Shown: piece after piece, positions 1 to 64,000 of the stretch | Layout: the number at the start of each line of letters is the position of its first letter | How positions within the stretch are numbered: position 1 is the first letter of the stretch | Assembly (NCBI RefSeq): GCF_013315695.1 | Contig: NZ_CP054353.1 | From: Escherichia coli | Lineage (GTDB): Bacteria > Pseudomonadota > Gammaproteobacteria > Enterobacterales > Enterobacteriaceae | DNA length: 64,000 nt | Reading direction: 5' to 3' (one strand) | The notes under the pieces: generated by a model | The model's input: only the letters and a program-made list of their open reading frames with translations | What the model was told of the DNA's origin: nothing | Databases searched by the model: none | Translations under genes and position numbers: made by a program

Positions 1-151
1 ACATATTTATATTGTGAGTAATTTATGTAAATAATGGCTTTTTAAATTCAGAGTGTGAATAAAATTACTCGGCGTAATCTCCGCGGGATATTCATAAAGT
101 TTTTCCTTTCCTGGCCGAAAATCTTGCATCGGTCCACAGGAAAGAGAAACC

Positions 152-1813
152 ATGTTAAAACGTATCAAAATTGTGACCAGCTTACTGCTGGTTTTGGCCG
201 TTTTTGGCCTTTTACAACTGACATCAGGCGGTCTGTTCTTTAATGCCTTAAAGAATGACAAAGAAAATTTCACTGTTTTACAAACCATTCGCCAGCAGCA
301 ATCCACGCTGAATGGCAGCTGGGTCGCGTTGTTGCAGACGCGTAACACCCTCAACCGCGCGGGTATCCGCTACATGATGGATCAGAATAATATTGGTAGC
401 GGTTCAACCGTTGCTGAGCTGATGGAGAGTGCCAGTATTTCGCTGAAACAGGCGGAAAAAAACTGGGCGGATTACGAAGCGTTGCCGCGTGACCCGCGTC
501 AGAGCACCGCCGCAGCGGCAGAGATCAAACGTAATTACGATATTTATCACAATGCGCTGGCGGAGCTGATCCAACTGTTAGGTGCAGGCAAAATCAACGA
601 GTTCTTTGATCAGCCGACCCAGGGATATCAGGACGGTTTCGAGAAGCAGTATGTGGCTTACATGGAGCAAAACGATCGGCTCTATGATATCGCCGTCAGC
701 GATAATAATGCCTCCTACAGCCAGGCGATGTGGATTCTGGTGGGCGTGATGATCGTCGTACTGGCGGTCATCTTCGCCGTCTGGTTCGGTATTAAAGCCT
801 CGCTGGTAGCGCCAATGAATCGCCTGATTGACAGCATTCGTCATATTGCAGGCGGCGATCTGGTGAAACCGATTGAGGTGGATGGCTCTAATGAGATGGG
901 GCAACTGGCAGAGAGTTTGCGCCATATGCAGGGAGAGCTGATGCGTACCGTCGGTGATGTGCGCAACGGGGCCAATGCCATTTATAGCGGTGCCAGCGAA
1001 ATCGCCACCGGCAATAACGATCTCTCTTCGCGCACCGAGCAACAGGCCGCTTCGCTGGAAGAGACGGCAGCCAGCATGGAGCAACTGACCGCAACGGTGA
1101 AACAGAACGCCGAGAATGCGCGCCAGGCCAGCCACCTGGCGTTAAGTGCTTCTGAAACGGCGCAACGTGGCGGCAAAGTGGTGGATAACGTAGTACAGAC
1201 TATGCGCGATATCTCCACCAGCTCGCAGAAAATCGCCGATATTATCAGCGTAATTGACGGCATTGCCTTCCAGACCAATATTCTGGCTTTGAACGCGGCG
1301 GTTGAAGCAGCGCGTGCGGGTGAGCAAGGGCGCGGTTTTGCGGTGGTTGCGGGAGAAGTGCGTAATCTGGCCCAGCGTAGCGCCCAGGCGGCTCGTGAAA
1401 TTAAAAGCCTGATTGAAGACTCGGTGGGGAAAGTGGATGTTGGCTCTACGCTGGTCGAAAGCGCCGGGGAAACAATGGCGGAGATTGTCAGTGCTGTGAC
1501 CCGCGTGACGGACATTATGGGCGAAATAGCTTCTGCTTCTGATGAGCAGAGCCGTGGTATCGATCAGGTTGGCTTAGCGGTCGCTGAGATGGACCGGGTA
1601 ACTCAACAGAACGCTGCGCTGGTGGAAGAATCTGCCGCCGCCGCCGCGCTGGAAGAGCAGGCCAGTCGCCTGACCGAAGCTGTGGCAGTGTTCCGGATTC
1701 AGCAACAGCAGCAACATCAGCGTGAAACATCGGCTGTGGTAAAAACCGTGACGCCAGCTGCGCCGCGTAAAATGGCCGTAGCAGATAGCGGGGAGAACTG
1801 GGAAACGTTTTAA
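152..1813 (+). CDS. tsr: Methyl-accepting chemotaxis protein I (serine chemoreceptor)
   Basis: 553-aa ORF; N-terminus [27 protein letters not shown] with TM segment, HAMP and MCP signalling domain; ATG at 152. Confidence 0.95.
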
Positions 1814-1824
1814 TCGCCATAAAA

Positions 1825-1854
1825 ATGCCCGATAAGCAAAATGTTATCGGGCAT
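1825..1854. terminator. Hairpin between convergent tsr and lgoT (likely bidirectional terminator)
   Basis: Inverted repeat atgcccgataa / ttatcgggcat read directly, located between the two convergent stop codons. Confidence 0.6.
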
Positions 1855-1861
1855 AGGGAGA

Positions 1862-3223
1862 TTAATCTTTCCGTGGGGCGTTGATCGGCTGACGAACCAG
1901 GAAGATGTACGTCAGTGCACCCGCCGCAGTGACGCAACCGCAGATGATTAGTGCCAGACGGAATGAATGGGTGGTATCAACAATAAAACCAGTAATGATC
2001 GGCGCGAAAGAGGCGCAGATGAAGCTGGCAAAGTTCTGGATACTGCCCACCGACGCCGTCATGCGAGAAGCAACTGCGACGTGGATCAAGCCCCAGCAGG
2101 ATGTTCCGGCAAAGTGAATACAAAACAGTGCCATGCCAATCAGCAGAACCGCTGTCATGGATGTTGTCGCTTGCGGTACGACCAGCGTAAAGGCGGCAGA
2201 ACAGAACATCCCGGCAATAATGCAGATCTTACGGCTTTTAATCGGAGCCATTCCCCCTTTGACCAGCCAGTCGGTAACGTAACCGTTGACCAGCATCCCG
2301 GCAGCCCCAAACAGGAAAGGGATAGCCGCCATCAATCCTGTGCTTTTTAAATCTAGGTTATAGGCTGTTTGCAGGTAACCAGGAAGCCAGGCCAGATACA
2401 GCCACGCAGTGTAGTTGATGCCACTGAATCCGAGCATCATTCCCCACATTGTGCGGTTACGGAACAGGCTGCGCCATTCGGCAAAACTGAGCGGATCTCG
2501 GCGGGCATTGACGCTACCTGCATTGAGATAAGCTTGTTCAACGGCAGTCAGTTCTACGTGCTCGCGGTTGCGATAGAGCATATACCAGCCGATGGCGAGA
2601 AAAATCCCCAGTACACCAATGGTAATAAACATCCCGCGCCAGCCCATCACCAGCATCATCGCCGCCAGAATCGGTGGGCTTACGGCAACGCCAATGGTAG
2701 AAGCTGCGTTGAAAAAGCCCATCGGGCGTCCGCGCTCTTTGATGTTGAACCAGTCGTTAATGACTTTTACACCGCATGGGTTCATCGGCGCTTCACCAAT
2801 CCCCATACCAATACGCACCAACACGAACTGCGTAAAGCTGTGCACCATGCCAGACATGGCCTGGAACAGTGACCAGAAGAACATCCCCAGTCCCAGCATC
2901 AGGCGTGGGCCTTTACGATCCAATAGTGGGCCGCAAGGAAGTTGCGCAATCCCGTAAGCGAGTGAAAACACGGAGAGCAAAGCGCCGATTTCGGTGGCAC
3001 TTAATCCCAATTCTTCACGAATCGTTAAATTTACTACCGACAGCGAACTGCGGTCGAGATAATTGATTACCGCCGCAAAAAATAATAACAACATGGCGGT
3101 GGCTTGAATGCGTTTAATTCGGGTACTGCGTTGAACTAATCCATCTGGTGGCACGGGAATATCTGCCGACGAAGATGGAGTAAATGAAGAACGCGGATCG
3201 ATGGTGATATTTTCTTTTTCCAC
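1862..3223 (-). CDS. lgoT: MFS-family L-galactonate transporter
   Basis: 453-aa ORF, multi-pass hydrophobic membrane protein with MFS-like motifs; position next to tsr as in E. coli. Confidence 0.85.
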   Translation of the reverse strand: MEKENITIDPRSSFTPSSSADIPVPPDGLVQRSTRIKRIQATAMLLLFFAAVINYLDRSSLSVVNLTIREELGLSATEIGALLSVFSLAYGIAQLPCGPLLDRKGPRLMLGLGMFFWSLFQAMSGMVHSFTQFVLVRIGMGIGEAPMNPCGVKVINDWFNIKERGRPMGFFNAASTIGVAVSPPILAAMMLVMGWRGMFITIGVLGIFLAIGWYMLYRNREHVELTAVEQAYLNAGSVNARRDPLSFAEWRSLFRNRTMWGMMLGFSGINYTAWLYLAWLPGYLQTAYNLDLKSTGLMAAIPFLFGAAGMLVNGYVTDWLVKGGMAPIKSRKICIIAGMFCSAAFTLVVPQATTSMTAVLLIGMALFCIHFAGTSCWGLIHVAVASRMTASVGSIQNFASFICASFAPIITGFIVDTTHSFRLALIICGCVTAAGALTYIFLVRQPINAPRKD

Positions 3224-3257
3224 GCCGGACTCCTATATTTATAATTTTAATTGTTTA

Positions 3258-3274
3258 CGTAATTGTGCATTACG
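3258..3274. promoter_or_regulatory. Perfect palindrome cgtaat-N5-attacg upstream of lgoT (candidate GntR-type operator)
   Basis: Read directly: cgtaattgtgcattacg, about 35-50 bp upstream of lgoT start, containing the GT..AC core typical of GntR/FadR-type sites. Confidence 0.35.
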
Positions 3275-3325
3275 CAAGGTTGACATTAACGGCAGGTTAA
3301 AGTTTTAGGACTTTACTACCGCTCA

Positions 3326-4520
<1,195 letters not shown>

Positions 4521-4649
4521 CTTGTGAGTCCATTAAAACCCGATTTAAAACATTTTTATGCGTGTGTTTTCACAAAACAGATTTTCCGTTCCGCTGCCAT
4601 TTTTCATTTTCATTGATATCTAAGGCAACAAAAAATGGAGAGCCGAATC

Positions 4650-5672
4650 ATGTCTACGATGAATGTTTTAATTTGCCAGCAGCCGAAAGAATTAGTCTGG
4701 AAACAACGCGAGATACCTATTCCGGGTGACAATGAAGCATTAATAAAAATTAAGTCTGTCGGGATTTGCGGTACCGATATTCATGCCTGGGGTGGACATC
4801 AACCATTTTTTAGTTATCCACGGGTTTTAGGCCATGAAATATGTGGGGAGATTGTTGGGCTGGGTAAAAATATTGCTGATCTTAAAAATGGTCAGCAAGT
4901 TGCTGTGATCCCTTATGTTGCCTGTCAGCAATGCCCAGCGTGTAAAAGCGGTCGTACCAATTGCTGTGAAAAAATTTCAGTCATCGGCGTGCATCAGGAT
5001 GGCGGTTTTAGTGAGTATTTGAGCGTGCCGGTGGCGAACATTTTGCCCGCAGACGGTATTGACCCGCAGGCGGCCGCATTGATTGAACCTTTCGCTATTA
5101 GCGCTCATGCGGTGCGTCGCGCAGCCATTGCTCCCGGCGAGCAGGTGCTGGTGGTCGGGGCGGGGCCAATCGGTCTGGGCGCGGCGGCAATCGCTAAAGC
5201 CGATGGCGCACAGGTGGTGGTGGCGGATACCAGTCCGGCGCGCCGTGAACATGTGGCAACGCGTCTGGAGTTGCCCGTGCTGGACCCGTCAGCCGAAGAT
5301 TTTGACGCGCAGCTGCGGGCGCAGTTTGGTGGTTCGCTGGCGCAGAAAGTGATCGACGCGACAGGTAATCAACATGCGATGAATAACACCGTGAATCTGA
5401 TTCGTCACGGCGGCACGGTGGTATTTGTCGGCCTGTTTAAAGGTGAGTTGCAGTTCTCCGATCCGGAATTCCATAAAAAAGAAACGACGATGATGGGCAG
5501 CCGCAACGCCACGCCGGAAGATTTCGCTAAAGTCGGTCGACTGATGGCGGAAGGGAAAATCACTGCTGACATGATGTTAACCCATCGCTATCCGTTCGCC
5601 ACGCTGGCAGAAACCTACGAGCGCGATGTGATTAACAATCGTGATTTGATTAAGGGTGTAATTACTTTCTGA
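4650..5672 (+). CDS. lgoD: Zn-dependent L-galactonate 5-dehydrogenase (MDR alcohol dehydrogenase family)
   Basis: ORF with GHE..CG..C zinc-ADH motifs and GxGxxG Rossmann motif; ATG at 4650 preceded by ggag; track ORF starts 15 nt earlier. Confidence 0.85.
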   Translation: MSTMNVLICQQPKELVWKQREIPIPGDNEALIKIKSVGICGTDIHAWGGHQPFFSYPRVLGHEICGEIVGLGKNIADLKNGQQVAVIPYVACQQCPACKSGRTNCCEKISVIGVHQDGGFSEYLSVPVANILPADGIDPQAAALIEPFAISAHAVRRAAIAPGEQVLVVGAGPIGLGAAAIAKADGAQVVVADTSPARREHVATRLELPVLDPSAEDFDAQLRAQFGGSLAQKVIDATGNQHAMNNTVNLIRHGGTVVFVGLFKGELQFSDPEFHKKETTMMGSRNATPEDFAKVGRLMAEGKITADMMLTHRYPFATLAETYERDVINNRDLIKGVITF

Positions 5673-5767
5673 TAAGGCGAGATTATTAAAGTTGCCATGC
5701 AGCGTCCGGGGAAGTGTTGGGCGCTGTTTTTTTGTTTCTTAATAATGTGTTGTAAGCCGTAGAAGGT

Positions 5768-5796
5768 GTGTAGGTCGCACCTTATGCGACCTACAC
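5768..5796. terminator. Perfect 12-bp stem hairpin between convergent lgoD and opgB
   Basis: gtgtaggtcgca-cctta-tgcgacctacac read directly; no strong U-tract, so could be a REP-like or RNA-stability element rather than an intrinsic terminator. Confidence 0.5.
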
Positions 5797-5808
5797 ATCA
5801 GTCAGGAA

Positions 5809-8100
5809 TTACCCTTCACGTTCTACCACTTTAATTTCCACCATGCCGATCCCGAGCTTACGCGGCGAGTGTCCGAGGATATTCCCTTCGTTGGTTGAGA
5901 CAGGTTCCGGCGGCACAATTACCAGTGTGTCGGCATCGGTTGGGTTATCGAAATGCAGTGTGGTGGTGGTCACTTCATTGCCCAGCACAAGAGTTTGTTC
6001 TTCATTGCCTACGCGTACCGGAATAGGACGGCTGGCGTTATTGCCGTATGCTTTGGCGGTAATCACCAGGTCAAATTTCTTCGGCAGCGGATGCTTGTAC
6101 TCGATTTTTACTTCATCGCCCAGCTGCGCGTTGGACCAGCGGCCCCACGACTCCGGACGGGAAATCCCGCGAAACTGTTTCACCTCTTCTGGCGCACCGG
6201 CGACGTTAAAGATGAAACTGTCGGCTTTGTAGCGAATATCGTTATCAACAATCTTCAGCGTATCGACATTGCCTTTGTAACGCGCCATGTCGATGACCGT
6301 ATCTTTAAATGCCGTTTTGCCCTTCCATGTTGTTTTGTCAACATGCTGAACAATTTGCTGACCGCCAAGCTGCCCCTGCGAGACACACCAGTCGGTGGAA
6401 AGTGCCAGTTCCGGAGCCCAGAGTTGTGCCATCTTGTAGCAACGGTCAACCCAGACGAAATTGTCGCGTGGAGCGAAATCGGCCAGCTGGAAACGCAGCG
6501 GTGCTGAGTATTCGCTTTCCGGCAGCGGTTCCACGCGTTTGTCTGAAACCCGCAACAGCAGCGGCAAACGGAAATGGCTACCCGAGAAGGCAATCATGTT
6601 TTTCTGCTGGTCGATGGTGAACTCTTTCATCTCTTTAGGGAATTTCCACAGGCGGATGATATCTGGCTTCCACGCCAATGTTTTCTCTTTGATATTGAGG
6701 AAGATTTCCGACATCGACTGCCCGGATAAACTGCTACGACCAAGTCCGAGATAGTTATCGCCACCGAGAATGTCCAGCACCGTCGCGCCGTTATCCATCG
6801 TGTTACGCTTCACTGCCAGCGTCTCTTGCTGCGGCTTGTCGCCACGAATGACAAAAAACAGGTTATTGCGATCCTGCTTATTGAGGTATTTCCACGCCGT
6901 GTTGTTCATCGCTAAATGGTCAGAAGAGACGACGATGACGGTATCTTTAAACCACGGTGACGCTTTGATTTTGTTGATAAACGTCGCGATGTTCTCCTGG
7001 CTGCAACTTACCGCGCTGAATGACTGATTAGGCTTACCGTCAAAATCATATTTTTTGCGGTTACAGGTGCGCGAGATAAAACCATCCGGGTGATGGGTAT
7101 CGACCGTCAGGGTAAACAGTGAGAATCGCTGACCTGAGCGGGAAAGCTCTTCAAACTTTTTCCACGCTTCATCGAGAACGGTATCGTCGTAGAATCCCCA
7201 GTCGTTGCGATAGTGCGGGTCGGCCACCACGCTTTTCAGCTCTTCTGAGCCGTATAAGTGGTCGAAGCCGTGCGATTTCAGGAACACATCTTTACCGGCA
7301 AAACGCAGATTCGCGCCCTGCACGAAATAGTTCTGATAACCCGAGTTTTTCAGGATATCGCCCAGACAGATGTTCTGCGGGAAGAAGCTGGAGACAGAGG
7401 CGGAGGCGTTGCCTTCAAAGGGGGCAAACAGCGGTATGCCGCACTGAGAAGCCACCATGCCCGCAATCGTGTAATCCGTTCCTGGCAGCTGCTGCGTGTG
7501 GCTGAAATCCAGGCCTTCATTTTTCAACGCGCCCAGTTCAGGCGTGAGATCCGGGAAAGCTTCGTTATCAAAATAGGTTCGCTCGAGACTTTCGCCGTAG
7601 ATATAAACCAGGTTGAGTTTCGGGTCAGGGATAGTTTTCGACGGCTCTTTATAATAAGCCGCAAAGTCCGGGTCGCCGTCGCGTGACTGGGATTTCACCA
7701 GTTCCGTTATCTGACGAAATGCCGGGCTGGCATCCACTGAACCCAGCGCCAGTAAGAGCGCCAGCAGGCTGTAACCAAAATGGTGCGGATGATGACGACG
7801 ACGGCGCAGGATCCAGCCCAGCGCACCGAACACCGCTGTCAGCCCCAGCACAATGCCGATACCCGGCAGGATGTATTTGCTGACGCCAGCACCGGTCAGG
7901 CTGTTGGTTAAGGTATAGAGAACCGCGTCGTTAATACCATCGCCAGTAAAATAGTCGCTGGCAAACAGGGTGATATTTAAAACGACAAATAGCCCCAGCA
8001 CCGTTAATGTGGCTGCAAACCACCAGGTGTTACGTCCCGCTTTCCATGCGTAAATCAGCACAGAGGCGAGAAAAAGGGCGAAAGAGAGTAGTTCTGACAA
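5809..8100 (-). CDS. opgB: Phosphoglycerol transferase I (osmoregulated periplasmic glucan biosynthesis)
   Basis: 763-aa ORF, N-terminal TM helices plus sulfatase-like domain; matches MdoB/OpgB length. Confidence 0.9.
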
Positions 8101-8353
8101 CGGGCGATCCTCACTAAACCGGGCCGTTTAGCCAACGTTTAAGCTTTTTGAGAAGCACAATGTAATGGCGTCGCCATATTGCTGCAATTCTAGTGTCAAA
8201 AAAATGCGATGTTGTTAGGAATTAGTTTATAAACAGACTTTTTTGATCGCGGTCGCTTCCCGTGTAACAGGGGGAAAACCGTCCAGGAGCAGGGAAAAGG
8301 GCAGGAGAGAGCCGCGTCAGCCGGGTAACAGCTAAAACGCGGCGTTTCGCGGT

Positions 8354-8848
8354 TCAGGAAATGAAGTTCAGCCCCTGCTTTAACACCAGATCGCAGGCTT
8401 TGGTTTTCACCTTTTCTGCCAGCGGAGTCGTTCCGATGTTATCCAGATTGAGTTGCTGACCATCTTTGGTTTTCAGCAAACCCTGAATACCGTCCAGATA
8501 GTTGGTGTCTTCTTTTTGCTCTTCACTGTTCAGGCCCAGCTTTTCCAGCACCTGATTCTTGATGTTTTCGGCATCGGTTACCGAAGCCAGCTTTTGCTTC
8601 GCGCAGTATTGCAGAATGCCTGCGGCGTTGTTCATGTTATCTGCGCTTAAGGCCTGGTTCCCGCTGCTAAGCAAGTTAGTTAATGACGCGAGCGACCAAC
8701 CGCCTTCCTGTGTCGTGCTGTTTTGGTTGCCAAGTTCGCTGGCGGCGCTGGAGAGCGCATCTTTCTAGGACGCAGCATGCACCCCGGTGGAAATTAATGC
8801 GCTGGCGGCAATGGCACAGCACAGAAGATGTTTAACAGTTTTCATCAT
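8354..8848 (-). pseudogene. yjjA: yjjA interrupted by in-frame amber codon (TAG at 8765-8767) after the signal peptide
   Basis: Minus-strand ATG at 8848 gives MMKTVKHLLCCAIAASALISTGVHAAS then TAG; reading continues in the same frame to the stop at 8354 (total 164 codons). Track shows only the distal 106-aa piece. Confidence 0.7.
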
Positions 8849-8896
8849 CATTACTCAAGGTGGAATTGTGTCGCAGTATACCGCCAGAAACGGGGA

Positions 8897-9634
8897 TTAA
8901 TACTCTTTACCTGTTACACGGCTACGGTAGCTATCCCAGTTGAAGATCACCCACAAACTGTTACCCAGGCGCATACGGTCCATCACGCGTTCGCCCAGCA
9001 ACTTGGTCATCTCTTCCATATTACTGTTGGTCAGCATCCCGGTTGGGCGTTTGGAAGAAGAGCGGCGATCGACGATCTGGTTGATGATCACTTTTTCGTA
9101 TTTCGATTCGGTCTGCACGCCGATCTCATCGATCACCAGCAGATCAACGTTGCTCAGATCGTTAAGCAGTTGTTCTTCGCTGGTACCGCTATTCCTGAAG
9201 GTATCTTTCATCGCCGACATAATATCGGCCACGGTGATGATCAATACGGATTTACCGCGTAGCAGCAGCTCATTGCAGATTGCCGCCGCCAGATGGTTTT
9301 TGCCGGTTCCTGGCTTACCAGAAAAGATGAAGCTGGCGATGTTGCCGTCAAACTCTTCGACATACTGGCGCGCTTTGCTTAACGCATTCATCTGCCCTTC
9401 ACACTCAACGCGATAGTTCTCAAAGGAGCAGTTCTGATGCAGTGGACGAATACCGGAGCGGTTAAAGGTGCGCTGCATTTTCATCGCCCGATTTTCACGT
9501 TCGAGAGCGGCGGAGCGGATCGCCCCTTGTTCTTTCTGCCAGGCCAGTAGTTCTTCACCCGTTTTAAACGCAGGTTTGATATGGGCAGGCATCATTTTTT
9601 GCAGGCGTTGCATCAGGTCGCCAACGTTTTTCAT
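8897..9634 (-). CDS. dnaC: DNA replication helicase loader DnaC
   Basis: 245-aa ORF with Walker A GKPGTGKNHLAAAI; adjacent to dnaT. Confidence 0.95.
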   Translation of the reverse strand: MKNVGDLMQRLQKMMPAHIKPAFKTGEELLAWQKEQGAIRSAALERENRAMKMQRTFNRSGIRPLHQNCSFENYRVECEGQMNALSKARQYVEEFDGNIASFIFSGKPGTGKNHLAAAICNELLLRGKSVLIITVADIMSAMKDTFRNSGTSEEQLLNDLSNVDLLVIDEIGVQTESKYEKVIINQIVDRRSSSKRPTGMLTNSNMEEMTKLLGERVMDRMRLGNSLWVIFNWDSYRSRVTGKEY

Positions 9635-9636
9635 CG

Positions 9637-10176
9637 TTACCCTCTGAATCCTGGTGGAATTTGGCTGTCAGGTTCGCTGACCGTATTCACATCTCGTTTC
9701 GGCAGTCCGCCGTTGCTGGCACGGCCGATTTGCAGGCTGCGCGCCAGTTTTTGTTGCCACTGTACATGGTGAAAGACTTTACCTTCCGCCTGCCAGTAGG
9801 CAATGAATGAGGCCAGTTCTTCGGTGGTCACCGGCTCTCTTAGCGCCACGCCCCATAGCGCCGCCAGGCGGATAAAGTCGGCATCGGGTTGCCAGTCCGG
9901 ATACATGGCGAATTTCCCCATGGGTACAGCAACGGGAGCGGCTTGCGGTTCCTGATAGAGTTGATCGTCCAGAGCGACATCGCTTCCCGGACGCGCCAGC
10001 TTTTCTTCCAGCGCCAGCAGTTCAGCCAGGCGTGCAGGCGTGACGGCATAAAACGCCGGGGCATTGTTAGCAAATACGGCAACCACACCGCCTTCAGCTT
10101 TTGCCAGAACGGTTTGGTGATCGTGTACCAGGGCGTCAATACCAACGACGTCCGGGGTCAAAACTCTGGAAGACAT
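9637..10176 (-). CDS. dnaT: Primosomal protein DnaT
   Basis: ORF ...[23 protein letters not shown]...; immediately upstream of dnaC in same orientation. Confidence 0.9.
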
Positions 10177-10283
10177 ACTGTTTCTCAAATATGGAACGAT
10201 GAACGAGAAGGGAGATAACTTTTATAGTAACACATGGAGGAGAGGAGGCTGTCTCTCATCCGTGTGCTTTAAGCGAGGCAATT

Positions 10284-10757
10284 TTATACGCGAGGGCGCT
10301 TGCGGTACAACCATAATCCAGGAATGGAAAGACCGATGGATAACGCACCAACAATCGATGAAGCTGTAAGAAAGTTGGTTAACAGGGTAATCATCAATGA
10401 CTCGCTGTAACCTAACTGGCTGATTTTTACCGCCGAAATCATTGCGGTATAAGCCGATATGCCAGGGAACATAGGGATAACGGCCGCCACGGTAAACACT
10501 TTCGGATGCGCCAGATACCAGCGCGACCATTGAATACCAATGGTGCCGACCAGCATAGAAGCCATAAAAGTTGACCACTCAATATTCAGCCCGCTGGTCA
10601 TTAAGATCATTCGTGAACCATGACCAATCGCGCCAAGCAGCGCACACCAGCGTAACGCCCGAACGGGAACGTTGAACACCATCGCAAAGCCGACCGCTGG
10701 AATGGCGGCGAGGATCATATCCTGCGCCAATGTAAACAGAAACTCGATCACACCCAT
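10284..10757 (-). CDS. yjjB: Inner-membrane protein YjjB (putative succinate exporter subunit)
   Basis: Hydrophobic ORF of about 157 aa overlapping the end of yjjP. Confidence 0.8.
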
Positions 10758-11518
10758 CCGCGTAGCCCCCAAATCGTCAGTGCCATCACCACGCCGACGC
10801 AGGTAGCCAGTGTCAGCAGACTGGCGATCGCCCAGCGTGCCAGTCCGGTATTGATGTGGCCTTTAAACATATCGGCGACGGCATTAATCAACGGAAAGCC
10901 CGGCACCAGCAGCAGAACGCTGGCGGCCATCGCGATGGTGGGGGTATTGCTGAAAGTAGGGAGTTGCAAAAGCAATCCGGAAATGGTGGTGGCGGCGAAA
11001 GCGGTAAGGCAAAAGTTGATCTGTGGATGAAGATGACGTTGTGCCAGCAGCTGGCGGATATACATCGCGGCCGTACTGGCAAAGAAGGTGATGACGGCAC
11101 CATCCCAGCCACCTTTATTGAGTTTACAGAAACAGGCGCAGGAAAGGCCAACCATTAAGGCTACCAGCCATCTTGGGTAACGTAATGGCTGAATTTGGCT
11201 AAATCGTTTCTCTACGCCTTTGTAATCCAGCAGATGATGCTCCGCCAGAATCACAATGTGCTGGACTTCAGTCACCACATGCATATTAATGCCGCGATCT
11301 TGATTTTTACGTGTCGATGTCAGGCATTGCCCATCTTTAATGGTTGTCAGCACTATGGCGTTCGAAGAGATAGAACTTTCGACGCTGTCCATCCCCAACG
11401 CCCGACCCAGTCGTGAGGAAAGCTCATCAACCAACGCGCTTTCCGCACCATGTTGCAAAAGAAATAATCCACACTGGATACAAAGCCGTGTTACGGCTCG
11501 CTGTTGCTCAGTTTGCAT
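10748..11518 (-). CDS. yjjP: Inner-membrane protein YjjP (putative succinate exporter subunit)
   Basis: Membrane ORF; start taken at [12 protein letters not shown]...; track ORF extends 21 codons further upstream. Confidence 0.8.
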
Positions 11519-12137
11519 AACTCGCCCTTTGTCATAGACGTGCTGCGTATTGTTCAGATAATGAGAATCCATTTGTATCATGAAGCACGGTTGTTTTGCG
11601 GTAGGTTAAGATCAAAATTGCGCTGATTAATCCTGGTTATCGGGAGATGCTCGGTGATAAAAAGCGAATTATCTCTCGCCGTAAACAAACTATCGCATGA
11701 ATATTATCACTATAATGAATTTGTTATTTGGCCTTTACGAGTCAGGATAATAGATAGCTGGGCGCGTTTTTTTATGTTAACAAGTTAAAACCATCAGATT
11801 TTATTGAATAAATATTGATTGTGTGATTCCCGCACTCTGCGGGAAGAGATATCATTTAATTATAAATTAAATGAATGAGATTTCTGTTTTTCATTAAGTA
11901 TTTCTAACAACTTAATGTAGATATTTTAAATGTCTCCAGGCTATTTCACCAGGTTATCATTTGATGCTAACCTTCTGACACATGCAGTGGAGTTGTTGTG
12001 CAGCAGGAGTATGCTGATATGAAAGTGAATGCTAAGGATAATTTATTCGCTTAATCTATTAATTTGCTGGAAATATTTAAGGAATGAATACCTTGAATAA
12101 ACCATCATGATTTTTAGACAGTGGATGTGGAGGAAAT

Positions 12138-12863
12138 ATGTTGCCAGGATGCTGCAAAAATGGAATTGTTATCAGTAAAATACCTGTTATGCAAGCAGGG
12201 TTAAAAGAGGTCATGAGGACTCACTTCCCTGAATATGAAATAATATCCAGCGCCTCTGCGGAGGACCTTACCTTATTACAATTACGTCGTTCCGGATTAG
12301 TCATTGCTGATTTGGCCGGTGAAAGTGAAGATCCACGTTCCGTTTGTGAGCATTATTACTCTTTAATCTCACAATATCGGGAAATTCACTGGGTTTTCAT
12401 GGTGTCACGCTCCTGGTATTCCCAGGCAGTAGAATTGCTCATGTGCCCTACGGCGACGTTATTGTCTGATGTTGAACCCATTGAGAATCTGGTCAAGACC
12501 GTACGTTCCGGCAATACGCACTCAGAGCGTATCAGCGCCATGCTGACCTCTCCGGCAATGACTGAAACTCATGATTTTAGCTATCGCTCCGTCATTCTCA
12601 CTCTTTCAGAGCGCAAGGTACTGCGGCTATTAGGTAAAGGATGGGGCATCAACCAGATAGCTTCATTGCTTAAGAAAAGTAATAAAACTATTAGCGCCCA
12701 AAAAAACAGTGCGATGCGTCGACTGGCAATTCACAGCAACGCTGAAATGTATGCATGGATAAATAGCGCGCAGGGTGCAAGAGAACTTAACTTGCCTTCT
12801 GTTTATGGAGATGCCGCAGAATGGAACACAGCCGAATTAAGAAGAGAAATGTCGCACTCATAG
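12138..12863 (+). CDS. yjjQ: LuxR-family transcriptional regulator
   Basis: 241-aa ORF with C-terminal LuxR-type HTH; AT-rich gene preceded by a long AT-rich intergenic region. Confidence 0.85.
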
Positions 12864-13498
12864 AAAAATGCGTCATGAGTCGTATCGGTATTGAGAGTTT
12901 ATTCAGAAAGTTTGCAGGTAACCCTTATAAGCTCCATACCTATACCAGTCAGGAGTCATTTCAGGATGCCATGTCGCGGATCTCGTTTGCAGCGGTCATT
13001 TTTTCTTTTTCTGCCATGAGAAGTGCGCGCAGAGAGGGATTATCCTGCCTGACTGAACTGGCGATTAAGTTTCCGCGTACCCGGCGTTTAGTTATTGCGG
13101 ATGATGATATTGAAGCTCGGCTGATTGGTTCATTATCGCCATCACCGCTGGACGGTGTATTAAGTAAAGCGTCAACGCTGGAGATTTTTCATCAGGAACT
13201 CTTTTTGTCATTAAATGGTGTACGTCAGGCGACCGATCGACTGAACAATCAGTGGTACATTAACCAAAGCCGGACGTTAAGCCCGACGGAGAGAGAAATA
13301 TTGCGCTTTATGTCGCGTGGCTACTCAATGACACAAATTGCCGAGCAGCTTAAACGCAATATCAAAACGATCCGTGCACATAAATTTAATGTGATGTCGA
13401 AACTGGGCGTCAGTTCTGATGCAGGGTTGTTGGAGGCCGCAGATATTCTGTTATGTATGCGGCATTGCGAAACAAGTAATGTGTTGCATCCTTATTAA
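12821..13498 (+). CDS. bglJ: LuxR-family regulator BglJ (partner of RcsB)
   Basis: 225-aa [23 protein letters not shown]... overlapping yjjQ 3' end; C-terminal LuxR HTH. Confidence 0.85.
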
Positions 13499-13535
13499 TC
13501 CGCATGATGCCGGGTTTACTTCCCCGGCAGTGCTT

Positions 13536-14324
13536 TCATTTCAGCGTACAATCGCCACATTGCTGCACATCCGGTAAGCGATAACGCTGGCAGCAAGTGC
13601 GGCGCACCAGCAGGCCGTCGCGTAGCACCACGGTACGCCAGAGTGGATTATCTTCACCGGTAGTAAGCGTTTTCTCAAAAAAGAGGGCATAGCGCAGCGA
13701 TTCAACCGTCGCCTCGCCGAGCAGCTGTTTCATCTCAGTCAGATACCAGTTGATCAAATAACCGGTATTGCTCCAGATAAGTTTGCCGTTAATCTCTCCC
13801 GTTGCTTCTAGTGCCTGCACAACCGGAACCAGCGCCTGGCTGATTAACGTTTCCATTCGCTGCTGCAGCGAATGTAGTGTTGCGTTTTTATCTTCACACA
13901 CATCGACCCAGAAACAGGCGGCGCGTCCGGTTTCGTGAAACTCAACGTGGACATGTTCCGGCGACACATCTAATGCTTTTTCCTGAGTCAGCAGCGCCAG
14001 CATTAATGGTGGTACCATCAGGCCGATATACCATTGCGCCCACAGTGAGATCAGCGGTTTGTTTTCGCGGATCATCAAAGGTTGGTTGCGGTAGATATGA
14101 TCGGAATAGACTGCGAGTAGAGAACTTAGCGCATTAGGTGATGACCATTGCGCCAGCGTCATGGCGTTAAGTGGGGCGGGTTCATCCAGGCGGATAAACT
14201 CCAGCAAATGTTCACGATGTTCGGCGATCGTCGCCCGCACGGCTTGTGCAAGCCCAGCATCCTGCGGCTGGAGATGCGTTCGCCAGATAACATCTTCATA
14301 GAGCGGTGCGGAACGATAGGCCAT
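13536..14324 (-). CDS. fhuF: Ferric-siderophore reductase FhuF (2Fe-2S)
   Basis: 262-aa ORF ending with C-C-x10-C-x2-C cluster motif (CCQRYRLPDVQQCGDCTL). Confidence 0.9.
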   Translation of the reverse strand: MAYRSAPLYEDVIWRTHLQPQDAGLAQAVRATIAEHREHLLEFIRLDEPAPLNAMTLAQWSSPNALSSLLAVYSDHIYRNQPLMIRENKPLISLWAQWYIGLMVPPLMLALLTQEKALDVSPEHVHVEFHETGRAACFWVDVCEDKNATLHSLQQRMETLISQALVPVVQALEATGEINGKLIWSNTGYLINWYLTEMKQLLGEATVESLRYALFFEKTLTTGEDNPLWRTVVLRDGLLVRRTCCQRYRLPDVQQCGDCTLK

Positions 14325-14407
14325 AATCGTGATAGTAATCTAAATGATAATTATTGCTAATCCTATCGATAGGTTTACCCGATAGCAAGGGATTTCTCTG
14401 GCTTGCA

Positions 14408-14448
14408 AATGATAAAAATTATCATATGATATTAGTTATCATTATCAA
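14408..14448. promoter_or_regulatory. Fur-box-like AT-rich repeats in the fhuF/yjjZ divergent intergenic region
   Basis: gataaaaattatcatatgatattagttatcattatc resembles overlapping gataat/attatc Fur hexamers; directly upstream of the yjjZ ATG. Confidence 0.6.
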
Positions 14449-14464
14449 TGAAAGAGATGAAACC

Positions 14465-14701
14465 ATGTTGCAACGTACGCTGGGCAGTGGCTGGGGAGTG
14501 TTGCTGCCGGGATTGCTGATTGCAGGGCTGATGTATGCGGATTTATCGCCGGATCAATGGCGGATTGTCATTCTGATGGGATTGGTATTGACGCCGGTGA
14601 TGCTGTATCACAAACAGTTACGGCATTACGTTTTGCTACCATCGTGCCTGGCGCTTATTGCTGGCATCATGCTGATGATAATGAATTTGAATCAGGGGTG
14701 A
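14465..14701 (+). CDS. yjjZ: Small membrane protein YjjZ
   Basis: 78-aa ORF from ATG 14465 (MLQRTLGSGWGVLLPGLLIAGLMY...); track ORF starts further upstream. Confidence 0.7.
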   Translation: MLQRTLGSGWGVLLPGLLIAGLMYADLSPDQWRIVILMGLVLTPVMLYHKQLRHYVLLPSCLALIAGIMLMIMNLNQG

Positions 14702-14739
14702 TAAAACAGTGAGGAGACAAGAAAAGAAGTAAAGATAAT

Positions 14740-14826
14740 TGGTGCGAGGGGGGGGACTTGAACCCCCACGTCCGTAAGGACACTAACACCTGAAGCTAGC
14801 GCGTCTACCAATTCCGCCACCTTCGC
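14740..14826 (-). tRNA. leuV: tRNA-Leu (CAG), tandem copy 1
   Basis: Reverse complement reads GCGAAGGTGGCGGAATTGGTAGACGCGCTAGCTTCAGGTGTTAGTGTCCTTACGGACGTGGGGGTTCAAGTCCCCCCCCTCGCACCA, 87 nt; gene-name assignment among the copies is arbitrary. Confidence 0.95.
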
Positions 14827-14860
14827 ACAGTCATCTTACTTTTTTTGATATCGCCTCGTT

Positions 14861-14947
14861 TGGTGCGAGGGGGGGGACTTGAACCCCCACGTCCGTAAGG
14901 ACACTAACACCTGAAGCTAGCGCGTCTACCAATTCCGCCACCTTCGC
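14861..14947 (-). tRNA. leuP: tRNA-Leu (CAG), tandem copy 2
   Basis: Identical 87-nt sequence and identical 34-bp spacer to copy 1. Confidence 0.95.
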
Positions 14948-14981
14948 ACAGTCATCTTACTTTTTTTGATATCGCCTCGTT

Positions 14982-15069
14982 TGGTGCGAGGGGGGGGGAC
15001 TTGAACCCCCACGTCCGTAAGGACACTAACACCTGAAGCTAGCGCCTCTACCAATTCCGCCACCTTCGC
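14982..15069 (-). tRNA. tRNA-Leu (CAG)-like, divergent tandem copy 3 (88 nt)
   Basis: Same unit but with a 9-C run instead of 8 in the T-stem/acceptor region and one D-arm substitution (GGTAGAGGCGC versus GGTAGACGCGC). Confidence 0.75.
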
Positions 15070-15097
15070 CCAGTGCGAGCAATATCAACGTGGTTTT

Positions 15098-15184
15098 TGG
15101 TGCGAGGGGGGGGACTTGAACCCCCACGTCCGTAAGGACACTAACACCTGAAGCTAGCGCGTCTACCAATTCCGCCACCTTCGC
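15098..15184 (-). tRNA. leuQ: tRNA-Leu (CAG), promoter-proximal copy 4
   Basis: Identical 87-nt tRNA-Leu sequence; 28-bp spacer to copy 3. Confidence 0.95.
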
Positions 15185-15225
15185 ATACCATCAATTCTTA
15201 AAAAGAATTGCTACCACGGAGGCGC

Positions 15226-15253
15226 ATTCTAGTGGTTTTCAGCTTTTCGTCAA
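15226..15253 (-). promoter_or_regulatory. Sigma-70 promoter of the tRNA-Leu operon with GC-rich discriminator
   Basis: Minus strand reads TTGACG-16 bp-TAGAAT followed by GCGCCTCC; an AT-rich tract lies further upstream. Confidence 0.65.
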
Positions 15254-15383
15254 TAGTTAATTATCGACAGAGGTGTAATTGCTGGAAAAATGTCCATCAG
15301 CGGATTGTGGATAATTCGTTTGTCGGTCAGATAAGGCATGTACGCCGCATCCGACACGGTATGCGGCGACATATATCAGATAC

Positions 15384-16415
15384 TCAACCTTTCTTCGCCT
15401 GGCGGGTCATAATGGCGCGATACACCTTGAAGCGCCCGGTTTGCGCAATCACTTCGTGGAAACCAAATGTCTCATCCAGCACGTCCGGGTAAGGCAGGAA
15501 GGCGTTCGCTACAATTCGCAACTCGCCGCCGCTGTTAAGATGACGCACCGCGCCGCGAATCAGCGTTTGCGCCGCATCCAGGCTGGTTTGCATCCCATCG
15601 TGGAACGGCGGGTTGGAGATTATCATATCAAAGCGACCTTTCACCTCGGAAAAGACGTTGCTGGCAAAGACTTCACCTTCAACACTGTTGGCAGCAAGTG
15701 TTGCGCGACTGGCTTCTACCGCTGGTGCAGAGACATCGCACAGAGTGAGGCGGATCTTCGGTGAATGGCGCGCAAAAGCAACGGAAAGCACTCCCGCGCC
15801 GCAGCCGACATCCAGCACTTTACCTTTCGTGTGTGGAGTTAGCGTCGAGAGCAGCAACTGACTGCCGACATCCAGACCGTCGCGGCTAAACACGCCCGGC
15901 AGTGTTTTGACCGTCAAGCCATCGACGCTGTATTCGCCCCAGAATTTATTGGCATCAAATACCGGCTGCTTTTCCAGACGACCAAAATAGAGGCCACAGC
16001 GACGGGCGCTGTCCACCTTATTCAACGGTGCATAATCGGCCAGCATCTGCTCGGCGCTGCGCACGCCGCTGCGGTTCTCGCCAACGACAAAAATATCCGT
16101 GCCCACTGGCAGCAGAGAAAGTAAATTCATCAACTGGAACTGGGCTTCCGGTTTGTTCTTCGGCCAGTAGTAAATCAGCGTATCGCAATCTGCGACATCA
16201 TTCGCCGTGGCGACCAGACTAAAACGGGCGTTATCCCCCATCTGGCGGCTTAACACCTGCCAGTGGTGGAATTGCTGGGTATGAGCACGGCTGGCCGCGG
16301 TATCTAAACGCGCGGGCAGGTCATCCTGTAAGTCTCCGGCAAACAGAATACGGCTTTGTTCGAAATCATCACTGTGACGCAGCAAGACTTCACTTGCCGG
16401 GGTAAATGCAGACAT
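15384..16415 (-). CDS. rsmC: 16S rRNA (guanine1207-N2)-methyltransferase
   Basis: 343-aa ORF with SAM-binding motif [12 protein letters not shown] and NPPFH. Confidence 0.9.
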
Positions 16416-16517
16416 GGAATGCTCCTCAATTGATACTGGCGGCGATTATAGCCATATGTTGGCGCGGTATCGACGAATTTGCTATATTTGCGCCCCTGAC
16501 AACAGGAGCGATTCGCT

Positions 16518-16931
16518 ATGACATCCCGACGAGACTGGCAGTTACAGCAACTGGGCATTACCCAGTGGTCGCTGCGTCGCCCTGGCGCGTTGCAGGGGGA
16601 GATTGCCATTGCGATCCCGCCACACGTCCGTCTGGTGATGGTGGCAAACGATCTTACCGCCCTGACCGATCCTCTGGTGAGCGATGTTCTGCGTGCGTTA
16701 ACCGTCAGCCCCGATCAAGTGCTGCAACTGACGCCAGAAAAAATCGCGATGCTGCCGCAAGGCAGCCGCTGCAACAGCTGGCGGTTGGGTACTGACGAAC
16801 CGCTATCACTGGAAGGCGCTCAGGTGGCATCACCGGCGCTCACCGAATTACGGGCAAACCCAACGGCACGCGCCGCGTTATGGCAACAAATTTGCACATA
16901 TGAACACGATTTCTTCCCTCGAATCGACTGA
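16518..16931 (+). CDS. holD: DNA polymerase III psi subunit
   Basis: 137-aa ORF MTSRRDWQLQQLGITQW...; followed by overlapping rimI. Confidence 0.9.
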   Translation: MTSRRDWQLQQLGITQWSLRRPGALQGEIAIAIPPHVRLVMVANDLTALTDPLVSDVLRALTVSPDQVLQLTPEKIAMLPQGSRCNSWRLGTDEPLSLEGAQVASPALTELRANPTARAALWQQICTYEHDFFPRID

Positions 16932-17346
16932 TTTACCAGCTGCTTTCCACATTGAACAACGCGCCCACACCTTTCCGTGGAGTGAAAAAACCTTTGCCAG
17001 CAACCAGGGCGAGCGCTATCTCAACTTTCAGTTAACGCAAAACGGCAAAATGGCGGCGTTTGCGATTACGCAAGTGGTGCTGGATGAAGCTACATTGTTC
17101 AATATTGCGGTCGATCCTGACTATCAGCGTCAGGGATTGGGAAGGGCGCTGCTGGAACATCTGATCGACGAACTGGAAAAACGCGGCGTGGCGACGCTAT
17201 GGCTGGAAGTCCGTGCCTCAAATGCTGCCGCCATTGCCCTGTACGAAAGTTTAGGCTTTAACGAGGCGACGATTCGCCGCAATTACTACCCCACCACGGA
17301 CGGTCGCGAAGACGCCATCATCATGGCGTTACCAATCAGTATGTAA
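16900..17346 (+). CDS. rimI: Ribosomal protein S18 alanine N-acetyltransferase
   Basis: 148-aa GNAT-fold ORF ([13 protein letters not shown]). Confidence 0.9.
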
Positions 17347-17360
17347 GACAAGGTGGAATA

Positions 17361-18038
17361 ATGAAGTGGGACTGGATTTTCTTTGATGCCGATGAAACGC
17401 TGTTTACCTTTGACTCATTCACCGGCCTGCAGCGGATGTTTCTTGATTACAGCGTCACCTTTACCGCTGAAGATTTTCAGGACTATCAGGCCGTTAACAA
17501 GCCACTGTGGGTGGATTATCAAAACGGCGCGATCACTTCATTACAGCTTCAGCACGGGCGGTTTGAGAGCTGGGCCGAACGGCTGAACGTCGAACCGGGT
17601 AAACTCAACGAGGCCTTTATTAATGCGATGGCGGAAATCTGTACGCCGTTGCCGGGGGCGGTTTCCCTGCTTAACGCCATTCGTGGCAACGCCAAAATCG
17701 GCATCATCACCAACGGCTTTAGCGCCTTGCAACAGGTACGTCTGGAACGCACGGGCCTGCGTGATTACTTCGATTTGCTGGTGATTTCCGAAGAAGTTGG
17801 CGTTGCCAAACCGAATAAGAAAATTTTCGATTATGCGCTGGAACAGGCGGGCAATCCTGACCGTTCACGCGTGCTGATGGTTGGTGACACTGCCGAGTCC
17901 GATATTCTCGGTGGCATCAACGCCGGGCTTGCGACCTGCTGGCTGAATGCGCACAATCGCGAGCAACCAGAAGGCATCGCGCCCACCTGGACCGTTTCTT
18001 CGTTGCACGAACTGGAGCAGCTCCTGTGTAAACACTGA
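17361..18038 (+). CDS. yjjG: HAD-family pyrimidine 5'-nucleotidase
   Basis: 225-aa ORF with N-terminal HAD motif FFDADETL. Confidence 0.85.
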
Positions 18039-18128
18039 TTGCCTCCCCCCCGTTGATGGGTAAAATAGCCGCAATTTTTCGTTTTCAACAAGCGCGGCGC
18101 GATGCCGCTTACTCAAGAAGAAAGAATT

Positions 18129-19718
18129 ATGACGTTGTCTCCTTATTTGCAAGAGGTGGCGAAGCGCCGCACTTTTGCCATTATTTCTCACCCGGACGCC
18201 GGTAAGACTACCATCACCGAGAAGGTGCTGCTGTTCGGACAGGCCATTCAGACCGCCGGTACAGTAAAAGGCCGTGGCTCTAACCAGCACGCTAAGTCGG
18301 ACTGGATGGAGATGGAAAAGCAGCGTGGGATCTCCATCACTACGTCTGTGATGCAGTTTCCGTATCACGACTGCCTGGTTAACTTGCTCGATACCCCGGG
18401 GCACGAAGACTTCTCGGAAGATACCTATCGTACCCTGACGGCGGTGGACTGCTGCCTGATGGTTATCGACGCCGCAAAAGGTGTAGAAGATCGTACCCGT
18501 AAGCTGATGGAAGTTACCCGTCTGCGCGATACGCCGATCCTCACCTTTATGAACAAACTTGACCGTGATATCCGCGACCCGATGGAACTGCTCGATGAAG
18601 TTGAGAACGAGCTGAAAATCGGCTGCGCACCGATCACCTGGCCGATTGGCTGCGGCAAGCTGTTTAAAGGCGTTTACCACCTTTATAAAGATGAAACCTA
18701 TCTCTATCAGAGCGGTAAAGGCCACACCATTCAGGAAGTCCGCATTGTTAAAGGGCTGAATAACCCGGATCTCGACGCTGCGGTTGGTGAAGATCTGGCA
18801 CAGCAGCTGCGTGACGAACTGGAGCTGGTGAAAGGCGCGTCTAATGAGTTCGACAAAGAGCTGTTCCTTGCGGGCGAAATCACCCCGGTATTCTTTGGTA
18901 CTGCGCTGGGTAACTTCGGCGTCGATCATATGCTGGATGGCCTGGTGGAGTGGGCGCCTGCGCCGATGCCGCGTCAGACCGATACCCGTACCGTAGAAGC
19001 GAGCGAAGATAAATTTACCGGCTTCGTATTTAAAATTCAGGCCAACATGGACCCGAAACATCGCGACCGCGTGGCGTTTATGCGCGTGGTATCCGGTAAA
19101 TATGAAAAAGGCATGAAGCTGCGCCAGGTGCGCACCGCGAAAGATGTAGTGATCTCCGACGCGCTGACCTTTATGGCAGGCGACCGTTCGCACGTTGAAG
19201 AAGCGTATCCGGGCGATATCCTCGGTCTGCACAATCACGGCACCATTCAGATCGGCGATACCTTTACCCAGGGTGAGATGATGAAGTTCACCGGTATTCC
19301 GAACTTCGCGCCAGAACTGTTCCGTCGTATCCGCCTGAAAGATCCGCTGAAGCAAAAACAGCTGCTCAAAGGGCTGGTACAGCTTTCCGAAGAGGGGGCG
19401 GTGCAGGTGTTCCGTCCGATCTCCAACAACGATCTGATCGTTGGCGCGGTTGGTGTGCTGCAGTTTGATGTGGTGGTAGCGCGCCTGAAGAGCGAATACA
19501 ACGTTGAAGCAGTGTATGAGTCAGTCAACGTTGCCACCGCCCGCTGGGTAGAATGTGCGGACGCGAAGAAATTCGAAGAGTTCAAGCGTAAGAACGAAAG
19601 CCAACTGGCGCTTGATGGCGGAGATAACCTCGCTTACATCGCTACCAGCATGGTCAATCTGCGCCTGGCGCAGGAACGTTATCCGGACGTTCAGTTCCAC
19701 CAGACCCGCGAGCATTAA
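18129..19718 (+). CDS. prfC: Peptide chain release factor 3 (GTPase)
   Basis: 529-aa from ATG 18129 ([29 protein letters not shown]1 motif, DTPGH). Confidence 0.95.
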
Positions 19719-20110
19719 TTCTAGCCTCCAGGGCGCGGTAGCCGCTGCGCCCTGTCAATTTCCCTTCCTTATTAGCCGCTTACGGAATGTTCTTAAAACA
19801 TTCACTTTTGCTTATGTTTTAGCTGATATCCCGAGCGGTTTCAAAATTGTGATCTATATTTAACAAAGTAATGACATTTATGACGGCGTTAAATACCGTT
19901 CAATGCGTAGATATCAGTATCTAAAGCCGTCGATTGTCATTCTACCGATATTAATAACTGATTCAGAGGCTGTAATGGTCGTTATTCATCACCCATCGCT
20001 TTTGTGATGGCGACCATTGACTTCTGTAGAGGGTGAAGTCTCTCCCTATTCAGCAATGCAACCTCGTGTTGCCAGGCTCAAATTACGAGCAAACATACAG
20101 GAATAAATCG

Positions 20111-20716
20111 ATGACTATGACAAGACTGAAGATTTCGAAAACTCTGCTGGCTGTAATGTTGACCTCTGCCGTCGCGACCGGCTCTGCCTACGCAGAAAAC
20201 AACGCGCAGACTACCAATGAAAGCGCAGGGCAAAAAGTCGATAGCTCTATGAATAAAGTCGGTAATTTCATGGATGACAGTGCCATCACCGCGAAAGTGA
20301 AGGCAGCCCTGGTGGACCATGACAACATCAAGAGCACCGATATCTCTGTCAAAACCGATCAAAAAGTCGTGACCCTGAGCGGTTTCGTTGAAAGCCAGGC
20401 TCAGGCCGAAGAGGCGGTGAAAGTGGCGAAAGGTGTTGAGGGCGTGACCTCTGTCAGCGACAAACTGCACGTTCGCGACGCTAAAGAAGGCTCTGTGAAG
20501 GGCTACGCGGGTGACACCGCCACCACCAGTGAAATCAAAGCCAAACTGCTGGCGGACGATATCGTCCCTTCCCGTCATGTGAAAGTTGAAACCACCGATG
20601 GCGTGGTCCAGCTCTCCGGTACCGTAGATTCTCAGGCACAGAGCGACCGTGCTGAAAGTATCGCCAAAGCGGTAGATGGTGTGAAAAGCGTTAAAAATGA
20701 TCTGAAAACTAAGTAA
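20111..20716 (+). CDS. osmY: Osmotically inducible periplasmic protein OsmY (two BON domains)
   Basis: 201-aa from ATG 20111, signal peptide [28 protein letters not shown]. Confidence 0.9.
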
Positions 20717-20842
20717 TTCGTCGTAATTCGACCTCCCGAACTTTGTCGGGAGGCGCGATGTGCACCACACTAAAAATATCGCATTGAGTGATTTTCACGC
20801 TCATATCAAGCGGTGACATTAACTATGGTAAAGGAGACGCTT

Positions 20843-21004
20843 ATGTTTCGTTGGGGCATCATATTTCTGGTTATCGCGTTAATCGCCGCCGCACTTGGGT
20901 TTGGTGGTCTGGCCGGTACTGCTGCAGGCGCAGCTAAAATTGTCTTTGTCGTCGGGATTATTCTGTTCCTGGTGAGTTTGTTCATGGGCCGAAAACGACC
21001 CTAG
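20843..21004 (+). CDS. ytjA: Small membrane protein YtjA (DUF1328)
   Basis: 53-aa hydrophobic [25 protein letters not shown]... preceded by aaggag. Confidence 0.75.
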
Positions 21005-21035
21005 ATTTCAGACCATTAAGAAAATTTTATCCAAA

Positions 21036-21058
21036 GCCAGTCCAGCGGACTGGCTTTT
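21036..21058 (+). terminator. Intrinsic terminator downstream of ytjA
   Basis: gccagtcc-agc-ggactggc stem followed by tttt. Confidence 0.6.
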
Positions 21059-21125
21059 GCGGTTTTAGCGAATAATAAATTGCGTTACTTTGTCATTCTT
21101 TCACAACAAAAACAGGAAGGCAGAG

Positions 21126-22199
21126 GTGGGGCAGCGAATACCTGTAACGCTTGGTAATATTGCGCCGTTGTCGCTAAGGCCGTTCCAGCCTGGACGGATT
21201 GCTCTGGTGTGCGAAGGCGGCGGACAACGTGGAATTTTCACGGCTGGCGTGCTGGATGAGTTTATGCGCGCGCAGTTTAATCCTTTCGATCTTTATCTCG
21301 GCACATCTGCCGGGGCGCAGAACCTCTCGGCGTATATCTGCAATCAGCCCGGTTACGCGCGCAAAGTCATCATGCGTTACACCACAAAACGCGAATTTTT
21401 CGATCCATTGCGCTTTGTCCGTGGAGGAAATCTTATCGATCTCGACTGGCTGGTGGAGGCCACCGCAAGCCAGATGCCGTTGCAAATGGACACCGCAGCG
21501 CGGTTATTTGACAGCGGCAAATCGTTTTATATGTGCGCCTGTCGTCAGGATGACTATGCGCCGAATTACTTTTTGCCAACTAAACAAAACTGGCTGGATG
21601 TGATTCGCGCCTCCAGTGCGATACCTGGCTTTTATCGTAGCGGAGTGTCGCTGGAAGGTATTAACTACCTGGATGGTGGGATCAGTGATGCGATCCCGGT
21701 TAAAGAGGCGGCAAGGCAGGGAGCAAAAACGTTGGTCGTCATCCGCACTGTGCCGTCACAAATGTACTACACGCCACAGTGGTTCAAACGCATGGAACGC
21801 TGGCTGGGTGACAGTAGCCTGCAGCCGCTGGTCAATCTGGTGCAGCATCATGAAACCAGCTATCGTGAGATTCAGCAATTTATTGAGAAACCACCGGGCC
21901 AGCTGCGGATATTCGAAATTTATCCGCCGAAGCCATTGCATAGTATCGCGCTCGGCAGTCGGATTCCGGCGCTGCGTGAAGACTATAAACTTGGGCGTTT
22001 ATGTGGGCGTTATTTTCTGGCAACGGTCGGTAAATTATTGACTGAAAAAGCGCCGCTGAGCCGCCATCTGGTGCCGGTGGTGACGCCGGAGTCGATCGTT
22101 ATTCCGCCTGCGCCAGTCGCCAACGATACGCTGGTTGCCGAAGTGAGCGACGCTCCGCAGGCGAACGACCCGACATTTAACAATGAGGATCTGGCTTGA
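21126..22199 (+). CDS. yjjU: Patatin-like phospholipase family protein
   Basis: GGGxRG and GTSAG patatin motifs; GTG start at 21126 after aggaagg. Confidence 0.8.
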   Translation: MGQRIPVTLGNIAPLSLRPFQPGRIALVCEGGGQRGIFTAGVLDEFMRAQFNPFDLYLGTSAGAQNLSAYICNQPGYARKVIMRYTTKREFFDPLRFVRGGNLIDLDWLVEATASQMPLQMDTAARLFDSGKSFYMCACRQDDYAPNYFLPTKQNWLDVIRASSAIPGFYRSGVSLEGINYLDGGISDAIPVKEAARQGAKTLVVIRTVPSQMYYTPQWFKRMERWLGDSSLQPLVNLVQHHETSYREIQQFIEKPPGQLRIFEIYPPKPLHSIALGSRIPALREDYKLGRLCGRYFLATVGKLLTEKAPLSRHLVPVVTPESIVIPPAPVANDTLVAEVSDAPQANDPTFNNEDLA

Positions 22200-22975
22200 T
22201 TTGCCGTTTTATCGACACCCACTGCCATTTTGATTTCCCGCCGTTTAGTGGCGATGAAGAGGCCAGCCTGCAACGCGCGGCACAAGCGGGCGTAGGCAAG
22301 ATCATTGTTCCGGCGACAGAGGCGGAAAATTTTGCCCGCGTGCAGGCGTTAGCGGAAAAATATCAACCGCTGTATGCCGCATTGGGCTTGCATCCTGGTA
22401 TGTTGGAAAAACATAGCGATGTGTCTCTTGATCAGCTACAGCAGGCGCTGGAAAGGCATCCGGCGAAGGTGGTGGCGGTGGGGGAAATCGGTCTGGATCT
22501 CTTTGGCGACGATCCGCAATTTGAGAGGCAGCAGTGGTTACTCGACGAACAACTGAAACTGGCGAAACGCTACGATCTGCCGGTGATCCTGCATTCACGA
22601 CGCACGCACGACAAACTGGCGATGCATCTTAAACGCCACGATTTACCGTGCACTGGCGTGGTTCATGGTTTTTCCGGCAGCCTGCAACAGGCCGAACGGT
22701 TTGTGCAACTGGGCTACAAAATTGGCGTAGGCGGGACTATCACCTATCCACGCGCCAGTAAAACCCGCGATGTCATCGCAAAATTACCGCTGGCATCGTT
22801 GTTGCTGGAAACCGACGCACCAGATATGCCGCTCAATGGTTTTCAGGGGCAGCCTAATCGCCCTGAACAGGCCGCCCGTGTGTTTGCCGTGCTTTGCGAG
22901 TTACGACCGGAACCGGCGGATGAGATTGCCGAAGTGTTGCTTAATAACACCTATACGTTGTTTAACGTGCCGTAG
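22196..22975 (+). CDS. yjjV: TatD-family metal-dependent hydrolase
   Basis: 259-aa ORF with HCHFDF motif; TTG start overlapping the yjjU stop. Confidence 0.8.
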   Translation: MICRFIDTHCHFDFPPFSGDEEASLQRAAQAGVGKIIVPATEAENFARVQALAEKYQPLYAALGLHPGMLEKHSDVSLDQLQQALERHPAKVVAVGEIGLDLFGDDPQFERQQWLLDEQLKLAKRYDLPVILHSRRTHDKLAMHLKRHDLPCTGVVHGFSGSLQQAERFVQLGYKIGVGGTITYPRASKTRDVIAKLPLASLLLETDAPDMPLNGFQGQPNRPEQAARVFAVLCELRPEPADEIAEVLLNNTYTLFNVP

Positions 22976-23091
22976 GCCGGACAAGGCGTTTACGCCGCAT
23001 CCGGCCGTTGGCGCACAATGCCTGATGCGACGCTTGACGCGTCTTATCATGCCTACAGGTCTGTGCCGATCCGTAGGCCACATCCGGCATG
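22976..23091. repeat. REP/BIME cluster between convergent yjjV and yjjW
   Basis: Three REP-like palindromic units (gccggacaaggcgtttacgccgcatccggc; gcctgatgcgacgcttgacgcgtcttatcatgcctac; gtaggccacatccggcatg). Confidence 0.75.
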
Positions 23092-23955
23092 TCACAAATA
23101 TAGCGCCGGAAATATTAACCGGCTCACCCCGCGCTCCCGTAACGCATCAGCCAGTTGTTCCACATCCTCCGGCGTGGCGCTCGGCCAGCTTTGCGCCTCG
23201 CCATACACGCCGTGGGCATGAAACGCGTTCAGGCGTACCGGAACATCGCCAAGTCCCTTGATTAACGCCGCCAGTTCTTCGATATGTTGCAAATAATCCA
23301 CCTGGCCAGGGATTACCAGCAAACGCAGTTCCGCCAGCTTACCGCGCTCTGCCAGCAAACAGATGCTGCGCTTGATCTGCTGATTATCGCGTCCGGTTAA
23401 TTGCTGATGACATTCGCTCCCCCACGCTTTGAGATCGAGCATTGCGCCGTCACACACCGGGAGCAATTTTTCCCAGCCGGTTTCGCTCAACATGCCGTTA
23501 CTGTCCACGAGGCAGGTGAGATGGCACAGTTGCGGATCGTTTTTGATGGCAGTAAACAGCGCCACCACAAACGGCAACTGGGTCGTGGCTTCGCCGCCGC
23601 TTACCGTTATCCCTTCAATAAACAGAACCGCTTTGCGGACATGGTTAAGCACCTCGTCCACGCTCATGGATTGCGCCATTGGCGTAGCATGTTGCGGACA
23701 CATCTTCAGGCAGGTATCACATTGCTCGCAGGCAGCCGCGCTCCACGCCACTTTGCCGTCGACAATCTGCAACGCCTGATGCGGACACTGCGGCACGCAC
23801 TCTCCGCAATCATTACAGCGCCCCATCGTCCACGGATTGTGACAGTTTTTGCAGCGCAGATTGCAGCCCTGCAAAAACAGAGCCAGACGACTGCCTGGCC
23901 CGTCAACGCAGGAGAAGGGGATAATCTTACTGACTAAAGCGCATCTGCTGTTCAT
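23092..23955 (-). CDS. yjjW: Glycyl-radical enzyme activating protein (radical SAM, PflA family)
   Basis: 287-aa ORF with CxxxCxxC ([12 protein letters not shown]) and extra Cys-rich ferredoxin-like clusters. Confidence 0.85.
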
Positions 23956-25477
23956 GGCTTATCACGCGCGGCTGGCGTTCCAGAATACGAGTGTTGCGTG
24001 CGGCTTCTTCTCCCAGCCAGGTAGTGTTGGTGCGTGAACCTTCGGCGCGATATTTTTCTAAATCCGACAAACGCACCATATAACCGGTAACGCGAACCAG
24101 ATCGTTACCGCTGACATTGGCGGTAAATTCACGCATTCCGGCTTTAAAGGCACCGAGGCAAAGCTGTACCAGCGCCTGCGGATTACGTTTGATGGTTTCG
24201 TCGAGCGTCAGAATGTCGCTGATGCCGGAATAATAATAAGCATGATGCGGGGCGACAGTTTGCAGATGGGTAATCGGATCTGGCTCATCGCCATATGGTA
24301 AACGCGCGCCCGGCGTGGTGCCGATATCGGAACTTATCCCCGACTGTGCGTGTAACATGGCGCGTTTTTGCCAGCCATATTTCACGGGGGTATTGGCGAC
24401 AAACTCCGCCAGTTGCGCGCTAATGCGATAACCCACTTCATTTGCGGCGGCCTCTTTACCGTAGCGTGCGGCAATCCCTTCTTTTTCACACAGCAAGTTA
24501 ACCGCTTCCGCCAGCCCATACATGCCAAACATCGGCACAAAACGTTCAGGGTTAATCAGCCCTTCTTTCACCAGGAAGCTATTCTCAAAGAAGTGTGATT
24601 GTTGATAGAGGAATTCACACCGCGCATCGATGATGGCGATCTGCTGTTGGCAGTAGTGCGGTAGAGTGCGCGTAAAGAAGTCCTCCAGCGATTCACTGCG
24701 CTCGGCAATGGCTTTCAGGTTTAGGCGTACCAGCGTGCTGCCACCACCCGCCAGCGGCAGTGAGTTGTAACAGCTCACAATCCCGTAGCCCCCTTTTGTG
24801 AAAATTTTATCATGCACCGGACCGTTGGCGATGTGCGGTTTGCTACATTCACAGATGTTTTTCGCCACTTCCAGCAGCAGGTCATCAGGGGTGATATCAG
24901 GATCGTAGATAAAGGTCAGGTTCGGTGAAACCTGCTTCAGCTCTGCGTCTGCACGTAATATCGCACGGGTAATGGGCGAATCAGACGGGCCGATATTGGC
25001 ATGCATAAAGGCGTCTGGCAGGGTTCTGTCGAGGTAACGCCAGAAACGTTTTATTCGAATATCGATCTCGTCTTGTGTTAGAATTCTAACATACGGTTGC
25101 AACAACGCATCCAGTTGCCCCAGGTAGACCGGCATCGATGTGACCGAAGGAACGTGGTGGTAAAGAATGGTCAGCAGAGAGAGTGCGTCATCAAGATCTT
25201 TTGCGCCTTCCAGCTCCAGCCATTCGGAACCGTTGGCCAAAAAACGGGCGTAATCGGGTAAGACATAGCGCGGTTTGTACGGCGCATGACCTTCAAACAT
25301 ATCGCAGATTACCCCCTCATCCAGCGCGCGGCGGGCTTCGGCAGGCAGCTGTGGGTAAGGCAGATTATTTTCTGCTTCCAGTGCCAGAAAATGGCGCTTC
25401 TGCTCCGGGCTAAGTACCGGGCTGGTGACAATTTGCTGGCAACGTTGTTGCAGTGCATTTTCATGAGAAGTGGGCAT
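23927..25477 (-). CDS. yjjI: Uncharacterised glycine-radical-like protein (DUF3029)
   Basis: 516-aa ORF overlapping the yjjW start; co-oriented with its predicted activase. Confidence 0.8.
24797..24812. promoter_or_regulatory. Candidate distal DeoR operator (OE-like)
   Basis: tgtgaaaattttatca, 12/16 identical to the O1 palindrome; 279 bp upstream of O1, inside yjjI coding sequence. Confidence 0.45.
25076..25091. promoter_or_regulatory. DeoR operator O1 (deoP1 region)
   Basis: Perfect 16-bp palindrome tgttagaattctaaca, exactly 599 bp upstream of the second palindrome. Confidence 0.8.
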
Positions 25478-25674
25478 CTTCTTTTCCTTTTATGCCGAAG
25501 GTGATGCGCCATTGTAAGAAGTTTCGTGATGTTCACTTTGATCCTGATACGTTTGCCACCACTGACGCATTCATTTGAAAGTGAATTATTTGAACCAGAT
25601 CGCATTACAGTGATGCAAACTTGTAAGTAGATTTCCTTAATTGTGATGTACATCGAAGTGTGTTGCGGAGTAGA

Positions 25675-25690
25675 TGTTAGAATACTAACA
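25675..25690. promoter_or_regulatory. DeoR operator O2 (deoP2 region)
   Basis: 16-bp palindrome tgttagaatactaaca about 45 bp upstream of deoC; CRP/CytR-like tgtga motif nearby at about 25642. Confidence 0.8.
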
Positions 25691-25734
25691 AACTCGCAAG
25701 GTGAATTTTATTGGCGACAAGCCAGGAGAATGAA

Positions 25735-26514
25735 ATGACTGATCTGAAAGCAAGCAGCCTGCGTGCACTGAAATTGATGGACCTGACCACCCTGAATGAC
25801 GACGACACCGACGAGAAAGTGATCGCCCTGTGTCATCAGGCCAAAACTCCGGTCGGCAATACCGCCGCTATCTGTATCTATCCTCGCTTTATCCCAATTG
25901 CTCGCAAAACGCTGAAAGAGCAGGGCACCCCGGAAATCCGTATCGCTACGGTAACTAACTTCCCACACGGTAACGATGACATCGAAATCGCGCTGGCAGA
26001 AACCCGTGCGGCAATCGCCTACGGTGCCGATGAAGTTGACGTAGTGTTCCCGTACCGTGCGCTGATGGCAGGTAACGAGCAGGTTGGTTTTGACCTGGTG
26101 AAAGCCTGTAAAGAGGCTTGCGATGCGGCGAACGTACTGCTGAAAGTGATTATTGAAACCGGCGAACTGAAAGACGAAGCGCTGATCCGTAAAGCGTCTG
26201 AAATCTCCATCAAAGCGGGTGCTGACTTCATCAAAACCTCTACCGGTAAAGTGGCTGTGAATGCGACGCCGGAAAGCGCGCGCATCATGATGGAAGTGAT
26301 CCGCGATATGGGCGTAGAAAAAACCGTTGGTTTCAAACCGGCGGGCGGCGTGCGTACTGCGGAAGATGCGCAGAAATATCTCGCCATTGCAGATGAACTG
26401 TTCGGTGCTGACTGGGCTGATGTGCGTCACTACCGCTTTGGTGCTTCCAGCTTGCTGGCAAGCCTGCTGAAAGCTCTGGGCCACGGCGACGGTAAGAGCG
26501 CCAGCAGCTACTAA
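25735..26514 (+). CDS. deoC: Deoxyribose-phosphate aldolase
   Basis: 259-aa from ATG 25735 after aggag ([26 protein letters not shown]). Confidence 0.95.
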
Positions 26515-26591
26515 GGCTTGATTTGCCGGATGATGCAGCGATGCTCATCCGGTTCCCCGATTACCTCGTCTCTTTTCCACGGGAGGTTACC

Positions 26592-27914
26592 TTGTTTCTC
26601 GCACAAGAAATTATTCGTAAAAAACGTGATGGTCATGCGCTGAGTGATGATGAAATTCGTTTCTTTATCAATGGCATTCGCGACAACACTATCTCCGAAG
26701 GGCAGATTGCCGCCCTCGCGATGACCATTTTCTTCCACGATATGACAATGCCTGAGCGTGTCTCGCTGACCATGGCGATGCGAGATTCAGGAACCGTTCT
26801 CGACTGGAAAAGCCTGCATCTGAATGGCCCGATTGTTGATAAACACTCGACCGGCGGTGTCGGCGATGTGACTTCGCTGATGTTGGGGCCGATGGTCGCT
26901 GCCTGTGGCGGCTATATTCCGATGATCTCCGGTCGCGGCCTCGGTCATACTGGCGGTACGCTCGACAAACTGGAATCCATCCCTGGCTTCGACATTTTCC
27001 CGGATGACAACCGTTTCCGCGAAATTATTAAAGACGTCGGCGTGGCGATTATCGGCCAGACCAGCTCACTGGCTCCGGCGGATAAACGTTTCTACGCGAC
27101 CCGCGATATTACCGCAACCGTGGATTCAATCCCGCTGATCACCGCCTCTATTCTGGCGAAGAAACTGGCGGAAGGTCTGGACGCGCTGGTGATGGACGTG
27201 AAAGTGGGTAGCGGCGCGTTTATGCCGACCTACGAACTCTCTGAAGCCCTTGCCGAAGCGATTGTTGGCGTGGCTAACGGCGCTGGCGTGCGCACCACCG
27301 CGCTGCTCACCGATATGAATCAGGTACTGGCCTCCAGTGCAGGTAACGCGGTTGAAGTTCGTGAAGCGGTGCAGTTCCTGACGGGTGAATATCGTAACCC
27401 GCGTCTGTTTGATGTCACGATGGCACTGTGCGTGGAGATGCTGATCTCCGGCAAACTGGCGAAAGATGACGCCGAAGCGCGCGCGAAATTACAGGCGGTG
27501 CTGGACAACGGTAAAGCGGCAGAAGTCTTTGGTCGTATGGTAGCGGCACAAAAAGGCCCGACCGACTTCGTTGAGAACTACGCGAAGTATCTGCCGACAG
27601 CGATGCTGACGAAAGCAGTCTATGCTGATACCGAAGGGTTTGTCAGTGAAATGGATACCCGCGCGCTGGGGATGGCAGTGGTTGCAATGGGCGGCGGACG
27701 CCGTCAGGCATCTGACACCATCGATTACAGCGTCGGCTTTACTGATATGGCGCGTCTGGGCGACCAGGTAGACGGTCAGCGTCCGCTGGCAGTTATCCAC
27801 GCGAAAGACGAAAACAGCTGGCAGGAAGCGGCGAAAGCGGTGAAAGCGGCAATTAAACTTGCCGATAAAGCACCGGAAAGCACACCAACTGTCTATCGCC
27901 GTATCAGCGAATAA
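26592..27914 (+). CDS. deoA: Thymidine phosphorylase
   Basis: 440-aa from TTG 26592 after gggagg ([22 protein letters not shown]...). Confidence 0.9.
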
Positions 27915-27944
27915 CGGTATACTGATCTGATCATTTAAATTTGA

Positions 27945-29189
<1,245 letters not shown>

Positions 29190-29245
29190 TGGATTTGGGC
29201 GGAGCAGTGACTCCGCCTTTAATATGTCACAAAAAGGATAAAATG

Positions 29246-29965
29246 ATGGCTACTCCACACATTAATGCAGAAATGGGCGATTTTGCTGACGTAGTTTTGA
29301 TGCCAGGTGACCCGCTGCGTGCGAAGTATATTGCTGAAACTTTCCTTGAAGATGCCCGTGAAGTGAACAACGTTCGCGGTATGCTGGGCTTCACTGGTAC
29401 TTACAAAGGCCGCAAAATTTCCGTAATGGGCCACGGTATGGGTATCCCGTCCTGCTCCATCTACACCAAAGAACTGATCACTGATTTCGGCGTGAAGAAA
29501 ATTATCCGCGTTGGTTCCTGTGGCGCTGTTCTGCCGCACGTAAAACTGCGCGACGTCGTTATCGGTATGGGTGCCTGCACCGATTCCAAAGTTAACCGCA
29601 TCCGTTTTAAAGACCATGACTTTGCCGCTATCGCTGACTTCGACATGGTGCGTAACGCGGTAGACGCGGCAAAAGCACTGGGCGTTGATGCTCGTGTTGG
29701 TAACCTGTTCTCCGCTGACCTGTTCTACTCTCCGGACGGCGAAATGTTCGACGTGATGGAAAAATACGGCATCCTCGGCGTGGAAATGGAAGCGGCTGGT
29801 ATCTACGGCGTCGCTGCAGAATTTGGCGCGAAAGCCCTGACCATCTGCACCGTGTCTGACCACATCCGCACTCACGAGCAGACCACTGCCGCTGAGCGTC
29901 AGACCACCTTCAACGACATGATCAAAATCGCGCTGGAATCCGTTCTGCTGGGCGATAAAGAGTAA
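29246..29965 (+). CDS. deoD: Purine nucleoside phosphorylase
   Basis: 239-aa from ATG 29246 ([26 protein letters not shown]). Confidence 0.95.
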
Positions 29966-29997
29966 TTGTGTTTTGCTGAAAGGCGATTGTCGTGTGA

Positions 29998-30027
29998 AGC
30001 CGGAGTGGGAGACTGCTCCGGCTTTTT
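29998..30027 (+). terminator. Intrinsic terminator of the deo operon
   Basis: agccggag...ctccggct stem followed by ttttt. Confidence 0.75.
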
Positions 30028-30095
30028 ATTATCTATTCATTTCTCTCTCCAGCTTGAATATTTTCGCTATACTTTTCAGTGAAATGTGTTAATAA

Positions 30096-30131
30096 ATCTA
30101 TTCAAGTATCTATTCACGAATCTATTCATTA
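30096..30131. repeat. Three tandem 12-bp direct repeats (atctattca+NNN) abutting the yjjJ start codon
   Basis: atctattcaagt / atctattcacga / atctattcatta read directly; a fourth copy of atctattca at 30031-30039. Confidence 0.8.
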
Positions 30132-31463
30132 ATGAGCGAATTGACCGATCTTTTATTGCAAGGGCCGCGTTCTGCCCCGGAATTGCGCCAGCGTCTGGCA
30201 ATCAGTCAGGCGACGTTCTCACGCCTTGTTGCCAGAGAAGATCGGGTGATTCGCTTTGGTAAAGCACGGGCAACGCGATATGCACTGCTGCGTCCTTATC
30301 GCGGAATTGAGCGTATTCCCGTATGGCGAGTGGATGATGCCGGAAAGGCGCATAAATTCGCCGACATTCAGTTGTGCTGGCCGCAGGGAAGTTGTCTGGT
30401 AACAGGCGCAGATGGCGACGAACGGTGGTTTGATGGTTTGCCCTGGTATTTGACCGATCTGCGACCGCAGGGGTTTTTGGGGCGCGCGTGGGGCAGGAAG
30501 TTAGCCGCGCAACTGAATCTTACTGAAGATATCCGTCTCTGGCAGGAAGAAGATGTGCTCTACGCCCTGACCGTATTTAGCGGTGAATACACCGGCGGCT
30601 GGCTGGTCGGGGAGGGGAATTATCAGCGATGGATTACTGCACAACGCCCTGCGGCAATTCCTCTGGATCAAAAACTCACCCATTACGAACAACTGGCAAG
30701 CGATGCACTGGCAGGAGAAATTGTGGGTTCTTCTGCGGGCGGTGAGCAGCCAAAATTTACCTGCTATGCACAAACGCCGTCAGGCAATAAACATGTGCTG
30801 GTTAAATTCACCGTGCCACAGCAAACCGCGGTCAGCCAACGTTGGGGCGACTTGCTTATTGCGGAATCTATTGCCGCGCAAATCCTGCGCGACGGCGGGA
30901 TCCACGCCATCGAGTCAACGGTGCTTGTAACAAGTAACAGGCAGGTATTCCTTGAAGCGGAACGATTTGACTGCAAAGGTAACGATGGTCGCTTGCCCAT
31001 TGTGTCGCTGGAGGCGGTGCAGAGTGAGTTTATCTCTTCTCCGGGATCGTGGCCGGAGGCTATGCGCCGTTTGTGTGAGCAACAACTTGTCACTCACCAG
31101 AGCGTGGCGCAAACAGAAGTGATCTGGGCGTTTGGGCGACTTATCGCCAACAGCGATATGCACGCAGGCAATTTATCATTTTATTTATCTGAACCACCAT
31201 TTGCGCTGACGCCCGTCTACGACATGCTGCCGATGGCCTATGCACCAAACAGCGCCGGAATGTTGCGTGATGCTGCCATTGAGGTGAGGTTTGATCTTAA
31301 CGTCAGTAAAAGTGCATGGTTAACGGCGATCCCGCTGGCGCAGCAGTTCTGGCAAACGGTCGCCGGAGATCCGCGTATCAGCGAGGCATTTCGCCACATT
31401 GCACAAGAAATGCCGGAAAAAATCCGGCAAATCGAAGGGAAAGTTGCCCGCATGGGCGGGTAA
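30132..31463 (+). CDS. yjjJ: HipA-like Ser/Thr kinase with N-terminal HTH (toxin-like)
   Basis: 443-aa ORF; N-terminal HTH-like segment and C-terminal HipA-like catalytic region (IANSDMHAGNLSF). Confidence 0.8.
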   Translation: MSELTDLLLQGPRSAPELRQRLAISQATFSRLVAREDRVIRFGKARATRYALLRPYRGIERIPVWRVDDAGKAHKFADIQLCWPQGSCLVTGADGDERWFDGLPWYLTDLRPQGFLGRAWGRKLAAQLNLTEDIRLWQEEDVLYALTVFSGEYTGGWLVGEGNYQRWITAQRPAAIPLDQKLTHYEQLASDALAGEIVGSSAGGEQPKFTCYAQTPSGNKHVLVKFTVPQQTAVSQRWGDLLIAESIAAQILRDGGIHAIESTVLVTSNRQVFLEAERFDCKGNDGRLPIVSLEAVQSEFISSPGSWPEAMRRLCEQQLVTHQSVAQTEVIWAFGRLIANSDMHAGNLSFYLSEPPFALTPVYDMLPMAYAPNSAGMLRDAAIEVRFDLNVSKSAWLTAIPLAQQFWQTVAGDPRISEAFRHIAQEMPEKIRQIEGKVARMGG

Positions 31464-32480
31464 CTATCGCACCGCCCCCGCTATCCATGCCGACAACTCC
31501 CGTAGCTCTTTTTCCTGTTCCGGGAAGTCAACCAGCAGCGCTTCGCACTCCTGTTGCAGCATATCCGCGCGGTACAGACAGCCTTGCAGTCGCCCGGCGA
31601 GGGCTTCCAGCGGCGCGGGGTTGAGACTGTCGGTAAACACCTGGGCGCGGGTGATATGGCCTTTTTCAACGTCGAAATGCAGTTCCACGCCGCCCCAGGT
31701 AAAGCGTTCATCCAGCAGATGCGAGAATGCCGGAGCCTGACCGAAGTTCCATTCCCAGCTACTCTGGCGGGCAAAGGTTTCGGCGAAGTTTGGCAAGTCT
31801 GGCGTTTTGTCCGGGGAGATGATTTCCGCTTCCACGCGCTCGCCATAATGGGCGAAAAAGGCCTCGGTTATGGCCTCGCAAACCTGCTCATGGGTGATCC
31901 CCGGTAGCAATTCGGTCAGATTGGTCACGCGGGAACGCACTGAGGTAATGCCTTTCGCCGCCAGTTTCTTTTTATCCGGATTGAGATAGTTTGCCAGGCG
32001 GCTAAGGTCGGAATTGAGCAGCAAAGTGCCGTGGTGGAAGCCACGATCTTTGGTTTCGCGATAGGCCGAGCCTGAGACTTTGCGATCGCCTTCGGCGGTT
32101 TTCACCACCAGATCGTTACGCCCGGAAGCTTCGGCGCTGACGCCGAGCGCGTTCAGCGCATTGAGCACAATCGACGTGGAGATGGTTTTATCGTACTCCG
32201 GCTTGCCAGCCATAAAGGTAAAACAGGTATTGCCGAGATCGTGGAACACTGCGCCGCCACCGCTACTGCGCCGCGCCAGGCGGACGTTATCTTCTTCCAT
32301 CCGCCGGGTATTACACTCTTTCCACGGGTTCTGCGCGCGACCAATCACTACCGTGTCGGCATTGCGCCAGAGAAACAGAACGCGCTGCGTAGCCGGCATC
32401 TGGCGAAAAATACACTCCTCTACCGCCAGGTTAAACCACGGGTCGTAAGAGTCAGAGATGAGCAGGCGTAATGTGGACAT
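31464..32480 (-). CDS. lplA: Lipoate-protein ligase A
   Basis: 338-aa [25 protein letters not shown]...; stop codon abuts yjjJ stop. Confidence 0.95.
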
Positions 32481-32507
32481 AACGATTTCCTTTCTTGTAG
32501 TAATGGG

Positions 32508-33152
32508 TCACTCTTTTTTCTCGCTTTCTTCCTCTTCCGGCACCGGTTTACTGGCGGTTAACAGGAAGGGCGATTGCTGCCAGCGGGTGCGTTTACCCTG
32601 TAGCAGCGTGCGGGTCAGCACTACGCCGATTGCCAGCGAGAGCAGCAACATCAGGCGTAAAATGTTAGTGGTGTTATCCACCTGTTGGGCTTCGGTGGCG
32701 AGCGTATGGGTGTCGAGCGTCAGGCGCAGATAGCCGAGCGGTCCGTTTTTACCCGCAATGGGTTCGACAATCTGCTGGTTAAAATAGCCGCCCGCTTTTT
32801 TGCCGTCGAGCGCCAGCCGGTCGCGCACGTCGACGCTTTCGCCAGAACGGGCGATAAGATCGCCTTGCTCATCATATACGCCTGCGTCGAGAATGCGGCT
32901 TTCATCCGTTAACTGATCGAGGATCGCCTGAATGCGTTTTTCATCCGGTGAGTCGGTACGCATCAGCGGTGCAACGTTTAGCGTCACCTGCCGCGCCAGG
33001 GTGCGGGCCAGTTCTTCCAGTTGCGGATTACGCTGTCGCTGGTGGTTTTGACTAAACCATGACGCCCCCTGCATCAGCGCCACTAACAAGGCAAGACAGA
33101 ACAGGACAATCACTGCCCGATGCAGCCGGAATTTCAGTTTTGTGCGAGCCAT
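32508..33152 (-). CDS. ytjB: Inner-membrane protein YtjB (Smp)
   Basis: 214-aa ORF with N-terminal TM helix; divergent from serB. Confidence 0.8.
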   Translation of the reverse strand: MARTKLKFRLHRAVIVLFCLALLVALMQGASWFSQNHQRQRNPQLEELARTLARQVTLNVAPLMRTDSPDEKRIQAILDQLTDESRILDAGVYDEQGDLIARSGESVDVRDRLALDGKKAGGYFNQQIVEPIAGKNGPLGYLRLTLDTHTLATEAQQVDNTTNILRLMLLLSLAIGVVLTRTLLQGKRTRWQQSPFLLTASKPVPEEEESEKKE

Positions 33153-33257
33153 CTTCCACCCTTTGAAAATTTGAGACTTAATGTTGCCAGAAGCAATGGA
33201 TACAAGGTAGCCTCATGCGTTATTTTCCCTGCTTCGAACGATTTTACAGGAGCCTTA

Positions 33258-34226
33258 ATGCCTAACATTACCTGGTGCGACCTGCCTGAAGATGTCTCTT
33301 TATGGCCTGGTCTGCCTCTTTCATTAAGTGGTGATGAAGTGATGCCACTGGATTACCACGCAGGTCGTAGCGGCTGGCTGCTGTATGGTCGTGGGCTGGA
33401 TAAACAACGTCTGACCCAATACCAGAGCAAACTGGGCGCGGCTATGGTGATTGTTGCCGCCTGGTGCGTGGAAGATTATCAGGTGATTCGTCTGGCAGGT
33501 TCACTCACTGCGCGGGCTACGCGCCTGGCCCATGAAGCGCAACTGGATGTCGCGCCGCTGGGGAAAATCCCACACCTGCGCACGCCGGGGTTGCTGGTGA
33601 TGGACATGGATTCCACCGCCATCCAGATTGAATGTATTGATGAAATTGCCAAACTGGCCGGAACGGGCGAGAGGGTGGCGGAGGTAACCGAACGGGCGAT
33701 GCGCGGCGAACTCGATTTTACCGCCAGCCTGCGCAGCCGCGTGGCGACGCTGAAAGGCGCTGACGCCAATATTCTGCAACAGGTGCGTGAAAATCTGCCG
33801 CTGATGCCAGGCTTAACGCAGCTGGTACTCAAGCTGGAAACGCTGGGCTGGAAAGTGGCGATTGCCTCCGGCGGCTTTACTTTCTTTGCTGAATACCTGC
33901 GCGACAAGCTGCGCCTGACAGCCGTGGTAGCCAATGAACTGGAGATCATGGACGGTAAATTTACCGGCAATGTGATCGGCGACATCGTTGACGCGCAATA
34001 TAAAGCGAAAACCCTGACCCGCCTCGCGCAGGAGTATGAAATCCCGCTGGCGCAGACCGTGGCGATTGGCGATGGAGCCAATGACCTGCCGATGATCAAA
34101 GCGGCAGGGCTGGGGATTGCCTACCATGCCAAGCCAAAAGTGAATGAAAAGACGGAAGTCACCATCCGTCACGCTGACCTGATGGGGGTATTCTGCATCC
34201 TCTCTGGCAGCCTGAATCAGAAGTAA
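33258..34226 (+). CDS. serB: Phosphoserine phosphatase
   Basis: 322-aa from ATG 33258 after aggag; HAD motif DMDST. Confidence 0.95.
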   Translation: MPNITWCDLPEDVSLWPGLPLSLSGDEVMPLDYHAGRSGWLLYGRGLDKQRLTQYQSKLGAAMVIVAAWCVEDYQVIRLAGSLTARATRLAHEAQLDVAPLGKIPHLRTPGLLVMDMDSTAIQIECIDEIAKLAGTGERVAEVTERAMRGELDFTASLRSRVATLKGADANILQQVRENLPLMPGLTQLVLKLETLGWKVAIASGGFTFFAEYLRDKLRLTAVVANELEIMDGKFTGNVIGDIVDAQYKAKTLTRLAQEYEIPLAQTVAIGDGANDLPMIKAAGLGIAYHAKPKVNEKTEVTIRHADLMGVFCILSGSLNQK

Positions 34227-34274
34227 TTGTCCGCCCGTCATCCTGCGGGCGGCACAGCATTAACGAGGTACATC

Positions 34275-35657
34275 GTGGCAAAAGCTCCAAAACGCGCCTT
34301 TGTTTGTAATGAATGCGGGGCCGATTATCCGCGCTGGCAGGGGCAGTGCAGTGCCTGTCATGCCTGGAACACCATCACCGAGGTGCGTCTTGCAGCGTCG
34401 CCAACGGTGGCGCGTAACGAGCGTCTCAGCGGCTATGCCGGTAGCGCCGGAGTGGCAAAAGTCCAGAAACTTTCCGACATCAGCCTTGAAGAGCTGCCGC
34501 GTTTTTCCACCGGATTTAAAGAGTTCGACCGCGTATTAGGCGGCGGCGTGGTGCCGGGAAGCGCCATTCTGATTGGCGGTAACCCTGGTGCGGGGAAATC
34601 CACGCTGTTGCTGCAAACGCTGTGCAAACTGGCGCAGCAGATGAAAACGCTGTATGTCACCGGCGAAGAGTCGCTGCAACAGGTGGCAATGCGCGCTCAT
34701 CGCCTTGGCCTGCCGACTGACAATCTTAATATGCTGTCGGAAACCAGCATCGAGCAGATCTGCCTGATTGCCGAAGAAGAGCAACCGAAGCTGATGGTAA
34801 TTGACTCCATCCAGGTGATGCATATGGCGGATGTACAATCATCGCCTGGCAGCGTGGCACAGGTGCGTGAAACGGCGGCTTATCTGACGCGCTTCGCCAA
34901 AACGCGCGGTGTGGCGATTGTCATGGTCGGGCACGTAACCAAAGATGGCTCGCTGGCTGGCCCTAAAGTGCTGGAACACTGTATCGACTGTTCGGTGCTT
35001 TTGGATGGTGATGCCGACTCACGTTTTCGCACCTTACGCAGCCATAAAAACCGCTTCGGCGCGGTGAATGAGCTGGGTGTCTTCGCAATGACCGAGCAGG
35101 GGCTGCGTGAAGTCAGCAACCCTTCGGCAATTTTCTTAAGTCGCGGCGATGAAGTGACCTCCGGTAGCTCAGTGATGGTAGTGTGGGAAGGAACGCGTCC
35201 GCTGCTGGTGGAGATTCAGGCGCTCGTCGATCACTCGATGATGGCGAATCCACGCCGCGTGGCAGTCGGGCTGGAGCAAAACCGTCTGGCAATCCTGCTG
35301 GCGGTGCTTCACCGTCACGGTGGTCTACAAATGGCCGATCAGGATGTGTTTGTTAACGTGGTCGGTGGCGTGAAGGTGACGGAAACCAGTGCCGATTTAG
35401 CGTTACTGCTGGCGATGGTTTCCAGCCTGCGTGACAGACCGCTACCGCAGGATCTGGTGGTGTTTGGTGAAGTCGGGCTGGCAGGGGAGATCCGCCCGGT
35501 GCCCAGCGGCCAGGAACGAATCTCAGAAGCGGCGAAACACGGTTTTCGCCGGGCAATTGTTCCGGCAGCTAACGTGCCGAAAAAAGCGCCGGAAGGGATG
35601 CAGATTTTTGGCGTTAAAAAACTCTCCGACGCGCTTAGCGTGTTCGACGACTTATAA
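34275..35657 (+). CDS. radA: DNA repair protein RadA/Sms
   Basis: 460-aa from GTG 34275; C4 zinc finger CNECGADYPRWQGQCSAC, Walker A GGNPGAGKST, Lon-like C-terminus. Confidence 0.9.
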   Translation: MAKAPKRAFVCNECGADYPRWQGQCSACHAWNTITEVRLAASPTVARNERLSGYAGSAGVAKVQKLSDISLEELPRFSTGFKEFDRVLGGGVVPGSAILIGGNPGAGKSTLLLQTLCKLAQQMKTLYVTGEESLQQVAMRAHRLGLPTDNLNMLSETSIEQICLIAEEEQPKLMVIDSIQVMHMADVQSSPGSVAQVRETAAYLTRFAKTRGVAIVMVGHVTKDGSLAGPKVLEHCIDCSVLLDGDADSRFRTLRSHKNRFGAVNELGVFAMTEQGLREVSNPSAIFLSRGDEVTSGSSVMVVWEGTRPLLVEIQALVDHSMMANPRRVAVGLEQNRLAILLAVLHRHGGLQMADQDVFVNVVGGVKVTETSADLALLLAMVSSLRDRPLPQDLVVFGEVGLAGEIRPVPSGQERISEAAKHGFRRAIVPAANVPKKAPEGMQIFGVKKLSDALSVFDDL

Positions 35658-35677
35658 TGAGAGATACGGAGGGAGAT

Positions 35678-36910
35678 ATGTCGTCATTTGATTACCTGAA
35701 AACTGCCATCAAGCAACAGGGCTGCACGCTACAGCAGGTAGCTGATGCCAGCGGTATGACCAAAGGGTATTTAAGCCAGTTACTGAATGCCAAAATTAAA
35801 AGCCCCAGCGCACAAAAGCTGGAGGCATTGCACCGTTATTTGGGACTTGAATTTCCCCGGCAGAAGAAAACGATCGGTGTCGTATTCGGTAAGTTTTACC
35901 CGCTGCATACTGGACATATCTACCTTATCCAGCGCGCCTGTAGCCAGGTTGACGAGCTGCATATCATTATGGGTTTTGACGATACCCGTGACCGCGCGTT
36001 GTTCGAAGACAGTGCCATGTCGCAGCAGCCGACCGTGCCGGATCGTCTGCGCTGGTTATTGCAAACTTTTAAATATCAGAAAAATATTCGCATTCATGCT
36101 TTCAACGAAGAGGGCATGGAGCCGTATCCGCACGGCTGGGATGTGTGGAGCAACGGTATCAAAAAGTTTATGGCTGAAAAAGGGATCCAGCCGGATCTGA
36201 TCTACACCTCGGAAGAAGCCGATGCGCCACAGTATATGGAACATCTGGGGATCGAGACGGTGCTGGTCGATCCGAAACGTACCTTTATGAGTATCAGCGG
36301 TGCGCAGATCCGCGAAAACCCGTTCCGCTACTGGGAATATATTCCTACCGAAGTGAAGCCGTTTTTTGTGCGTACCGTGGCGATCCTTGGCGGCGAGTCG
36401 AGCGGTAAATCCACCCTGGTAAACAAACTTGCCAATATCTTCAACACCACCAGTGCGTGGGAATATGGCCGCGATTATGTCTTTTCACACCTCGGTGGTG
36501 ATGAGATCGCATTGCAGTATTCCGACTACGATAAAATCGCGTTGGGCCACGCACAATACATTGATTTTGCAGTGAAATATGCCAATAAAGTGGCGTTTAT
36601 TGACACCGATTTTGTCACTACCCAGGCGTTCTGCAAAAAGTACGAAGGGCGTGAGCATCCGTTCGTGCAGGCGCTGATTGATGAATACCGTTTTGATCTG
36701 GTGATCCTGCTGGAGAACAACACGCCGTGGGTGGCGGATGGTTTACGCAGCCTCGGCAGTTCGGTGGATCGCAAAGAGTTCCAGAACTTGCTGGTGGAGA
36801 TGCTGGAAGAGAACAATATCGAATTTGTGCGGGTTGAAGAGGACGATTATGACAGCCGTTTCCTGCGCTGCGTGGAGCTGGTGCGGGAGATGATGGGGGA
36901 GCAAAGATAA
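35678..36910 (+). CDS. nadR: Trifunctional NAD regulator NadR (HTH / NMN adenylyltransferase / ribosylnicotinamide kinase)
   Basis: 410-aa from ATG 35678 after ggaggg; GGESSGKST P-loop. Confidence 0.95.
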   Translation: MSSFDYLKTAIKQQGCTLQQVADASGMTKGYLSQLLNAKIKSPSAQKLEALHRYLGLEFPRQKKTIGVVFGKFYPLHTGHIYLIQRACSQVDELHIIMGFDDTRDRALFEDSAMSQQPTVPDRLRWLLQTFKYQKNIRIHAFNEEGMEPYPHGWDVWSNGIKKFMAEKGIQPDLIYTSEEADAPQYMEHLGIETVLVDPKRTFMSISGAQIRENPFRYWEYIPTEVKPFFVRTVAILGGESSGKSTLVNKLANIFNTTSAWEYGRDYVFSHLGGDEIALQYSDYDKIALGHAQYIDFAVKYANKVAFIDTDFVTTQAFCKKYEGREHPFVQALIDEYRFDLVILLENNTPWVADGLRSLGSSVDRKEFQNLLVEMLEENNIEFVRVEEDDYDSRFLRCVELVREMMGEQR

Positions 36911-36943
36911 CCGTGACGAAACGGCTCAAAGGCGAGGTATAAA

Positions 36944-37228
36944 ATGAGTTTTTTTGATGAGTTGAAAACCTCTCTGGAAGAGGCTGTCGAGATTAAACAA
37001 GGTTTAAAAGAACCTGCACGGGTGACCCGCTACGAAATTGCGGATGTTAAAGCTATTCGTGAGCAACTCAACGTTTCTCAAAGTGAGATGGCAAAAGCTC
37101 TGGGAACCAGTGTAGATACCATTAAAAGCTGGGAATCGAAGCGAAGAAATCCTACGGGATTGGCTGCAAAAGTACTTGCCACAATTAAAGAAAATCTTGC
37201 CTTTTTCCGGGAACTTGCCTCCCATTAA
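36944..37228 (+). CDS. Small XRE-family HTH protein (YiaG/COG2944-like, antitoxin-like), no adjacent toxin
   Basis: 94-aa ORF with SD gaggt 5 nt upstream; HTH signature LNVSQSEMAKALGTSVDTIKSWESKRRNP; first 60 nt about 38 percent GC versus GC-rich flanks. Confidence 0.6.
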   Translation: MSFFDELKTSLEEAVEIKQGLKEPARVTRYEIADVKAIREQLNVSQSEMAKALGTSVDTIKSWESKRRNPTGLAAKVLATIKENLAFFRELASH

Positions 37229-37241
37229 TCATTTAACTATT

Positions 37242-37274
37242 ACCGGATGCGATGCTGGCGCGCCGCACCCGGCA
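37242..37274. repeat. REP-like palindromic unit
   Basis: accggatgcgatgctggcgcgccgcacccggca between the HTH ORF and the ettA stop. Confidence 0.55.
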
Positions 37275-37283
37275 TTTTACGCA

Positions 37284-38951
37284 TTACTTCGCAATACGCT
37301 TGTACTTGATACGCTTCGGCTCCAGCGCGTCTGCGCCCAGCGTGCGTTTTTTGTACTCTTCGTACTCGGTAAAGTTACCTTCGAAGAACTCAACTTTACC
37401 TTCATCCTGGTAATCCAGGATGTGCGTGGCGATACGGTCGAGGAACCAACGGTCGTGCGAGATAACCATCGCGCAGCCCGGGAACTCCAGCAGGGCGTTT
37501 TCCAGCGCGCGCAGGGTTTCGATATCCAGGTCGTTGGTTGGTTCGTCGAGCAGCAGCATGTTGCCGCCAACTTGCAGCAGCTTCGCCAGATGCAGACGAC
37601 CGCGCTCACCGCCGGAGAGTTCGCCAACGCGTTTACCCTGATCAACCCCTTTAAAGTTAAAGCGGCCAACGTAGGCGCGGCTTGGCATCTCGGTGTTGCC
37701 GATCTTCATGATATCCAGCCCGCCGGAAACTTCTTCCCAAACGGTTTTGCTGTTATCCATTGAGTCACGGAACTGATCAACCGATGCCAGTTTCACCGTT
37801 TCACCCAAAGTGATGGTGCCGCTGTCCGGCTGTTCCTGACCAGAGATCATACGGAACAGGGTCGATTTACCCGCACCGTTCGGACCGATGATCCCGACGA
37901 TCGCCCCTTTCGGGATCGAGAAACTCAGGTCATCAATCAGCAGACGATCGCCATAGGATTTACGCAGGTTGCTGACTTCCAGCACTTTATCGCCAAGACG
38001 CGGTCCAGGTGGAATAAACAGTTCGTTGGTTTCGTTACGTTTCTGATATTCGGTGCTGTTCAGCTCTTCAAAACGCGCCAGACGTGCTTTACCTTTCGAC
38101 TGGCGGCCTTTAGTTCCCTGACGTACCCACTCCAGCTCTTTCTCAATCGACTTACGACGCGCAGCTTCTTGTGAAGCTTCCTGCGCCAGACGTTGATCTT
38201 TCTGCTCCAGCCAGGAGGAGTAGTTACCTTCCCACGGAATACCTTCACCGCGGTCCAGTTCGAGGATCCAGCCTGCAACGTTATCAAGGAAGTAACGGTC
38301 GTGGGTAATCGCCACAACGGTGCCTTCGAAGTCGTGCAGGAAGCGTTCCAGCCAGGCCACGGATTCGGCATCCAGGTGGTTGGTCGGTTCGTCGAGCAGC
38401 AGCATGTCTGGTTTTTCCAGCAGCAGGCGGCACAACGCCACGCGACGACGCTCACCACCGGAGAGGTTAGCGATTTTCGCGTCCCAGTCCGGCAGACGCA
38501 GCGCATCCGCCGCACGCTCCAGCTGAACGTTCAGGTTGTGACCGTCGTGAGCCTGAATGATCTCTTCCAGACGGCCTTGTTCAGCGGCCAGCTTGTCAAA
38601 ATCGGCATCCGGATCGGCGTACAGCGCATACACTTCATCCAGGCGTTTCAGGGCGTTAACCACTTCAGAAACCGCTTCTTCAATGGACTCACGCACGGTG
38701 TGTTCCGGGTTCAGCTGCGGTTCCTGCGGCAGATAACCAATCTTGATATCCGGTTGCGGACGCGCTTCGCCTTCGATGTCTTTATCAATGCCCGCCATAA
38801 TGCGCAGCAGGGTGGACTTACCCGCGCCGTTCAGACCCAGGACACCAATTTTTGCCCCAGGGAAGAAACTCAGAGAGATGTTTTTCAAAATATGACGTTT
38901 CGGCGGAACAACTTTGCCGACACGATGCATGGTATAAACGAATTGAGCCAC
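37284..38951 (-). CDS. ettA: Energy-dependent translational throttle ABC-F protein
   Basis: 555-aa ORF with two ABC cassettes (GLNGAGKSTL, GPNGAGKSTL). Confidence 0.95.
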   Translation of the reverse strand: MAQFVYTMHRVGKVVPPKRHILKNISLSFFPGAKIGVLGLNGAGKSTLLRIMAGIDKDIEGEARPQPDIKIGYLPQEPQLNPEHTVRESIEEAVSEVVNALKRLDEVYALYADPDADFDKLAAEQGRLEEIIQAHDGHNLNVQLERAADALRLPDWDAKIANLSGGERRRVALCRLLLEKPDMLLLDEPTNHLDAESVAWLERFLHDFEGTVVAITHDRYFLDNVAGWILELDRGEGIPWEGNYSSWLEQKDQRLAQEASQEAARRKSIEKELEWVRQGTKGRQSKGKARLARFEELNSTEYQKRNETNELFIPPGPRLGDKVLEVSNLRKSYGDRLLIDDLSFSIPKGAIVGIIGPNGAGKSTLFRMISGQEQPDSGTITLGETVKLASVDQFRDSMDNSKTVWEEVSGGLDIMKIGNTEMPSRAYVGRFNFKGVDQGKRVGELSGGERGRLHLAKLLQVGGNMLLLDEPTNDLDIETLRALENALLEFPGCAMVISHDRWFLDRIATHILDYQDEGKVEFFEGNFTEYEEYKKRTLGADALEPKRIKYKRIAK

Positions 38952-39161
38952 GTTGGACTTCGCCTCTATGTTTATCGTGATGATGAGTTTTCAAAGGCGA
39001 AGTGTAGCCTGTTTCCTTATCTAATCCCAGCCGGTCGATCACCCTCGCAGTAAAAGTAAAAAAGTGTCCGTAACGTGGCGTAAACGGCAATGACTGGTTA
39101 GCATAAATCTATTACGTGGCATGACGCTGCATTGATGTATTTACACTTAGAGGATGCGCTT

Positions 39162-41099
39162 GTGGAAAAAGCCAAACACGTTACCTGGCGGCTGTTGGCT
39201 GCCGGTGTCTGTCTGCTGACGGTCAGCAGCGTGGCGCGAGCCGACTCACTGGATGAGCAGCGTAGTCGTTACGCGCAAATCAAGCAGGCCTGGGATAATC
39301 GACAAATGGATGTGGTCGAACAAATGATGCCTGGACTGAAAGATTATCCGCTTTATCCCTACCTGGAATACCGTCAGATCACCGATGACCTGATGAATCA
39401 ACCGGCGGTGACGGTCACTAACTTTGTTCGCGCTAACCCCACGCTTCCTCCCGCTCGCACGCTGCAATCTCGTTTCGTCAATGAACTGGCGCGGCGTGAA
39501 GACTGGCGTGGCTTGTTAGCCTTTAGCCCGGAAAAACCCGGAACTACCGAAGCGCAATGTAATTACTACTATGCGAAATGGAACACCGGGCAGAGTGAAG
39601 AAGCCTGGCAAGGGGCGAAAGAGCTGTGGCTAACCGGCAAGAGCCAGCCTAACGCCTGTGACAAGTTATTTAGCGTCTGGCGTGCGTCAGGTAAACAAGA
39701 TCCGCTGGCGTATTTAGAGCGTATCCGTCTGGCGATGAAAGCGGGTAACACCGGCCTGGTAACAGTGCTGGCAGGGCAGATGCCTGCCGATTACCAGACT
39801 ATCGCTTCGGCAATCATTTCACTGGCGAACAACCCTAATACGGTACTGACCTTCGCGCGTACAACCGGCGCGACCGATTTTACCCGTCAAATGGCGGCGG
39901 TGGCGTTTGCCAGCGTGGCGCGGCAGGATGCTGAAAATGCACGGCTGATGATTCCATCGCTTGCTCAGGCACAGCAGCTTAATGAAGATCAGATTCAGGA
40001 ACTGCGCGATATCGTCGCCTGGCGTTTGATGGGCAACGATGTCACCGACGAGCAGGCGAAATGGCGCGATGACGCCATTATGCGCTCGCAATCCACCTCG
40101 TTGATTGAACGCCGAGTGCGGATGGCGCTTGGCACTGGCGATCGGCGTGGACTGAATACCTGGCTGGCGCGTTTGCCGATGGAAGCGAAAGAGAAAGATG
40201 AATGGCGTTACTGGCAGGCCGATTTATTGCTGGAACGCGGACGTGAAGCTGAAGCGAAAGAGATTCTGCATCAACTCATGCAACAGCGTGGTTTCTACCC
40301 GATGGTTGCAGCACAGCGCATCGGCGAAGAGTATGAGCTGAAGATTGATAAAGCGCCGCAGAATGTTGACAGCACCCTGACTCAGGGGCCGGAGATGGCG
40401 CGCGTGCGCGAGTTGATGTACTGGAATCTCGATAACACCGCGCGTAGCGAGTGGGCCAATCTGGTGAAGAGCAAGTCAAAAACAGAGCAGGCACAGCTGG
40501 CACGGTATGCTTTCAACAACCAATGGTGGGATCTCAGCGTTCAGGCGACGATCGCCGGGAAGCTTTGGGATCATCTGGAAGAGCGATTCCCGCTGGCCTA
40601 CAACGATCTTTTCAAACGTTACACCAGTGGGAAGGAGATCCCGCAAAGCTATGCGATGGCGATTGCCCGTCAGGAGAGTGCCTGGAATCCGAAAGTGAAA
40701 TCACCGGTAGGGGCCAGCGGCCTGATGCAGATTATGCCTGGTACCGCGACCCATACGGTGAAGATGTTCTCTATTCCCGGTTATAGCAGCCCAGGGCAAT
40801 TGCTGAATCCGGAAACGAACATCAACATTGGCACCAGTTACCTGCAATATGTTTATCAGCAGTTTGGCAATAACCGTATTTTCTCCTCAGCAGCTTATAA
40901 CGCCGGACCAGGGCGGGTGCGAACCTGGCTTGGCAACAGCGCAGGGCGTATCGACGCAGTGGCATTTGTCGAGAGTATTCCATTCTCCGAGACGCGCGGT
41001 TATGTGAAGAACGTGCTGGCTTATGACGCTTACTACCGCTATTTCATGGGGGATAAACCGACATTGATGAGCGCCACGGAATGGGGACGTCGTTACTGA
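39162..41099 (+). CDS. slt: Soluble lytic murein transglycosylase Slt70
   Basis: 645-aa from GTG 39162; signal peptide; C-terminal lysozyme-like ES..GLMQIMP motif. Confidence 0.9.
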   Translation: MEKAKHVTWRLLAAGVCLLTVSSVARADSLDEQRSRYAQIKQAWDNRQMDVVEQMMPGLKDYPLYPYLEYRQITDDLMNQPAVTVTNFVRANPTLPPARTLQSRFVNELARREDWRGLLAFSPEKPGTTEAQCNYYYAKWNTGQSEEAWQGAKELWLTGKSQPNACDKLFSVWRASGKQDPLAYLERIRLAMKAGNTGLVTVLAGQMPADYQTIASAIISLANNPNTVLTFARTTGATDFTRQMAAVAFASVARQDAENARLMIPSLAQAQQLNEDQIQELRDIVAWRLMGNDVTDEQAKWRDDAIMRSQSTSLIERRVRMALGTGDRRGLNTWLARLPMEAKEKDEWRYWQADLLLERGREAEAKEILHQLMQQRGFYPMVAAQRIGEEYELKIDKAPQNVDSTLTQGPEMARVRELMYWNLDNTARSEWANLVKSKSKTEQAQLARYAFNNQWWDLSVQATIAGKLWDHLEERFPLAYNDLFKRYTSGKEIPQSYAMAIARQESAWNPKVKSPVGASGLMQIMPGTATHTVKMFSIPGYSSPGQLLNPETNINIGTSYLQYVYQQFGNNRIFSSAAYNAGPGRVRTWLGNSAGRIDAVAFVESIPFSETRGYVKNVLAYDAYYRYFMGDKPTLMSATEWGRRY

Positions 41100-41123
41100 T
41101 CCGCACGTTTATGATATGCTATC

Positions 41124-41141
41124 GTACTCTTTAGCGAGTAC
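41124..41141. promoter_or_regulatory. TrpR operator (trpR autoregulation)
   Basis: gtactctttagcgagtac palindrome about 50 bp upstream of trpR start, matching the GTACT...AGTAC operator pattern. Confidence 0.75.
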
Positions 41142-41173
41142 AACCGGGGGAGGCATTTTGCTTCCCCCGCTAA

Positions 41174-42036
<863 letters not shown>

Positions 42037-42075
42037 TCAGAAAATTAACGTTACAGCAGTATACGGAAAAAAAGC

Positions 42076-42723
42076 ATGTTACAGGTATACCTAGTCCGCC
42101 ACGGTGAAACGCAGTGGAACGCCGAGCGACGTATTCAGGGCCAGTCTGACAGCCCGCTGACTGCCAAAGGTGAGCAACAGGCGATGCAGGTGGCGACCCG
42201 TGCCAAAGAGCTTGGCATTACGCATATCATCAGTAGCGATTTAGGACGCACCCGCCGCACGGCGGAAATCATCGCCCAGGCCTGCGGCTGCGATATTCTC
42301 CTTGATCCTCGTCTGCGTGAATTAAATATGGGTGTACTGGAAACAAGAAATATCGATTCACTCACCGAAGAAGAAGAAAACTGGCGTCGCCAGCTGGTCA
42401 ATGGCACTGTCGACGGACGTATTCCTGAAGGCGAGTCTATGCAGGAGCTCAGCGATCGTGTCAATGCGGCACTGGAATCTTGTCGGGAATTACCGCAGGG
42501 AAGCCGACCGCTGCTGGTGAGCCACGGTATTGCACTGGGATGCCTGGTGAGTACGATTCTCGGATTACCAGCATGGGCAGAGCGTCGCTTACGTCTGCGT
42601 AACTGTTCTATTTCGCGCGTGGATTATCAGGAAAGCCTGTGGCTGGCGTCTGGCTGGGTCGTTGAAACCGCAGGGGACATCTCGCATCTGGACGCCCCTG
42701 CATTAGATGAGCTGCAGCGTTAA
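42076..42723 (+). CDS. ytjC: Histidine-phosphatase family protein (GpmB-like)
   Basis: 215-aa ORF with RHGETQWN catalytic motif. Confidence 0.9.
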   Translation: MLQVYLVRHGETQWNAERRIQGQSDSPLTAKGEQQAMQVATRAKELGITHIISSDLGRTRRTAEIIAQACGCDILLDPRLRELNMGVLETRNIDSLTEEEENWRRQLVNGTVDGRIPEGESMQELSDRVNAALESCRELPQGSRPLLVSHGIALGCLVSTILGLPAWAERRLRLRNCSISRVDYQESLWLASGWVVETAGDISHLDAPALDELQR

Positions 42724-43589
42724 CGACGGATCGGAATCAGCAGTTCACAGCGTAGATTAATTGGGCGATCTCCCGCTTTGGCATCTTCTGCCGGGTAGTA
42801 TCGCTCAATATCCTGACCTTTACGGCGCGTCAGGTTGAGCATTGGCATGCACGTTCCGTATACCGTCAGGATAAACTCCTGCACGCCGGTTCCCAGACCT
42901 TCATAGGTAAACATCACATATTCGCCGCCCTGCAGCATCACCGGATGCCCCGTCAGTACATAGCCATCTGCCTGATCCTGGGCTAACGCGGTGGTATAGA
43001 ATACCTCTTGTTCGTCGTCTTTATCCTGACTCGGACGCGTTTCATTCAGGCCGTAGAGCACCGGCGGAATGGTCGGCGCGTTGCCGAGAAAATCGTGCCA
43101 GAACTGATAACGCATTTCATGGCGGAAATCAGAGATTTGCTCCAGCGAACAGGAGTAGCTCTGGGTAACACCAATCAGCGGCGTATCTTCCAGGGTGACA
43201 AATTTGTGCTCTGGCATAGTGAATTCACCCAGGCGTAGCGGCGGGCGAATACCAAAGGCGCTCCATTCAGGAGAACGGCGGTAAAGTGCAGGAGTCTGGG
43301 CAAACTGCTTCTTGAATGCGCGGGTAAATGTCTGTTGAGAGTCGAAGCGGTATTGCAGCGCGATGTCCAGAATCGGACGCGCAGTCAGGCGTAGTGCGAC
43401 CGCCGATTTCGACAAACGACGAGCACGAATATACGCGCCAATAGCATGGCCAGTGACATCTTTAAACATTCTCTGTAAGTGCCACTTGGAATAACCTGCT
43501 TTCGCCGCTACATTGTCGAGCGACAGGGGCTGATCCAGATGACCTTCCAGCCAGATTAAAAGGTCGCGAATAATGCCGGCCTGATCCAT
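42720..43589 (-). CDS. rob: AraC/XylS-family right-origin-binding protein
   Basis: 289-aa ORF with N-terminal AraC-type HTH and C-terminal GyrI-like domain. Confidence 0.9.
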   Translation of the reverse strand: MDQAGIIRDLLIWLEGHLDQPLSLDNVAAKAGYSKWHLQRMFKDVTGHAIGAYIRARRLSKSAVALRLTARPILDIALQYRFDSQQTFTRAFKKQFAQTPALYRRSPEWSAFGIRPPLRLGEFTMPEHKFVTLEDTPLIGVTQSYSCSLEQISDFRHEMRYQFWHDFLGNAPTIPPVLYGLNETRPSQDKDDEQEVFYTTALAQDQADGYVLTGHPVMLQGGEYVMFTYEGLGTGVQEFILTVYGTCMPMLNLTRRKGQDIERYYPAEDAKAGDRPINLRCELLIPIRR

Positions 43590-43799
43590 AAAATATCCTC
43601 ATCCTTTCAACAACGAGCACCTGACATCAGGTAATTGGATAATAGCATTTTTTGCTGTTTTAGCATTCAGTGTTTTTTTCTTAGTCGAGTATGTTTTAGG
43701 GCTTGACGGAAATAAAAGTATTGAGATTTTGTTCTTAATCAATATGTTATTTACCGTGACGAACTAATTGCTCGTGTAATAGATAAAAATGGTAACAAT

Positions 43800-44273
43800 A
43801 TGAAATACAAGCATTTGATCCTGTCTTTAAGCCTGATAATGCTGGGGCCATTGGCTCATGCAGAAGAGATTGGTTCGGTCGACACCGTATTTAAAATGAT
43901 CGGCCCGGATCACAAAATTGTTGTGGAAGCCTTTGATGATCCCGATGTGAAAAATGTCACCTGTTATGTGAGCCGGGCGAAAACCGGTGGTATTAAAGGG
44001 GGATTGGGTCTGGCGGAAGATACCTCCGATGCGGCCATTTCTTGTCAGCAAGTCGGGCCGATTGAACTGTCGGATCGTATTAAAAACGGCAAAGCTCAGG
44101 GCGAGGTAGTATTCAAAAAACGCACGTCCCTGGTCTTTAAGTCGTTACAGGTCGTGCGCTTTTATGATGCCAAACGCAACGCGCTCGCTTATCTGGCTTA
44201 CTCCGACAAAGTTGTAGAAGGTTCGCCGAAAAACGCGATTAGCGCGGTTCCTGTCATGCCGTGGCGGCAATAA
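43800..44273 (+). CDS. creA: Periplasmic protein CreA
   Basis: 157-aa ORF with signal peptide, first gene of creABCD. Confidence 0.85.
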
Positions 44274-44285
44274 CAGAGGCGATTT

Positions 44286-44975
44286 ATGCAACGGGAAACG
44301 GTCTGGTTAGTAGAAGACGAGCAAGGGATAGCCGATACTCTGGTCTACATGTTGCAACAGGAAGGTTTTGACGTCGAGGTCTTTGAGCGAGGCTTGCCAG
44401 TGCTGGATAAAGCTCGCCAGCAGGTTCCCGATGTCATGATTCTCGATGTTGGTTTGCCTGATATCAGCGGCTTTGAATTGTGCCGCCAGTTACTGGCGCT
44501 CCATCCGGCGTTACCTGTACTGTTCCTGACGGCCCGAAGTGAAGAGGTCGATCGCCTGCTTGGGCTGGAAATTGGCGCTGACGACTATGTGGCTAAACCG
44601 TTTTCACCCCGCGAAGTGTGCGCCAGGGTGCGCACCTTACTGCGTCGGGTGAAGAAGTTCTCGACGCCGTCTCCCGTCATCCGTATTGGTCATTTTGAAT
44701 TGAATGAACCCGCGGCGCAGATCAGCTGGTTTGACACGCCATTAACGCTGACGCGGTATGAGTTTTTATTGCTGAAGACGTTACTCAAGTCGCCAGGCCG
44801 CGTCTGGTCCCGCCAGCAACTGATGGATAGCGTGTGGGAAGATGCGCAGGACACCTACGATCGCACCGTCGATACCCACATTAAAACGCTGCGTGCCAAG
44901 CTGCGCGCCATCAACCCCGATCTTTCACCGATTAATACTCATCGCGGCATGGGATATAGCCTGAGGGGCCTGTAA
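44286..44975 (+). CDS. creB: Two-component response regulator CreB
   Basis: 229-aa OmpR-family response regulator. Confidence 0.9.
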   Translation: MQRETVWLVEDEQGIADTLVYMLQQEGFDVEVFERGLPVLDKARQQVPDVMILDVGLPDISGFELCRQLLALHPALPVLFLTARSEEVDRLLGLEIGADDYVAKPFSPREVCARVRTLLRRVKKFSTPSPVIRIGHFELNEPAAQISWFDTPLTLTRYEFLLLKTLLKSPGRVWSRQQLMDSVWEDAQDTYDRTVDTHIKTLRAKLRAINPDLSPINTHRGMGYSLRGL

Positions 44976-46399
44976 TGCGTATCGGCATGCGGTTGTTGCT
45001 GGGCTATTTTTTACTGGTGGCGGTGGCAGCCTGGTTCGTACTGGCCATTTTTGTCAAAGAAGTTAAACCGGGCGTGCGAAGAGCAACGGAGGGGACGTTG
45101 ATCGACACCGCAACGTTGCTGGCGGAGCTGGCGCGTCCCGATTTGCTCTCTGGGGACCCAACGCATGGGCAACTGGCGCAGGCGTTTAATCAGCTACAAC
45201 ATCGCCCGTTTCGCGCCAATATCGGTGGCATTAACAAAGTGCGAAACGAATATCATGTCTATATGACCGATGCGCAGGGCAAAGTATTGTTCGATTCGGC
45301 AAATAAAGCCGTTGGACAGGATTATTCGCGCTGGAATGACGTCTGGCTAACGTTGCGTGGTCAGTATGGTGCGCGCAGCACGTTGCAAAATCCTGCCGAT
45401 CCCGAAAGTTCTGTGATGTATGTTGCCGCACCGATTATGGACGGCTCGCGGCTTATTGGCGTTTTGAGCGTAGGCAAACCGAACGCGGCGATGGCTCCGG
45501 TCATTAAGCGTAGCGAGCGGCGAATTTTATGGGCCAGCGCCATTTTGTTGGGGATTGCACTGGTGATTGGCGCAGGCATGGTTTGGTGGATCAACCGCTC
45601 TATTGCCCGGCTCACTCGCTATGCTGATTCCGTCACTGACAATAAGCCCGTTCCTCTCCCCGATCTCGGTAGTAGCGAGTTGCGTAAACTCGCGCAGGCG
45701 CTGGAAAGTATGCGCGTGAAGCTGGAAGGGAAAAACTATATTGAGCAGTATGTTTACGCATTAACTCATGAGCTAAAAAGCCCACTGGCGGCGATTCGTG
45801 GCGCGGCGGAAATTTTACGCGAAGGTCCGCCGCCGGAAGTGGTGGCTCGTTTTACTGACAACATTCTGACGCAAAATGCGCGTATGCAGGCATTGGTAGA
45901 AACGTTACTACGCCAGGCAAGACTGGAGAATCGTCAGGAAGTCGTTCTGACTGCTGTTGATGTGGCGGCATTATTCCGCCGCGTCAGCGAAGCGCGCACC
46001 GTGCAGTTGGCAGAAAAAAAAATCACTCTGCATGTTACGCCCACCGAGGTTAACGTTGCTGCTGAACCGGCGTTACTGGAGCAGGCGCTGGGAAATTTAC
46101 TGGATAACGCCATCGATTTTACCCCCGAGAGCGGTTGCATCACGCTAAGCGCCGAAGTGGATCAGGAACACGTCACGCTTAAGGTGCTGGATACCGGTAG
46201 TGGTATTCCTGACTACGCGCTTTCACGTATTTTTGAACGCTTTTACTCTTTGCCTCGTGCAAATGGGCAAAAAAGCAGCGGTCTGGGGTTGGCGTTCGTC
46301 AGTGAGGTCGCCCGTTTGTTTAACGGCGAAGTCACGCTGCGCAACGTGCAGGAAGGTGGCGTGCTGGCCTCGCTTCGACTTCACCGTCACTTCACATAG
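44975..46399 (+). CDS. creC: Sensor histidine kinase CreC
   Basis: 474-aa ORF with TM segments and H-box (ALTHELKSPLAAIRGAAE); start overlaps creB stop (taATG). Confidence 0.9.
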   Translation: MRIGMRLLLGYFLLVAVAAWFVLAIFVKEVKPGVRRATEGTLIDTATLLAELARPDLLSGDPTHGQLAQAFNQLQHRPFRANIGGINKVRNEYHVYMTDAQGKVLFDSANKAVGQDYSRWNDVWLTLRGQYGARSTLQNPADPESSVMYVAAPIMDGSRLIGVLSVGKPNAAMAPVIKRSERRILWASAILLGIALVIGAGMVWWINRSIARLTRYADSVTDNKPVPLPDLGSSELRKLAQALESMRVKLEGKNYIEQYVYALTHELKSPLAAIRGAAEILREGPPPEVVARFTDNILTQNARMQALVETLLRQARLENRQEVVLTAVDVAALFRRVSEARTVQLAEKKITLHVTPTEVNVAAEPALLEQALGNLLDNAIDFTPESGCITLSAEVDQEHVTLKVLDTGSGIPDYALSRIFERFYSLPRANGQKSSGLGLAFVSEVARLFNGEVTLRNVQEGGVLASLRLHRHFT

Positions 46400-46456
46400 C
46401 TTCAAATTCTTCCCACATAGCCTTCGTATCCTGCTGCCATTGCAAAGGAGAAGACT

Positions 46457-47809
46457 ATGTTGAAATCCCCCCTGTTCTGGAAAATGACCACCCTGTTTGG
46501 TGCAGTATTGCTGTTGTTGATTCCGATAATGCTGATTCGGCAGGTGATTGTCGAACGTGCTGATTACCGTAGCGATGTGGAAGATGCGATTCGCCAAAGT
46601 ACCAGCGGGCCGCAAAAACTCGTTGGGCCGCTCATCGCTATTCCTGTGACCGAGCTTTATACGGTGCAGGAAGAGGATAAAACCGTGGAGCGGAAACGAA
46701 GTTTTATCCATTTTTGGTTACCTGAGTCATTGATGGTTGATGGCAATCAGAACGTGGAAGAACGCAAGATAGGGATTTATACCGGTCAGGTCTGGCACAG
46801 TGATTTAACGCTAAAAGCCGATTTCGATGTTTCGCGTCTTAGCGAACTCAACGCGCCAAATATCACCTTAGGCAAGCCATTTATTGTGATTAGCGTCGGG
46901 GATGCGCGTGGTATTGGTGTGGTGAAAGCGCCTGAAGTTAACGGAACGGCGCTGACCATTGAACCCGGCACCGGGTTAGAGCAAGGCGGGCAGGGCGTAC
47001 ATATCCCTTTACCCGAAGGGGACTGGCGAAAGCAGAACCTGAAGCTGGATATGGCACTGAATTTAAGCGGTACCGGCGATCTTTCTGTGGTGCCTGCTGG
47101 GCGTAATAGCGAAATGACCTTAACCAGCAACTGGCCGCATCCCAGTTTTTTAGGTGATTTTCTACCAGCCAAACGGGAAGTTAGCGAGTCAGGTTTTCAG
47201 GCGCACTGGCAAAGCAGCTGGTTTGCTAATAATCTCGGTGAGCGTTTTGCTTCAGGCAATGATACCGGTTGGGAAAACTTCCCGGCGTTTAGCGTCGCAG
47301 TAACGACGCCAGCCGATCAATACCAATTAACTGACCGGGCGACTAAGTACGCCATTCTGCTGATTGCGCTGACTTTTATGGCGTTCTTTGTTTTTGAAAC
47401 GCTCACCGCGCAACGTTTACACCCAATGCAATATTTGCTGGTGGGGCTTTCATTGGTGATGTTTTATTTGCTCTTGCTGGCGCTTTCTGAACATGCCGGT
47501 TTTACCGTGGCATGGATAATCGCCAGTCTGATTGGGGCGTTAATGAACGGTATTTATTTGCAGGCGGTATTGAAAGGTTGGCGCAACAGCATGTTGTTTA
47601 CCCTCGCGCTGTTGTTGCTGGATGGTGTGATGTGGGGACTGCTCAACTCTGCCGATAGCGCGCTGTTGTTGGGAACCAGTGTGCTGGTGGTGGCGCTGGC
47701 CGGCATGATGTTTGTGACCCGTAATATCGACTGGTATGCGTTTTCACTGCCGAAAATGAAAGCCAGTAAAGAAGTTACAACGGACGATGAGTTACGTATC
47801 TGGAAATAA
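46457..47809 (+). CDS. creD: Inner-membrane protein CreD
   Basis: 450-aa multi-TM ORF. Confidence 0.9.
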   Translation: MLKSPLFWKMTTLFGAVLLLLIPIMLIRQVIVERADYRSDVEDAIRQSTSGPQKLVGPLIAIPVTELYTVQEEDKTVERKRSFIHFWLPESLMVDGNQNVEERKIGIYTGQVWHSDLTLKADFDVSRLSELNAPNITLGKPFIVISVGDARGIGVVKAPEVNGTALTIEPGTGLEQGGQGVHIPLPEGDWRKQNLKLDMALNLSGTGDLSVVPAGRNSEMTLTSNWPHPSFLGDFLPAKREVSESGFQAHWQSSWFANNLGERFASGNDTGWENFPAFSVAVTTPADQYQLTDRATKYAILLIALTFMAFFVFETLTAQRLHPMQYLLVGLSLVMFYLLLLALSEHAGFTVAWIIASLIGALMNGIYLQAVLKGWRNSMLFTLALLLLDGVMWGLLNSADSALLLGTSVLVVALAGMMFVTRNIDWYAFSLPKMKASKEVTTDDELRIWK

Positions 47810-47820
47810 GGTTGAAAAAT

Positions 47821-47850
47821 AAAAACGGCGCTAAAAAGCGCCGTTTTTTT
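47821..47850. terminator. Bidirectional intrinsic terminator between creD and arcA
   Basis: aaaaacggcgctaaaaagcgccgttttttt: hairpin flanked by A-run and T-run. Confidence 0.8.
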
Positions 47851-47868
47851 TGACGGTGGTAAAGCCGA

Positions 47869-48585
47869 TTAATCTTCCAGATCACCGCAGAAGCGATAAC
47901 CTTCACCGTGAATGGTGGCGATGATTTCCGGCGTATCCGGCGTAGATTCGAAATGTTTACGAATACGGCGGATCGTCACGTCTACAGTACGGTCGTGCGG
48001 TTTCAGCTCACGGCCGGTCATTTTCTTCAGCAGTTCAGCACGGGACTGAATTTTGCCTGGGTTTTCACAGAAGTGAAGCATGGCGCGGAACTCGCTGCGC
48101 GGCAGCTTGTACTGCTCGCCATCAGGGCCGATCAACGAACGGCTGTTGATGTCCAGTTCCCAACCATTGAACTTGTAGCTTTCAACGCTACGACGTTCTT
48201 CGCTGACAGTACCCAGATTCATGGTACGGGACAGCAGGTTGCGTGCACGAATCGTCAGTTCACGCGGGTTGAACGGTTTGGTGATGTAGTCATCTGCACC
48301 GATTTCGAGGCCGAGAATTTTATCGACTTCGTTGTCACGGCCAGTCAGGAACATCAACGCAACATTCGCCTGCTCGCGCAGTTCACGCGCTAACAGAAGA
48401 CCGTTCTTACCCGGCAGATTGATATCCATGATCACCAGGTTGATGTCATATTCAGAGAGGATCTGATGCATTTCCGCGCCATCTGTCGCTTCGAAAACAT
48501 CATAGCCTTCCGCTTCGAAAATACTTTTCAACGTGTTGCGTGTTACCAACTCGTCTTCAACGATAAGAATGTGCGGGGTCTGCAT
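47869..48585 (-). CDS. arcA: Aerobic respiration control response regulator ArcA
   Basis: 238-aa [31 protein letters not shown]... Confidence 0.95.
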
Positions 48586-48680
48586 GTTTGCTACCTAAAT
48601 TGCCAACTAAATCGAAACAGGAAGTACAAAAGTCCCTGACCTGCCTGATGCATGCTGCAAATTAACATGATCGGCGTAAC

Positions 48681-48821
48681 ATGACTAAAGTACGTAATTG
48701 CGTTCTTGATGCACTTTCCATCAACGTCAACAACATCATTAGCTTGGTCGTGGGTACTTTCCCTCAGGACCCGACAGTGTCAAAAACGGCTGTCATCCTA
48801 ACCATTTTAACAGCAACATAA
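48681..48821 (+). CDS. yjjY: Small protein YjjY
   Basis: 46-aa ORF MTKVRNCVLDALSINVNNIISLVVGTFPQDPTVSKTAVILTILTAT, below the 60-aa cutoff of the ORF track. Confidence 0.5.
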   Translation: MTKVRNCVLDALSINVNNIISLVVGTFPQDPTVSKTAVILTILTAT

Positions 48822-49220
48822 CAGGCTAAGAGGGGCCGGACACCCAATAAAACTACGCTTCGTTGACATATATCAAGTTCAATTGTAGCACGTTAACAGT
48901 TTGATGAAATCATCGTATCTAAATGCTAGCTTTCGTCACATTATTTTAATAATCCAACTAGTTGCATCATACAACTAATAAACGTGGTGAATCCAATTGT
49001 CGAGATTTATTTTTTATAAAATTATCCTAAGTAAACAGAAGGATATGTAGCATTTTTTAACAATTAAACCGTTAGTACAGTAAGGAAATAGTTTAGCCTT
49101 TTTTAAGCTAAGTAAAGGGCTTTTTCTGCGACTTACGTTAAGAATTTGTAAATTCGCACCGCGTAATAAGTTGACAGTGATCACCCGGTTCGCGGTTATT
49201 TGATCAAGAAGAGTGGCAAT

Positions 49221-49907
49221 ATGCGTATAACGATTATTCTGGTCGCACCCGCCAGAGCAGAAAATATTGGGGCAGCGGCGCGGGCAATGAAAACGATGGG
49301 GTTTAGCGATCTGCGGATTGTCGATAGTCAGGCACACCTGGAGCCAGCCACCCACTGGGTCGCACATGGATCTGGTGATATTATTGATAATATTAAAGTT
49401 TTCCCGACACTGGCTGAATCGTTACACGATGTCGATTTCACTGTCGCCACCACTGCGCGCAGTCGGGCGAAATATCATTACTACGCCACGCCAGTTGAAC
49501 TGGTGCCGCTGTTAGAGGAAAAATCTTCATGGATGAGCCATGCCGCGCTGGTGTTTGGTCGCGAAGATTCCGGGTTGACTAACGAAGAGTTAGCGTTGGC
49601 TGACGTTCTTACTGGTGTGCCGATGGTGGCAGATTATCCTTCGCTCAATCTTGGGCAGGCGGTGATGGTCTATTGCTATCAATTAGCAACATTAATACAA
49701 CAACCGGCGAAAAGTGACACAACGGCAGACCAACATCAACTGCAAGCTTTACGCGAACGAGCCATGGCATTGCTGACGACTCTGGCAGTGGCAGATGACA
49801 TAAAACTGGTCGACTGGTTACAACAACGCCTGGGGCTTTTAGAGCACCGAGACACGGCAATGTTGCACCGTTTGCTGCATGATATTGAAAAAAATATCAC
49901 CAAATAA
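49221..49907 (+). CDS. lasT: SpoU/TrmH-family tRNA/rRNA methyltransferase
   Basis: 228-aa from ATG 49221 (MRITIILVAPARAENIGAAARAMKTMGF). Confidence 0.85.
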   Translation: MRITIILVAPARAENIGAAARAMKTMGFSDLRIVDSQAHLEPATHWVAHGSGDIIDNIKVFPTLAESLHDVDFTVATTARSRAKYHYYATPVELVPLLEEKSSWMSHAALVFGREDSGLTNEELALADVLTGVPMVADYPSLNLGQAVMVYCYQLATLIQQPAKSDTTADQHQLQALRERAMALLTTLAVADDIKLVDWLQQRLGLLEHRDTAMLHRLLHDIEKNITK

Positions 49908-50117
49908 AAAACGCCTTAGTAAGTATTTTTCAGCTTTTCATTCTGACTGCAACGGGCAATATGTCTCTGTGTGGATTAAAAAAAGAGTGTCTGATAGCAG
50001 CTTCTGAACTGGTTACCTGCCGTGAGTAAATTAAAATTTTATTGACTTAGGTCACTAAATACTTTAACCAATATAGGCATAGCGCACAGACAGATAAAAA
50101 TTACAGAGTACACAACA

Positions 50118-50186
<69 letters not shown>

Positions 50187-50204
50187 CGCGTACAGGAAAC
50201 ACAG

Positions 50205-50240
50205 AAAAAAGCCCGCACCTGACAGTGCGGGCTTTTTTTT
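50205..50240 (+). terminator. thr attenuator (rho-independent terminator)
   Basis: aaaaaagcccgcacctgacagtgcgggc followed by an 8-T run. Confidence 0.9.
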
Positions 50241-50266
50241 CGACCAAAGGTAACGAGGTAACAACC

Positions 50267-52729
50267 ATGCGAGTGTTGAAGTTCGGCGGTACATCAGTGG
50301 CAAATGCAGAACGTTTTCTGCGTGTTGCCGATATTCTGGAAAGCAATGCCAGGCAGGGGCAGGTGGCCACCGTCCTCTCTGCCCCCGCCAAAATCACCAA
50401 CCACCTGGTGGCGATGATTGAAAAAACCATTAGCGGCCAGGATGCTTTACCCAATATCAGCGATGCCGAACGTATTTTTGCCGAACTTCTGACGGGACTC
50501 GCCGCTGCCCAACCGGGATTCCCGCTGGCGCAACTGAAAACTTTCGTCGACCAGGAATTTGCCCAAATAAAACATGTCCTGCATGGCATTAGTTTGTTGG
50601 GGCAGTGCCCGGATAGCATCAACGCTGCGCTGATTTGCCGTGGCGAGAAAATGTCGATCGCCATTATGGCCGGCGTGTTAGAAGCGCGTGGTCACAACGT
50701 TACCGTTATCGATCCGGTCGAAAAACTGCTGGCTGTGGGGCATTACCTCGAATCTACCGTCGATATTGCTGAGTCCACCCGCCGTATTGCGGCAAGTCGT
50801 ATTCCGGCTGATCACATGGTGCTGATGGCAGGTTTCACCGCCGGTAATGAAAAAGGCGAACTGGTGGTGCTTGGACGCAACGGTTCCGACTACTCCGCGG
50901 CGGTGCTGGCTGCCTGTTTACGCGCCGATTGTTGCGAGATTTGGACGGACGTTGACGGGGTCTATACCTGCGACCCGCGTCAGGTGCCCGATGCGAGGTT
51001 GTTGAAGTCGATGTCCTACCAGGAAGCGATGGAGCTTTCCTACTTCGGCGCTAAAGTTCTTCACCCCCGCACCATTACCCCCATCGCCCAGTTCCAGATC
51101 CCTTGCCTGATTAAAAATACCGGAAATCCTCAAGCACCAGGTACGCTCATTGGTGCCAGTCGTGATGAAGACGAATTACCGGTCAAGGGCATTTCCAATC
51201 TGAATAACATGGCAATGTTCAGCGTTTCCGGCCCGGGGATGAAAGGAATGGTCGGCATGGCGGCGCGCGTCTTTGCTGCAATGTCACGCGCCCGTATTTC
51301 CGTGGTGCTGATTACGCAATCATCTTCCGAATACAGTATCAGTTTCTGCGTTCCGCAAAGCGACTGTGTGCGAGCTGAACGGGCAATGCAGGAAGAGTTC
51401 TACCTGGAACTGAAAGAAGGCTTACTGGAGCCGCTGGCGGTGACGGAACGGCTGGCCATTATCTCGGTGGTAGGTGATGGTATGCGCACCTTGCGTGGGA
51501 TCTCGGCGAAATTCTTTGCCGCGCTGGCCCGCGCCAATATCAACATTGTCGCCATTGCTCAGGGATCTTCTGAACGCTCAATCTCTGTCGTGGTAAATAA
51601 CGATGATGCGACCACTGGCGTGCGCGTTACTCATCAGATGCTGTTCAATACCGATCAGGTTATCGAAGTGTTTGTGATTGGCGTCGGTGGCGTTGGCGGT
51701 GCGCTGCTGGAGCAACTGAAGCGTCAACAAAGCTGGCTGAAGAATAAACATATCGACTTACGTGTCTGCGGCGTTGCCAACTCGAAGGCTCTGCTTACCA
51801 ATGTGCATGGCCTAAACCTGGAAAACTGGCAGGAAGAACTGGCTCAAGCCAAAGAGCCGTTTAATCTCGGGCGCTTAATTCGCCTCGTGAAAGAATATCA
51901 TCTGCTGAACCCGGTCATTGTTGACTGCACTTCCAGCCAGGCAGTGGCGGATCAGTATGCCGACTTCCTGCGCGAAGGTTTCCACGTCGTCACGCCGAAC
52001 AAAAAGGCTAACACCTCGTCGATGGATTACTACCATCTGTTGCGTCATGCGGCGGAAAAATCGCGGCGTAAATTCCTCTATGACACCAACGTTGGGGCTG
52101 GATTACCGGTTATTGAGAACCTGCAAAATCTGCTCAATGCTGGTGATGAATTGATGAAGTTCTCCGGCATTCTTTCAGGTTCGCTTTCTTATATCTTCGG
52201 CAAGTTAGACGAAGGCATGAGTTTCTCCGAGGCGACCACACTGGCGCGGGAAATGGGTTATACCGAACCGGACCCGCGAGATGATCTTTCTGGTATGGAT
52301 GTGGCGCGTAAGCTATTGATTCTCGCTCGTGAAACGGGACGTGAACTGGAGCTGGCGGATATTGAAATTGAACCTGTGCTGCCCGCAGAGTTTAACGCCG
52401 AGGGTGATGTCGCCGCTTTTATGGCGAATCTGTCACAGCTCGACGATCTCTTTGCCGCGCGTGTGGCGAAGGCCCGTGATGAAGGAAAAGTTTTGCGCTA
52501 TGTTGGCAATATTGATGAAGATGGCGTCTGCCGCGTGAAGATTGCCGAAGTGGATGGTAATGATCCGCTGTTCAAAGTGAAAAATGGCGAAAACGCCCTG
52601 GCCTTCTATAGCCACTATTATCAGCCGCTGCCGTTGGTACTGCGCGGATATGGTGCGGGCAATGACGTTACAGCTGCCGGTGTCTTTGCTGATCTGCTAC
52701 GTACCCTCTCATGGAAGTTAGGAGTCTGA
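50267..52729 (+). CDS. thrA: Bifunctional aspartokinase I / homoserine dehydrogenase I
   Basis: 820-aa from ATG 50267 ([17 protein letters not shown]). Confidence 0.97.
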
Positions 52730-52730
52730 C

Positions 52731-53663
52731 ATGGTTAAAGTTTATGCCCCGGCTTCCAGTGCCAATATGAGCGTCGGGTTTGATGTGCTCGGGGCGGCGG
52801 TGACACCTGTTGATGGTGCATTGCTCGGAGATGTAGTCACGGTTGAGGCGGCAGAGACATTCAGTCTCAACAACCTCGGACGCTTTGCCGATAAGCTGCC
52901 GTCAGAACCACGGGAAAATATCGTTTATCAGTGCTGGGAGCGTTTTTGCCAGGAACTGGGTAAGCAAATTCCAGTGGCGATGACCCTGGAAAAGAATATG
53001 CCGATCGGTTCGGGCTTAGGCTCCAGTGCCTGTTCGGTGGTCGCGGCGCTGATGGCGATGAATGAACACTGCGGCAAGCCGCTTAATGCCACTCGTTTGC
53101 TGGCTTTGATGGGCGAGCTGGAAGGCCGTATCTCCGGCAGCATTCATTACGACAACGTGGCACCGTGTTTTCTCGGTGGTATGCAGTTGATGATCGAAGA
53201 AAACGACATCATCAGCCAGCAAGTGCCAGGGTTTGATGAGTGGCTGTGGGTGCTGGCGTATCCGGGGATTAAAGTCTCGACGGCAGAAGCCCGGGCTATT
53301 TTACCGGCGCAGTATCGCCGCCAGGATTGCATTGCGCACGGGCGACATCTGGCAGGCTTCATTCACGCCTGTTATTCCCGTCAGCCTGAGCTTGCCGCGA
53401 AGCTGATGAAAGATGTTATCGCTGAACCCTACCGTGAACGGTTATTGCCTGGCTTTCGGCAGGCGCGGCAGGCGGTTGCGGAAATCGGCGCGGTAGCGAG
53501 CGGTATCTCCGGCTCCGGCCCGACTTTGTTCGCTCTGTGTGACAAGCCGGATACCGCCCAGCGCGTTGCCGACTGGTTGGGTAAGAACTACCTGCAAAAT
53601 CAGGAAGGTTTTGTTCATATTTGCCGGCTGGATACGGCGGGCGCACGAGTACTGGAAAACTAA
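52731..53663 (+). CDS. thrB: Homoserine kinase
   Basis: 310-aa [28 protein letters not shown] kinase. Confidence 0.97.
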
Positions 53664-54950
53664 ATGAAACTCTACAATCTGAAAGATCACAATGAGCAGG
53701 TCAGCTTTGCGCAAGCCGTAACCCAGGGGTTGGGCAAAAATCAGGGGCTGTTTTTCCCGCACGACCTGCCGGAATTCAGCCTGACTGAAATTGATGAGAT
53801 GCTGAAGCTGGATTTTGTCACCCGCAGTGCGAAGATCCTCTCGGCGTTTATTGGTGATGAAATCCCGCAGGAAATCCTGGAAGAGCGCGTACGCGCGGCG
53901 TTTGCCTTCCCGGCTCCGGTCGCCAATGTTGAAAGCGATGTCGGTTGTCTGGAATTGTTCCACGGGCCAACGCTGGCATTTAAAGATTTCGGCGGTCGCT
54001 TTATGGCACAAATGCTGACCCATATTGCGGGCGATAAGCCAGTGACCATTCTGACCGCGACATCCGGTGATACCGGAGCGGCAGTGGCTCATGCTTTCTA
54101 CGGTTTACCGAATGTGAAAGTGGTTATCCTCTATCCACGAGGCAAAATCAGTCCACTGCAAGAAAAACTGTTCTGTACATTGGGCGGCAATATCGAAACT
54201 GTTGCCATCGACGGCGATTTCGATGCCTGTCAGGCGCTGGTGAAGCAGGCGTTTGATGATGAAGAACTGAAAGTAGCGCTGGGGCTAAACTCTGCTAACT
54301 CCATTAACATCAGCCGTTTGCTGGCGCAGATTTGCTACTACTTTGAAGCTGTTGCGCAGCTGCCGCAGGAAGCGCGCAACCAGCTGGTTGTCTCGGTGCC
54401 GAGCGGTAACTTCGGCGATTTGACTGCGGGCCTGCTGGCGAAATCTCTTGGCCTGCCGGTGAAGCGTTTTATCGCTGCCACTAACGTGAACGATACCGTG
54501 CCGCGTTTCCTGCACGACGGGCAGTGGTCACCCAAAGCGACTCAGGCGACGTTATCCAACGCGATGGACGTGAGTCAACCGAACAACTGGCCGCGTGTGG
54601 AAGAGTTGTTCCGCCGCAAAATCTGGCAACTGAAAGAGCTGGGTTATGCAGCCGTAGATGATGAAACCACGCAACAGACAATGCGTGAGTTAAAAGAACT
54701 GGGCTATACCTCGGAGCCGCACGCTGCCGTAGCTTATCGTGCGCTGCGTGACCAGTTGAATCCAGGCGAATATGGTTTGTTCCTCGGCACCGCGCATCCG
54801 GCGAAATTTAAAGAGAGCGTGGAAGCGATTCTCGGTGAAACGTTGGATCTGCCAAAAGAGCTGGCAGAACGTGCTGATTTACCCTTGCTTTCGCATAACC
54901 TGCCCGCCGATTTTGCTGCGTTGCGTAAATTGATGATGAATCATCAGTAA
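53664..54950 (+). CDS. thrC: Threonine synthase
   Basis: 428-aa ORF MKLYNLKDHNEQVSFAQAVTQGLG. Confidence 0.97.
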   Translation: MKLYNLKDHNEQVSFAQAVTQGLGKNQGLFFPHDLPEFSLTEIDEMLKLDFVTRSAKILSAFIGDEIPQEILEERVRAAFAFPAPVANVESDVGCLELFHGPTLAFKDFGGRFMAQMLTHIAGDKPVTILTATSGDTGAAVAHAFYGLPNVKVVILYPRGKISPLQEKLFCTLGGNIETVAIDGDFDACQALVKQAFDDEELKVALGLNSANSINISRLLAQICYYFEAVAQLPQEARNQLVVSVPSGNFGDLTAGLLAKSLGLPVKRFIAATNVNDTVPRFLHDGQWSPKATQATLSNAMDVSQPNNWPRVEELFRRKIWQLKELGYAAVDDETTQQTMRELKELGYTSEPHAAVAYRALRDQLNPGEYGLFLGTAHPAKFKESVEAILGETLDLPKELAERADLPLLSHNLPADFAALRKLMMNHQ

Positions 54951-54971
54951 CATCTATTCATTATCTCAATC

Positions 54972-55006
54972 AGGCCGGGTTTGCTTTTATGCAGCCCGGC
55001 TTTTTT
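54972..55006 (+). terminator. thr operon terminator
   Basis: aggccgggtttgcttttatgcagcccggc followed by tttttt. Confidence 0.8.
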
Positions 55007-55163
55007 ATGAAGAAAATATGGAGAAAAACGACAGGGAAAAAGGAGAAATTCTCAATAAATGCGGTAACTTAGAGATTAGGATTGCGGAGAATAACAACTG
55101 CCGTTCTCATCGCGTAATCTCCGGATATCGACCCATAACGGGCAATGATAAAAGGAGTAACCT

Positions 55164-55460
55164 GTGAAAAAGATGCAATCTATCGTAGTCGCACTTTCCC
55201 TGGTTCTGGTCGCTCCCATGGCAGCGCAGGCTGCGGAAATTACGCTAGTCCCGTCAGTAAAATTACAGATAGGCGATCGTGATAATCGTGGCTATTACTG
55301 GGATGGCGGTCACTGGCGCGACCACGGCTGGTGGAAACAACATTATGAATGGCGAGGCAATCGCTGGCACCCACATGGACCGCCGCCATCGCCGCGCCAT
55401 AACAAGCACAATGATCATCGTGGCGATCATCGTCCGGGGCCTGACAAACATCATCGCTAA
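55164..55460 (+). CDS. yaaX: His/Trp-rich secreted small protein YaaX (DUF2502)
   Basis: 98-aa ORF with signal peptide [23 protein letters not shown]; GTG start. Confidence 0.8.
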
Positions 55461-55499
55461 ATATCAATGCCGGATTGCCATCCGGCATTGACTACAAAC

Positions 55500-56276
55500 T
55501 TAACGCTGCTCGTAGCGTTTAAACACCAGTTCGCCATTGCTGGAGGAAGCTTCATCAAAGAAGTAACCTTCGCTATTAAAACCAGTCAGTTGCTCTGGTT
55601 TGGTCAGCCGATTTTCAATAATGAAACGACTCATCAGACCGCGTGCTTTCTTAGCGTAGAAGCTGATGATCTTAAATTTGCCGTTCTTCTCATCGAGGAA
55701 CACTGGCTTGATAATCTCGGCATTCAATTTCTTCGGCTTCACCGATTTAAAATACTCATCTGACGCCAGATTAATCACCACATTATCGCCTTGTGCTGCG
55801 AGCGCCTCGTTCAGCTTGTTGGTGATGATATCTCCCCAGAATTGATACAGATCTTTCCCTCGGGCATTCTCAAGACGGATCCCCATTTCCAGACGATAAG
55901 GCTGCATTAAATCGAGCGGGCGCAGTACGCCATACAAGCCGGAAAGCATTCGCAAATGCTGTTGGGCAAAATCGAAATCGTCTTCGCTGAAGGTTTCGGC
56001 CTGCAAGCCGGTGTAGACATCACCTTTAAATGCCAGAATCGCCTGGCGGGCATTCTCCGGCGTGAAATCTGGCTGCCAGTCATGAAAGCGAGCGGCGTTG
56101 ATACCCGCCAGTTTGTCGCTGATGCGCATCAGGGAGCTAATCTGCGGGGGCGTCAGTTTCCGCGCTTCATGGATCAGCTGCTGGGAGTTGTCTAACAGCT
56201 CCGGCAGCGTATAGCGCGTGGTGGTCAACGGGCTTTGGTAATCAAGCGTTTTCGCAGGTGAAATAAGAATCAGCAT
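55500..56276 (-). CDS. yaaA: Peroxide stress resistance protein YaaA (DUF328)
   Basis: 258-aa [20 protein letters not shown]... Confidence 0.9.
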
Positions 56277-56345
56277 ATCCAGTCCTTGCAGGAAATTTAT
56301 GCCGACTTTAGCAAAAAAAGAGAATGAGTTGATCGATAGTTGTGA

Positions 56346-57782
56346 TTACTCCTGCGAAACGTCATCCCACGCGTCTGGAGAAAGCTGGCGACCGATCTCC
56401 GGATAACGCAACGGATCAAACACCGGGCGCACGCCGAGTTTACGCTGGCGTAGATAATCACTGGCAATGGTATGAACCACAGGCGAGAGCAGTAATATGG
56501 CGGTCAAATTGGTAATAGCCATGCAGGCCATTATGATATCTGCCAGTTGCCACATCAGCGGAAGACTTAGCAAGGTACCGCCGATGACCGTTGCGAAGGT
56601 GCAGATCCGCAGACACCAGATCGCTTTAGGGTTGTTCAGGCGTAAGAAGAAGAGATTGTTTTCGGCATAAATGTAGTTGGCAACGATGGAGCTGAAGGCA
56701 AACAGAATAACCACGAGGGTAACAAACTCCGCACCCCAGGAACCCATTAACACCCGCATCGCCTTCTGGATAAGCTGAATACCTTCCAGCGGCATGTAGG
56801 TTGTGCCGTTACCCGCCAGTAATATCAGCATGGCGCTTGCCGTACAGATGACCAGGGTGTCGATAAAAATGCCAATCATCTGGACAATTCCTTGCGCTGC
56901 CGGATGCGGAGGCCAGGACGCCGCTGCCGCTGCCGCTGCCGCGTTTGGCGTCGACCCCATTCCTGCCTCATTGGAAAACATACTGCGCTGAAAACCGTTA
57001 GTAATCGCCTGGCTTAAGGTATATCCCGCCGCGCCGCCTGCCGCTTCCTGCCAGCCAAAAGCACTCTCAAAAATAGACCAAATGACGTGGGGAAGTTGCC
57101 CGATATTCATTACGCAAATTACCAGGCTGGTCAGTACCCAGATTATCGCCATCAACGGGACAAACCCCTGCATGAGCCGGGCGACGCCATGAAGACCGCG
57201 AGTGATTGCCAGCAGAGCAAAGACAGCGAGAATAATGCCTGTCACCAGCGGAGGAAAATCAAAAGAAAAACTCAGGGCGCGGGCAACGGCGTTCGCCTGA
57301 ACTCCGCTGAAAATTATGCCGTAAGCGATGAGCAAAAAGAGGGCGAACAGAACGCCCATCCAGCGCATCCCCAGCCCGCGCGCCATATACCATGCCGGTC
57401 CGCCACGAAACTGCCCATTAACGTCACGTTCTTTATAAAGTTGTGCAAGGGAACATTCGGTAAACGAGGTCGCCATGCCGATAAACGCGGCAACCCACAT
57501 CCAGAAGACGGCACCTGGTCCACCGGCGGTAATAGCCAGCGCAACGCCAGCCAGGTTGCCGCTACCCACGCGCGCCGCAAGACTGGTACACAATGACTGA
57601 AATGAGGTTAAACCGCCTGGCTGTGGATGAATGCTATTTTTAAGACTTTTGCCAAACTGGCGGATGTAGCGAAACTGCACAAATCCGGTGCGAAAAGTGA
57701 ACCAACAACCTGCGCCGAAGAGCAGGTAAATCATTACCGATCCCCAAAGGACGCTGTTAATAAAGGAGAAAAAATCTGGCAT
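56346..57782 (-). CDS. yaaJ: Alanine/glycine:cation symporter family transporter
   Basis: 478-aa multi-TM ORF containing a poly-Ala stretch. Confidence 0.9.
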   Translation of the reverse strand: MPDFFSFINSVLWGSVMIYLLFGAGCWFTFRTGFVQFRYIRQFGKSLKNSIHPQPGGLTSFQSLCTSLAARVGSGNLAGVALAITAGGPGAVFWMWVAAFIGMATSFTECSLAQLYKERDVNGQFRGGPAWYMARGLGMRWMGVLFALFLLIAYGIIFSGVQANAVARALSFSFDFPPLVTGIILAVFALLAITRGLHGVARLMQGFVPLMAIIWVLTSLVICVMNIGQLPHVIWSIFESAFGWQEAAGGAAGYTLSQAITNGFQRSMFSNEAGMGSTPNAAAAAAAASWPPHPAAQGIVQMIGIFIDTLVICTASAMLILLAGNGTTYMPLEGIQLIQKAMRVLMGSWGAEFVTLVVILFAFSSIVANYIYAENNLFFLRLNNPKAIWCLRICTFATVIGGTLLSLPLMWQLADIIMACMAITNLTAILLLSPVVHTIASDYLRQRKLGVRPVFDPLRYPEIGRQLSPDAWDDVSQE

Positions 57783-58060
57783 GCATATCCCTCTTATTGC
57801 CGGTCGCGATGACTTTCCTGTGTAAACGTTACCAATTGTTTAAGAAGTATATACGCTACGAGGTACTTGATAACTTCTGCGTAGCATACATGAGGTTTTG
57901 TATAAAAATGGCGGGCGATATCAACGCAGTGTCAGAAATCCGAAACAGTCTCGCCTGGCGATAACCGTCTTGTCGGCGGTTGCGCTGACGTTGCGTCGTG
58001 ATATCATCAGGGCAGACCGGTTACATCCCCCTAACAAGCTGTTTAAAGAGAAATACTATC

Positions 58061-59014
58061 ATGACGGACAAATTGACCTCCCTTCGTCAGTACACCACCG
58101 TAGTGGCCGACACTGGGGACATCGCGGCAATGAAGCTGTATCAACCGCAGGATGCCACAACCAACCCTTCTCTCATTCTTAACGCAGCGCAGATTCCGGA
58201 ATACCGTAAGTTGATTGATGATGCTGTCGCCTGGGCGAAACAGCAGAGCAACGATCGCGCGCAGCAGATCGTGGACGCGACCGACAAACTGGCAGTAAAT
58301 ATTGGTCTGGAAATCCTGAAACTGGTTCCGGGCCGTATCTCAACTGAAGTTGATGCGCGTCTTTCCTATGACACCGAAGCGTCAATTGCGAAAGCAAAAC
58401 GCCTGATCAAACTCTACAACGATGCAGGTATTAGCAACGATCGTATTCTGATCAAACTGGCTTCTACCTGGCAGGGTATCCGTGCTGCAGAACAGCTGGA
58501 AAAAGAAGGTATCAACTGTAACCTGACCCTGCTGTTCTCTTTCGCTCAGGCTCGTGCTTGTGCGGAAGCAGGCGTGTTCCTGATCTCGCCATTTGTTGGC
58601 CGTATTCTTGACTGGTACAAAGCGAATACTGATAAGAAAGAGTACGCTCCGGCAGAAGATCCGGGCGTGGTTTCTGTATCTGAAATCTACCAGTACTACA
58701 AAGAGCACGGTTATGAAACCGTGGTGATGGGCGCAAGCTTCCGTAACATCGGCGAAATTCTGGAACTGGCAGGCTGCGACCGTCTGACCATCGCACCGGC
58801 ACTGCTGAAAGAGCTGGCGGAGAGCGAAGGGGCTATCGAACGTAAACTGTCTTACACCGGCGAAGTGAAAGCGCGTCCGGCGCGTATCACTGAGTCCGAG
58901 TTCCTGTGGCAGCACAACCAGGATCCAATGGCAGTAGATAAACTGGCGGAAGGTATCCGTAAGTTTGCTGTTGACCAGGAAAAACTGGAAAAAATGATCG
59001 GCGATCTGCTGTAA
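58061..59014 (+). CDS. talB: Transaldolase B
   Basis: 317-aa from ATG 58061 ([24 protein letters not shown]). Confidence 0.97.
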
Positions 59015-59022
59015 TCATTCTT

Positions 59023-59048
59023 AGCGTGACCGGGAAGTCGGTCACGCT
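59023..59048 (+). terminator. Hairpin downstream of talB
   Basis: agcgtgaccgg-gaagt-cggtcacgct; weak U-tract. Confidence 0.5.
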
Positions 59049-59128
59049 ACCTCTTCTGAAGCCTGTCTGTCACTCCCTTCGCAGTGTATCATTCTGTTTA
59101 ACGAGACTGTTTAAACGGAAAAATCTTG

Positions 59129-59716
59129 ATGAATACTTTACGTATTGGCTTAGTTTCCATCTCTGATCGCGCATCCAGCGGCGTTTATCAGGATAAAGGC
59201 ATCCCTGCGCTGGAAGAATGGCTGACATCGGCGCTAACCACGCCGTTTGAACTGGAAACCCGCTTAATCCCCGATGAGCAGGCGATCATCGAGCAAACGT
59301 TGTGTGAGCTGGTGGATGAAATGAGTTGCCATCTGGTGCTCACCACGGGCGGAACTGGCCCGGCGCGTCGTGACGTAACGCCCGATGCGACGCTGGCAGT
59401 AGCGGACCGCGAGATGCCAGGCTTTGGTGAACAGATGCGCCAGATCAGCCTGCATTTTGTACCAACTGCGATCCTTTCGCGTCAGGTGGGTGTGATTCGC
59501 AAACAGGCGCTGATCCTTAACTTACCCGGTCAGCCGAAGTCGATTAAAGAGACGCTGGAAGGTGTAAAGGACGCTGAGGGTAACGTTGTGGTGCACGGTA
59601 TTTTTGCCAGCGTACCGTACTGCATTCAGTTGCTGGAAGGGCCATACGTTGAAACGGCACCGGAAGTGGTTGCTGCATTCAGACCGAAGAGTGCAAGACG
59701 CGAAGTTAGCGAATAA
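59129..59716 (+). CDS. mog: Molybdopterin adenylyltransferase
   Basis: 195-aa from ATG 59129 (MNTLRIGLVSISDRAS). Confidence 0.95.
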   Translation: MNTLRIGLVSISDRASSGVYQDKGIPALEEWLTSALTTPFELETRLIPDEQAIIEQTLCELVDEMSCHLVLTTGGTGPARRDVTPDATLAVADREMPGFGEQMRQISLHFVPTAILSRQVGVIRKQALILNLPGQPKSIKETLEGVKDAEGNVVVHGIFASVPYCIQLLEGPYVETAPEVVAAFRPKSARREVSE

Positions 59717-59736
59717 AAAAATCCCCCCGGGCGGGG

Positions 59737-61162
59737 TAATGCCAGTCAGTTAAGCAACTGACTGGCTCTTTTTCGGGGCTGTGGGGTATTTCCAGGGCCT
59801 CTCCTTTACCACTCTCGGGAAGGCCCTTTCCCTTCTTGTCGGTAATTTCACAAGTTGTCCCATACTTGCAAGATCGCGCATCAGCTCCGGTATACGTCCC
59901 GGTGAAGCGCCCTGCAATGTCATCAGCATTCTCATCACCATTCCGCATGATTCTGAGAAACTCAGTTGATTCGGCCAGTAACCTTTCAGATGTTCCGCCA
60001 TTTTAATCATCTGATATCTCACCAGATTATAAGCCAGTAAGACACCCCACAGCTCTTGCTCCACAAGCTCCGGTTTTTTACTTCTCAGCGTCAGCCTGCT
60101 CAGTTGCATCGTCTGTTTTATCTCCCTGTATCCCAGTTCGATTTCCCAGCGATGACTGTACAGATCCGCCATTTCTCCTCCGGGGAAGCGCATGGCGTCC
60201 GTCATCGACGTCAGCAGATGGCAGACTTTTCCTTTGCGCGTCACGGTCAGCAGGCGGGCTGTCACTTCATTTCCCAGTCCCGGCCACTTTTTTCGTGCCT
60301 GCGGGCTGGTTTTCAGCTTCACCAGATGATCGCCTTTACCCAGTTTTCTGATCTCTTCATATTGCGCTCCCTTTCTGAGAGGTATCATCCAGTGGCGGTG
60401 TTCTCCCGCCAGGCTCCAGGCATTTAACAGTCCCAGTGAGTAATAACCTTTATCCATTAACGTCAGAGTGTTATCGCCGGTTTGTTCTATAAGTTGCTCA
60501 GCAAGCTCATTTTCGCTGTTCTTCATCGTGCCGAAGGCTGCAGCCGTCAGCAGATGGCTGGTCAGTTCCATCTGGCAGACCATTTTGACCTGCGGGTAGA
60601 GCGCCGGGTTCCCGGCATGTGTCTGGCGGGGGAAGGCTGCATCGTTCTCTGGTGTATCCGGTGTGCGCCAGAACACACCATCGATGGCCAGCAGGGTCAG
60701 GCCGCACCAGTGCGGATGCGGCGTGGCGTTATGCCAGAGCTGCGCTGTTTTCGTGAACACGCGGCGGACAGCCTCACTTCCCAGGCGCTGGCGGGCCTGA
60801 ATAACGGCACTGGGGGCAACGAAGGGGCGATTGCCCGGCAGCATGATGTCCAGGCGATTCACAATCTGGTGAAGAGGTTCTTTACGCTCAAGCGCCATGC
60901 CAACAATACACCAGACCATCATTTCGAGGGGAAGACGGCGCTTGCGTAGCGTTACAGTACCTGATTCGGCAAGGCAACGAGAGATGAGTTCGGGGTCGAG
61001 GTAATCCCCCAGAGAAGTCAGTGGGTTACGCAGAGAATCGTAACGGGATACCAGATCAAGAGCCTGTCCAATGTGCATAAAAAAATCCGGAAACAAGTGA
61101 GCGTTTCCGGATTCTTACACAGCCACTGGATCGGTCAACTGATCCTTAACTGATCGGCATTA
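59737..61162 (-). mobile_element. IS4 insertion sequence, complete (1426 bp), flanked by 12-bp direct repeats
   Basis: 18-bp terminal inverted repeats taatgccagtcagttaag / cttaactgatcggcatta; identical 12-mer ccccgggcgggg at 59725-59736 and 61163-61174. Confidence 0.9.
59750..61078 (-). CDS. insG: IS4 transposase (DDE, IS4 family)
   Basis: 442-aa from [16 protein letters not shown]...; contains HRWEIE...YREIK motif of IS4-family transposases. Confidence 0.9.
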
Positions 61163-61188
61163 CCCCGGGCGGGGGGATCTCAAAACAA

Positions 61189-61755
61189 TTAGTGCGATTC
61201 ATCAATCGGCAGAACGGTGCGACCAAACTGCTCGTTCAGCACTTCACCCATCGCCAGATAGATTGCGCTGGCACCGCAGATCAGACCAATCCAGCCGGCA
61301 AAGTGGATGATCGCGGCATTACCGACAATGTTACCGATCGCCAGCAGGGCAAACAGCACGGTCAGGCTAAAGAAAACGAATTGCAGAACGCGTGCGCCTT
61401 TCAGCGTGCCGAAGAACATAAACAGCGTAAATACGCCCCACAGACCCAGGTAGACACCAAGGAACTGTGCATTTGGCGCATCGGTCAGACCCAGTTTCGG
61501 CATCAGCAGAATCGCAACCAGCGTCAGCCAGAAAGAACCGTAAGAGGTGAATGCGGTTAAACCGAAAGTGTTGCCTTTTTTGTACTCCAGCAGACCAGCA
61601 AAAATTTGCGCGATGCCGCCGTAGAAAATGCCCATTGCAAGAATAATACCGTCAAGAGCGAAATAACCCACGTTGTGCAGGTTAAGCAGAATGGTGGTCA
61701 TGCCGAAGCCCATCAAGCCCAGCGGTGCCGGATTAGCCAACTTAGTGTTGCCCAT
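61189..61755 (-). CDS. satP: Succinate-acetate/proton symporter
   Basis: 188-aa 6-TM ORF MGNTKLANPAPLGLMGFGMTTILLNL (GPR1/FUN34/YaaH family). Confidence 0.95.
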   Translation of the reverse strand: MGNTKLANPAPLGLMGFGMTTILLNLHNVGYFALDGIILAMGIFYGGIAQIFAGLLEYKKGNTFGLTAFTSYGSFWLTLVAILLMPKLGLTDAPNAQFLGVYLGLWGVFTLFMFFGTLKGARVLQFVFFSLTVLFALLAIGNIVGNAAIIHFAGWIGLICGASAIYLAMGEVLNEQFGRTVLPIDESH

Positions 61756-61903
61756 AATTCCTCAAAAATCATCATCGAATGAATGGTGAAATAATTTCCC
61801 TGAATAACTGTAGTGTTTTCAGGGCGCGGCATAATAATCAGCCAGTGGGGCAGTGTCTACGATCTTTTGAAGGGAAAATGAAAATTTTCCCCGGTTTCCG
61901 GTA

Positions 61904-62617
61904 TCAGACCTGAGTGGCACTAACCATCCGGCGCAGGCAGGCGATTTGCAGTACGGCTGGAATCGTCACGCGATAGGCGCTGCCGCTGACCGCTTTAACC
62001 CCATTTAGTGCCGCGCCTACAGGGCCTCCCAGCCCCGCGCCGCGAAGCAAACCATGCCCAAGTACGCTCATTGCTGCGTGGGTGCGTAAAATGCGGGTCA
62101 ATTGGCTGGAAAGCAAATGCGACACGCCTTTTGCCAATAATTTGTCTTTCATCAGCAGCGGCAGCAGCTCTTCCAGCTCATTCACCCTGGCATCGACCGC
62201 GTGCAGAAACTCCTGCTTATGTTCCTCGTCCATTTTCTTCCAGGTATTACGCAGAAATTGTTCCAGTAACTGTTGCTCAATTTCAAACGTAGACATCTCT
62301 TTGTCGGCTTTCAGCTTCAATCGTTTTGAAACATCGAGCAAAATGGCCCGATACAATTTACCGTGTCCGCGCAGTTTGTTGGCGATACTATCGCCACCAA
62401 AATGTTGTAATTCTCCGGCAATCAGCTGCCAGTTGCGGCGGTGTTGCTCGGGATGTCCTTCCATCGATTTAAACAGTTCGTTGCGCATCAGTACGCTGGA
62501 GAGGCGAGTTTTGCCTTTTTCATTATGAGTGAGCAGCCGGGCGAAATTTGCCAATTGTTCCTCACTACAATGCTGGAGAAAATCCAGATCTGAATCATTC
62601 AGGTAATTAACATTCAT
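61904..62617 (-). CDS. yaaW: UPF0174 protein YaaW
   Basis: 237-aa ORF. Confidence 0.85.
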   Translation of the reverse strand: MNVNYLNDSDLDFLQHCSEEQLANFARLLTHNEKGKTRLSSVLMRNELFKSMEGHPEQHRRNWQLIAGELQHFGGDSIANKLRGHGKLYRAILLDVSKRLKLKADKEMSTFEIEQQLLEQFLRNTWKKMDEEHKQEFLHAVDARVNELEELLPLLMKDKLLAKGVSHLLSSQLTRILRTHAAMSVLGHGLLRGAGLGGPVGAALNGVKAVSGSAYRVTIPAVLQIACLRRMVSATQV

Positions 62618-62642
62618 TTTTTGTGGCTTCTATATTCTGGCG

Positions 62643-63047
62643 TTAGTCGTCGCCGATAATTTTCAGCGTGGCCATATCCGATGAGTTCACCGTATGACCG
62701 GAAAAGGTGATTTTTGAGACGCAGCGTTTATTGTTGTTATCGCTGTTAATGTTGATCCAGTCAGTGGTTTGCCCTTCTTTTATTTCTGAAGGAATATTCA
62801 GACTCTGACTGGCGCTACGGGCGGCTTTGAAATAAACCGATGCACCACTTAACTGTAAATCGCCATGGTCGGCAGTGAGTTGAATACGTTTAACAATGCG
62901 ACAAACAGGAAGTTTCAGCGCCAGATCGTTGGTTTCGTTACGCGGCATCGCAATGACGCCGAGGATTTTATGGTTGTTTGCCTGCGCCGTGCAGCACAGC
63001 AGCAGGCTAATCGCCAGGCTGGCGGAAAGCGTAAAAACGGATTTCAT
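62643..63047 (-). CDS. yaaI: Periplasmic DUF2541 protein YaaI
   Basis: 134-aa ORF with signal peptide [23 protein letters not shown]. Confidence 0.85.
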
Positions 63048-63422
63048 AAGTATTCTCTTAGTGGGGAGAGGTAGGGGATGAATACCCGCTAGTTTACTGC
63101 TGATAAAGAGAAGATTCAGGTACGTAATATTTTCTTTTTATTACAATTTTTCTATGAATGTCTTGGCTGTCATTCATTCTCTATATGAATAAAATTGCTG
63201 TCAGTTTCATGTCTTGTCCTGCCATATCGCGAAATTTCTGCGCAAAAGCACAAAAAATTTTTGCATCTCCCCCTTGATGACGTGGGTTACGACCCCATTT
63301 AGTAGTCAACCGCAGTGAGTGAGTCTGCAAAAAAATGAAATTGGGCAGTTGAAACCAGACGTTTCGCCCCTATTACAGACTCACAACCACATGATGACCG
63401 AATATATAGTGGAGACGTTTAG

Positions 63423-64000
63423 ATGGGTAAAATAATTGGTATCGACCTGGGTACTACCAACTCTTGTGTAGCGATTATGGATGGCACCACTCCTCGTGTA
63501 CTGGAGAACGCCGAAGGCGATCGCACCACGCCTTCTATCATTGCCTATACCCAGGATGGTGAAACTCTGGTTGGTCAGCCGGCTAAACGTCAGGCAGTGA
63601 CGAACCCGCAAAACACCCTGTTTGCGATTAAACGCCTGATTGGCCGCCGCTTCCAGGACGAAGAAGTACAGCGTGATGTTTCCATCATGCCGTTCAAAAT
63701 TATTGCTGCTGATAACGGCGACGCATGGGTCGAAGTTAAAGGCCAGAAAATGGCACCGCCGCAGATCTCTGCTGAAGTGCTGAAAAAAATGAAGAAAACC
63801 GCTGAAGATTACCTGGGTGAACCGGTAACTGAAGCTGTTATCACCGTACCGGCATACTTTAACGATGCTCAGCGTCAGGCAACCAAAGACGCAGGCCGTA
63901 TCGCTGGTCTGGAAGTAAAACGTATCATCAACGAACCGACCGCAGCTGCGCTGGCTTACGGTCTGGACAAAGGTACTGGCAACCGTACTATCGCGGTTTA
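63423..64000 (+). CDS. dnaK: Molecular chaperone DnaK (Hsp70), 5' part only; runs off window end
   Basis: [43 protein letters not shown]...; truncated by window boundary. Confidence 0.97.

Follow-up and report, generated by a model that had tools for sequence, protein, structure and literature searches.

Probable DeoR operators of the Escherichia coli deoCABD operon lie within conserved codons of the divergent gene yjjI

Three 16-bp sites upstream of deoC are, with a probability of roughly 0.96, the DeoR operators OE, O1 and O2 of the E. coli deoCABD operon, and codons of the divergently transcribed gene yjjI appear to have been frozen by those that lie inside it. The sites were examined in a 64-kb window, which is the whole stretch of E. 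coli DNA that was analysed. The operators themselves are already known, and their rediscovery adds nothing. What is added here is a quantitative measure of codon-level constraint in yjjI, together with a testable hypothesis of cross-regulation. A literature search found no discussion either of the embedding of the operators in yjjI or of constraint at the level of its codons.

Identity and spacing of the operator sites

In the window, yjjW and yjjI are carried on the minus strand, and deoC, deoA, deoB and deoD follow in that order on the plus strand from position 25735. The candidate operators and the two genes that flank the intergenic region are as follows.

24797-24812, no strand: OE, candidate distal DeoR operator, tgtgaaaattttatca (also given as TGTGAAAATTTTATCA), inside yjjI codons 222-227
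25076-25091, no strand: O1, candidate DeoR operator at deoP1, tgttagaattctaaca (palindrome TGTTAGAATTCTAACA), inside yjjI codons 129-134
25675-25690, no strand: O2, candidate DeoR operator at deoP2, tgttagaatactaaca (also given as TGTTAGAATACTAACA), intergenic
23927-25477, minus strand: yjjI, encoding a YjjI-family glycine radical enzyme of 516 aa (open reading frame and PGAP annotation; K-12 b4380), host of O1 and OE
25735-26514, plus strand: deoC, first gene of deoCABD (annotation)

When the window sequence was indexed by script, all three 16-mers were found where the preliminary description had placed them, with start-to-start distances of exactly 279 bp between OE and O1 and exactly 599 bp between O1 and O2, and with an OE-O2 span of 878 bp. 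Two of the sites had been described as 16-bp palindromes; this holds in full for O1, which is a perfect palindrome, whereas O2 is palindromic apart from its central TA. The O1 site corresponds to nucleotides 387-402 of the yjjI coding sequence and takes in codons 130-134 together with the third base of codon 129, so that codons 129-134 read Y-V-R-I-L-T and codons 130-134 are GTT AGA ATT CTA ACA (V-R-I-L-T). The OE site corresponds to coding nucleotides 666-681 (codons 222-227, H-D-K-I-F-T), and O2 lies upstream of both genes, 198-213 bp from the ATG of yjjI and 45 bp from that of deoC (25735). Both internal sites are therefore inside yjjI, as had been proposed, but the assignment to its 5′ coding region was loose, as they lie at 25% (O1) and 43% (OE) of the gene.

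A scan of the 64-kb window with the consensus TGTTAGAAWWCTAACA recovers only O1 and O2 at one mismatch or fewer. The next best match has three mismatches, 1.1 sites with three or fewer mismatches are expected from shuffles, and simple arithmetic predicts a perfect match about 1e-4 times per 64 kb. As sequence matches, O1 and O2 exceed chance by a wide margin. Of the 16 consensus positions, OE matches 12; with its four mismatches it is not recovered by the scan of the window at three mismatches or fewer. The window holds nine sites with four mismatches, OE among them, where about 5.5 are expected from shuffles. Judged by its letters alone, OE is indistinguishable from chance, and the case for it thus rests on its position and its conservation.

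A separate feature of the window is an array of four tandem tRNA-Leu(CAG) genes (14740-15184, minus strand, period of about 121 bp), which appears in the scan as repeated four-mismatch matches to the DeoR consensus (CGTAAGGACACTAACA). K-12 has three such genes (leuQPV), so an additional copy may be present in this strain.

Comparison with published operators supports the assignment. Both O1 and O2 follow the 16-bp pattern TGTTAGAA-(TT/TA)-CTAACA, and their sequences coincide exactly with the published DeoR palindromes TGTTAGAA-TTCTAACA and TGTTAGAA-TACTAACA, respectively (PMC5326754). Their 599-bp spacing, which the preliminary description had taken as the known O1-O2 distance, matches that reported between deoP1 and deoP2, two DeoR-repressed promoters that are locked by one loop (PMC3334521). 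DeoR binds O1 and O2, roughly 600 bp apart at tandem promoters, a third operator, OE, lies around 300 bp further upstream of O1, and electron microscopy has revealed loops between all the sites (PMC8053113). The third related site that had been pointed out, which has four consensus mismatches, lies 279 bp upstream of O1, a distance that fits the published position of OE (PMC8053113), and the 878 bp from OE to O2 fits the limit of about 900 bp for natural looping (PMC4217526). A full-text literature search for the three 16-mers found none of them printed contiguously.

The deo operon is a classic DNA-looping system of 1985-89 and a founding example of long-range repression by looping. Its operators were reportedly characterized by Dandanell & Hammer (1985), Valentin-Hansen et al. 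(1986), Dandanell et al. (1987) and Amouyal et al. (1989), and the OE-O1 distance of 279 bp agrees with the figure that we take the primary deo operator papers to give. Auxiliary operators in coding sequence are also found in the lac system, where O2 lies inside lacZ, and in the gal system, where OI lies inside galE; as in deo, these cooperate with a promoter-proximal operator by looping. However, the lac and gal operators reside inside a gene of the very operon that they regulate, on the same transcript, whereas in deo O1, the whole deoP1 promoter and OE would be carried inside a neighbouring, functionally unrelated gene on the opposite strand. The deo loops are also longer (279-878 bp), and the DeoR oligomer is larger (PMC4217526).

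The three 16-mers are found unchanged in K-12 strain MG1655, at 4616385, 4616664 and 4617263, with the same spacing. Indeed, the operator sequences, the 599-bp spacing, a third site some 300 bp upstream and the downstream genes are all shared with the K-12 deoCABD region, and the element itself shows no difference; the window simply derives from another E. coli strain. Positions 24600-26100 of the window are 100% identical to E. coli strain N17, and the region was found in 5423 of 5426 complete genomes. The DeoR operators of nupG and tsx, at other loci, share the repressor and the kind of palindrome (PMC5326754).

Promoters and binding sites around deoC and yjjI

Several further elements can be placed on either side of O1 and O2.

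25076-25084, plus strand: predicted extended -10 of deoP1, TGTTAGAAT, left half of O1 (from sequence; hexamer and start predicted)
25675-25683, plus strand: predicted extended -10 of deoP2, TGTTAGAAT, within O2 (from sequence)
25036-25058, plus strand: block with conserved synonymous sites, positions -55 to -33 relative to the predicted deoP1 start (yjjI coding nucleotides 420-442, codons 141-147)
25642-25657, no strand: CRP-1 site of deoP2, TGTGATGTACATCGAA (CRP ChIP-seq motif; conserved in the intergenic alignment)
25589-25604, no strand: CRP-2 site of deoP2, TTTGAACCAGATCGCA (about -93.5 from the predicted deoP2 start; conserved blocks)
25511-25551, minus strand: putative yjjI promoter, FNR-like TTGATCCTGATACG (25538-25551) and -10 TACAAT (reverse complement of 25511-25516)

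If this arrangement is read according to the established deo model, O1 and O2 would overlap the -10 regions of the tandem promoters deoP1 and deoP2, respectively, and DeoR bound at either site would occlude the promoter. Multimeric DeoR would additionally bridge two or three operators, looping out segments of 279, 599 or 878 bp, and this bridging by an oligomer would make repression cooperative and hold both promoters closed. Deoxyribose-5-phosphate would release DeoR, as has been reported for its operators (PMC5326754). A deoP1 transcript would start near 25091, lie antisense to yjjI over the first ~386 nt of that gene, cross the yjjI promoter and continue through deoP2 into deoC. The deoP2 promoter is also subject to extra control by CRP and CytR. 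Because deoP1 and OE lie inside the divergent yjjI gene, the same bases would serve as both operators and codons.

A simple sigma-70 scan called neither deoP1 nor deoP2, probably because both are without a good -35 hexamer. The conserved block at 25036-25058 is probably the -35/UP region of deoP1, written into yjjI codons; the 16-mer at yjjI coding nucleotides 425-440, with an entropy of 0.054, ranks second in conservation among the non-overlapping 16-nt blocks of yjjI.

The centre of CRP-1 is located about 40.5 bp upstream of the predicted deoP2 start, as expected for deoP2, and CRP ChIP-seq in ETEC assigned the motif TGTGATGTATATCGAA to yjjI/deoC (PMC4287617). The same study observed a second peak inside yjjI, roughly 544 bp from the intergenic peak, with the motif CGTACCGTCGGTCACA (PMC4287617). 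The corresponding region of the window (25139-25154), about 50 bp downstream of O1, has the sequence TGTGACCGAAGGAACG. This internal peak could represent a weak CRP site, or it could reflect deoP1 cross-linked to CRP-bound deoP2 via the DeoR loop. The assignment of CRP-2 to 25589-25604 follows established knowledge of deoP2, and the CytR target of deoP2 lies between CRP-2 and CRP-1. We know of no looping by CytR, and the suggestion in the preliminary description that loops might be formed by DeoR or CytR overreached as regards the latter. At deoP2, CytR acts locally with CRP (PMC3454398).

On the yjjI-proximal half of the intergenic region, the best-conserved blocks are TTTGATCC (25537-25544) and ATTGTA (25511-25516). 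The FNR-like site and the -10 TACAAT are 21 nt apart, a spacing that looks like that of a class II FNR promoter, with a yjjI start near 25504. The yjjI gene has been reported as directly activated by FNR, with a ChIP peak at 4,615,181 in U00096.2, which maps to approximately position 25572 of the window, about 25 bp from the putative promoter. The assignment to FNR is ambiguous, since the CRP-2 site (25589-25604) is also FNR-like. The mapping from U00096.2 to the window was checked with the sigma-54 motif CTGGCTCTGTTTTTGCA, reported for a strong sigma-54 binding site within the yjjW gene (PMC4591121). This motif has an exact match in the window at 23870-23886, on the minus strand inside yjjW.

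Codon-level constraint in yjjI

We compared 80 yjjI orthologue loci, one genome per species, of which 76 are non-Proteus loci from more than 20 genera and four are from Proteus. Third-position entropy was derived from a codon alignment in windows of six codons (511 windows). The O1 window has an entropy of 0.046 (rank 1 of 511) and the OE window an entropy of 0.11 (rank 2 of 511), compared with a gene median of 1.19. When the set was thinned to 61 sequences with less than 93% mutual identity, O1 retained rank 1 and OE took rank 3, with rank 2 occupied by the O1 window shifted by one codon. Third positions in the 12 operator codons are 98.5% identical to those of E. coli, versus 54% gene-wide.

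In all 76 non-Proteus loci, O1 is present at the same position of the coding sequence (nucleotide 387), where it has 0-2 mismatches, and the OE site shows 0-2 base differences from its E. coli counterpart. In every Enterobacteriaceae, Hafnia and Edwardsiella locus that reaches far enough, deoC is divergently adjacent to yjjI. By comparison, deoC is adjacent in none of the four Proteus loci, which represent a single lineage; there, the O1 codons (for example, GTG GGT GAG CTC ACC, with amino acids that also differ) depart from E. coli at 6-8 of 16 bases and the OE codons at 9-10 of 16. Together, these comparisons bear out the dual constraint on yjjI codons that the preliminary description had proposed, and it is well supported that the operator sites are selected as DNA and that this selection tracks deoC adjacency.

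The codons used within O1 are also consistent with selection on the DNA. The 33 arginine codons include just two AGA, one of them at codon 131, and the 56 leucine codons include three CTA, one of them at codon 133. Furthermore, codon 131 specifies glycine (GGN) in Hafnia and Edwardsiella (six loci) and in Proteus (four loci), and is AGA (Arg) or AAA (Lys) in Enterobacteriaceae. This distribution suggests that a GGA-to-AGA change at codon 131 completed the O1 palindrome at an amino-acid cost, the direction of the change being given by parsimony only. In this reading, the synonymous positions at deoP1 and OE have been frozen by selection for promoter function and DeoR binding, and probably some amino acids too. 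Elsewhere in the gene, coding nucleotides 1526-1541, in the 29-nt overlap of the yjjW start with the yjjI end (23927-23955), are also among the most conserved nucleotide blocks of yjjI.

O2-like sites, with 0-4 mismatches, are present in all scanned loci where deoC is adjacent, and the intergenic O2 is less conserved than O1 inside the gene. The OE-O1 distance is constant at 279 bp because it spans 93 codons of a gene free of indels. The O1-O2 distance varies across genera between 567 and 675 bp (mode 601 bp), and 599 bp is specific to Escherichia and Salmonella; this range rules out a conserved 599-bp spacing. At 10.5 bp per turn, the helical phase between O1 and O2 clusters from about 0.95 to 0.43 turns, in sequences that are phylogenetically non-independent.

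It might be argued that the sites inside yjjI are conserved mainly for the regulation of yjjI-yjjW, with deo regulation as a secondary role, for which an elongation roadblock, an internal promoter or bidirectional -10 elements are possible routes. Indeed, extended -10-like elements are present on the minus strand, in the sense of yjjI, at OE (TGATAAAAT), O1 (TGTTAGAAT) and O2 (TGTTAGTAT). Such elements occur on both strands because the operators are palindromic, and the palindromes may act as bidirectional -10 elements. The sigma-70 scan also yielded one promoter-like site on the minus strand (24831-24804), which ends inside OE, and the putative yjjI promoter falls between O1 and O2. However, a single promoter-like match equals the chance expectation (1.2), and the experimental literature assigns the operators to deo repression (PMC3334521, PMC5326754, PMC8053113). 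Likewise, yjjI is reported as FNR-activated with DeoR left unmentioned, and our literature search found no co-mention of DeoR and yjjI. We therefore consider a primary role in yjjI-yjjW regulation very unlikely.

Fainter still is the prospect that only O1 and O2 are real and that OE is a chance resemblance, in keeping with its mismatch count, that has been preserved by constraint on the YjjI protein or the yjjI mRNA: the third positions of OE (GAT, ATT, TTC, ACA) are essentially invariant in more than 20 genera, whereas the residues encoded by codons 222 (H/N) and 224 (K/N/R/S) vary, its conservation is second only to that of O1 among the 511 windows and drops steeply just outside the 16-mer, the Proteus loci, which do not have deoC next to yjjI, lack the site, and an operator about 300 bp upstream of O1 is documented (PMC8053113).

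Possible coupling of yjjI-yjjW to deo regulation

With the three sites taken as DeoR operators of deoCABD, the putative yjjI promoter (~25504-25551) would be enclosed by the 599-bp O1-O2 loop and would face deoP1 head-on across about 410 bp. An influence of DeoR on yjjI-yjjW is plausible from this geometry, but the literature search turned up no evidence of one. In the DeoR-bound state, looping, or roadblocks at O1 and OE, could alter how strongly yjjI-yjjW is expressed. In the DeoR-free state, the same genes could be modulated by antisense transcription from deoP1 that passes through the 5′ end of yjjI and its promoter. That the embedding of deoP1, O1 and OE in yjjI actually couples these two otherwise unrelated systems is a tentative proposal, which we hold to be doubtful on present evidence.

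The geometry provides a testable hypothesis, namely that the orphan glycyl-radical genes yjjI-yjjW are cross-regulated by DeoR or by antisense transcription from deoP1. If this hypothesis is true, a glycyl-radical enzyme would respond to the availability of deoxynucleosides.

The deo-yjjI region is a natural example, and an unusually clear one, of regulatory DNA embedded in the codons of a neighbouring gene. A whole promoter and two operators would give yjjI its strongest synonymous constraint across more than 20 genera, with rare codons kept in place. There is also a practical warning in this arrangement, as recoding or deletion of yjjI will perturb deo regulation.

Follow-up and report, generated by a model that had tools for sequence, protein, structure and literature searches.

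Tandem direct repeats at the hipH (yjjJ) promoter of Escherichia coli as probable operators for HipH autoregulation

In the hipBA system, four TATCC-N8-GGATA palindromes serve as operators, which are bound by HipB dimers with HipA acting as the co-repressor (PMC8262856). HipH (YjjJ), the least understood of the three Hip kinases of E. coli, has no antitoxin gene, and its control has been described as unknown (PMC8262856). We analysed a 64-kb stretch of E. coli DNA (the window, meaning this whole stretch) that carries the hipH gene. Like hipBA, hipH is a HipA-family kinase locus with several putative operators over its own promoter, and autoregulation by its own helix-turn-helix (HTH) domain is the likely logic. 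In contrast to hipBA, hipH is not accompanied by a hipB gene, the HTH being fused to the kinase, and this HTH is modelled as an ArsR/MarR-type winged helix instead of the XRE-type HTH of hipBA. Moreover, hipH carries 9-bp direct repeats with a 12-bp period where hipBA carries palindromes. We searched for HipB-type TATCC-N8-GGATA sites and found none with two or fewer mismatches in positions 29960-30135, and matches over the whole window stayed at the chance level. An earlier note on this DNA had compared the repeats with HipB operators; the functional part of this analogy stands, but the part concerning the type of site does not, given that neither palindromes nor TATCC-N8-GGATA are present at hipH.

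Other described systems share single features with this locus. OmpR/PhoB-type winged-helix regulators recognize tandem direct repeats, for example the pho boxes with an 11-bp period. At hipH, a winged helix would likewise sit on same-orientation, head-to-tail repeats about one turn apart over a promoter. However, the hipH period is 12 bp, not 10-11, the predicted HipH fold is of the ArsR/MarR type, and HipH has no receiver domain, its partner being a kinase and its inferred outcome repression of its own gene. At oriC, same-orientation 9-mer DnaA boxes lie 2 bp apart and are bound by protomers of about 52 kDa. In both arrays, 9-bp sites point the same way, are separated by 2-3 bp and have, or at hipH would have, a protein of about 50 kDa on each; DnaA-box arrays indicate that such dense packing is sterically possible, although the DNA-binding fold, sequence and function (replication initiation) of DnaA are unrelated to HipH. 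BirA and archaeal RbkR, both bifunctional enzyme-repressors, carry an N-terminal winged helix next to the catalytic domain, and this helix is believed to act on their own or related genes. As in HipH, enzyme and winged helix form one polypeptide whose two roles could be coupled by a ligand, with c-di-GMP as the candidate in HipH. They differ in having palindromic or dimeric sites and a metabolic role, whereas HipH is a toxin-type kinase with direct repeats.

The 9-bp motif ATCTATTCA has exact copies at 30031-30039, 30096-30104, 30108-30116 and 30120-30128, all on the + strand, which confirmed the positions of the four copies, three of them as tandem 12-bp units, that the earlier note had seen upstream of yjjJ. 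The features of the region are as follows.

29996-30025, + strand: intrinsic terminator of deoD (13-bp stem, then a T-run), bounding the hipH control region on the upstream side
30031-30039, + strand: distal putative HipH box ATCTATTCA, at about -71 to -63 of the inferred transcription start, upstream of the promoter
30068-30073, + strand: -35-like hexamer TATACT, which aligns with the conserved TTTAC(C/A) of other genera
30087-30095, + strand: extended -10 element TGtTAATAA (TG, one base, TAATAA), a conserved block adjoining box 1
30096-30104, + strand: tandem putative HipH box 1, overlapping the last part of the -10 region as well as the inferred transcription start
30102-30131, + strand: inferred hipH 5′ leader of about 30 nt, nearly all box sequence, without a Shine-Dalgarno sequence and unusually unstructured
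30108-30116, + strand: tandem putative HipH box 2, inside the Reg-Seq repressor-type footprint (30109-30124)
30120-30128, + strand: tandem putative HipH box 3, joined to the ATG by the linker TTA
30132-31463, + strand: hipH (yjjJ) coding sequence of 443 aa, an open reading frame with an N-terminal winged helix and then a HipA-type Ser/Thr kinase
30132-30296, + strand: winged helix-turn-helix region, residues 1-55, from structure prediction
30204-30236, + strand: recognition helix SQATFSRLVAR, residues 25-35, with residue 26 beginning the helix

The three 12-mers occupy 30096-30131 and leave 0 nt to the ATG at 30132, not the 1 nt previously given; the last 9-bp core, that of box 3, ends 3 nt before the ATG. 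The array is regular, as had been stated, but its description as a one-turn periodicity is inexact, the 12-bp period being slightly over one helical turn. Tandem Repeats Finder reported 30095-30128 with period 12 and 2.8 copies. We identified five exact matches of ATCTATTCA in the window against 0.32 expected, a count reached by none of 100 dinucleotide shuffles, and four of them fall inside 98 bp upstream of hipH. When one mismatch was allowed, 12 matches were found against 11.4 expected, which is the chance level; the signal is therefore a local cluster of exact copies. The fifth exact match, at 54952, is unrelated to the hipH cluster. The literature searched contains no description of the boxes.

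We then searched GTDB species genomes by protein similarity and compared the 20 hipH loci so obtained, along with K-12 and the window. The boxes were found at all 20 loci as well as in K-12 and the window, ranging from Escherichia to Yersinia and Erwinia plus two betaproteobacterial genomes, in which HipH identity falls to 38-43% and the boxes are kept. There are three tandem copies in Enterobacteriaceae and Erwinia, four in Yersinia, and two in a Burkholderiales and a Gallionellaceae MAG. At every locus the tandem boxes lie on the gene strand with an exact 12-bp period, and 0-13 nt, mostly 1-3, separate the last one from the start codon. A single distal box lies 64-66 bp (start to start) upstream of tandem box 1 in 19/19 analysed Enterobacterales loci, and the deoD terminator is kept upstream of it, the comparison of genomic neighbours covering the Enterobacterales loci only. 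In a set of 62 tandem boxes taken from 19 loci, information content is 1.36-2.0 bits at positions 1-9, versus 0.23-0.67 bits for the three linker positions; in the 56-bp spacer between distal box and array, little is conserved apart from the -35 and -10 elements. At every hipH locus examined, no other non-coding feature is as well conserved as the boxes; the earlier note had asked for conservation at orthologous loci, and none of those examined has lost them. A protein search with HipH returned Enterobacterales only among the top 120 matches listed. Scanning metagenomes with ATCYATTCA-N3-ATCYATTCA gave 120 matches, 11 of which lie directly upstream, on the same strand, of a HipH homologue of 34-55% identity. 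Of the 109 matches that have no adjacent HipH homologue, at least two (L061 and L064) are relics in hipH-less E. coli, and the remainder are probably due to chance, by a rough estimate for 18 specified bases in a collection of very large size. The layouts vary: locus L057 has a five-box array upstream plus one proximal box, and L023 has 2+2 boxes on either side of about 100 bp, and in both the region preceding the gene remains flanked by boxes. The tandem arrays of L057 and L147 lie 50-120 bp upstream of the start and do not adjoin it.

Within E. coli, an identical 45-nt segment covering the -10 element, the array and the ATG occurs in about 1334 genomes, all of which appear to carry yjjJ. In strains without hipH the array survives as a relic whose boxes carry substitutions; in one such strain, 3CM, a box-to-box deletion has occurred. 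In strain ETEC1720 the copy number has changed by one 12-bp unit to four boxes. The additional unit in ETEC1720 and the deletion in 3CM, which indicates that the boxes can recombine, would suit repeats that arose by replication slippage or tandem duplication and have no function. However, the cores are conserved and the linkers free across two proteobacterial classes and unclassified metagenomic contigs, the position relative to promoter and start codon is conserved, the distal copy is held at a fixed distance, and the boxes co-vary with HipH, as described below. A slippage origin without function is already contradicted by these comparative sequence data, and we regard it as extremely improbable.

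The hipH gene is a single cistron, with the deoD terminator upstream and the convergent lplA downstream; no open reading frame lies between this terminator and hipH, and hence no hipB-type gene. An in-frame stop at 30093-30095 precedes the gene, and the ATG at 30132 is the first start after it. HipH orthologues align from the same Met, and the match to the NCBIfam YjjJ model begins at residue 1. Moreover, genera differ in the spacing from the last box to the ATG (0, 1, 2 or 3 nt), which indicates that there is no coding constraint on the repeats. The start codon at 30132 is thus correct, although the earlier note had considered that the true start might lie elsewhere, with the repeats inside coding sequence. 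The stop at 30093-30095 and the 0-3 nt gap variation ruled out repeats as coding sequence or an upstream start. A TTG start at codon 4 was ruled out by the CTG that K-12 has there. A leaderless mRNA with a -10 element inside box 3 was also rejected, given that box 3 offers no usable hexamer and the register differs from genus to genus.

As had been noted, hipH has no Shine-Dalgarno sequence: the best anti-Shine-Dalgarno duplex of the 20 nt upstream has +0.1 kcal/mol, versus -5.4 to -6.6 kcal/mol for deoB, deoD and lplA. The predicted fold of 30101-30175 is weaker than that of 198/200 shuffles (z = +2.24). An Rfam search of the leader gave a single match, a chance lncRNA with E = 0.42 and far below the gathering score. 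These properties fit a reading in which the mRNA is the main level of action: the AUCUAUUCA leader repeats, with HipH, ribosomal protein S1 or some other factor bound to them, would set initiation at the start lacking a Shine-Dalgarno sequence, as a translational operator or enhancer. The weak folding, the placement of boxes 2 and 3 in the inferred leader and the end of the array within a few nt of the start codon at nearly all loci agree with such a role. However, the conserved distal box precedes the -35 element and so is not part of the hipH transcript, which argues for recognition of DNA and not RNA. Box 1 overlaps -10 and +1 and is therefore only partly transcribed, and the arrays of L057 and L147 lie far from the start. 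Furthermore, the leader matches no Rfam family, and the folds closest to the HipH N-terminus are those of repressors that bind dsDNA. We consider it unlikely that the boxes act mainly in the mRNA; such an action could accompany DNA binding instead of taking its place.

A consensus promoter scan upstream of hipH found nothing; the promoter is visible only through conservation and the Reg-Seq footprints. In other genera the -10 element is formed by TATAA and the first A of box 1. Based on the -10 element, transcription would start at about 30101-30104, or 4621738-4621741 in K-12 coordinates, which places the three-box array (30096-30128) at about -6 to +27. Reg-Seq called a "-35" activator footprint at -18..-6 and a "-10" footprint at +9..+22 of its reference start (PMC7567609 supplement), which map to 30061-30073 and 30088-30101 of the window, respectively. 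The reference start, which is computational, lies about 23 bp upstream of the start implied by these two footprints and looks to be off by this distance. A repressor-type footprint at +30..+45, whose regulator Reg-Seq left unidentified, was called in heat shock only, among the growth conditions listed (PMC7567609); it maps to 30109-30124, that is, to boxes 2-3. No footprint was called on the distal box, and the annotation does not mention repeats (PMC7567609). The mutagenised region ends inside box 3.

Reg-Seq assigned one of its two repressor sites at the yjjJ promoter (-24..+18) to MarA (PMC7567609). This site maps to 30055-30097 and touches box 1, and the boxes persist in E. coli strains without hipH, as would be expected if they were sites for another host transcription factor, MarA or some other regulator. 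However, the MarA region leaves out boxes 2-3 and amounts in essence to the core promoter, and no match to the asymmetric marbox of ~20 bp, AYnGCACnnWnnRYYAAAY, with three or fewer mismatches was found in 29966-30131. The boxes also accompany hipH in betaproteobacterial and unclassified metagenomic genomes at 34-43% protein identity, gain substitutions in hipH-less E. coli and co-vary with the recognition helix of HipH itself. Control of the boxes by a different host factor is therefore very unlikely.

HipH matches the NCBIfam model NF007297 YjjJ (PRK09775) with 676.2 bits against a cut-off of 401 over residues 1-442, and Pfam HipA_C spans residues 200-428. On the HTH, Pfam gave a weak MarR_2 match only (E = 0.37), and we therefore employed structure prediction. 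The N-terminus was modelled as an ArsR/MarR-type winged helix, and the closest folds to the model were dsDNA-binding ArsR/MarR repressors; a PDB sequence search with HipH gave no match at E <= 0.01. The HTH is required for nucleoid localisation and toxicity, and HipH binds c-di-GMP with a Kd of about 7.6 uM, which induces hipH only through its native promoter (PMC11452175). A multiplexed ChIP-exo screen with myc-tagged YjjJ in K-12 reported no binding sites, and its authors recognised no HTH in YjjJ (PMC8464067). The negative result might be explained by low native HipH levels, which we assume, and should not be taken to mean that YjjJ has no HTH.

The sequence of the boxes follows the recognition helix. 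The helix SQxTxSR is invariant in HipH, and all homologues with Q26 (SQxTxSR) have ATC(T/C)ATTCA boxes. Distant homologues with R26 (SR[PA]TLSR) have ATCG(T/C)TTCA boxes in 4/5 cases. These four proteins, which share 37-46% identity with one another, all have two tandem boxes with a 12-bp period next to the start, and three of them also have a matching distal box. The R-type box is absent from all 20 Q26 genome loci. Thus, Q26 pairs with ATCTATTCA and R26 with ATCGTTTCA, while a DRSTVTR homologue has ATTGATGCA twice with a 12-bp period. The R26 homologue P0185 falls outside this pattern; it has ambiguous repeats only, as do P0171 and P0223, and the remote homologues P0169, P0182 and P0262 have no obvious upstream repeats. 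A single change in a common ancestor may account for the R26 lineages, so that the independent co-variation events are few.

Taken together, these results suggest that the repeats are probably HipH boxes, operators read by HipH's own winged HTH in negative autoregulation. This is the most likely explanation because the boxes recur across homologues and change with the DNA-reading helix of the protein. The earlier idea of a protein-binding array, possibly for autoregulation by the YjjJ HTH, is supported by conservation, co-variation, the winged-helix model and the Reg-Seq position. From these data we infer box binding by HipH, repression through this binding and cooperation of the distal box, and the direction of regulation is deduced from box position only. 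HipH protomers on the tandem boxes would exclude or trap RNA polymerase and thereby repress hipH transcription. The contribution of the distal box is probably cooperativity or looping across the promoter, and the unstructured leader built from boxes, lacking a Shine-Dalgarno sequence, should hold toxin synthesis down further.

HipH could also bind the boxes mainly for activation, or for tethering or sequestration of the toxin on its own promoter. The ligand c-di-GMP raises hipH expression via the native promoter and is bound by HipH, whose toxicity and nucleoid localisation need the HTH (PMC11452175), and the Reg-Seq repressor signature is weak (PMC7567609). However, sites over -6 to +27 are in the classic position of a repressor, not of an activator, the extended -10 element is usable even though the -35 is poor, and Reg-Seq showed no upstream activator footprint. 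As for sequestration, three or four sites could hold only a handful of molecules. We thus find a main role in activation or sequestration quite improbable compared with HipH boxes acting in negative autoregulation.

Autoregulation through HipH boxes could be extended, as a tentative and rather doubtful proposal, to HipH as a one-protein, ligand-gated autorepressor-toxin with a lineage-specific box code. Apo-HipH on its 12-bp-period boxes would shut its own promoter, and c-di-GMP would free the winged helix from DNA, a release step that would account for hipH derepression as well as for the loss of HTH-dependent DNA damage. In this family of more than 1000 sequence clusters, the box code of each lineage would be set by residue 26 and its recognition-helix neighbours, Q going with TA or CA and R with GT, and the HipH family would be a naturally re-programmable winged-helix/operator pair.

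If the boxes are the HipH operator, the DNA target of the HTH is defined, the circuit of the toxin is a simple, self-limiting one, and a concrete, testable mechanism becomes available for the reported c-di-GMP induction that depends on the promoter. The Q26/R26 co-variation would moreover supply a rule for operator prediction across the family, together with a ready specificity swap (ATCTATTCA versus ATCGTTTCA).

The 9-bp ATCTATTCA boxes are clustered in the deoD-yjjJ (= hipH) intergenic region, upstream of a HipA-type kinase gene. The region tested in the window matched E. coli ATCC 11775 at 100%, and K-12 differs in the intergenic region by three substitutions and no indels. Four exact copies were found near yjjJ, as the earlier note had reported. 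The window carries five copies against 0.32 expected, and 0 of 100 shuffles reached five. The fifth exact copy (54952-54960) lies 1 nt past the stop codon of a 428-aa ORF (C-terminus ...LRKLMMNHQ) and precedes a terminator-like hairpin; as a single copy, it is compatible with chance. The start codon of hipH, ATG 30132, is secure: an in-frame stop is present at 30093-30095, orthologue alignments begin at the same Met, and residue 1 is already covered by the NCBIfam YjjJ model. The three 12-mers occupy 30096-30131, leaving 0 nt to the ATG instead of the 1 nt given previously. The absence of a Shine-Dalgarno sequence (SD) was borne out by an anti-SD duplex of +0.1 kcal/mol, compared with -5.4 to -6.6 kcal/mol for three neighbouring genes.

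Features upstream of hipH (window coordinates; Reg-Seq data from PMC7567609)
30031-30039, +, distal box, exact ATCTATTCA
30061-30073, Reg-Seq '-35' footprint (-18 to -6)
30068-30073, +, -35-like element TATACT, counterpart of conserved TTTAC(C/A)
30087-30095, +, -10 element TGtTAATAA, counterpart of conserved TATAA
30088-30101, Reg-Seq '-10' footprint (+9 to +22)
30095-30128, period-12 array (Tandem Repeats Finder)
30096-30104, 30108-30116 and 30120-30128, +, tandem boxes 1, 2 and 3, exact ATCTATTCA
30109-30124, Reg-Seq repressor-type site, no factor assigned (+30 to +45)
30132-31463, +, hipH coding sequence, 443 aa

The positions of the -35-like and -10 elements place the transcription start at about 30101-30104, and therefore the tandem array at about -6 to +27 and the distal box at about -71 to -63. 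Published Reg-Seq data agree with the promoter placed by the conserved elements. The Reg-Seq reference position for yjjJ, K-12 4621716 (PMC7567609), maps to window 30079, and the Reg-Seq features discussed cover window 30055-30124 (K-12 4621692-4621761). This reference start was computationally predicted, and the -35 and -10 footprints of the same study point to one about 23 bp further downstream. The 'MarA repressor' region of that study (-24 to +18) is largely the core promoter. The repressor-type site spans box 2 and the beginning of box 3; it was seen under heat shock only, and mutagenesis ended at +45 (PMC7567609).

The inferred leader with the early coding region folded worse than 198 of 200 shuffles, and the leader matched no Rfam family. 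An unstructured leader without SD is compatible with weak translation. Most hipH leaders are without SD; GGAG or GGA occurs in the linker that precedes the last box in some Yersinia and one metagenomic homologue (loci L013, L014, L015, L020 and L062), with anti-SD duplexes down to -5.8 kcal/mol, so the free linker is able to evolve into a ribosome-binding site.

The repeats proved to be conserved at orthologous loci. Sampling hipH by protein, with the motif ignored and one genome taken per GTDB species, gave 20 loci from Escherichia albertii, Pseudocitrobacter, Buttiauxella, Dryocola, Cedecea, Leclercia, an Enterobacter, Erwinia, Yersinia and two betaproteobacterial MAGs (HipH identity 38-43%). 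All 20 carried the motif on the gene strand with a strict 12-bp period, in three tandem copies in Enterobacteriaceae and Erwinia, four in Yersinia, and two of the ATCCATTCA variant in the two MAGs. Between the last box and the start codon lie 0-13 nt, in most cases 1-3 nt. A single distal box was found 64-66 bp 5' of the first tandem box, directly past the deoD terminator, in 19/19 Enterobacterales loci analysed. The 56-bp spacer is variable, except for TTTAC(C/A)-17 nt-TATAA, the latter running into the first base of box 1. Information content was 1.36-2.0 bits at the nine core positions and 0.23-0.67 bits at the three linker positions (62 tandem boxes, 19 loci). The deoD-hipH order is kept from Escherichia to Yersinia and Erwinia (L003-L020, L119), and hipH is thus an old chromosomal resident there, not a recent mobile insertion. 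In Enterobacteriaceae loci, lplA lies convergent and directly 3' of hipH; a phage-type integrase adjoins one remote homologue (L147).

A motif-first metagenome scan with ATCYATTCA-N3-ATCYATTCA returned 120 stretches. Eleven of these are directly followed, in the same orientation, by a gene for a HipH homologue (34-55% identity) and have 2-5 tandem boxes each. The layout is rearranged in L057 (five boxes upstream and one proximal) and L023 (2+2 boxes either side of about 100 bp). At least two of the 120 are relics of E. coli strains without hipH, and by a rough estimate for an 18-base pattern the remainder are mostly chance matches.

Within E. coli, hipH is present in 1314 of 5426 complete genomes (about a quarter). 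In most hipH-less genomes, an 87-aa XRE-like HTH gene (WP_000566155 / WP_000566150; a pseudogene in some strains) lies on the opposite strand between box 3 and lplA, replacing the hipH coding sequence from directly past the ATG, with its stop codon overlapping box 3 (L001 3167-3430; L143-L146). This gene was found in E. coli only, and not beside hipH in other genera. The distal box, array and ATG are retained in hipH-less E. coli. The 45-nt segment comprising the -10 element, array and ATG is identical in 1334 genomes, yjjJ-positive in every one sampled, and has 95-99% identity in 3263 and 90-95% in 681; sampled hipH-less genomes carry substitutions within box 1 and the distal box. These raw counts, with lineage structure ignored, fit boxes under constraint while hipH is present and decaying after its loss. 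In hipH-less strain 3CM (NZ_CM137008, L146), a 77-bp deletion fuses the distal box to box 2, with the promoter and box 1 gone, and appears to be a recombination between two boxes. In hipH-positive ETEC1720 (NZ_CP122859, L159 2507-2554), duplication of the 12-bp unit atctattcacga gives four tandem boxes that keep the 12-bp register and contact with the ATG. Insertion sequences in or beside the deoD terminator, IS200C (L160 1724-2500) and IS1A within ISEc60 remnants (L161 1125-2440), lie just upstream of the distal box and leave the boxes intact.

HipH residues 1-55 were modelled as three helices and a wing (pLDDT 84.7). S25, Q26, S30, R31, G43 and Y50 are invariant among 23-24 homologues, giving a recognition helix that begins with SQxTxSR. 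A profile search yielded 1052 sequence clusters below E = 1e-30, and the best 150 of these were nearly all 430-480 aa with the N-terminus aligned. Representatives were chosen for altered recognition helices, and their DNA was then retrieved.

Recognition helix and upstream box
SQxTxSR (Q26), all 20 genome loci: ATC(T/C)ATTCA
SR[PA]TLSR (R26), P0125, P0191, P0228 and P0203: ATCG(T/C)TTCA, two tandem, 12-bp period, adjoining the start
SRPTVSR (R26), P0185: off pattern
DRSTVTR, P0138: ATTGATGCA twice, 12-bp period
NRTTIVR, P0233: TTTACGATGCA twice, 77 bp apart

The four fitting R26 proteins share just 37-46% identity, and three of their loci have a matching distal copy. The 20 Q26 genome loci had no R-type box in their upstream regions, and no repeats were seen upstream of three other altered-helix homologues. 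The Gln-to-Arg change at the first recognition-helix residue, paired with TA-to-GT in the box in few independent events, is as expected under direct base read-out.

The literature searched held no description of the hipH repeats. Gerdes and colleagues stated that the HTH of YjjJ 'may' bind DNA and that YjjJ control is unknown (PMC8262856). Liao et al. reported that c-di-GMP is bound by HipH and induces hipH from its native promoter only, and that the HTH is required for toxicity and nucleoid localisation (PMC11452175). The chief evidence to the contrary comes from Gao et al., whose ChIP-exo screen gave zero sites for YjjJ and who did not detect its HTH (PMC8464067). The likening to HipB operators holds for the behaviour of an autoregulated toxin locus, but not for a hipBA-type operator: hipH is without HipB and palindromes, its HTH class differs, and its sites are 12-bp direct repeats. 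The geometry of the boxes points to negative autoregulation; HipH binding, the direction of regulation and any ligand effect are inferred. Altogether, the boxes form a conserved cis-element linked with HipH, and most probably with the winged helix of this protein.

What the first reader, a model, noticed from the sequence alone, without database searches (positions are those of the whole stretch)
31461..31466. Tightly packed convergent gene ends (yjjJ/lplA, trpR/yjjX, ytjC/rob)
The yjjJ and lplA stop codons abut with no intergenic space; trpR and yjjX overlap by 7 bp at their 3' ends (41509-41515); ytjC and rob overlap by 4 bp (42720-42723). None has room for an intrinsic terminator, implying transcripts extend antisense into the neighbouring gene, a possible source of mutual antisense regulation.
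Basis: seen in the sequence. Interest (0 to 1): 0.2.

Follow-up and report, generated by a model that had tools for sequence, protein, structure and literature searches.

The report
Ordinary tail-to-tail gene overlaps in E. coli
Three pairs of facing E. coli genes really do touch or overlap at their stop codons, but this is a common, already catalogued layout in which transcripts run a few hundred bases into the neighbouring gene before being stopped, mainly by the Rho factor.

Summary
yjjJ/lplA abut (31463|31464), trpR/yjjX share 7 nt (41509-41515) and gpmB(ytjC)/rob share the 4 nt TTAA (42720-42723).

It is not unusual. K-12 has 58-75 overlapping pairs among about 704 convergent pairs, and a 4-nt stop-stop overlap is the commonest class.

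The three junctions have different histories:
- gpmB/rob is in 5421 of 5426 E. coli genomes and keeps the 4-nt overlap in 43 of 49 other Enterobacteriaceae loci.
- The trpR/yjjX overlap is the REP-free allele, found in 855 of 5426 genomes. K-12 has a 146-nt REP spacer there.
- yjjJ is an accessory gene. The junction is in 1346 of 5426 genomes, and the variable segment ends at the lplA stop codon.

In K-12, published data list yjjJ-lplA and ytjC-rob as convergent "excludons". They also show Rho-dependent termination 220-424 nt inside the partner gene, and RNase III-cut double-stranded RNA at ytjC/rob.

"No room for a terminator" is faulty reasoning, because terminators can sit inside the neighbour's coding sequence. 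lplA has such a candidate at 31411-31429. Mutual regulation is untested.

Verdict: real, ordinary, already known. The only new prediction is that the REP-free trpR/yjjX allele creates strain-specific transcript overlap.

The parts
30132..31463 (+). yjjJ (hipH), HipA-family kinase toxin gene. It is an accessory gene, and the variable segment spans exactly this ORF.
   Evidence: ORF; Pfam HipA_C E=1.5e-20; the junction is present in 1346 of 5426 E. coli genomes; the left breakpoint lies at the ATG.
31464..32480 (-). lplA, lipoate-protein ligase A.
   Evidence: ORF; annotation.
31461..31466 (.). Abutting stop codons TAA|CTA (yjjJ TAA, lplA TAG), 0 nt spacing.
   Evidence: invariant in five divergent yjjJ-positive E. 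coli alleles.
31442..31465 (.). Palindromic hairpin straddling the two stops (GUUGCCCGCAUGGGCGGGUAAC). It has no U-tract on either strand.
   Evidence: RNA fold of 31466->31380 on the minus strand, z=-3.6.
31402..31429 (-). Candidate intrinsic terminator for lplA embedded in the yjjJ coding sequence: UGCCGGA-UUUUU-UCCGGCA followed by UUUCUUGUG. The stem starts 35 nt after the lplA stop.
   Evidence: Terminator scan; fold; stem arms identical in MG1655 and three other alleles. No Term-seq 3' end is reported here in K-12.
31135..31135 (-). Approximate position of the published K-12 Rho termination region for the lplA transcript (MG1655 4622772, 329 nt past the stop), projected onto the window.
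   Evidence: PMC7815308 Supplementary file 2, Rho score 2.66, p=7.9e-5; coordinates. Resolution is coarse (800-nt windows).
31887..31887 (+). Approximate position of the published K-12 Rho termination region for the yjjJ transcript inside lplA (MG1655 4623524, 424 nt past the stop).
   Evidence: PMC7815308 Supplementary file 2, Rho score 3.56, p=1.8e-8.
41189..41515 (+). trpR. The protein ends ...LLKDH* here and ...LLKSD* in K-12.
41509..42024 (-). yjjX, inosine/xanthosine triphosphatase. It is 171 aa and ends ...AVYQ* here; in K-12 it is 170 aa.
41509..41515 (.). 7-nt overlap TCACTGA. This is the REP-free allele of a junction that carries a 146-nt REP/BIME spacer in K-12; inserts of about 45-156 nt relative to this allele are seen in other E. 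coli.
   Evidence: the compact allele is in 855 of 5426 genomes; it has the same register as the -10 overlap of other genera.
42076..42723 (+). gpmB (ytjC), phosphoglycerate mutase-family phosphatase.
42720..43589 (-). rob (robA), AraC-family transcription regulator.
42720..42723 (.). 4-nt stop-stop overlap TTAA.
   Evidence: contiguous in 5421 of 5426 E. coli genomes; the -4 overlap is kept in 43 of 49 other Enterobacteriaceae loci as TTAA 29, CTAG 7, TTAG 6, CTAA 1.
42670..42701 (-). Conserved stem-loop GCAGGGG...CCCCUGC in the rob 3' flank, 20-51 nt after the rob stop and inside the last codons of gpmB. It may act as a pause site or a 3'-end-protecting hairpin.
   Evidence: Fold; 44-species alignment; 89.7% of cells paired against 86.3% in shuffles, and 24 double-change cells against 9.3, each 0/500. 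This is a hint only, because the sequences are related and the region is coding.
42687..42707 (.). Site of a very abundant p19-captured 21-nt RNA duplex in K-12 (UCUGGACGCCCCUGCAUUAGA, 13,933 reads; complement 1,138 reads).
   Evidence: PMC7373196 supplementary file 7; the sequence is located.
42564..42864 (.). Projected 300-nt zone where the K-12 rob and ytjC transcripts overlap. The rob 3' end lies 156 nt past its stop and the ytjC 3' end 141 nt past its stop. A Rho termination region for rob lies at about 42500.
   Evidence: Conway operon ends as tabulated in PMC7373196 Table S1d; PMC7815308 Supplementary file 2, 4634221(-), Rho score 5.02, p=3.9e-19.

Best explanation
These are three ordinary cases of tail-to-tail gene packing. 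Their geometry comes from stop-codon complementarity and insertion/deletion history, not from a dedicated regulatory device.

gpmB/rob is an ancient TTAA-type stop-stop overlap. trpR/yjjX is the REP-free state of a junction that most E. coli have filled with REP elements. yjjJ/lplA is the edge of an accessory-gene segment that ends at the lplA stop codon.

Because there is no spacer, 3'-end formation is displaced into the neighbour's coding sequence. After the ribosome leaves at the stop codon, RNA polymerase transcribes the C-rich, G-poor antisense of the partner gene without translation. Rho loads there and terminates within about 150-450 nt. Embedded hairpins (the lplA hairpin plus U-tract, and the conserved rob-flank hairpin) and head-on polymerase collisions may contribute.

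The overlapping 3' ends can pair, and RNase III cuts the duplex. Any effect on expression is probably small.

Shown: the geometry, its population and species distribution, and the composition and hairpins of the flanks. Taken from published K-12 data: transcript overlap, Rho dependence and dsRNA. Inferred: that the same holds in this strain and for the REP-free trpR/yjjX allele.
For: Geometry.

History:
- gpmB/rob is universal in E. coli. The -4 overlap is kept in 43 of 49 other species through all four permitted tetramers.
- trpR/yjjX overlaps in 27 of 52 other species loci (-10 in 21 of them). Most of the positive spacers, 20 of the 25 up to 200 nt long across the fetched loci, carry REP-like motifs of differing type and number, which indicates independent insertions.
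- yjjJ sits in a replaceable segment bounded by its own ATG and the lplA stop.

Termination:
- Rho termination regions map inside the partner gene for yjjJ, lplA and rob transcripts in MG1655 (coordinates, method).
- No Term-seq 3' end is called at any of the junctions, as expected for diffuse Rho-dependent ends.
- All six 3' flanks have C>G (C/G 1.11-1.56 over 300 nt). Each has a 78-nt window whose C/G ratio exceeds 95.1-99.8% of the window's own background windows, within 170 nt of the stop.
- No intrinsic-terminator-like structure is seen at the mapped ends.

Overlap and dsRNA: 300-nt rob/ytjC transcript overlap and p19 dsRNA cluster; both K-12 pairs are listed as convergent excludons.

Ordinariness: 75% of convergent operons overlap; 58-75 convergent ORF overlaps exist in K-12.
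Against: All transcript-level evidence comes from K-12, not from this strain. None exists for the REP-free trpR/yjjX allele.

The Rho scores are modest (2.7-5.0), rest on low read counts, and have a resolution of about 800 nt. No Rho region is reported for ytjC into rob, trpR or yjjX.

C>G composition is typical of the antisense of any coding sequence, so it does not discriminate.

The lplA hairpin plus U-tract and the conserved rob-flank hairpin leave room for a larger intrinsic or collision-driven share than is assumed here.
Confidence: 0.8

Rival explanations
1. One reading: the tight junctions are functional convergent excludons. Transcription of one gene represses the other through transcriptional interference and RNase III cleavage of the sense/antisense duplex.
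For: yjjJ-lplA and ytjC-rob are in the MG1655 excludon list. There is abundant p19-captured dsRNA over rob and the ytjC 3' end, within a top-20 cluster. The -4 gpmB/rob arrangement is kept across the family. Published synteny of excludon pairs is higher than that of controls.
Against: No reciprocal-expression test exists for these pairs. In the same dataset, dsRNA density at convergent overlaps is on average 37.9-fold lower than at divergent ones. 75% of convergent operons overlap anyway. Conservation of -4 is explained by constraint on both protein C-termini plus stop-codon complementarity. yjjJ is absent from 75% of E. coli and the trpR/yjjX overlap from 84%, so two of the three cannot be essential circuits.
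Confidence: 0.15
2. Intrinsic terminators embedded in the partner's coding sequence do most of the work: the hairpin plus U-tract at 31402-31429 for lplA, and the conserved hairpin at 42670-42701 for rob. Read-through would then be short, about 60 nt.
For: Terminator-like site found by the scan. The fold has z=-3.6. The stem is invariant in divergent alleles. The rob-flank hairpin shows excess pairing and compensatory changes. 21 of 58 E. coli convergent overlaps have predicted embedded terminators, and 146 of 165 convergent excludons have predicted overlapping terminators.
Against: No Term-seq 3' end is called at either site in three growth conditions. Bicyclomycin-sensitive termination maps further downstream. 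The U-tracts are weak (UUUCUUGUG and GGUUUCAAC). The mapped rob end lies 156 nt past the stop, not at the hairpin. The covariation test can give false positives with related sequences (tool caveat).
Confidence: 0.25
3. Collision-driven bidirectional termination (Ju 2019 and Wang 2022 model): the hairpin that straddles the stops (31442-31465), or the one near them (42670-42701), pauses polymerases from both sides, and head-on plus trailing collisions release them.
For: Hairpins without U-tracts sit at or near the stop codons, as the model requires.
Against: The model gives sharp 3' ends at the hairpin and is Rho-independent. Here no sharp ends are reported, and Rho dependence is. Expression of these genes is low, about 30-230 reads per 800 nt, which makes collisions rare. 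I could not check whether these pairs are in the published list of 306 bidirectional terminators, because the paper is not held.
Confidence: 0.1
4. Annotation artefact: the overlaps come from wrongly called gene ends.
For: None. Gene 3' ends are fixed by the first in-frame stop codon.
Against: The stops are unambiguous in the sequence and agree with RefSeq in several strains. The reading frames are conserved up to these stops in dozens of species.
Confidence: 0.01

Closest known systems
Convergent excludons of E. coli MG1655 (ExcludonFinder catalogue, PMC12288877) and overlapping convergent operons (Conway 2014, PMC4161252)
   Same: The gene pairs yjjJ-lplA and ytjC-rob are themselves entries in the catalogue. 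For ytjC/rob, the transcript ends overlap by 300 nt, close to the genome-wide mean of 286 nt.
   Different: trpR-yjjX is not in the catalogue, because K-12 has a 146-nt REP spacer there. The window carries the REP-free overlapping allele, for which no transcript data exist. Reciprocal repression, the functional core of the excludon concept, is untested for all three pairs.
4-nt stop-stop overlaps (CTAA/TTAA/CTAG/TTAG), the modal class of convergent gene overlap (Lillo and Krakauer 2007, PMC2174442)
   Same: gpmB/rob is TTAA, and other species show the other three permitted tetramers at the same site.
   Different: trpR/yjjX (7 nt) and yjjJ/lplA (0 nt) are not in the 4-nt class. In some other genera the yjjJ/lplA and trpR/yjjX junctions are also -4.
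Rho-dependent suppression of antisense and 3'-UTR transcription (Adams 2021, PMC7815308; also Peters 2012 as cited there)
   Same: Bicyclomycin-sensitive termination regions lie antisense to lplA, yjjJ and ytjC, in C-rich, G-poor sequence.
   Different: Here the terminated RNAs are the 3' extensions of bona fide mRNAs, not transcripts from spurious antisense promoters. An antisense TSS is, however, also reported 17 nt upstream of the rob stop.
REP/BIME elements between convergent genes as bidirectional 3'-UTR elements (bioRxiv 10.64898/2026.03.23.713779)
   Same: About 30% of E. coli convergent junctions carry REPs (207 of 704). The K-12 trpR-yjjX spacer is one of them, holding three REP-like palindromic units by my reading of the spacer sequence.
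   Different: The window has the empty site. Without the REPs the two ORFs overlap, and their last codons differ from the K-12 versions.
Bidirectional or collision-driven terminators between convergent genes (Ju 2019; Wang 2022 preprint)
   Same: Convergent pairs with a hairpin at or near the junction and no canonical U-tract.
   Different: Those elements lie in intergenic spacers, give sharp Rho-independent 3' ends and were characterised on well-expressed pairs. Here there is no spacer, no sharp ends are reported, and termination is bicyclomycin-sensitive.

Membership tests
Convergent overlapping gene pair | Two protein-coding genes on opposite strands whose 3' ends share at least one base | tested here: met
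   trpR/yjjX share 7 nt and gpmB/rob share 4 nt. yjjJ/lplA abut without sharing a base, so strictly that pair is not a member.
Convergent overlapping gene pair | Both ORFs are real genes, conserved and annotated, not chance ORFs | tested here: met
   RefSeq products. Orthologues with conserved C-terminal frames are found in the fetched Enterobacteriaceae loci: both genes in 49 loci for gpmB/rob, 52 for trpR/yjjX and 9 for yjjJ/lplA. Pfam HipA_C for YjjJ.
4-nt stop-stop overlap class | Overlap tetramer is one of TTAA, CTAA, TTAG or CTAG | tested here: met
   gpmB/rob only: TTAA in the window, with all four variants across species.
Convergent excludon | Convergent orientation with overlapping transcription of the 3' ends | not testable with these tools
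   No RNA data exist for this strain. Published for K-12: yjjJ-lplA and ytjC-rob are listed, with a 300-nt overlap for ytjC/rob. Not listed for trpR-yjjX.
Convergent excludon | Sense/antisense duplex processed by RNase III | not testable with these tools
   Published p19-captured dsRNA cluster over rob and the ytjC 3' end in K-12. No junction-spanning cluster appeared among the hits retrieved for yjjJ/lplA or trpR/yjjX; the only yjjJ cluster and yjjX cluster lie elsewhere in those genes.
Convergent excludon | Mutually exclusive or reciprocal expression of the two genes | not tested
   I found no experiment or dataset for these pairs.
Bidirectional intrinsic terminator | One GC-rich hairpin between the genes, flanked by an A-tract upstream and a U-tract downstream, so that it terminates in both directions | tested here: not met
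   There is no spacer. The hairpin at 31442-31465 has no U-tract on either strand. The hairpin at 31411-31429 has a U-tract only in the lplA direction. No such site was found at the other two junctions.
Rho-dependent terminator | Untranslated C-rich, G-poor stretch of about 80 nt downstream of the stop | tested here: met
   All six flanks have one. The maximum C/G ratio in 78-nt windows is 1.75-2.73, above 95.1-99.8% of the window's background windows, within 170 nt of the stop. This feature is not specific.
Rho-dependent terminator | Read-through increases when Rho is inhibited | not testable with these tools
   Published for K-12 in three of six directions: yjjJ, lplA and rob transcripts, Rho scores 3.56, 2.66 and 5.02. 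Not reported for ytjC, trpR or yjjX.
REP/BIME-bearing convergent junction | REP palindromic units in the spacer | tested here: not met
   The window has no spacer at trpR/yjjX. K-12 has 146 nt carrying REP-like palindromic units.

The most novel reading that the evidence does not exclude
The REP-free trpR/yjjX allele carried by this window, and by about 16% of E. coli, turns a pair that is insulated in K-12 (146-nt BIME, not in the excludon list) into a strain-specific overlapping-transcript pair. trpR and yjjX mRNAs would then run antisense into each other, measurably changing TrpR or YjjX expression between natural isolates.

A second, weaker possibility concerns the stem-loop conserved across the family inside the last codons of gpmB. 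It may be a selected 3'-end element of the rob mRNA, which would make rob/gpmB an anciently maintained antisense pair.
Probability: 0.25. Interest if true: 0.35.

Novelty: already known. Interest (0 to 1): 0.12.

Why it matters
It matters little as a discovery. Tail-to-tail overlaps, transcript read-through at convergent genes, Rho clearing of the resulting antisense RNA and RNase III cutting of the duplexes are all documented genome-wide in E. coli, and two of the three pairs are already named in published lists.

The useful outcomes are two. First, a correction of reasoning: the absence of a spacer does not mean the absence of a terminator. Second, the trpR/yjjX junction is a natural REP presence/absence polymorphism (855 of 5426 genomes lack the REPs). 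It could serve as a ready-made test of whether REP elements insulate convergent genes from each other.

Tried and rejected
- **3'-end data in other papers.** Nothing usable was found. [quoted passage not shown] The TERMITe supplements do not mention these genes. Ju 2019 and Peters 2012 are not held. I therefore could not check membership in the list of 306 bidirectional terminators or in the 2012 bicyclomycin transcript list.
- **Rfam.** A scan of 29500-44500 at E<=1 gave only a chance snoRNA hit at 21 bits against a gathering score of 90, so no known RNA family lies at the junctions.
- **Structure at the mapped ends.** Folding around the mapped K-12 transcript ends and Rho regions showed no terminator-like structure; z-scores were -2.2 to +0.4.
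- **trpR 3' flank.** It forms a long hairpin (z=-3.2). It has no U-tract, and its inner stem is not kept in other genera, so I did not treat it as a terminator.
- **Annotation error.** Rejected, because stop codons are unambiguous.
- **MS 21-1 as the source strain.** It is identical over 41100-43700 but lacks yjjJ, so it is not the source of the whole window.
- **One malformed paper search**.
Full report
**What the window is.** It is an E. coli chromosome segment running from btsT/tsr through deo, yjjJ, lplA, serB, radA, nadR, ettA, slt, trpR, yjjX, gpmB, rob, cre, arcA and thr to dnaK (annotation of near-identical records).

**Check of the observation.** All three junctions are exactly as described.
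- yjjJ is 30132..31463 (+) and lplA is 31464..32480 (-). Their stops read TAA|CTA with no base between them.
- trpR is 41189..41515 (+) and yjjX ends at 41509 (-). They share TCACTGA.
- gpmB/ytjC is 42076..42723 (+) and rob is 42720..43589 (-). They share TTAA.
- RefSeq annotation gives the same ends.

**Is it more than chance?** No.
- The window has 12 convergent junctions. Nine have spacers of 34-138 nt and three have spacing of 0 or less.
- K-12 is reported to have 58 (PMC2174442) or 75 (PMC4161906) convergent ORF overlaps among about 704 convergent pairs.
- Two or three tight junctions in twelve is therefore unremarkable. My binomial estimates are P about 0.37 and 0.17.
- The 4-nt tetramers TTAA/CTAA/TTAG/CTAG are the documented modal convergent overlap, because the stop codons TAA and TAG read on opposite strands can share the dinucleotide TA.

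**gpmB/rob history.** The junction is contiguous in 5421 of 5426 complete E. coli genomes. I fetched 80 Enterobacteriaceae loci using NadR as the query. The -4 overlap is kept in 43 of the 49 loci that have both genes, as TTAA 29, CTAG 7, TTAG 6 and CTAA 1. The exceptions are 0, +3, +6 (three loci) and +54. So this arrangement is old, and the flanking bases drift within the permitted set.

**trpR/yjjX history.**
- K-12 has a 146-nt spacer made of REP-like palindromic units (three by my reading of the sequence), and different last codons in both genes.
- Other E. coli show inserts of about 45, 91-97, 150 and 156 nt relative to the window's allele.
- A 61-nt probe that can only match the compact allele hits 855 of 5426 genomes, or 15.8%.
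- In other genera the two genes overlap in 27 of 52 loci: -10 in 21, and also -4, -14 and -20.
- Of the 25 spacers up to 200 nt long across the fetched loci, 20 carry REP-like motifs of differing type, number and orientation. This points to independent REP insertions into an originally compact junction.
- The window allele is in the same register as the -10 form. It differs in trpR by CAC TGA where the others have CAG CGA TAA. The overlap seen here is therefore the REP-free state.

**yjjJ/lplA history.**
- yjjJ (hipH, HipA_C domain) is accessory. The junction is present in 1346 of 5426 genomes, K-12 included.
- In the other genomes similarity stops at the lplA stop codon. At least in strain MS 21-1, an 87-aa HTH_3 gene co-oriented with lplA sits there instead.
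- The other breakpoint is at the yjjJ ATG.
- yjjJ homologues of 54-64% identity lie convergent to lplA in 9 of 76 other loci, at -4 (three loci), +7, +7, +12, +15, +25 and +70.

**How transcription ends: the premise.** The claim that there is no room for a terminator is not sound.
- Terminators can lie inside the partner's ORF. 21 of 58 E. coli convergent overlaps have predicted embedded rho-independent terminators.
- lplA has a candidate: UGCCGGA-UUUUU-UCCGGCA plus UUUCUUGUG at 31402-31429, with the stem starting 35 nt after its stop.
- That candidate is preceded by a second hairpin that straddles the stops. Together they fold with z=-3.6.
- The terminator stem is unchanged in MG1655 and three other divergent alleles.
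- No comparable site exists near the other five gene ends.

**How transcription ends: published K-12 data.**
- Adams et al. (PMC7815308) called no Term-seq 3' end at any of these gene ends in three conditions.
- Their bicyclomycin data list Rho termination regions at these positions (gene coordinates; the method uses 800-nt windows):

| MG1655 position and strand | Location | Distance past the stop | Rho score |
|---|---|---|---|
| 4623524 (+) | antisense to lplA | 424 nt past the yjjJ stop | 3.56 |
| 4622772 (-) | antisense to yjjJ | 329 nt past the lplA stop | 2.66 |
| 4634221 (-) | antisense to ytjC | 220 nt past the rob stop | 5.02 |

- In the window, all six 3' flanks are C-rich and G-poor. 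C/G is 1.11-1.56 over 300 nt, and each flank has a 78-nt window whose C/G ratio exceeds 95.1-99.8% of the window's own background windows, within 170 nt of the stop. This is what Rho needs, though it is typical of the antisense of any gene.

**Do the transcripts overlap and pair?** In K-12, yes, for two of the pairs.
- Conway's operon ends, as tabulated by Huang et al. (PMC7373196), put the rob 3' end 156 nt past its stop and the ytjC 3' end 141 nt past its stop. That is a 300-nt overlap.
- Huang's p19 capture finds a dsRNA cluster over rob and the ytjC 3' end. One of the most abundant 21-nt duplexes maps to window 42687-42707.
- ExcludonFinder (PMC12288877) lists yjjJ-lplA and ytjC-rob among 165 convergent excludons of MG1655, but not trpR-yjjX.
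- Overlap is the rule at convergent operons: 276 of 370, mean 286 nt.
- dsRNA at convergent overlaps is on average much weaker than at divergent ones.

**A possible extra element.** A stem-loop GCAGGGG...CCCCUGC lies 20-51 nt after the rob stop, at 42670-42701 on the minus strand, inside the last codons of gpmB.
- It is kept in 44 species, with some compensatory changes at third codon positions.
- 89.7% of cells are paired against 86.3% in shuffles, and there are 24 double-change cells against 9.3, each 0/500. Slid controls reach only 38-57% paired.
- Because the sequences are related and the region is coding, I treat this as a hint only.

**Conclusion.** The idea that transcripts run antisense into the neighbour is correct and already published for two of the three pairs. 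The reasoning about terminators is wrong, because Rho, and possibly embedded hairpins, end the transcripts inside the partner gene. Regulation is unproven.

The only part not already covered in the literature I could search is the REP-free trpR/yjjX allele. It predicts strain-specific transcript overlap, and could serve as a natural test of whether REPs insulate convergent genes. No Rfam family lies at any junction.

Noticed in passing
window 30132-31463; L003 32538-32832: The segment between deoD and lplA is a replaceable cassette. 25% of E. coli carry yjjJ (1332 nt). In the rest similarity to the window stops at the lplA stop codon, and at least strain MS 21-1 carries a 31-nt spacer plus an 87-aa HTH_3 gene in the opposite orientation there. 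The two breakpoints coincide with the yjjJ ATG and the lplA stop codon, so the swap is exact to the ORF.
   Followed up: partly
window 30030-30131: There are several copies of the motif TCTATTCA (for example aaTCTATTCAagtaTCTATTCAcgaaTCTATTCAtt) between the deoD terminator and the yjjJ start. They are kept in both cassette alleles and may be an operator array.
   Followed up: no
window 41509-41515; L001 717-862; L007: The trpR-yjjX site is a hot spot for REP and IS insertion. E. coli has several insert size classes (about 45, 91-97, 150 and 156 nt relative to the window's allele). The match region in strain 1EC213 includes an IS621-family (IS110-like) transposase. Escherichia sp. MOD1-EC7003 has 1642 nt between the two genes.
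   Followed up: partly
L027 around 12541, also L031 and L039: In some Enterobacter species the REP element reaches into trpR and supplies its last codons and stop (gccggaTGAcggcttcgccttatccggcc). REP insertion therefore rewrites the C-termini of both flanking proteins.
   Followed up: partly
window about 43381 (-), near the terminator-like site 43439..43422: Published K-12 Term-seq shows a very strong 3' end inside the rob ORF, about 208 nt from its start (MG1655 4635102, score 80,405-108,834). It is not Rho-dependent (Rho score 0.65).
   Followed up: no
window about 40823 (-), inside slt: A published K-12 Rho termination region lies antisense to slt (MG1655 4632394, Rho score 2.95). This implies minus-strand transcription running through the trpR antisense, possibly yjjX read-through across the REP spacer.
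   Followed up: no
window about 42737 (-) and about 43010 (+): Published antisense transcription start sites in K-12. One is on the rob strand 17 nt upstream of the rob stop (Dornenburg, old coordinate 4632481) and would give an RNA purely antisense to gpmB. The other is on the opposite strand inside rob (Thomason, old coordinate 4632754).
   Followed up: no
window 36944-37228 (+): A 94-aa ORF annotated as a NadS family protein in strain MS 21-1 lies between nadR and ettA, convergent with ettA. No gene is annotated in the corresponding 307-nt gap of the MG1655 record.
   Followed up: no
L072 and L073: The contig titled 'Chryseobacterium sp. 18061' carries a typical Enterobacteriaceae nadR-trpR-gpmB-rob locus. 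Its trpR/yjjX junction sequence is identical, and its gpmB/rob junction nearly identical, to 'Citrobacter sp. 18056' from the same project. This is probably a mislabelled or contaminated assembly.
   Followed up: no

What the first reader, a model, noticed from the sequence alone, without database searches (positions are those of the whole stretch)
36911..37283. Low-GC orphan XRE-type HTH gene plus REP-like element between nadR and ettA
A 94-aa ORF with a good SD encodes a YiaG/COG2944-like HTH protein of the kind that usually serves as the antitoxin/regulator half of a type II toxin-antitoxin pair, but no toxin ORF fits on either side (nadR ends 33 bp upstream, ettA ends 55 bp downstream). 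The first 60 nt are about 38 percent GC against GC-rich neighbours, and a REP-like palindrome follows. This looks like a small horizontally acquired insert or a toxin-less remnant; I do not recall a gene here in K-12, but that is memory only.
Basis: partly seen in the sequence, partly recalled or inferred. Interest (0 to 1): 0.55.

Follow-up and report, generated by a model that had tools for sequence, protein, structure and literature searches.

The report
Toxin-less antitoxin gene remnant (nadS)
The small gene between nadR and ettA is nadS, the surviving antitoxin half of a HigB2/HigA2-type toxin-antitoxin pair whose toxin gene and promoter were deleted; it is a known, ordinary stage of toxin-antitoxin decay in E. 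coli.

Summary
A 94-aa ORF (36944-37228, +) lies 33 bp after nadR and 55 bp before the end of ettA. It has low GC (42.8%; GC3 36% against about 61% in the neighbours) and is followed by a REP-type hairpin.

The protein is a full-length member of the curated NCBIfam family NadS (177 bits, cutoff 60). It carries an XRE helix-turn-helix, and its closest solved relative is V. cholerae antitoxin HigA-2.

Among 5426 complete E. coli genomes:
- 673 carry a 110-aa RelE-fold toxin (HigB-2-like, E 8e-16) between nadR and nadS.
- About 20 carry the window's toxin-less allele, including IAI39 and CE10.
- 3764 carry only a 38-codon nadS stump fused to REP sequence (K-12 type).
- The rest have nothing or other insertions.

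The window still holds the last 30 nt of the toxin gene (36913-36942), which supplies nadS's ribosome-binding site. The conserved operator motif and the toxin are gone.

The orphan alleles carry only amino-acid or start-codon changes, including P85L in the window at a family-conserved proline. This suggests relaxed constraint.

The module also sits on small Col-type plasmids, so an anti-addiction role is possible but untested.

Novelty and interest are low.

The parts
35678..36910 (+). nadR (context). It is the upstream gene whose read-through is the only evident source of nadS transcription.
   Evidence: ORF list. RefSeq annotation of the identical locus gives a 1233-nt nadR. No sigma-70-like promoter was found in 36500-37400.
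36911..36913 (+). Deletion junction (CCG). These 3 nt match neither side of the intact TA allele.
   Evidence: Alignment A1 of four alleles. The same junction occurs in K-12-type and all sampled orphan alleles.
36913..36942 (+). 3'-terminal remnant of the deleted HigB2-like toxin gene: 9 codons plus the TAA stop, read as V T K R L K G E V *. It contains the nadS Shine-Dalgarno AAGGCGAGG at 36929-36937.
   Evidence: 27 of 30 nt are identical to the toxin 3' end in strain GTEN_97 (L T K L L K G E I *).
36944..37228 (+). nadS: a 94-aa HigA2-type antitoxin (XRE HTH at residues ~35-85, with a putative toxin-binding N-terminal segment at 1-32). It carries P85L relative to the common allele.
   Evidence: NCBIfam NF041265 177.3 bits against a cutoff of 60. 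Pfam HTH_3 E 6.1e-10. PDB HigA-2 E 1.8e-5. The top Foldseek hits are HigA2. P85 is Pro in the 19 other family members aligned.
37241..37274 (-). REP-type imperfect palindrome just past the ettA stop codon. It is probably the ettA mRNA 3' hairpin.
   Evidence: Fold of -24.7 kcal/mol, z = -3.3. REP head motif with 1 mismatch at 37260-37274, 6 copies in the window against 0.31 expected. The right arm is shared with the canonical REP of the K-12 and empty alleles. No Rfam family matches.
37284..38951 (-). ettA (context), convergent with nadS.
   Evidence: ORF list and RefSeq annotation of the identical locus.

Best explanation
The ORF is nadS, the antitoxin gene of a HigB2/HigA2-type type II toxin-antitoxin islet that sits at the nadR-ettA spacer in part of the species.

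In the intact allele the order is: a 91-bp control region with two GTGTAC-N3-GTAC repeats, a 110-aa RelE-fold toxin gene, one base, then nadS.

In the window a net 392-bp deletion removed the control region and all but the last 30 nt of the toxin gene. That remnant still provides the ribosome-binding site. nadS now lies 33 nt behind the nadR stop codon.

Shown: the homology, the deletion junction, the loss of operator and toxin, and the population distribution.

Inferred:
- nadS is now transcribed only by read-through from nadR.
- The protein could still bind a cognate toxin through its N-terminal segment and GTGTAC-type DNA through its HTH dimer.
- With no cognate toxin or operator left, it has no current job and is drifting towards the truncated state seen in K-12-type genomes.
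- The shape of the deletion (ribosome-binding site kept, gene fused just behind an expressed upstream gene) may reflect a survival filter. Cells that delete a toxin gene must keep making antitoxin until the pre-existing toxin is diluted out.
For: Identity:
- NadS model 177 bits against a cutoff of 60; HTH_3; HigA-2 is the best PDB match by sequence and by fold.
- The allelic toxin is Pfam PF06296 and matches HigB-2 at E 8.4e-16.

Allele series at the same locus:
- Toxin plus nadS in 673 genomes.
- Orphan nadS in about 20 genomes: 693 minus 673, with 19 seen directly.
- nadS stump plus REPs in 3764 genomes.
- Empty or other in the remainder.

Origin and mobility:
- The toxin 3' remnant and an identical junction occur in orphan and K-12 alleles.
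- E. fergusonii has the intact pair at the same site.
- Hafnia, Kosakonia and Leclercia carry the pair at other sites. Col-type plasmids carry it too.

Operator:
- GTGTAC-N3-GTAC occurs in every fetched locus that keeps the region upstream of the toxin gene, and nowhere else in 153 kb examined (0.29 expected). The window has none.
- The experimentally mapped V. cholerae HigA2 operator has TGTAC half-sites overlapping the -10 element (PMC11006873).

Relaxed constraint:
- The derived changes within sampled orphan alleles are P85L, S2G and ATG to TTG, with no synonymous change. P85 is conserved in 19 of 19 relatives.
- The K-12 stump has 5 non-synonymous against 2 synonymous changes, including family-invariant Y30 and A33.

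Expression and cognate toxin:
- Translation of the K-12 stump, which has the same leader, was reported by PIRT-seq (PMC12350097).
- Only 9 further genomes hold a DNA-detectable paralogue of the toxin.
Against: - The ORF is still intact in all 19 orphan genomes seen, and in three sampled lineages the protein is identical to the toxin-linked one. Decay is therefore slight and selection cannot be excluded.
- The selection argument rests on three substitutions.
- Intact NadS after toxin loss or decay recurs in Leclercia, Pectobacterium and Sodalis. This fits simple toxin-first decay but also a retained function.
- Transcription by nadR read-through was not measured.
- No consensus promoter was recognised even in the intact allele, so the promoter assignment is inferred.
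- More distant PF06296 toxins elsewhere in the host genome were not searched at protein level.
Confidence: 0.7

Rival explanations
1. Anti-addiction factor. The orphan NadS is kept because it neutralises HigB2-like toxins brought in by small Col-type plasmids. This would free the cell from post-segregational killing when such a plasmid is lost.
For: - Toxin plus NadS modules lie next to the rep and mob genes of 4-7 kb MOBP plasmids in Shigella boydii, Citrobacter, Yersinia, Pectobacterium, Hafnia and Klebsiella.
- The plasmid toxins are 76-81% identical to the E. coli chromosomal proteins, and plasmid NadS is 81-83% identical. The N-terminal 32 residues are almost unchanged.
- Intact orphan NadS recurs in several genera.
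- The idea is discussed generally for orphan antitoxins (PMC10790755).
Against: - Such plasmids are rare in E. coli: 11 plasmid places in 5426 genomes.
- The orphan allele is itself rare, at about 0.4%. Most of the species (3764 genomes, 69%) has let the gene decay to a stump with changes at invariant residues.
- Orphan alleles carry P85L, S2G and a weakened start codon.
- No cross-neutralisation data exist.
Confidence: 0.2
2. Domesticated transcription factor. Now fused to the nadR transcription unit, NadS has been recruited to regulate other chromosomal genes.
For: - The HTH is intact.
- The gene lies directly behind nadR and is probably co-transcribed with it.
- The curated family name links it to nadR.
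Against: - The family's conserved DNA motif is absent from the 64-kb window, apart from one chance-level 1-mismatch hit.
- Adjacency to nadR is specific to Escherichia. Elsewhere the gene lies at unrelated loci and on plasmids, paired with the toxin or with its decayed remnant.
- Most E. coli lack the HTH part altogether.
Confidence: 0.06
3. Independent horizontal insertion of a lone antitoxin-like gene into an originally empty nadR-ettA spacer.
For: Low GC and GC3. The spacer is a hot spot that takes up islands and IS26 in other strains.
Against: - The 30 nt upstream of nadS are the 3' end of the toxin gene of the intact allele at the same locus.
- nadS differs from the toxin-linked gene by only 3 nt.
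- The right-hand flank is identical to that of the intact allele.
Confidence: 0.02

Closest known systems
NadS family (NCBIfam NF041265), as annotated by PGAP in E. coli (WP_000007435.1 / WP_000007436.1)
   Same: Full-length match over residues 1-94 at 177 bits. The identical locus in RefSeq genomes is already annotated nadS.
   Different: None in sequence class. The window's allele differs by P85L from the common protein. No tested function was found for the family in the library searched: the PIRT-seq paper says nadS is not listed in EcoCyc and reports the first laboratory evidence of its expression.
parE-3/yiaG-2 (TA30) of AIEC/CFT073-type E. coli, in the nadR-ettA spacer (Bustamante and Vidal 2020, PMC7232551)
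   Same: Same locus and the same antitoxin gene. [quoted passage not shown]
   Different: The window has only the antitoxin. The toxin is PF06296/HigB-2-like by profile and PDB matches, rather than the ParE name given to it in that paper.
Vibrio cholerae HigB2/HigA2 (PDB 5jaa, 5j9i, 8a0x; PMC5416850, PMC11006873)
   Same: - Toxin-first gene order.
- RelE-fold toxin (E 8.4e-16 to the allelic toxin).
- Antitoxin with an N-terminal segment plus a C-terminal XRE HTH (E 1.8e-5).
- Operator with TGTAC half-sites.
   Different: About 27-31% identity only. The operator spacing differs (TGTACGC-N5-GCGTACA against GTGTAC-N3-GTAC). The NadS N-terminal segment does not align at sequence level. No toxin or operator is present in the window.
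E. coli YiaG (PRK10072 / NF007481) and MqsA (TIGR03830)
   Same: Same XRE-HTH subgroup (COG2944-like). YiaG E 5.9e-11 and MqsA HTH E 1.3e-8.
   Different: Both score below their curated cutoffs (42.7 against 110; 34.7 against 61.8). NadS lacks the MqsA zinc-binding N-terminal domain.
Chromosomal anti-addiction modules and orphan antitoxins (the concept of Saavedra De Bast et al. 2008, cited from my own knowledge; surveyed for E. coli in PMC10790755)
   Same: A chromosomal antitoxin homologous to a plasmid-borne addiction module.
   Different: No functional evidence exists here. The classical example keeps both toxin and antitoxin.

Membership tests
NadS family (NCBIfam NF041265) | Whole-protein HMM score above the curated cutoff, with end-to-end alignment | tested here: met
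   177.3 bits against a cutoff of 60; residues 1-94 match profile positions 1-94 of 94.
HigA2-type antitoxin (type II TA, toxin-first order) | C-terminal XRE helix-turn-helix DNA-binding and dimerisation domain | tested here: met
   Pfam HTH_3 E 6.1e-10. HigA-2 chains E 1.8e-5 over residues 33-84. The Foldseek top 8 hits are all HigA2, although the model is weak at pLDDT 59.9.
HigA2-type antitoxin (type II TA, toxin-first order) | N-terminal intrinsically disordered toxin-neutralising segment | tested here: inconclusive
   Residues 1-32 lie outside the HTH and have pLDDT below 50-55 in the AF2 model. The alignment was shallow, and there is no sequence-level alignment to the HigA2 disordered region.
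HigA2-type antitoxin (type II TA, toxin-first order) | Cognate RelE-fold toxin gene immediately upstream | tested here: not met
   Only a 30-nt 3' remnant remains in the window. tblastn of the toxin against the window gives E > 3. The feature is met in the allelic locus of 673 E. coli genomes.
HigA2-type antitoxin (type II TA, toxin-first order) | Autoregulated promoter/operator upstream of the operon | tested here: not met
   GTGTAC-N3-GTAC is present upstream of the toxin gene in every fetched locus that retains that region. It is absent from the window and from all E. coli orphan alleles.
HigA2-type antitoxin (type II TA, toxin-first order) | Neutralises its toxin and represses its operator | not testable with these tools
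   This needs co-expression, EMSA or reporter assays.
YiaG (NF007481 / PRK10072) | HMM score above the curated cutoff | tested here: not met
   42.7 bits against a cutoff of 110.
MqsA (TIGR03830) | HMM score above the cutoff and an N-terminal CxxCG zinc-binding domain | tested here: not met
   34.7 bits against 61.8. Only the HTH part aligns (profile positions 67-126), and the 94-aa sequence contains no cysteine.
REP / BIME elements of E. coli | Imperfect palindrome with the conserved GCCGGATGCGGCG head, repeated in extragenic positions | tested here: met
   1 mismatch at 37260-37274; 6 copies in the window against 0.31 expected. 12-pair hairpin. The right arm is homologous to the canonical REP in the K-12 and empty alleles. 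The left arm is atypical.

The most novel reading that the evidence does not exclude
Orphan NadS, re-wired behind nadR after loss of its own promoter, is maintained as an anti-addiction (or otherwise trans-acting) antitoxin against the HigB2-NadS modules of small Col-type plasmids that circulate in Enterobacterales. On this reading, the recurrent toxin-less NadS genes in E. coli, Leclercia and Pectobacterium (there between cas3 and cse1), and the intact NadS beside a frameshifted toxin in Sodalis, reflect selection rather than passive decay.
Probability: 0.15. Interest if true: 0.45.

Novelty: already known. Interest (0 to 1): 0.18.

Why it matters
Little is at stake. The gene family is curated, the TA pair at this locus has been described, and orphan antitoxins are common in E. 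coli.

The modest value is a clean, fully resolved decay series at one chromosomal site: intact pair, then orphan antitoxin, then REP-truncated stump, then empty. The junctions are shared between stages. This series could serve as a natural test bed for two questions. Are orphan antitoxins retained by selection (anti-addiction) or only transiently? And do toxin deletions survive only when antitoxin expression is preserved?

Tried and rejected
- Rfam scan of 36700-37500 at E <= 1: no RNA family.
- Sigma-70 promoter scan of 36500-37400: none found. None was recognised in the control region of the intact allele either, so promoter positions stay inferred.
- The repeat finder did not report the palindrome because of its mismatch. 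Folding did.
- tblastn for a toxin anywhere in the window: nothing.
- Operator-motif search in the window: one chance-level hit at 50101.
- AlphaFold2 with a 20-sequence alignment gave a weak model (pLDDT 59.9). It is used only as soft support.
- I considered that the translated K-12 55-aa stump might be a selected mini-antitoxin made of the toxin-binding segment alone. I rejected this. The stump has 5 non-synonymous against 2 synonymous changes, including family-invariant Y30 and A33. The spacer also diverges to 92% within the type.
- I considered YiaG or MqsA membership and rejected both on curated cutoffs.
- The PIRT-seq supplements held no further nadS data.

Full report
**Observation**

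The window has a 94-aa ATG-initiated ORF at 36944-37228 on the + strand. nadR stops at 36910 and the convergent ettA ends at 37284, leaving gaps of 33 and 55 bp. The ORF is 42.8% GC, and its first 60 nt are 38.3% GC. GC3 is 35.8%, against 61-62% in nadR and ettA.

Downstream, 37241-37274 forms a 12-pair hairpin on the ettA-sense strand (-24.7 kcal/mol, z -3.3). Its ettA-proximal arm carries the REP head motif with one mismatch. That motif occurs six times in the window against 0.31 expected.

**Identity of the protein**

- It matches the curated NCBIfam equivalog NadS (NF041265) end to end at 177 bits, against a cutoff of 60.
- YiaG (42.7 against 110) and MqsA (34.7 against 61.8) are related but fall below their cutoffs.
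- Pfam finds an XRE HTH (HTH_3, E 6.1e-10).
- The best solved relative is V. cholerae antitoxin HigA-2 (E 1.8e-5, residues 33-84).
- An AlphaFold2 model was weak (pLDDT 59.9), but its top eight PDB matches are all HigA2.

**What the locus looks like in other E. coli**

Census of 5426 complete genomes:

| Allele | Genomes |
|---|---|
| Toxin gene between nadR and nadS (single chromosomal copy) | 673 |
| Full-length nadS in total | 693 |
| Orphan full-length nadS, as in the window | about 20 (19 seen as single 801-bp matches) |
| K-12-type 307-bp spacer with nadS stump | 3764 |
| BIME-only 120-bp spacer, a metabolic islet, or IS26/ICE insertions | remainder |

- The toxin gene is 333 bp and is separated from nadS by one base.
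- The toxin is Pfam PF06296 and matches HigB-2 structures at E 8.4e-16.
- The orphan set includes IAI39, CE10, MSB1_4I and the 100%-identical NZ_OZ547117.1.
- In the K-12 type, PGAP annotates a nadS pseudogene. It consists of 38 NadS codons fused to REP sequence, giving a 55-aa ORF.
- The paired allele was described earlier as parE-3/yiaG-2 (TA30) in AIEC/CFT073-type strains, with K-12 noted as lacking it (PMC7232551).
- From my own knowledge, CFT073, E2348/69 and NU14 belong to phylogroup B2, and IAI39 and CE10 to phylogroup F.

**How the orphan arose**

Aligning the four alleles shows that the window's 33-nt leader is not generic intergenic DNA. Positions 36913-36942 are the last nine codons plus the stop of the toxin gene, identical at 27 of 30 nt. 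They contain the AAGGCGAGG ribosome-binding site.

A net 392 bp are missing. These comprise the 91-bp region upstream of the toxin and all but the last 30 nt of its coding sequence. The junction lies directly after the nadR stop codon, with three unmatched bases (CCG).

The same junction occurs in every sampled orphan allele and in the K-12 stump. Toxin loss therefore preceded the REP-associated truncation of nadS. E. fergusonii has the intact pair at the same site.

**Lost control region**

The motif GTGTAC-N3-GTAC lies 30-90 bp upstream of the toxin start in:
- E. coli and E. fergusonii (two copies each)
- Hafnia
- Leclercia
- Sodalis
- the Shigella and Citrobacter plasmids

It occurs nowhere else in the 153 kb of sequence examined, where 0.29 hits are expected. 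It is absent from the window and from all E. coli orphan alleles.

The experimentally mapped operator of V. cholerae HigA2 is TGTACGC-N5-GCGTACA and overlaps the -10 element (PMC11006873). The shared TGTAC half-site makes an operator role likely here, but this is inferred.

Without its control region, and with no promoter-like site nearby, nadS in the window can only be expressed by read-through from nadR. Translation of the K-12 stump, which has the same leader, was reported by PIRT-seq (PMC12350097).

**Mobility of the module**

NadS proteins that are 82-90% identical occur in Hafnia, Leclercia, Kosakonia, Pectobacterium, Sodalis and others. They sit at unrelated chromosomal sites, and most have the PF06296 toxin directly upstream.

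The pair also sits beside the rep and mob genes of 4-7 kb MOBP Col-type plasmids. Hosts include Shigella boydii, Citrobacter, Yersinia ruckeri, Pectobacterium, Hafnia and Klebsiella. Their toxins are 76-81% identical, and their NadS 81-83% identical, to the E. coli chromosomal proteins.

This mobility explains the foreign composition of the gene.

**Is the orphan still under selection?**

Relative to the toxin-linked gene, the orphan clade shares one synonymous change. Its sampled haplotypes then carry P85L (the window), S2G (PI24) and ATG to TTG (IAI39, 2014C-3075), with no further synonymous change.

P85 is proline in all 19 other family members aligned. The K-12 stump has five non-synonymous against two synonymous changes, including invariant Y30 and A33. 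Its spacer diverges to about 92% within the type.

These small counts favour relaxed constraint. On the other side, the ORF is intact in all orphan genomes seen, and three lineages encode a protein identical to the paired one.

Toxin loss or decay with intact NadS recurs in other genera:
- A polymorphic deletion in Leclercia that keeps the operator.
- A frameshifted toxin in Sodalis.
- A lone nadS between cas3 and cse1 in Pectobacterium.

This pattern is expected if toxins must be inactivated before antitoxins can be lost. It does not by itself show function.

**Mechanism and rivals**

Most likely (about 0.7), the gene is a relic. It is a still-competent HigA2-type antitoxin with neither toxin nor operator to act on. 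It is expressed at a low level behind nadR and is on the path to the K-12 state.

The form of the deletion keeps the ribosome-binding site and abuts an expressed upstream gene. This may reflect the need to keep making antitoxin while residual toxin is diluted out. That step is inference.

The main rival (about 0.2) is an anti-addiction role against the plasmid-borne modules. It is plausible from sequence similarity. It is weakened by the rarity of such plasmids in E. coli, with 11 plasmid places and 9 extra genomes, and by the rarity and incipient decay of the orphan allele.

Recruitment as a regulator (about 0.06) and independent insertion of a lone antitoxin (about 0.02) are poorly supported.

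**Verdict**

The feature is already known in kind. It is annotated in RefSeq, and the parent TA pair at this locus is published. Interest is low.

Noticed in passing
L002 745-912 (K-12 MG1655 nadR-ettA spacer): K-12-type genomes (3764 of 5426) carry a 55-aa ORF made of the first 38 NadS codons fused to a REP-encoded tail. PIRT-seq reported it as translated (PMC12350097). It carries changes at family-invariant residues Y30 and A33.
   Followed up: partly
L025 2446-3345 (Pectobacterium brasiliense): An orphan NadS gene (2501-2785) sits between cas3 and cse1 of a type I-E CRISPR-Cas locus. No toxin is called, and the leader looks like a toxin 3' remnant.
   Followed up: partly
L008/L010 2803-3001 versus L009 2622-2999 (Leclercia adecarboxylata): The toxin gene is present or deleted within one species, with an identical NadS protein. 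Unlike E. coli, the deletion keeps the GTGTAC operator-like palindrome.
   Followed up: partly
L027 2168-2514 (Sodalis ligni): The toxin gene is frameshifted (only a 62-aa PF06296 fragment is called). The operator motif and the 94-aa NadS remain intact.
   Followed up: no
L014 445 and L017 445 (E. coli IAI39, 2014C-3075): The orphan nadS start codon is mutated from ATG to TTG in these lineages.
   Followed up: no
L021 3459-6311; L022 3343-6280: The nadR-ettA spacer is an integration hot spot. Strain E597 has an islet (DUF1471, SRPBCC, SDR and aldo/keto reductase genes) after a frameshifted nadS stump. Strain JSWP021 has IS26 followed by ICE genes.
   Followed up: no
L001 752-786; L019 1465; L020 171; L005 2612-2645: A conserved GTGTAC-N3-GTAC motif lies upstream of every toxin-NadS operon. 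It shares the TGTAC half-site of the mapped V. cholerae HigA2 operator but with different spacing.
   Followed up: partly
window 15342-15356, 15796-15810, 22992-23033, 56898-56912: Other REP head-motif copies occur in the window, including an adjacent inverted pair at 22992-23033 that looks like a BIME.
   Followed up: no
PLSDB record NZ_CP134663.1 (hit H101): A 4.9-Mb E. coli record is filed in the plasmid collection. It is evidently a chromosome, and it gave the only hit at 95% identity or above to the toxin in that search.
   Followed up: no

What the first reader, a model, noticed from the sequence alone, without database searches (positions are those of the whole stretch)
55461..55499. 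Very short yaaX-yaaA intergenic region; homopolymer difference in the thr attenuator
Only 39 bp (containing one hairpin, gccggattgccatccggc) separate yaaX from yaaA, whereas I recall a longer gap with a REP element in K-12. Together with a divergent yaaX C-terminus and an 8-T rather than 9-T run after the thr attenuator hairpin (50233-50240), this indicates the sequence is not the K-12 reference. The REP difference is an insertion/deletion polymorphism of a mobile palindromic unit.
Basis: partly seen in the sequence, partly recalled or inferred. Interest (0 to 1): 0.15.

Follow-up and report, generated by a model that had tools for sequence, protein, structure and literature searches.

The report
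Strain-level REP-pair deletion between yaaX and yaaA
This E. coli strain lacks a pair of common repeat elements that K-12 has between the genes yaaX and yaaA, and has one less T after the thr attenuator; both are ordinary, widespread strain-to-strain differences.

Summary
Against K-12 MG1655 (NC_000913.3) the window has T8 instead of T9 after the thr attenuator hairpin, a 39-bp instead of 152-bp yaaX-yaaA intergenic region, and a divergent YaaX C-terminal tail. So the sequence is not K-12; the nearest complete genome is strain MSB1_4I.

K-12's extra 113 bp is a pair of inverted REPs with a long linker, fitting a BIME-1. It is bracketed by a 10-bp direct repeat, ATCCGGCATT. The same hairpin follows yaaX in both alleles.

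Among 5,426 complete E. coli genomes:
- about 1,200 have the window's 39-bp allele;
- 198 have 2-4 tandem copies of the 10-mer;
- 3,368 have the K-12 form;
- 649 have IS621 inserted in the left REP.

E. marmotae and a cryptic Escherichia clade carry the orthologous REP pair. The short allele is therefore most likely a secondary deletion between the direct repeats, not an empty site awaiting a mobile element.

T8 is the majority allele (3,728 genomes against 1,652 with T9) and is not linked to the intergenic allele.

This is a known kind of polymorphism and of low interest.

The parts
50122..50241 (+). thr operon leader (thrL 50121-50186 plus the attenuator)
   Evidence: Rfam RF00506 Thr_leader, 121 bits against a gathering score of 55, full model length 1-118/118.
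50211..50232 (+). GC-rich stem-loop of the thr attenuator terminator (GCCCGCACCTGACAGTGCGGGC)
   Evidence: Fold of 50190-50245 gives -24.3 kcal/mol, z -5.9. Identical to K-12.
50233..50240 (+). T8 run after the attenuator hairpin (K-12 has T9)
   Evidence: The exact 60-mer with T8 is in 3,728 genomes and the T9 version in 1,652.
55164..55460 (+). yaaX (DUF2502 protein, 98 aa, GTG start)
   Evidence: ORF list. RefSeq annotation of the 100%-identical strain MSB1_4I. Homologues carry PF10697.
55372..55457 (+). Divergent 3' end of yaaX, encoding the His/Pro/Gly/Arg-rich tail
   Evidence: Alignments. The tail resembles E. marmotae and E. fergusonii ([15 protein letters not shown]) more than K-12's tail does.
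55461..55499 (.). 39-bp yaaX-yaaA intergenic region (short allele)
   Evidence: The junction is present in about 1,200 of 5,426 genomes.
55464..55491 (.). Perfect 12-bp-stem hairpin TCAATGCCGGAT-TGCC-ATCCGGCATTGA between the convergent genes
   Evidence: It is orthologous to the hairpin directly after yaaX in K-12, E. marmotae and the cryptic clade.
55480..55489 (+). Single copy of ATCCGGCATT, the site where K-12's 113 bp are missing. This unit is tandemly repeated 2-4 times in other short-allele strains.
   Evidence: In K-12 the two copies bracket the REP pair.
55500..56276 (-). yaaA (peroxide stress protein), convergent with yaaX

Best explanation
The window comes from a non-K-12 E. coli lineage that carries a common alternative haplotype at the end of yaaX.

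In the ancestor of E. coli and its sister clades, the yaaX-yaaA spacer held two things: a hairpin just after the yaaX stop codon, and a pair of inverted REPs with a long linker (a BIME-1-like element). The 3' arm of the hairpin and the outer 3' arm of the distal REP share the sequence (A)TCCGGCATT in direct orientation, about 113 bp apart. Replication slippage or illegitimate recombination between those two copies, probably helped by the palindromic DNA between them, removed the REP pair and left only the hairpin. That gives the 39-bp spacer seen here. The same 10-mer later expanded by slippage to 2, 3 or 4 tandem copies in some related strains.

Consequences of the loss, all inferred:
- this lineage has no REP/IHF-type site here;
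- it has no IS621 target at this locus;
- the hairpin stays as the shared 3' stem-loop of the two convergent transcripts.

The T8/T9 difference is an independent one-base slippage in a homopolymer of the thr attenuator terminator. T8 is the common state, and the difference is most likely without functional effect.

What is shown: the indel, its repeat boundaries, the allele frequencies, and the orthologous REP pair in outgroups. What is inferred: the direction of the change, the slippage mechanism, and functional neutrality.
For: - **Boundaries.** K-12's extra DNA is flanked by two copies of ATCCGGCATT, and the window has one copy.
- **Simulated deletion.** Deleting between the repeat copies in K-12, Sakai, E. 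marmotae or the cryptic clade gives 38-40-bp products that align end to end with the window's 39 bp. The differences lie mainly in the hairpin loop and in the few bases between the yaaX stop and the hairpin. In K-12 and the two outgroups, 1-3 bases of the short flank before yaaA also differ.
- **Outgroups with the REP pair.** E. marmotae (L012, L013) and a cryptic Escherichia clade (L014, L021, L022) have the same hairpin followed by a REP pair. The linker is recognisably the same (CAATATATTGAATCTGCATGCTTTT) and the right REP has the same ending.
- **More distant relatives.** E. fergusonii and Citrobacter have 36-38-bp spacers with unrelated hairpins.
- **Allele counts.** 1,200 genomes have the 39-bp form, 198 have multi-copy 10-mer forms, 3,368 have the 152-bp form, and 649 have IS621.
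- **Copy number of the 10-mer.** 1 to 4 copies in window/536/CFT073/ABU 83972.
- **T-run.** T8 in 3,728 genomes and T9 in 1,652. All four combinations of T-run and spacer allele occur: K-12 is T9+long; IAI1 and Sakai are T8+long; the window and IAI39 are T8+short; SK1144 and AZ184 are T9+short.
- **Literature.** BIMEs are reported as a major source of intergenic polymorphism between E. coli strains (PMC3333891 and its reference 39).
Against: - The direction of change rests on the accepted placement of E. marmotae and the cryptic clades outside E. coli proper. That placement is established knowledge and was not recomputed here.
- E. albertii and clades I and II were not sampled.
- The YaaX tail next to the deletion looks ancestral in the window's haplotype. 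A retained ancient haplotype with an empty site, plus gene flow of the REP-bearing haplotype, is therefore not excluded.
- The hairpin loop differs between all three lineages (ATTGCC, GTAACA, ATGACC), so the exact parent of the deletion cannot be reconstructed.
- No experiment shows the deletion mechanism, or that T8 and T9 terminate equally well.
Confidence: 0.7

Rival explanations
1. The 39-bp allele is the ancestral empty site. The REP pair was inserted later as a mobile element (REPIN/BIME transposition), and reached both the cryptic clades and most E. coli by descent or recombination.
For: E. fergusonii and Citrobacter have short spacers of 36-38 bp without REPs. The YaaX tail linked to the short allele resembles the outgroup tails more than K-12's does. 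REPs and BIMEs are regarded as non-autonomous mobile elements (PMC3333891, PMC3116915).
Against: The short spacers of E. fergusonii and Citrobacter hold unrelated hairpins, so they are not the same empty site. The REP pair sits at the same place with the same linker in E. marmotae, the cryptic clade and K-12-type E. coli, which means one ancient insertion that predates E. coli. The 10-bp repeat is part of the REP's own stem, not a target-site duplication (sequence).
Confidence: 0.2
2. The REP pair was cut out by the REP-associated tyrosine transposase (TnpA-REP / RAYT), as in the excision model for BIMEs.
For: TnpA-REP cleaves and rejoins single-stranded BIME DNA in vitro, and an excision model has been proposed (PMC3333891).
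Against: The reported cleavage sites are CC|T motifs inside the inverted REP or in the linker. The deletion end points here lie within or at a 10-bp direct repeat (ATCCGGCATT), the signature of slippage or illegitimate recombination. BIME-1 elements are described as single-copy, and the copy-number variability attributed to TnpA-REP concerns BIME-2 and atypical BIMEs.
Confidence: 0.07
3. One or both differences are sequencing or assembly artefacts, such as a homopolymer miscall or a collapsed repeat.
For: Homopolymer length errors are common in some long-read assemblies. A small part of the T8/T9 scatter among 5,426 genomes could have that cause (inference).
Against: The 39-bp junction is identical in about 1,200 independent complete genomes, including older reference strains (SE15, IAI39). 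T8 is found in the reference strains 536, CFT073, IAI39, IAI1 and Sakai, and T9 in many independent K-12 assemblies.
Confidence: 0.02

Closest known systems
BIME-1 (RIB/RIP) elements: single-copy pairs of inverted REPs (z1 + y) with a long conserved linker, at the 3' ends of transcription units
   Same: The K-12 allele at this locus has one 37-nt REP (37/37 to a published REP) and one y-like REP (33/35) in inverse orientation, a 35-bp linker, a single copy, and a position between two convergent gene ends.
   Different: The window does not have the element at all. It keeps only the flanking hairpin, which shares the outer GCCGGAT/ATCCGGC stem with y-type REPs but lacks the inner stem and the adjacent CTAC. 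The IHF-like site in the K-12 linker has one mismatch and is not statistically distinctive.
BIME presence/absence and copy-number polymorphism between E. coli strains (Bachellier et al. 1997, cited as ref. 39 in PMC3333891; Ton-Hoang et al. 2012)
   Same: An intergenic region that differs between strains by whole REP units, with an IS element specifically associated with the REP.
   Different: Nothing different in kind. This locus adds a census over 5,426 genomes and an outgroup-based direction (loss).
IS621 (IS110 family, bridge-RNA recombinase), which targets ATCAGGCCTAC in REPs
   Same: In 649 genomes IS621 lies exactly at ATCAGGCCT|AC of the left REP at this locus, with element ends TGTATTATCCC... 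and ...ACAGTATCT.
   Different: The window has neither IS621 nor its target at this locus. CTTATCAGGCCTAC has no match anywhere in the 64-kb window.
Deletion between short direct repeats flanking palindromic DNA (classical slipped-mispairing deletions; own knowledge)
   Same: A 9-10-bp direct repeat about 113 bp apart, with strongly self-pairing DNA between the copies (-64.9 kcal/mol for the K-12 spacer) and one repeat copy left behind.
   Different: The mechanism is inferred from the end points only. It was not observed.
Thr operon leader / attenuator (Rfam RF00506)
   Same: Full-length match at 121 bits. The leader peptide and terminator stem are identical to K-12.
   Different: The U-tract is 8 rather than 9 residues. 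T8 is the commoner natural allele.

Membership tests
REP / BIME (for the window's 39-bp spacer) | A 20-40-nt imperfect palindrome matching the E. coli REP consensus, with GTAG/CTAC directly at its foot | tested here: not met
   The best local match of the window spacer to three published REP sequences is 9 nt. CTAC lies 5 nt beyond the stem. The K-12 spacer meets the feature (37/37 and 33/35).
REP / BIME (for the window's 39-bp spacer) | [quoted passage not shown] | tested here: not met
   Only one hairpin is present in 55461-55499. The pair is present in K-12, Sakai, IAI1, E. marmotae and the cryptic clade.
BIME-1 (for the K-12 allele that the window lacks) | Single copy, z1 + y REPs, and a long conserved linker that often carries an IHF site | tested here: inconclusive
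   The architecture fits. An IHF-consensus match with one mismatch lies at K-12 5611-5623, but 9 such matches occur in 8 kb against 6.5 expected by chance. The z1/y naming rests on my own knowledge, because the paper's figure is not held.
Intrinsic (Rho-independent) terminator (for the spacer hairpin) | A GC-rich stem-loop followed directly by a U-tract | tested here: not met
   The stem is strong, but no T-run follows on either strand (GACTACAAAC on +, GATATTTAG on -). The terminator scan did not report it.
Thr_leader (RF00506) | Score at or above the Rfam gathering threshold over the full model | tested here: met
   121 bits against 55, model positions 1-118 of 118.
IS621 target site | ATCAGGCCTAC (or ATCGGGCCTAC) within a REP | tested here: not met
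   Absent from the window spacer by inspection. CTTATCAGGCCTAC has 0 matches in the whole window. It is present in the K-12 left REP.

The most novel reading that the evidence does not exclude
The loss of the REP pair is not neutral. By removing the IS621 target, which is occupied in 12% of all complete genomes (about 16% of those that keep the REP pair), and a possible IHF/gyrase-binding BIME-1, the short allele would protect the thr-yaaA region from IS621 insertion and the rearrangements that follow. It might also change the 3'-end processing of yaaX and yaaA mRNAs. On this reading the neighbouring 10-bp repeat (1-4 copies) would be a fast, hairpin-driven contingency-like repeat rather than noise.
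Probability: 0.07. Interest if true: 0.3.

Novelty: already known. Interest (0 to 1): 0.1.

Why it matters
It matters little. The result confirms that the window is a natural, non-K-12 E. coli haplotype, and it documents one more case of REP/BIME presence-absence polymorphism, a phenomenon described since the 1990s.

There are some modest uses:
- The yaaX-yaaA spacer is a compact multi-state marker (39/49/59/69 bp, 152 bp, or about 1.43 kb with IS621) that separates major lineages by simple PCR.
- It is a frequently occupied natural IS621 site, filled in 649 of 5,426 genomes.
- K-12's T9 attenuator and its YaaX tail are the less common or derived states. This is a reminder not to treat K-12 as the ancestral reference.

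Tried and rejected
- **Genome-contig scan.** A codon-degenerate pattern for the last ten YaaA codons found only the E. coli representative. The outgroup YaaA proteins end in ...YELR* or ...RHEQ*, as seen later. I obtained them through YaaX homologues and their contigs instead.
- **IS621 junction query.** A short 86-bp REP::IS621 junction query was not site-specific: 1,824 genomes matched because junctions at other REPs look alike. I replaced it with a query anchored in unique yaaX sequence, which gave 649.
- **Missing reference genomes.** NC_011751 (UMN026) and NC_011745 (ED1a) are not in the collection, so phylogroup D was not sampled from a named reference.
- **E. albertii.** It could not be identified among the YaaX clusters.
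- **Tandem repeats in the window's yaaX tail.** Tandem Repeats Finder found nothing. Only E. marmotae's longer tail scores as a 12/24-bp repeat.
- **Target-site duplication, rejected.** I considered whether the 10-bp direct repeat is a target-site duplication of an inserted element. ATCCGGC is part of the right REP's own stem, so it is not.
- **Inverted hairpin loop, not pursued.** I considered whether the window's hairpin loop is an inverted version of K-12's loop. There are 3 mismatches against 4, which is not informative.
- **Fold call.** One fold call failed on a length limit and was repeated.

Full report
**What is in the window.** The region is the start of the standard E. coli chromosome map. 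K-12 MG1655 position 1 equals window position 49932. The genes are:
- thrL at 50121-50186;
- thrA, thrB and thrC up to 54950;
- yaaX at 55164-55460 on the + strand;
- yaaA at 55500-56276 on the - strand;
- yaaJ at 56346-57782 on the - strand.

Rfam recognises the thr leader over its full length (RF00506, 121 bits against a threshold of 55, 50122-50241).

**Checking the observation.** I fetched the real K-12 reference (NC_000913.3, L001) and aligned it.
- **T-run.** The thr leader, attenuator and thrA start are identical except for the T-run, which is T8 at 50233-50240 and T9 in K-12.
- **Spacer.** The yaaX-yaaA spacer is 39 bp here and 152 bp in K-12.
- **YaaX.** Both YaaX proteins have 98 residues but differ in the last ~29, through substitutions and two compensating 6-bp indels.
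- **Hairpin.** The 39 bp contain one perfect hairpin with a 12-bp stem, TCAATGCCGGAT-TGCC-ATCCGGCATTGA (55464-55491). It is far more stable than shuffled sequence on both strands: -19.1 and -26.5 kcal/mol, z -6.2 and -7.2.

**Anatomy of the difference.** K-12 has the same hairpin directly after the yaaX stop codon (AATGCCGG-GTAACA-ATCCGGCATT). It is followed by:
- a 37-nt REP;
- a 35-bp linker;
- a second REP in inverse orientation, which ends in ATCCGGCATT;
- the short flank GACTGCAAAC, after which yaaA begins.

The left REP is letter for letter one of the three REP sequences listed in PMC11208160. The right REP matches another of them at 33 of 35 positions. This fits the description of a BIME-1 in PMC3333891: a single copy, two REPs in inverse orientation, and a long conserved linker. 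An IHF-like site with one mismatch lies in the linker, but it is not statistically distinctive.

The K-12-specific DNA is bracketed by two direct copies of ATCCGGCATT, and the window has one copy, at 55480-55489. The second copy belongs to the REP's own stem, so the repeat is not a target-site duplication. The window's spacer has no REP; its best match to a published REP is 9 nt.

**Population census in 5,426 complete E. coli genomes.**

| Spacer allele | Genomes |
|---|---|
| 39 bp (junction-specific query) | about 1,200 |
| 2-4 tandem copies of ATCCGGCATT | 198 |
| K-12-type, 152 bp | 3,368 |
| IS621 inserted in the left REP (query anchored in unique yaaX sequence) | 649 |

- These classes account for 5,415 of the 5,426 genomes.
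- Examples of the multi-copy alleles are 49 bp in strain 536, 59 bp in CFT073 and Nissle 1917, and 69 bp in ABU 83972.
- The 39-bp allele is present in IAI39 and SE15.
- From my own knowledge, 536, CFT073, Nissle 1917 and ABU 83972 belong to phylogroup B2, IAI39 to F, IAI1 to B1, Sakai to E and K-12 to A.
- The window itself is 99.9% identical over 12 kb to strain MSB1_4I.

**Direction of the change.**
- **First attempt.** My single scan of species-representative genomes failed to return outgroups.
- **Route used.** I took YaaX homologues, named them through cluster members, and fetched their contigs.
- **Synteny.** The order thrC-yaaX-yaaA-yaaJ is conserved throughout.
- **E. marmotae and a cryptic Escherichia clade.** These have 163-164-bp spacers with the same hairpin (AATGCCGGAT-GACC-TCCGGCATT). 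It is followed by a REP (30/30 or 29/30 to a published REP), a recognisably identical linker (…CAATATATTGAATCTGCATGCTTTT), and an inverse REP that ends in ATCCGGCATT.
- **E. fergusonii and Citrobacter.** These have 36-38-bp spacers with unrelated hairpins.
- **Inference.** E. marmotae and the cryptic clades lie outside E. coli proper (established knowledge, not recomputed here). The simplest history is therefore a single ancient acquisition of the REP pair, followed by its loss in the window's lineage.
- **Simulation.** Simulating a deletion between the two repeat copies in K-12, Sakai, E. marmotae or the cryptic clade gives a 38-40-bp product that aligns end to end with the window's spacer. 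The differences lie mainly in the hairpin loop and the few bases 5' of the hairpin. In K-12 and the two outgroups, 1-3 bases of the short flank before yaaA also differ.

I therefore favour deletion by slipped mispairing between 9-10-bp direct repeats across strongly self-pairing DNA (-64.9 kcal/mol for the K-12 spacer), with confidence about 0.7. The rivals are a retained ancestral empty site with later spread of the REP-bearing haplotype (about 0.2) and transposase-mediated excision (under 0.1). For the excision rival, the end points do not match the reported CC|T cleavage sites.

**The YaaX tail.** The window's tail (…[30 protein letters not shown]) shares NDHRGDH and RPGPD-HHR with E. marmotae, and partly with E. 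fergusonii. K-12's tail (…HHKKAPHDHHGGHGPGKHHR) does not. The "divergent" tail of the window is thus the more ancestral-looking one, and K-12's is the derived one. In E. marmotae the tail is a 12/24-bp coding tandem repeat, which suggests that this low-complexity tail changes by gain and loss of repeat units. Strain GN4738 has a mixed tail together with the REP pair, so the haplotypes are not strictly two blocks.

**The T-run.** The exact 60-mer with T8 is present in 3,728 genomes and the T9 version in 1,652. T8 occurs with the long spacer (IAI1, Sakai) and the short one (window, IAI39, 536). T9 occurs with the long spacer (K-12, H10407) and the short one (SK1144, AZ184). It is a recurrent one-base homopolymer change, unlinked to the spacer allele. 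The terminator stem is unchanged, and eight U residues remain directly after it. I infer no functional effect, but this was not tested.

**What the hairpin does (inference).** It lies between two convergent stop codons and is conserved in position, though not in sequence, from Citrobacter to E. coli. It has no U-tract on either strand and was not reported by the terminator scan. It is therefore more likely a 3' stem-loop that protects both transcripts from exonucleases, or a weak bidirectional stop, than a canonical intrinsic terminator.

**Verdict.** The finding is real, correctly read, and ordinary. It is a strain-level REP-pair indel of a kind documented for decades (PMC3333891 and its reference 39) together with a homopolymer length variant. 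It is already known in kind and of low interest.

Noticed in passing
window 55480-55489; L006 5530-5579 (536); L007 6242-6300 (CFT073); L027 81-149 (ABU 83972): The 10-mer ATCCGGCATT next to the hairpin behaves as a small variable-number tandem repeat: 1 copy in the window, 2 in 536, 3 in CFT073 and Nissle 1917, and 4 in ABU 83972. 198 genomes have at least 2 copies. CFT073, Nissle 1917 and ABU 83972 are close relatives (own knowledge), so the copy number appears to change quickly.
   Followed up: partly
L003 1592-3021 (strain C3); L004 (RMDEC465): IS621 (the IS110-family bridge-RNA recombinase element) sits in the left REP of the yaaX-yaaA element exactly at its published natural target ATCAGGCCT|AC. 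A yaaX-anchored query finds this arrangement in 649 of 5,426 complete genomes, which makes it a heavily occupied natural site.
   Followed up: partly
L025 411-563 (strain FDAARGOS_403): The left REP reads TTATCAGTATCTACGTG instead of TTATCAGGCCTACGTG. This is what deletion of a resident IS621 through the CAG microhomology with its right end (...ACAGTATCT) would leave. It would be an imprecise-loss scar that destroys the IS621 target. Seen in one genome only.
   Followed up: no
L007 311-1047 (CFT073): In CFT073 an IS200C copy lies between thrL and thrA, starting directly after the T8 run of the thr attenuator terminator.
   Followed up: no
L009 190-273 (O157:H7 Sakai): thrL is annotated as 84 nt in Sakai against 66 nt in K-12 and the window. 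The thrL-to-thrA distance is 18 bp longer, so the leader peptide has six extra codons.
   Followed up: no
window 56920-56925: yaaJ carries a 6-bp in-frame insertion (GCCGCT) relative to K-12.
   Followed up: no
L026 114-562 (strain GN4738): This is a mixed yaaX haplotype. The start of the tail is like CFT073 (HPYGPPPS), the rest is like K-12 (HHKKAPHDHHGGHGPGKHHR), and the REP pair is present. In this strain the second ATCCGGCATT is mutated to ATCCGACATT. That suggests recombination or an intermediate state within the ~110-bp divergent block.
   Followed up: no
window 22972-23005 (-): A canonical y-type REP (2 mismatches to the consensus) lies elsewhere in the window, so this strain carries REPs in general. 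The IS621 target context CTTATCAGGCCTAC does not occur anywhere in the 64 kb.
   Followed up: no
L005 10595-11941 (strain MSB1_4I, nearest genome): The closest complete genome has an IS4 pseudogene between mog and satP, a few kb downstream of the finding. I did not check whether the window has it too.
   Followed up: no
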